Below, piece by piece: positions 1-13,043 of a DNA stretch of 13,043 bases. The position numbers and the translations under genes were made by a program. The DNA comes from Candidatus Hodarchaeota archaeon (GTDB lineage Archaea; Asgardarchaeota; Heimdallarchaeia; Hodarchaeales; Hodarchaeaceae). The first letter of the stretch is position 1. The number at the start of each line of letters is the position of its first letter. The notes under the pieces were generated by a model, which was given only the letters and a program-made list of their open reading frames with translations, was not told where the DNA came from and ran no database searches. Location: NCBI GenBank assembly GCA_016840035.1, contig JAEOTC010000259.1:1-13043 (forward strand), read 5' to 3'.

Positions 1-347
1 AAACTCAGGATCGCTGTAATTCCCACCTTTTTAGGGTCTGTAAATTCGCTTGGTTCACCTTTGTGGAAGAGATAGCTTGCTAGTTTACCCAATCCAAAAT
101 TACAATATTTTCCGAAGTAGTAACAGTTGATGCAGCGAAATTTCATACTAACTACAAGTGAACTCCCAGCAAGAATTAAATAAAAAACACTTAGAAGAGG
201 ATGAAGAAAAAATACAACGATAGCTCCAGCTAAGTAACTTAAGATGGTCAAAGAAGCAGATATACAGACAATCTTGATAGGATAAGATTCTAATTTTGTA
301 AGAGCTTGGCCCAAAGAATCACCATTAGTATATGAATTATGATGCAA
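1..347 (-). CDS. Partial (runs off window) hypothetical membrane protein with CxxCYYxGxxC motif
   Basis: Not in ORF track. Manual translation from TTG at 347 (in-frame TAA directly upstream) is open to the window edge: MHHNSYTNGDSLGQALTKLESYPIKIVCISASLTILSYLAGAIVVFFLHPLLSVFYLILAGSSLVVSMKFRCINCYYFGKYCNFGLGKLASYLFHKGEPSEFTDPKKVGITAILS... Two hydrophobic segments are followed by a Cys cluster. Start codon uncertain. Confidence 0.8.
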   Translation of the reverse strand, partial: MHHNSYTNGDSLGQALTKLESYPIKIVCISASLTILSYLAGAIVVFFLHPLLSVFYLILAGSSLVVSMKFRCINCYYFGKYCNFGLGKLASYLFHKGEPSEFTDPKKVGITAILS

Positions 348-349
348 TT

Positions 350-384
350 ATTCGCTTTTATTGAATTTAAAAAAAATTCGCTTT
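350..384 (-). promoter_or_regulatory. Putative archaeal promoter (TATA-like TTTTAAA) flanked by direct repeats AAAGCGAAT
   Basis: Minus strand reads AAAGCGAAT-TTTTTTTAAATTCAATA-AAAGCGAAT-AA-TTG. The TATA-like element lies ~20-27 nt upstream of the TTG start, consistent with a leaderless transcript. Confidence 0.45.
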
Positions 385-399
385 GTAACTCAAGAGACA

Positions 400-632
400 C
401 ACCAACATCAAATACAATTGGATCTAGTATCGTTCTTCCGATTCAAAAGTTAACTCATCCTCACTACTATTTATCTGTTTGACCCTTTCCATTCAGTTAT
501 TCCATTATTAGTATTAAGTACATTCTTTGGTTTACTATAATCTATTACTACCCCAACAACAATTTCAGCTGTAGGATTATCCCCCAAAGATCAGCAAGTA
601 ATCTGAAGACTTCTATTCCAAAGCACTTTCAT
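400..632 (-). pseudogene. Possible decayed FG-GAP/VCBS-like beta-propeller gene fragment
   Basis: Minus-strand frames give KVLWN, LADL(frame change)GDNPTAEIVVG, VLNTNNGITEW and DPIVFDV. These resemble the ADLxGDxxxEIVVG repeat but are broken by stops and frame changes. Confidence 0.25.
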
Positions 633-743
633 TTTTTACTTGTATTTAAAGTCATTAGGGTTCTGATAATGGAATAAGACTGCCTCTAAGTTAGATCTTT
701 TATACCTATGATTTATTTATTCAAGATGTAAAACGAATCAATG

Positions 744-801
744 TATAAAAAATAATATAAGACTACTCGTGAATTGATTTCCTGTAAACAGGATTAGGGA
801 G
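744..801 (+). promoter_or_regulatory. Promoter region of ABC operon: TATA-like tract, palindrome TCCTGT-AA-ACAGGA (780-793), SD-like AGGGAG (796-801)
   Basis: TATAAAAAATAATATAA at 744-760; perfect 6+6 inverted repeat at 780-793; purine-rich SD-like site ~10 nt before TTG 812. Confidence 0.5.
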
Positions 802-811
802 AGTATAATCT

Positions 812-3800
812 TTGCTATATGTAATTAAACAATCACTGAAAGTTATTAGTCGTCGTAAACGTAATTTTGTCCTCACATCATTTGTGGTTGCCCTTGGAAT
901 TTCTCTGGTTGTTCAGACCCAGATTTTGGAAGGAACTATTGAGAGAAATTATAAAGATATCATGATTGAATCTTTTGGGAATACTGATCTTATTGTATAT
1001 TCTGTTAATCAAATTTATTTTCCTCAAAATGTTTCCACTACTCTTATTCAAGAGTATGCTATTGAATTTGAGGGAATATTCCCTCAGATCTCATATTCCA
1101 TCAATACATATTATCCTGAAAAAGGTCAGTTTGAGCAAAATGTAGCTCTTGAAACGATTGGTACTGACTTTAACACAACATTCTGGGGAGGAATCTATTC
1201 AAATTCAAGTAACCAAGAGATAGATATAAGTTTACTCGGAAATGAAGAGATAGTTATCTCTCCCGAATTAGCCAACTCCTTGAAAACGAATATTGGGTCT
1301 CAAATCACAATAAATTTACTTGATGAGTATGGAAATCCTTTCTACCATAATGTTACTATCAAGGAGATTTACGACTACATCGATTATGGAAGAACTGGTG
1401 ATCCAAATGATTTTAGGAGAGTTTTCATGAGTGAAAAAGCAGTTCAATCACTTATTCCCACAACTATAGATAATCCAATAACTAATATCGTAATAGGGAT
1501 TGAAGATCATGTGGATACCCCCTTTTTAGGACGAGAAAAAAGTGATGAAGCTAAAGAACTAGTTCAGAGTGTTCTTACCCAAGATTATCCTGATTATATG
1601 CTCGAAGTTTATAGCATTCGAGAAGACAGTAGAGAGAATCTAGAGGAGGGTGTTTCTGGTTTTACTAGCATATTTCAAATGTTTGGAATCGTTGTGGTCA
1701 TTGCAGGCTTATTGTTAATCACAAATATTCAGTTAATGAATATGGAGGAACGTGAACAACAAATTGGTATGCTTCGTGCTATTGGGGCTAAAAAACGTGA
1801 AATTTTCTTCTCATATGCAATAGAAACAATACTAATAGGAGTTTTAGGTGGAATTTTTGGTCTTCTACTTGGAATAGGAATTGGCGTCTGGTTAAATGGT
1901 ATAAGTAGAGACATGTTATCTGCCATGGGAAATCCAGAAATATCAAAATCCATCTTTGATATAGTTGTAGAACCTGATACATTAATTTTATCCATTATTG
2001 CTGCCGTTGTATTATCAGTAGTTACTGGTATGGTTCCTGCACTACGGGCTCGTGGAATTTCAATTATTGAAATTGTAAGAGGAACAAAGACAAAAACAAA
2101 GACTACAACATTAAATGGAAAAAGACCTTTATGGCCTTTTTTAATTGGTGGATTATTTATCTTTCTTGGGTTAACAACCTTAATTGATCTAATTCAAACA
2201 GGTCATCCTTTCTATTCGCCAGAAGGTTTTCGAAATATTGAAGAAGAAGCAGCACGAAACTTTGAAGCATTATTCTATATCGGTTTAGGAATCATTTTTC
2301 TAAGCTTCAGGTTCCAACGCTACCGAAGAGCAAGTCTGTCAATAGGGGGATTACTATTAATTTCCCTTACAATTTGGGGGTTTCAGATAGCTATCGATTG
2401 GGCAAATGAAGGTGGAAACGCGAATAATATTGCAATTACTGGATTACTAGCTGCAGTAATTGGTGCTACAACCATTGTGGGAACAAATCTGGAATCTCTT
2501 ACAGCACAACTTAGAAAAGGCTTTACTTTATCTAAGAGAACTAGAGCAACTGGATTAGTAGCTACACGGTATATAAATGCCCGGAAATCACGAGCTGTCT
2601 TAACCTTCGCTACTTTTGCCGTTATTCTTTCTCTTAATTTTTTCATTGGATCCTATGCCGAAACACAGATTACTGGTTCAAGTCATACTTGGGAGCAGTA
2701 CATGTCTGGTGTATCCCTCGTAGTAGAATCTCAAACACCTTTCAATCTCTCAAAGCTTGATTATCCAGAAACTCTTCAAAATGAATTTGATGAAATTAAG
2801 CAGATTTATCCCTTAGAAGTTGGAATGATATTACCTTTTGATGGTGCTATCTCTGAAATTTCCCCAGAGGAAGATATTTTCTATTCCAAACTTGTTGCAA
2901 TTAATTGTTCTACCTTTATTAATGAAGAGGAAGAAGTTCTATTCCCTTTTACCTTTGAAAACATGCTAGCTAATTATTCCACCCTTTCAATGATCAATCG
3001 TTTAAAATATCGAGAAGCAGCTGTTGAAGAATCAAAAAACTTCTGGCAGGTTTTCTTAAATGGAAAAAAAATCCATAGAGAAACTAAATTACCAGTTGAT
3101 TCGGATAATCCGAACGGATTACCAATATTTCTTGGTGAACGCCTCTATTTCTTGGAAATCGGTGACATCGTAAGTTTTCCAGCCTCTAATGGGAGTCTTA
3201 TCGAGATGATATATGGTGGTTCAATGAATTATTTTCCGTCTTTCGATATGAGAATCAACGAATTCACCATCGGAATTATAGTCAGTAGTGAAATTGCTTC
3301 CCAATTTTCGATTCAGGGATATGGTATCAAAGAATTTCTAATCGAAACAACAAATGGTTACGAATATGATAAAAACAAGGCACTTAGTGGGAAAATAGAA
3401 GAATTTTCTAACAGCCAATCTTCAGAATCTTTGTTAACAATTGGAGATGGTACTTTTTATGGGATTACTGCTCATCATTTGTGGGATGTCTTTTATCACT
3501 CTTACGCTACTAACGCAAATGCACTGAATTTCTTACAAACATTTATAGCAACAGGTCTCATTATCGGTGTAATTGGTCTTTTAGTTGTCTCCCATCGCTC
3601 AGTAAAGGAACGAAAAAGAGAAATCGGTATGTTACGATCAGTTGGTTTTTCTAAAAAAGCAGTATCTCTTGCAGTATTGCTGGAACTATTATTTTTAGGA
3701 ATTCTAGGGTTTTTGGTCGGTTTCCTAACAGGAAACTATCTTGCCTGGGTTTTTGCAGATCTAGTGAATTGGAATTTAGTGATTCCGTGGGTTCAAGTAA

Positions 3801-3907
3801 GTCTCTATGGAATTTTCATTATAGGATCTGTTGTTATTGCCGCTTTAATACCAGGCTGGTTAGCTGCACGAATTCCTCCAAGTGAGGCCTTAAGATATCA
3901 TGGATAG
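812..3907 (+). CDS. FtsX/MacB-like ABC transporter permease, internally duplicated (two extracellular domains, two FtsX TM modules)
   Basis: 1031-aa ORF. N-terminal RRKRNFVLT + TM; two FtsX signatures (EEREQQIGMLRAIGAKKREI and KERKREIGMLRSVGFSKKAV); second-half start KSRAVLTFATFAVIL; C-terminal PGWLAARIPPSEALRY; followed by LolD-type ATPases. Confidence 0.93.
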   Translation: MLYVIKQSLKVISRRKRNFVLTSFVVALGISLVVQTQILEGTIERNYKDIMIESFGNTDLIVYSVNQIYFPQNVSTTLIQEYAIEFEGIFPQISYSINTYYPEKGQFEQNVALETIGTDFNTTFWGGIYSNSSNQEIDISLLGNEEIVISPELANSLKTNIGSQITINLLDEYGNPFYHNVTIKEIYDYIDYGRTGDPNDFRRVFMSEKAVQSLIPTTIDNPITNIVIGIEDHVDTPFLGREKSDEAKELVQSVLTQDYPDYMLEVYSIREDSRENLEEGVSGFTSIFQMFGIVVVIAGLLLITNIQLMNMEEREQQIGMLRAIGAKKREIFFSYAIETILIGVLGGIFGLLLGIGIGVWLNGISRDMLSAMGNPEISKSIFDIVVEPDTLILSIIAAVVLSVVTGMVPALRARGISIIEIVRGTKTKTKTTTLNGKRPLWPFLIGGLFIFLGLTTLIDLIQTGHPFYSPEGFRNIEEEAARNFEALFYIGLGIIFLSFRFQRYRRASLSIGGLLLISLTIWGFQIAIDWANEGGNANNIAITGLLAAVIGATTIVGTNLESLTAQLRKGFTLSKRTRATGLVATRYINARKSRAVLTFATFAVILSLNFFIGSYAETQITGSSHTWEQYMSGVSLVVESQTPFNLSKLDYPETLQNEFDEIKQIYPLEVGMILPFDGAISEISPEEDIFYSKLVAINCSTFINEEEEVLFPFTFENMLANYSTLSMINRLKYREAAVEESKNFWQVFLNGKKIHRETKLPVDSDNPNGLPIFLGERLYFLEIGDIVSFPASNGSLIEMIYGGSMNYFPSFDMRINEFTIGIIVSSEIASQFSIQGYGIKEFLIETTNGYEYDKNKALSGKIEEFSNSQSSESLLTIGDGTFYGITAHHLWDVFYHSYATNANALNFLQTFIATGLIIGVIGLLVVSHRSVKERKREIGMLRSVGFSKKAVSLAVLLELLFLGILGFLVGFLTGNYLAWVFADLVNWNLVIPWVQVSLYGIFIIGSVVIAALIPGWLAARIPPSEALRYHG

Positions 3908-3919
3908 GTGTGTGAGAAG

Positions 3920-4603
3920 ATGACTGATGATATTCTAATTTTAGAAGATTTACACAAGATCTATGGGGAAGGAACCCCTAATTCCGTTCATGCTTTACGA
4001 GGGATTAATCTAAAGATCAAGCGTGGTGAAATGGTCGCAATTATGGGTCCTTCAGGTTGTGGTAAGACCACTATGCTCAATATATGTGGTGGTCTGGATA
4101 TTCCGACCTCGGGGTCAGTAAAAATTAATGGTGTTGATATTTCTACCTATAATGACACACAAATGACTAATTTTCGTCGTGATAACATTGGATATGTCTT
4201 TCAGCTGTTCAATTTATTCGATTATATGAATGCTCAAGAAAATGTTATGATTCCCTTGTTAGCACAGGGAATGAGTTATTCAGAGGCAACTCGTAGAGCA
4301 ACAATGATCTTACGTGAAGTTGGATTAGGAGACAGGCTTTATCAGGCACCAAGTGAGTTATCAGGCGGCCAACAGCAGAGAGTAGCGGTTTCACGAGCAT
4401 TAGTGACTCATCCAGTATTGATAATGGGTGATGAACCCACAGGAGATTTGGATTCAATAACTTCTGAAGATATTATGGATATGTTTCGACGGATAAATAC
4501 TGACAATAATCAGACTCTTATCCTTGTTACTCATTCAAAATGGATAGGAGATCAATGTGATCGGATTATATATCTCCGTGATGGTCGTGTTGTAGGAGAG
4601 TGA
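3920..4603 (+). CDS. ABC transporter ATP-binding protein, LolD/MacB/FtsE family
   Basis: Walker A GPSGCGKTT, Q-loop IGYVFQ, signature LSGGQQQR, Walker B/D-loop IMGDEPTGDLD, H-loop VTH. ATG 3920 is preferred over GTG 3908 because AGGTG (3906-3910) sits 9 nt upstream of it. Confidence 0.95.
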   Translation: MTDDILILEDLHKIYGEGTPNSVHALRGINLKIKRGEMVAIMGPSGCGKTTMLNICGGLDIPTSGSVKINGVDISTYNDTQMTNFRRDNIGYVFQLFNLFDYMNAQENVMIPLLAQGMSYSEATRRATMILREVGLGDRLYQAPSELSGGQQQRVAVSRALVTHPVLIMGDEPTGDLDSITSEDIMDMFRRINTDNNQTLILVTHSKWIGDQCDRIIYLRDGRVVGE

Positions 4604-6453
4604 TTAAGATACACAATAAAGATAATTTGAGTAATGAGCTACTTGTAGGTTTCCTTATAGATAAGTTCGATCAGCCTGGAAATAAAAAGCTTCAGAAAAA
4701 ATTACACAAATTATTAAAAAAAGGATTTAAGGATAAAAAAACTAAACCCAAAGTTTTAGAATTTAATACTTTCATGTTAGCGAATATAAGTGGCAGTAAT
4801 GGTCACTTTAATCAATCTGAAGCAAGAATATCTCTAGAAAAATCCCTGTATTCATTATACAAAGATTATGTGAAACGAACATCAAAACGTTTCCGTTCTC
4901 GAACTAAGCGTAACCGTTCTGAGCTTGAATCACATAAAATTCTAGCTAAATTTCTTTCCTCGATTCCAAATTCCCCAGATAATCCTGAAGAGATTATTAC
5001 CCGAGAAAATCGTAAAATGATCAATTTTCTTGAAAAGAATTTTCTTCATATAATAGAACGATCATGGATCATCTTTTGGGCGTTTAAACAGAAGGGGGAA
5101 GATCGCATCATTGTGGAGGATAAGGTATATCATCGTAATTACGATTTACAAACTTCATCCTCTGGATTACACGCTTTTGATGAATTATTAATACTAAACT
5201 TTGCCCATCCGTTTTTAAAATCCTTAAATCGTCTTCTTCAGGATACTATCAGTCGTGTAGATAATATAAGGGATGCATTTGACGGATCGGATACCTTAGA
5301 AATTATTAATCCTGATTTAACTTCAGAAGCACTTGGGATTCTTGGAGGAGACCTAGTTGGTGGAATAGATGCAGTCCGTACAATTGTGAGACAAATCAAT
5401 AGGATTGAAGAGATTCAAACGAGTTCTAAACAAGAAATCGAAATTCTTAATGGATTTGGAGACGAGATTAGAAAGACAGTAAATAATGGAAAGAACCTTG
5501 CTGACATAAGGTCTAGTTTTAAGAACATCATTGAAGTATTAATGGATCTGCAAATCCTAGTTCGTGACCTAAATAAACAAGCATTAGAAGGAAGAATTGA
5601 GGTTAATCTCGAAAAATTCCATTCAGCAATAATAGAATTACCAATTCAATTACGGGAGGTAAAAATTTGGGCGGATCGATTCATGGATATAGCTTTCTTG
5701 TCCCCAGAATCAGGAGAAGTTGCTCTAACTTCATCGAAGGATGAATTTCTGTCTGAATATCAAGATGACAAGGAAATTATCGTCGAAGCCAGGGGTCTTC
5801 ATAAAACATACAGACCATTTTCGAGTACAATATATGCTTTGAGAGGTTCAAATTTAACTGTAAAGAGAGGAGAATTCCTGTTAATATTGGGGCCTTCGGG
5901 ATCGGGGAAAACTACACTAATAAATATGATGGCTGGGATAGACATGCCAGATCGGGGAAAAGTTTACCTCGAAGGAAGATCTATCTCATCAATGAGTGAT
6001 AACGAGCTATCAGAATTTCGTAGAAATCATATCGGATTTGTTTTTCAGAACTATTTACTCGATCCTCGATTATCAGTGTATGAGAATGTAGCACTTCCAG
6101 CTATTATAGCTGGGAAGACAAACCAATTGCATACACGTGTCCATGAATTACTAGATAGCCTTGGATTAAAGAACTATGCAAATCAGGACCCCACAAAACT
6201 CTCAGGTGGACAGATGCAACGGACTATTATCGCCAGGTCAGTTATTAATAATCCTCTCGTTGTGTTCGCAGATGAACCAACTGGGGATTTAGACAGTGAA
6301 ACGGGAAAGCAGGTGCTAGCTAAGTTCCGAAAACTCTGTGATGACAAAAAAATTGCTTTCGTTGTAGTCACTCACGATCGTGAGGTGTCGTCTTTTGCAG
6401 ATCGAATAGTACACATGAAAGATGGGCAGATAATTGAAAAATCCTTCAGTTGA
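4600..6453 (+). CDS. ABC transporter ATP-binding protein (LolD family) with ~390-aa N-terminal extension of unknown function
   Basis: GTGA start/stop overlap with the previous gene. The C-terminal ~225 aa carry GPSGSGKTT, IGFVFQ, LSGGQMQR, VFADEPTGDLD and VTHD. The N-terminal 392 aa are soluble and helical-looking, and I do not recognise them. Confidence 0.9.
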   Translation: MIKIHNKDNLSNELLVGFLIDKFDQPGNKKLQKKLHKLLKKGFKDKKTKPKVLEFNTFMLANISGSNGHFNQSEARISLEKSLYSLYKDYVKRTSKRFRSRTKRNRSELESHKILAKFLSSIPNSPDNPEEIITRENRKMINFLEKNFLHIIERSWIIFWAFKQKGEDRIIVEDKVYHRNYDLQTSSSGLHAFDELLILNFAHPFLKSLNRLLQDTISRVDNIRDAFDGSDTLEIINPDLTSEALGILGGDLVGGIDAVRTIVRQINRIEEIQTSSKQEIEILNGFGDEIRKTVNNGKNLADIRSSFKNIIEVLMDLQILVRDLNKQALEGRIEVNLEKFHSAIIELPIQLREVKIWADRFMDIAFLSPESGEVALTSSKDEFLSEYQDDKEIIVEARGLHKTYRPFSSTIYALRGSNLTVKRGEFLLILGPSGSGKTTLINMMAGIDMPDRGKVYLEGRSISSMSDNELSEFRRNHIGFVFQNYLLDPRLSVYENVALPAIIAGKTNQLHTRVHELLDSLGLKNYANQDPTKLSGGQMQRTIIARSVINNPLVVFADEPTGDLDSETGKQVLAKFRKLCDDKKIAFVVVTHDREVSSFADRIVHMKDGQIIEKSFS

Positions 6454-6490
6454 GAGTTTTCATCCGATTGTTGTCTAATTACACCGTTAG

Positions 6491-8539
6491 CTACATCTTT
6501 TCTTTTTTTCGAGAAACTACCACGAGTGTACTAAATACAATGAGTACCAATAACACTCCCGGGGATGTACTTGCTGTTGGTTCGATGGTTGAGGTTTCAG
6601 AGGAGATAGAACTTGTTTCTTTTCCAGGATAATCAGTCGGGTCATTCGGATCGGTACCAGAATAAACTTCAATGCTATCTAAGAAGCCATCGTTGTCAGA
6701 GTCATCATCTAATGGGTCGGTACCAATTTTAATCTCAAACGCGTCATTCAAGTTATCAGAATCGGTGTCTTGCATGACTAGATTTGTACCATAAGTTAAT
6801 TCATCCAGATCTGAGAGACCATCATAATCAGTATCTCCGATGTTTATTCCCAACTGCTCAATAATAGCGATGAGCTCCGAAAATTGAGTAATACTACTAG
6901 CATTAAGTGTCTGTAAATATTGCTCATTACCTGTTGCAAGGGCGTAAACGGTGTTAATTAATGTGGCATTACCATCAGCCCAAGTAATAAGCTGGTTGAT
7001 TACAGTTATGTTCCCCTCTAAATATGTTAAAAGGGTATTATAGTCTTCTTGCCAAAGGAGTGGAAAATTATTTTTGTCTAATGGATCACTGCCATACGTA
7101 TGTTCGTAACCATCCAGAAAATTGTCACCATCCGTATCTACCAAAATAGGACTGGTTCCCATTACGATTTCCTGCGTATCAGTTAGACCATCATGATCAA
7201 TATCGTAATTTCCAATTGGATAGAAAAAATTCGTATATATTTCGTTATTGACTAAACTCCCAGTTATATCATTGTCTCCATTATCCCATATCCAATTACT
7301 ATGAATGCGATTACCAGTGGAAGACGATAAATAAAGACCATAATTAGTATTATTACTTAGAACATTAGTAGTAAGGGAGTTACCCGAAGCAATAGAAAGA
7401 AAGATCCCATACTCACTATTACTATCACAAATGTTTCTAGTAATAGTATTAGCTGATGAAACTTCCAAATGAATACCGTAATACTCGTTATTACTGCATA
7501 AATTGCTGGTTAAAGTATTAGAGCTAGATGATAAGTAGATACCACTTTCAGAATTATTATTACATTTATTGGATATAAGGACAGTATCCGATGAGCTAGA
7601 ACTTAAACTTATACCATTAAATCTATTATTTTGACAAGAATTATTGATCAAAGTAGTGGATGGGGAGTAATTAGATATCCCATTTTCATCATTATTATTA
7701 AAAACATTGTTCATAAGAGTAGTTGAAGGTGAAGATTGGTAGATACCACTATTATGATTTCCTTTGCATATATTATTGGAAAAAACGTTCAGAGGTGAAT
7801 CTAGATTCGCAATACCATATTGCCAATTATTCGAAAAATTATTACTTGTTATGGTGCTGGATGGACTGTCCATAAAGAAGAGCCCATGAGAATTATTAAT
7901 AGCTGTATTATTAAGAAGAATATTGGAGGAACTTGAACTAAGAGAGAAACCGATACTATTGTTGATAGCAGTGTTGTTGATAAATGTATTCGAATTACTA
8001 GAGATTATTTCAATACCATTTTGCATGTTGTCGTTACAGGCATTATTGATAGCAATAATAGAAGAACATAAATAAAGATAAATACCATGGTTATTGTTTA
8101 TACACATATTATTCCTTATTAGTCCGTTAGTTACATTAAACATTAAAATAGCTGTAGTAGCTAACGAACTTGAGTTAATAAGCGTACAGTTCACGATTCT
8201 AAAGTGTTTTGTAGTGCCCTGAATCGAAATACAGTCAGTTACTCTTTCTCCATCTATTAAAAAGTTAGCAATGATGTAAGGATGTTCTTCAGTTCCATCT
8301 CCATCACTAACTCCATTAGCAATTGTAAATCCCTCATCACCGATAATGGTTATCGGATCATGAGTAATTAAATTAGTTATCCCAACAATACGATTTGTAA
8401 GAAATAAATTGTTATCCCCTTCATCGCTATTTTCAATATTTGAACTAAATCCTTGAAGTGAACTACAATTTAGCAATAAAAATGTGATATAAAGAAAAAA
8501 AATAAAACCTTTCCAATCTTTACCATTATCCATTAACAT
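6491..8539 (-). CDS. Cell-surface glycoprotein: signal peptide, right-handed parallel beta-helix (NosD/CASH-type repeats), TSP3-like DxDxDGxxDxxE Ca-binding repeats, S/T linker, C-terminal TM + basic tail (PGF/Heimdall-CTERM-like)
   Basis: 682-aa ORF. Hydrophobic N-terminus; HDPITI.GD...GDGTEEHPYII cap; ~22-aa NxxxNNxxxGIxLxxSxxN repeats; DIDHDGLTD, DTDGDNFLD, DTDYDGLSD, DTDSDNLND, DSDNDGFLD with GTxP spacers; tail TSPGVLLVLIVFSTLVVVSRKKEKM; many NxS/T sequons. Confidence 0.88.
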   Translation of the reverse strand: MLMDNGKDWKGFIFFLYITFLLLNCSSLQGFSSNIENSDEGDNNLFLTNRIVGITNLITHDPITIIGDEGFTIANGVSDGDGTEEHPYIIANFLIDGERVTDCISIQGTTKHFRIVNCTLINSSSLATTAILMFNVTNGLIRNNMCINNNHGIYLYLCSSIIAINNACNDNMQNGIEIISSNSNTFINNTAINNSIGFSLSSSSSNILLNNTAINNSHGLFFMDSPSSTITSNNFSNNWQYGIANLDSPLNVFSNNICKGNHNSGIYQSSPSTTLMNNVFNNNDENGISNYSPSTTLINNSCQNNRFNGISLSSSSSDTVLISNKCNNNSESGIYLSSSSNTLTSNLCSNNEYYGIHLEVSSANTITRNICDSNSEYGIFLSIASGNSLTTNVLSNNTNYGLYLSSSTGNRIHSNWIWDNGDNDITGSLVNNEIYTNFFYPIGNYDIDHDGLTDTQEIVMGTSPILVDTDGDNFLDGYEHTYGSDPLDKNNFPLLWQEDYNTLLTYLEGNITVINQLITWADGNATLINTVYALATGNEQYLQTLNASSITQFSELIAIIEQLGINIGDTDYDGLSDLDELTYGTNLVMQDTDSDNLNDAFEIKIGTDPLDDDSDNDGFLDSIEVYSGTDPNDPTDYPGKETSSISSETSTIEPTASTSPGVLLVLIVFSTLVVVSRKKEKM
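6498..6509 (+). terminator. Candidate oligo(T) terminator for the ABC operon
   Basis: TTTTCTTTTTTT ~45 nt after the TGA at 6453. It lies inside the 3' end of the convergent gene. Confidence 0.35.
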
Positions 8540-8576
8540 TCATTCCTGTGTCTTTCTATAGGTATCAATCCTCCAG

Positions 8577-8715
8577 AATAGACTTTAAGCACTATAAAAA
8601 TGTTTGTCTCTTCTTCGAATTCAATAGCATTAGTATCGTTGTTATATTGAAGAAAGTAGGGATCTCATTATTCCACAAAGAGAATAGATTAAAAAAAGTG
8701 CTTAATCAGTCTATT
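8577..8715. repeat. Imperfect 17-bp inverted repeat pair in divergent intergenic region
   Basis: AATAGACTTTAAGCACT (8577-8593) vs AGTGCTTAAtcAGTCTATT (8697-8715): exact reverse complement apart from a 2-nt insertion. Confidence 0.6.
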
Positions 8716-8970
8716 ATTCAATTCAAACGGAAGTTATATTTTTAATATCCAGTACTAAATTTATTAGGGGGAAGAGCTGACCAATAAGTTGACTTAACTC
8801 TAAGAAACAGAGCTAATGAAACTTTACCACTATAATAAACTTATTAAAGAAGTCTATTTCTCATTCAACCAGAGTAAAATAGTTAGAACTAGTGGTAATT
8901 TATGGTCTAACCTTAAATTGTTAAAAGATCTGAAAAACTGCTCAAAATTAATAAATTTCCAATTAAGATA

Positions 8971-8990
8971 AGTGCAAATATTAAATTACT
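8971..8990 (+). promoter_or_regulatory. Candidate BRE/TATA for the radical SAM operon
   Basis: AGTGCAAATATTAAATTACT ~30-40 nt upstream of GTG 9019. The AT-rich context lowers specificity. Confidence 0.3.
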
Positions 8991-9018
8991 TTTGATTTTA
9001 GTTGACAGTACGTGAAAG

Positions 9019-10185
9019 GTGGCAAAAATAGGTTCTTTGGAAAAAAAAATTGAGATATTAGGAGATGCAAGCAAGTTCGACGTTTGTGCATCCATGGCTT
9101 CCTCCCGTATACCAAGAGAAAAAAACCGGATTGGGAAACCTGACAAAGCAGGAATTTGTCACGCATTTACTCCTGATGGTCGCTGTATCAGTCTTTTCAA
9201 AGTCCTGATGACAAACAAATGTGCATACGATTGTCTGTACTGTAAGAATAGCTGTATAAATCAAAAATCTACGGCGATGTTCGAACCAGATGAATTAGTG
9301 AAAGCATTTATTGGATTACACCTTAGAAATTATGTTGAAGGCCTTTTTCTGTCTAGTGGGGTTTGGAGAAACACAACTGAAACAGCAGAAAAAATGATTG
9401 AAGCATTATCCATTATTCGTAAGAAATACCTTTATCAAGGGTATATGCACATAAAGATTCTTCCAGGAACTGACAGAGAATATATTACACAATTCCAAGA
9501 ATTAGCTGATCGTGTAAGTCTAAATGTTGAGCTTCCAACAGCTTCCCATCTATCAGAGGTATCCTCAACTAAAAGTTACTATTCGGACATTTTAAAGTGT
9601 CAAAACTATATAAAACAAAATATAGACAAAGGCTTAACTCCTGCAGGACAAACCACACAGTTTGTTATTGGTTCAACAAACGAAACTGATCGGGAAGTAA
9701 TTGAAAGACTCCTTTGGGAATATCAATACCTCGATATCAGACGTGGATATTTTTCAGCATTTATCCCTGTTAAGGGGACGGATTTAGGTAAAAAGAAAGT
9801 AGATAGAGTTGAATTAAAAACACGAGAGAACTTTCTTTATCGTGTTGACTGGCTTGCAAGACGATATCAGTATACAAAAGAGGAAATTTATTCTATTCTG
9901 AATGAAGAAGATATGATACCACTAGCTATAGACCCCAAAATAGCTGTTGCGTTACAAGACGATCGATTCCCAATTGATGTTAATGAAGCGTCTTACACAG
10001 ATTTATTAAGAGTACCAGGAATTGGAGAGACATCAGCAAGGAGAATAATAAACCTTCGCAAAGTGAAGCAAAAAATTGAGAACTATCGGGATTTAAGAAG
10101 AGTTGGTTCAGTAGTTCAGCGAGCAAAGCCCTTCTTAATAGTGGATGGAAAAAAAATGACCAGAATAATTGATTACTTGGTCTGA
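9019..10185 (+). CDS. Putative DNA modification/repair radical SAM protein with C-terminal helix-hairpin-helix (TIGR03916/COG4277 type)
   Basis: N-terminal KIEILGDASKFDVC; GICHAFTPDGRCISLFKVLMTNKCAYDCLYC (CxxxCxxC); YVEGLFLSSG; GYMHIKILPG; ADRVSLNVELP; PAGQTTQFVIG; YFSAFIPV; LDPK-like IDPK; HhH DVNEASYTDLLRVPGIGETSARRII. Confidence 0.93.
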   Translation: MAKIGSLEKKIEILGDASKFDVCASMASSRIPREKNRIGKPDKAGICHAFTPDGRCISLFKVLMTNKCAYDCLYCKNSCINQKSTAMFEPDELVKAFIGLHLRNYVEGLFLSSGVWRNTTETAEKMIEALSIIRKKYLYQGYMHIKILPGTDREYITQFQELADRVSLNVELPTASHLSEVSSTKSYYSDILKCQNYIKQNIDKGLTPAGQTTQFVIGSTNETDREVIERLLWEYQYLDIRRGYFSAFIPVKGTDLGKKKVDRVELKTRENFLYRVDWLARRYQYTKEEIYSILNEEDMIPLAIDPKIAVALQDDRFPIDVNEASYTDLLRVPGIGETSARRIINLRKVKQKIENYRDLRRVGSVVQRAKPFLIVDGKKMTRIIDYLV

Positions 10186-10190
10186 TTTCA

Positions 10191-10793
10191 ATGCAAAGAT
10201 TTATCTGCAAAGAGGAGGTCATTAGTTCCCTCAAACGACATCGACAAGTCACCCCTGAATATATTCGTAAAATTGAAAGAATACCAAGGCAAGTGTTAGA
10301 AAATGTAGGAACCGATTTAGCTAAAGAAGCAGCTGCATTAAGTAGGGAAGTAGATAGCGATCTACACGCACATAAGGCATTTTTACGTCTATCTATCTCA
10401 CCGCATGGAATAATCTATGCACGCTTAGATAAAATGAAACATAGGAATGAAAAACCATTACTTAAATTCTACTCAGAACGCTTTCCCATATACACCGTGT
10501 TATTTGGTTCGAAAAGAGGAGTTTTTGGAGCGAAGAATGGGACTACCCTCATCTTAGAAAAAGGAACGCTAGAAGAATCTTTGAATAAATTAGAAGCGAG
10601 TTTACCTCTCGATCCATTACTTACTGGAATAGAAAACCAAAACCATGAGGAATTATGGGAAAGATTTGCTAAATCACAGCTTATTAAAGGAGCTCAGACT
10701 TCAAGCCAGATGAAATCACTAGCAAGAAAATGGAAGAATACTGTTGCTAAAAAAGACTCAAAAAACCAATCTTTAGAAAAATATCTTAATTAG
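10191..10793 (+). CDS. DUF4130/TIGR03915-like partner of the radical SAM protein (short, divergent)
   Basis: Starts 5 nt after the rSAM stop. EVDSDLHAHKAFLRL, YARL..KH, FYSERFP and EELWERFAKS resemble the family motifs VxRExHxMKxFxRF, HFxxRF and EELWxxYxxS. The gene order is the conserved one. Confidence 0.75.
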   Translation: MQRFICKEEVISSLKRHRQVTPEYIRKIERIPRQVLENVGTDLAKEAAALSREVDSDLHAHKAFLRLSISPHGIIYARLDKMKHRNEKPLLKFYSERFPIYTVLFGSKRGVFGAKNGTTLILEKGTLEESLNKLEASLPLDPLLTGIENQNHEELWERFAKSQLIKGAQTSSQMKSLARKWKNTVAKKDSKNQSLEKYLN

Positions 10794-10923
10794 TATAATT
10801 TACTCCACGACTCTTATCTTGAAGAGTATATATCAAATTCTAAACTGGTTAACCAAGACTACAAATTCAAAGGGTAGGATAATGGTCCCCAAGTTTGGAT
10901 ATTCAGAACTATCTATGTAGGAA

Positions 10924-11754
10924 TCATTCGATTAGTTCCGTTAGACCACTAGCATTTTCAATTAAATCTACTAGATACGCTGAAAAACGAGCAGCAGGAC
11001 CCCCATCAATAATATCATGGTCAAGAGAGATTGTTATCTGTAAACATTGTTCTTCCCTAATAGAATCACCAGATTTAACGAGTTTTTGAGTGATTCCACC
11101 AATTGCAAAATTGAGCGGAGTTATCCCACCAAATCCACCTACCCACCCACGAGTATTTGTAAACATACCAACTGAAGTAACCACAATTAACCCTCCCTGT
11201 TTCTTAATGGTAAAAGGATTTTTAATAATTCGTCTTATCAGTCTTTGACGTATGAAGGCTGGAATAAACGGATATAGTTTGATAAGTATTCCCCGATCAA
11301 GAAGCTGATTTTCCTCAGTAACTTCCATACTTTGTGCAGCCCGAATCTCCCTAGAAATGGTTAATAAATCTTTTTTTGTGGTTTTTCGAACCGAATAAGG
11401 GACCGGAATGACTTTGTCTTGTAATTGTCGTTCCACCATGACAATAATATCAATGTCATCAAACGTTACAAGCTTTTTTCTCCCTTTTCGATAAGAATTA
11501 AATTCTGGAAATTGAAGAACAGCATCACTTATACACTTAACAATCCAAGATGTGAAAGAAATTTTTTGCCCAGTCTTCTCTGAAAACTTGTTTATCAATT
11601 CTTTACCTTTAGATACAGTAACTTCAATGTAACCTATGGAATAATGCTTCTTTAAAAATTCATCATAAAGATCACTGAGAATTTGTCGATTGGTGGGAAA
11701 ATCTGTAAGATGGTAATTTCCAAGTATGTTTTCTGACTCTATTGGTGATGACAT
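10924..11754 (-). CDS. 2-oxoacid dehydrogenase E2-like acyltransferase, catalytic domain only
   Basis: KISFTSWIVKC, FPEFNS, VTSVGMF, FAIGGI and catalytic HxxxDG (DHDIIDGGPAARF). No lipoyl or subunit-binding domain. SD GGAGG upstream of ATG 11754. Confidence 0.9.
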   Translation of the reverse strand: MSSPIESENILGNYHLTDFPTNRQILSDLYDEFLKKHYSIGYIEVTVSKGKELINKFSEKTGQKISFTSWIVKCISDAVLQFPEFNSYRKGRKKLVTFDDIDIIVMVERQLQDKVIPVPYSVRKTTKKDLLTISREIRAAQSMEVTEENQLLDRGILIKLYPFIPAFIRQRLIRRIIKNPFTIKKQGGLIVVTSVGMFTNTRGWVGGFGGITPLNFAIGGITQKLVKSGDSIREEQCLQITISLDHDIIDGGPAARFSAYLVDLIENASGLTELIE

Positions 11755-11935
11755 TCAGTAGCCTCCATATAATAACGTTAGATTCTTTACTCTTTGATGT
11801 TTCTTTCTTCTTCTTTGCACTTCCTCCTATTTTTGACTATGTATCTTTTGCATATAACAAATTGATACAAAACGGGAGAACTAAGATAAACAACATAAAG
11901 CTCCCAATTTCTTAAAAAGAAATCTCTGTGGCGAA

Positions 11936-12292
11936 TTAGGCTTCAAATACTGATAAAGTCTTACGAAAATCAGCCGACTCATGCTCTTGATCGACATTTT
12001 CCACACGATAAGTAATCCCTGTTTTTCGTTGGAGTGCGATAGCTGAATGTGCGCCAACGAATTTGGATCGGATCGAAGCAGTCGTACCAACCCACAAAAA
12101 GATTTTTCGATAGACATCATTAACGAAAAGATAAACCATATCCTCATTCAATGGTTCTGAAGAGAAAGGAATAGGGTGGATTTTATCAGGATGGGTTTGC
12201 ACACAAAAAAGATGAATATTTTGTCTTGCAACAGGTTTCAGATGACTATTAGCAGATTCAATCGGTTTTATGATGGGGAGATTGTGAAACAT
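11936..12292 (-). CDS. Single-domain gelsolin/villin-like protein (Asgard 1DGel-type candidate actin regulator)
   Basis: LNEDMVYLFVND...IFLWVGTTASIRSKFVGAHSA...RVENVDQEHESADF matches the gelsolin repeat pattern LNxxDxFILD...IFxWxGxxSxxxE/K...A...V.QGxExxxF. GAGGA lies upstream of the ATG. Confidence 0.8.
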   Translation of the reverse strand: MFHNLPIIKPIESANSHLKPVARQNIHLFCVQTHPDKIHPIPFSSEPLNEDMVYLFVNDVYRKIFLWVGTTASIRSKFVGAHSAIALQRKTGITYRVENVDQEHESADFRKTLSVFEA

Positions 12293-12305
12293 CTACAGAT
12301 CCTCT

Positions 12306-12360
12306 ATTAGAGTTAAAAACCTATGAAGAGATTGTAATTAGAGTTAAACTTACCTCTGAA
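12306..12360. repeat. Imperfect tandem direct repeat upstream of the gelsolin-like gene
   Basis: ATTAGAGTTAAA at 12306-12317 and 12337-12348 (31-nt period), followed by ACCTATGAA and ACCTCTGAA respectively. Confidence 0.7.
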
Positions 12361-12504
12361 CACCTCCAAGGTTTTCGCATTTAAATATCATCAAAAGATG
12401 TCCAGAACATCCCTTCTCGCTTTGCACGAAATCAATCAAACTCCCTACACAGATATTTTTTCTAACCTGTGAACTCCGTCAAAAGCTGACTTAGATTAGA
12501 AAAG

Positions 12505-12525
12505 TATAAACAAAGGTAAATATTA
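12505..12525 (+). promoter_or_regulatory. Candidate BRE/TATA for leaderless DinB-family transcript
   Basis: CAAAGG-TAAATATT ~20-27 nt upstream of ATG 12544; no SD visible. Confidence 0.35.
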
Positions 12526-12543
12526 TCTGTTTCTGTGAAATAT

Positions 12544-13043
12544 ATGGCACAACAGACAACGGTTCAGATGTTGATATGGCAATTAGAAGGTTGGTTTCAA
12601 GAATTAGTTCAAATTTTATCCGAAATCTCGAAGGAAGAGGCGAAATGGAAACCTACAGCTAAATCTAAAACATTTGACGTACTTGACCAGTTTTATGGGA
12701 AACGAAAAGACTGGATTTCAGAACACTTTCTTGACCCCATCTGTACAATCGAATATAAAGTAGTCCATTTAGCACAAAATAAGCAAAAGTATAATGAATA
12801 CGCGTTTAGGGAGGGGAGTCAGAAATGGATAGATCTCAAATGTCCAGAATGGCCCCACTGTATCGATTATTTGAAACAAACTCAGAAAAGATTAGTTGAG
12901 AACCTTCAAAATCTGACAGATGAACAATTGGATGATAAGATAGATACTCGTAGGGATGAGTTGTGGCCAATGAAAAGAATAATCTCAACCTTGATCTTTC
13001 ACGATGCATATCATTTTGGTCAAATAAATACTATAAGAAATTT
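12544..13043 (+). CDS. Partial DinB/YfiT-like four-helix-bundle protein (putative metal-dependent enzyme)
   Basis: Not in ORF track. Manual translation is open to the window end: MAQQTTVQMLIWQLEGWFQELVQILSEISKEEAKWKPT...TIEYKVVHLAQ...LQNLTDEQLDD...WPMKRIISTLIFHDAYHFGQINTIRN. It has the DinB motifs W.P, TIxxxxxH, LTDEQL and HxxYHxGQI. Confidence 0.88.
   Translation, partial: MAQQTTVQMLIWQLEGWFQELVQILSEISKEEAKWKPTAKSKTFDVLDQFYGKRKDWISEHFLDPICTIEYKVVHLAQNKQKYNEYAFREGSQKWIDLKCPEWPHCIDYLKQTQKRLVENLQNLTDEQLDDKIDTRRDELWPMKRIISTLIFHDAYHFGQINTIRN

Follow-up and report, generated by a model that had tools for sequence, protein, structure and literature searches.

Candidate PCNA-binding tails on both subunits of an archaeal radical SAM-DUF4130 module

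Two adjacent genes in a stretch of DNA from a Candidatus Hodarchaeota archaeon (the window, 13,043 nucleotides) encode a radical SAM enzyme and a DUF4130 protein, and each of the two predicted proteins ends in a short peptide resembling a PIP box. Do these peptides tether the pair to the sliding clamp of its host, and if so, do they act through one subunit or through both?

Pairs of the TIGR03916/DUF4130 type occur widely, in bacterial as well as archaeal genomes. A bacterial COG1573-COG4277 operon has been described as SOS-regulated and as a putative base-excision system (PMC8565304), DUF4130 has been linked, in connection with repair, to SplB-like radical SAM enzymes and to UDGs (PMC3765255), and a heterodimer of the radical SAM and DUF4130 proteins, with a narrow channel for nucleic acid, is predicted in a 2026 preprint. 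Our search of the literature on TIGR03916, COG4277 and radical SAM proteins in combination with clamp, PIP or PCNA motifs found no paper on such motifs.

Here we set the two archaeal tails against their orthologues in archaea and bacteria, against the PCNA clients of the host genome, and against structural models of each protein and of an enzyme-PCNA complex. These comparisons suggest that the two subunits probably make up a clamp-tethered archaeal DNA repair or modification enzyme with predicted PIP peptides.

The gene pair and its two C-terminal tails

The features that matter for the argument all lie on the forward (+) strand of the window; the two tails are read from the translations.

9019..10185, + strand: radical SAM / helix-hairpin-helix (HhH) enzyme (TIGR03916, COG4277), 388 aa, GTG start
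9220..9243, + strand: CX3CX2C radical SAM cluster motif (C68, C72, C75), its columns invariant in alignments of 26 and of 109 homologues
9973..10104, + strand: helix-hairpin-helix DNA-binding domain of the enzyme, residues 319-362 (Pfam HHH_3, E = 9.5e-10)
10156..10182, + strand: PIP-box-like tail of the enzyme, MTRIIDYL-V (M380 to V388), after KK; stop codon at 10183-10185
10191..10793, + strand: DUF4130 partner protein, 200 aa, starting 5 bases past the enzyme stop codon
10764..10790, + strand: PIP-box-like tail of the partner, NQSLEKYL-N (N192 to N200), after a lysine-rich linker; stop codon at 10791-10793

The enzyme scores 369.8 bits against NCBIfam TIGR03916, above the cut-off of 343.5, and the match spans positions 1-382 of the 415 in the model, the rest of which represents a bacterial extension. 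Its Pfam domains are Radical_SAM and HHH_3, and a sequence search of solved structures (PDB) returned a sole match, to the HhH domain of a ComEA-related protein (2duy). The protein encoded downstream scores 34.8 bits against Pfam DUF4130 (cut-off 27) and 30.7 bits against TIGR03915, which is below the cut-off of 112.25 for that model and covers positions 76-229 of its 243. Judged from these matches, it is a short, divergent archaeal form of the usual DUF4130/TIGR03915 protein.

A preliminary description of this DNA, made from the sequence alone, had reported that both proteins close with the pattern [Q/N/M]-x-x-[L/I]-x-x-Y-L, with lysines ahead of it. Translation bears this out, giving ...DGKK-MTRIIDYL-V* as the C-terminus of the enzyme and ...DSK-NQSLEKYL-N* as that of the partner; each fits x-x-x-[LI]-x-x-Y-L plus one residue. 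Both tails carry, near the C-terminus, the aliphatic residue at position 4 and the aromatic/hydrophobic pair at positions 7-8 that are expected of a PIP box (I383, Y386 and L387 in the enzyme; L195, Y198 and L199 in the partner), with a single residue past each motif. Position 8 is L in both tails, not an aromatic residue, and position 1, which the description had rightly called non-canonical, has M in the enzyme tail and N in the partner tail in place of the canonical Q.

The description had also assumed an archaeal host, and the genome agrees. The assembly (4.3 Mb, 87% complete, with the window on contig C256) holds one PCNA gene, on contig C167 (locus L001:1495-2346), DnaN was not found in this 87% complete assembly, and for both proteins the closest homologues belong to Asgard lineages (Hod-, Heimdall-, Thor- and Promethearchaeota). 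An ORF with a gelsolin domain lies 1.1 kb downstream.

Conservation of the tails and PIP endings in the host

Two short hydrophobic endings on neighbouring genes might be a chance resemblance without function. A loose form of the ending, [LI]xx[FY][FL] with at most one trailing residue, closes 39 of the 3433 host ORFs of at least 100 aa (1.1%), which leads to an expectation of about 0.4 adjacent pairs by chance; judged from this single genome, chance is not negligible.

The orthologues tell against it. Among archaeal-type TIGR03916 enzymes, xxx[LIMV]xx[FYW] stands at a fixed place in 128 of 132, and two of the four misses are failures of the anchor pattern, not differences in sequence. All 128 motifs have L, I, M or V at position 4 and an aromatic residue (F, W or Y) at position 7. 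At position 1, 103 of them have Q and two have M, namely the host protein and its 92%-identical relative; M is a lineage-specific change from Q and matters little. The partners are equally constant, with xxx[LI]xx[FY] inside the last 16 residues of all 48 archaeal DUF4130 proteins, even of those with 13-25% overall identity to the query. Position 8 is F or L in 38 of these 48 sequences, position 1 is never conserved, and the lysine-rich linker ahead of the motif varies freely. The enzyme counts rest on the anchored pattern; a strict one, Qxx[LIMV]xx[FYW][FYWLIM], passed over 11 of the 18 archaeal loci, since position 8 is variable and Thermoplasmata have D at position 1.

Conservation of a C-terminal xxx[LI]xx[FYW][FL..] in the archaeal orthologues of both proteins is what the preliminary description had led one to expect. 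That it persists in very distant sequences, beside linkers that do vary, rules out chance as an explanation, and we regard a functionless resemblance as hardly credible.

The module is unevenly distributed around the host. The enzyme is present in 11 of 18 genomes of the host genus, and among 12 sampled genomes from the other genera of its class the module was found in none, a patchy pattern. At 10 of the 11 enzyme-holding loci of the genus, a partner ORF with a PIP-like tail adjoins the place of the enzyme; at one locus (L133) the pattern found no partner ORF, at another (L134) the partner tail is masked, and at a third (L136) the enzyme ORF was missed by the pattern. The gene order, enzyme then DUF4130 partner, is common to archaeal and bacterial loci.

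Within the host genome, accepted clients of PCNA and further DNA enzymes are strongly over-represented among the ORFs with this ending:

RNase HII, ending in ..KKLDRFL
NucS/EndoMS, ending in ..KQLDDFLS
RFC large subunit, whose gene adjoins that of PCNA, ending in ..KTLAEFF
Two family-B polymerases (PolB), ending in ..QVNLMEFFS and ..KLTIEEYL
Further ORFs with the ending: an AP endonuclease 2 protein, an N6/N4 DNA methylase, a DEAD-box helicase and a DUF72 protein

Q is missing from position 1 in several of the accepted clients, and the last residues of one PolB are EEYL. The ending is therefore a working PIP signature in the host, one in which Q is often absent and YL is allowed.

In its C-terminal xxx[LI]xx[FYW][FLW] the module resembles the PIP clients of archaea (RNase HII, NucS/EndoMS, the RFC large subunit, PolB and FEN1), in which the peptide often follows basic residues. 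It differs from them in being a radical SAM enzyme, in bearing a tail on both subunits of a two-protein enzyme, and in the position of the enzyme tail, which comes directly after the HhH domain, always four residues past the last strand and with no long linker. So short a spacing would require the HhH domain to lie against the clamp, and a structural role for the segment is possible as well.

This last point leads to the main rival explanation, that the enzyme segment is partly structural. Its full form holds that the C-terminal segments pack on the enzyme's own HhH domain or at the heterodimer interface and resemble PIP boxes only. The fixed four-residue spacing of the enzyme motif and the large radical SAM-DUF4130 interface predicted in the preprint are both in keeping with such packing, which on the other hand leaves aside the accepted PCNA clients of the host that bear the same motif. 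Bacterial orthologues and structural models add to both sides.

Bacterial relatives and the match between peptide and clamp

A scan of named genomes returned 80 loci, among them 60 complete bacterial enzymes and 18 loci labelled archaeal. The pattern Q[LMIF]x[LF][FI] occurs in the last 45 residues of 47 of the 60 bacterial enzymes, often at the very end and in forms such as QLELF, QLSLF, QMELF and QLSFF, and most of the other bacterial enzymes have variants of the kind of QLTLPL, QISLW or QLSLDEF. In the last 45 residues of the 18 archaeal-labelled loci the pattern was found in none. A QLxLF-type beta-clamp motif near the ends of bacterial TIGR03916 proteins, which the preliminary description had mentioned, is what these 47 enzymes carry. 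Clients of the beta clamp bind it through a pentapeptide with the consensus QL[SD]LF. Like them, the proteins of the window would use a short C-terminal peptide to tether a DNA enzyme to a ring clamp; unlike them, they hold its archaeal counterpart, the beta-clamp motif itself being found in the bacterial orthologues only.

Among bacterial partners the clamp motif is present in just 1 of 57. These proteins measure about 250 aa or about 480 aa, the extra length of the longer form presumably being the UDG fusion described in the literature, and they stop directly after a conserved MPK[KR]YW region, past which the archaeal PIP tail is an extension. The archaeal module and the bacterial TIGR03916/TIGR03915(-UDG) module thus share the same radical SAM-HhH enzyme with a DUF4130 partner downstream, and differ in where the peptide sits: bacteria have a beta-clamp peptide on the enzyme and none on the partner, whereas the archaeal partner, at about 200 aa, is without the N-terminal third of TIGR03915 and without UDG and ends in a PIP tail. 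A partner tail confined to archaea, and lying wholly beyond the end of the bacterial protein, is hard to square with a structural role, as is an aromatic pair that is likewise specific to archaea. The enzyme position gives the structural explanation more room, in that Alphaproteobacteria keep W-R-P-x-x-L-x-D at the place of the enzyme PIP box and another bacterial group, described below, keeps an aliphatic residue at position 4.

The clamp genes of the genomes concerned sort with the two kinds of tail. PCNA was found in 7 of 7 genomes with PIP-type tails and DnaN in 0 of 7, and those with beta-type tails have DnaN in 4 of 5 cases and PCNA in 0 of 5. With the PIP peptide accompanying PCNA and the beta peptide accompanying DnaN, the clamp peptide matches the clamp of the host.

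The one apparent exception is a MAG with a bacterial label (Candidatus Deferrimicrobium) in which the pair has PIP-type tails. Since this genome contains PCNA and lacks DnaN, it is a mislabelled or mis-binned archaeal genome and no exception.

In a FastTree phylogeny of 113 enzymes all archaeal-type sequences fall in one clade (support 98), so that the change of motif type amounts to roughly a single evolutionary event and not to a series of independent ones; the tree is unrooted and gives no direction for the change between beta-clamp and PCNA motifs. Two small bacterial groups, one of the Margulisiibacteriota/Omnitrophota type and one of the Calditrichota/Sporomusa type, lie nearer to the archaeal clade than to the main bacterial clade, and both have beta-type motifs. 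The group that keeps Q-x-x-I-x-x-I-[MV] where archaea have the PIP box is the Margulisiibacteriota type, in which KQLELF has been added after it. In the labelling of the tree, an archaeal PIP sequence, QLTLD, matched the looser beta-clamp pattern by coincidence. On these comparisons, motif type tracks the clamp of the host and not simply the closeness of the enzyme sequences.

The same correspondence bears on a further reading, in which the tails are genuine docking peptides for some other archaeal replisome or repair factor that reads PIP motifs, and not for PCNA. PIP-like motifs of eukaryotes can bind more than one partner, and the DUF4130 motif is without Q at position 1, which would suit a different receptor. 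Against this stand the agreement of motif type with the clamp found in the genome, the classic beta-clamp peptide at the matching place in bacteria, and the use of the canonical PCNA site in the complex model presented below; we consider a receptor other than PCNA quite improbable.

Peptide switching with the host clamp is strong comparative evidence for action at clamp-loaded DNA, forks and repair patches being examples, and a peptide matched to the clamp narrows the search for a substrate. As far as the searched literature shows, the module would add a radical SAM enzyme to the clients of sliding clamps.

Structural models and a proposed mechanism

The AlphaFold2 model of the enzyme has a mean pLDDT of 91.8, which drops to about 65 over the last eight residues, with a short helix at 383-387. 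In the model of the partner, residues 184-200 have pLDDT below 50 and a short helix at 195-198 coincides with motif positions 4-7; a free, low-confidence end with such a helix, as predicted here, resembles the usual picture of a PIP peptide. Burial of the tails in the predicted fold, which the preliminary description had named as a result that would overturn its proposal, is thus not what the monomer models predict, and the fall in confidence at both tails counts against packing of the segments as well.

Docking on the host PCNA, which had also been suggested as a check, was predicted for the enzyme tail. A complex of enzyme residues 296-388 with host PCNA residues 1-256, both chains supplied as alignments, was modelled with an ipSAE of 0.81 (0.79, 0.81 and 0.82 in the individual runs), against 0.00 for the best of three controls; this mark was attained by 58 of 80 solved complexes, as well as by 2 of 110 mismatched pairs. 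At least 86% of contacts agree between runs, and the binding partner in the complex has a pLDDT of at least 89. The modelled interface joins enzyme residues 376-387 to PCNA residues 43-50, 127-128, 232-233 and 249-256, which together form the hydrophobic pocket, the interdomain connecting loop and the C-terminal strand of the canonical PIP site, and I383 and Y386 lie against PCNA 43-50, 233 and 249-251.

PCNA-PIP complexes are abundant among solved structures, and the complex model may therefore pass by likeness to a PIP complex; its pass is best read as such likeness and not as proof that the host copy binds. Placement of the enzyme tail in the PCNA pocket is nonetheless a point against a structural role, which, for all that the spacing of the enzyme motif suggests, we think unlikely to account for the tails.

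The preferred reading, clamp tethering, can be put as a mechanism. The gene pair would be the archaeal form of a conserved module of a radical SAM-HhH enzyme (TIGR03916/COG4277) and a DUF4130 protein, each subunit of which would end in a PIP box with L or I at position 4 and an aromatic residue plus L or F at positions 7-8. The tail peptide would insert beneath the interdomain connecting loop of PCNA, into the hydrophobic pocket there; PCNA in this host would be a single homotrimeric ring, and it would deliver the enzyme to replication forks or repair patches on the DNA. In bacterial members a QLxLF-type beta-clamp peptide, placed on the radical SAM subunit only, would serve the same end. Since the bacterial relatives carry a bacterial clamp peptide instead, the family probably works tethered to a clamp, and a repair role is suggested because the bacterial operon has been reported as SOS-regulated. 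Tethering to the sliding clamp, the central proposal of the preliminary description, accords with tail conservation, the bacterial motif, the free tails and the enzyme-tail PCNA model, all of which point to the predicted binding. What the analysis shows is where the motifs stand, how well they are conserved and which type each domain of life has, together with tails that are free in the models and an enzyme tail modelled in the canonical PCNA site; actual attachment to PCNA, that of the partner tail included, and the role in the cell are inferred.

The presence of a tail on each subunit suggests a more specific arrangement, which we offer tentatively and hold to be possible though rather doubtful: the heterodimer could be a bivalent client, its two PIP tails occupying two of the three identical sites on one PCNA ring. 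The third site might then be left for a polymerase or nuclease, and co-tethering on the archaeal ring might stand in for the covalent link to a UDG-like domain that is known from bacteria; a search for UDG (PF03167) in the host genome, at 87% completeness, found none. Were the bivalent arrangement true, the module would be the first clamp-riding radical SAM enzyme, one that would couple radical chemistry on DNA to replication in archaea and bacteria alike.

A further parallel is the characterised radical SAM DNA repair enzyme spore photoproduct lyase (SplB), which likewise acts on DNA and with which the literature loosely groups the TIGR03916/DUF4130 family. The two belong to different groups (COG4277 for the present enzyme, COG1533 for SplB), and a fold search of the enzyme model against the PDB gave as best matches not SPL but generic radical SAM barrels (HydE, the biotin synthase BioB, viperin and MiaB), which offer no clue to the substrate. 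For the partner, a sequence search of solved structures returned chance-level GntR rows only, and the fold search gave no match with E <= 0.001. Its weak rows, with E of 0.01-0.1, are to the DHH/DHHA1 proteins GdpP and RecJ, and these agree, loosely at most, with the claim of the 2026 preprint.

Distribution of the radical SAM/DUF4130 module

The radical SAM/DUF4130 pair, which looks like an accessory module of patchy distribution, was found in 11 of 18 genomes of the genus and in none of 12 genomes sampled from the class's other genera. Within the genus, the radical SAM protein had no match in G002, G004 and G014, genomes whose PCNA is ~96% identical to that of the host.

A Helarchaeota-like pair with PIP tails (C-terminal PCNA-interacting peptides) is encoded at locus L003 (DATKTP010000212.1; genome G031), in a MAG labelled as the bacterium Candidatus Deferrimicrobium. 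Since PCNA is present in this genome and the bacterial clamp DnaN was not found in it, its bacterial label or binning appears to be wrong.

In bacterial enzymes of Margulisiibacteriota/Omnitrophota type (L010:2501-3691 and proteins P0086, P0107, P0110, P0111, P0116 and P0121), the archaeal PIP position is still occupied by Q-x-x-I-x-x-I-[MV]; an extra K-QL[ET]LF follows a few residues further towards the C-terminus. Here a vestige of one clamp motif could be standing next to the other.

Host PCNA and candidate clients

The host PCNA, whose gene is directly followed 3' by that for the RFC large subunit, has a C-terminal tail of ~30 residues, nearly all D, E, Y or W. This tail is kept in relatives of the same genus, with repeated DEDWDEDE-like units. 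Three further proteins encoded in the same assembly have PIP-like C-terminal ends and are candidate PCNA clients.

L001:1486-2349 (contig C167): host PCNA gene
C138:3798-4481 (locus L116): DUF72 protein, ending in QMTLKEFFS
C59:6155-7081 (locus L113): N6/N4 DNA methylase, ending in QPLDKFLQ
C29:926-1876 (locus L118): AP endonuclease 2-type protein, ending in GNLDYYFS

N-terminal cysteines of the radical SAM enzyme and other genes in the window

On the N-terminal side of the CX3CX2C cluster motif, the enzyme carries four conserved residues (C23, C47, H48 and C56), of which C23 and C47 are invariant in alignments of 26 and of 109 homologues, while H48 and C56 are invariant in the former and at least 90% kept in the latter; going by this conservation, the N-terminal region may hold a second site for a metal or an iron-sulfur cluster.

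9085-9186, + strand: residues 23-56 of the enzyme, including C23, C47, H48 and C56
812-3907: FtsX/MacB-type permease
3908-4603: second ABC ATPase
4600-6453, + strand: ORF with an ABC ATPase domain at residues 414-561
11939-12292, - strand: 118-aa ORF with a Gelsolin repeat (Pfam, E = 3e-8)

The permease, the second ATPase and the ORF at 4600-6453 lie in one operon; Pfam gave no match in the ~400 residues N-terminal of the ABC ATPase domain of this ORF. Gelsolin is a cytoskeletal domain of eukaryote-like kind, typical of Asgard archaea, and the ORF at 11939-12292 fits an Asgard host.
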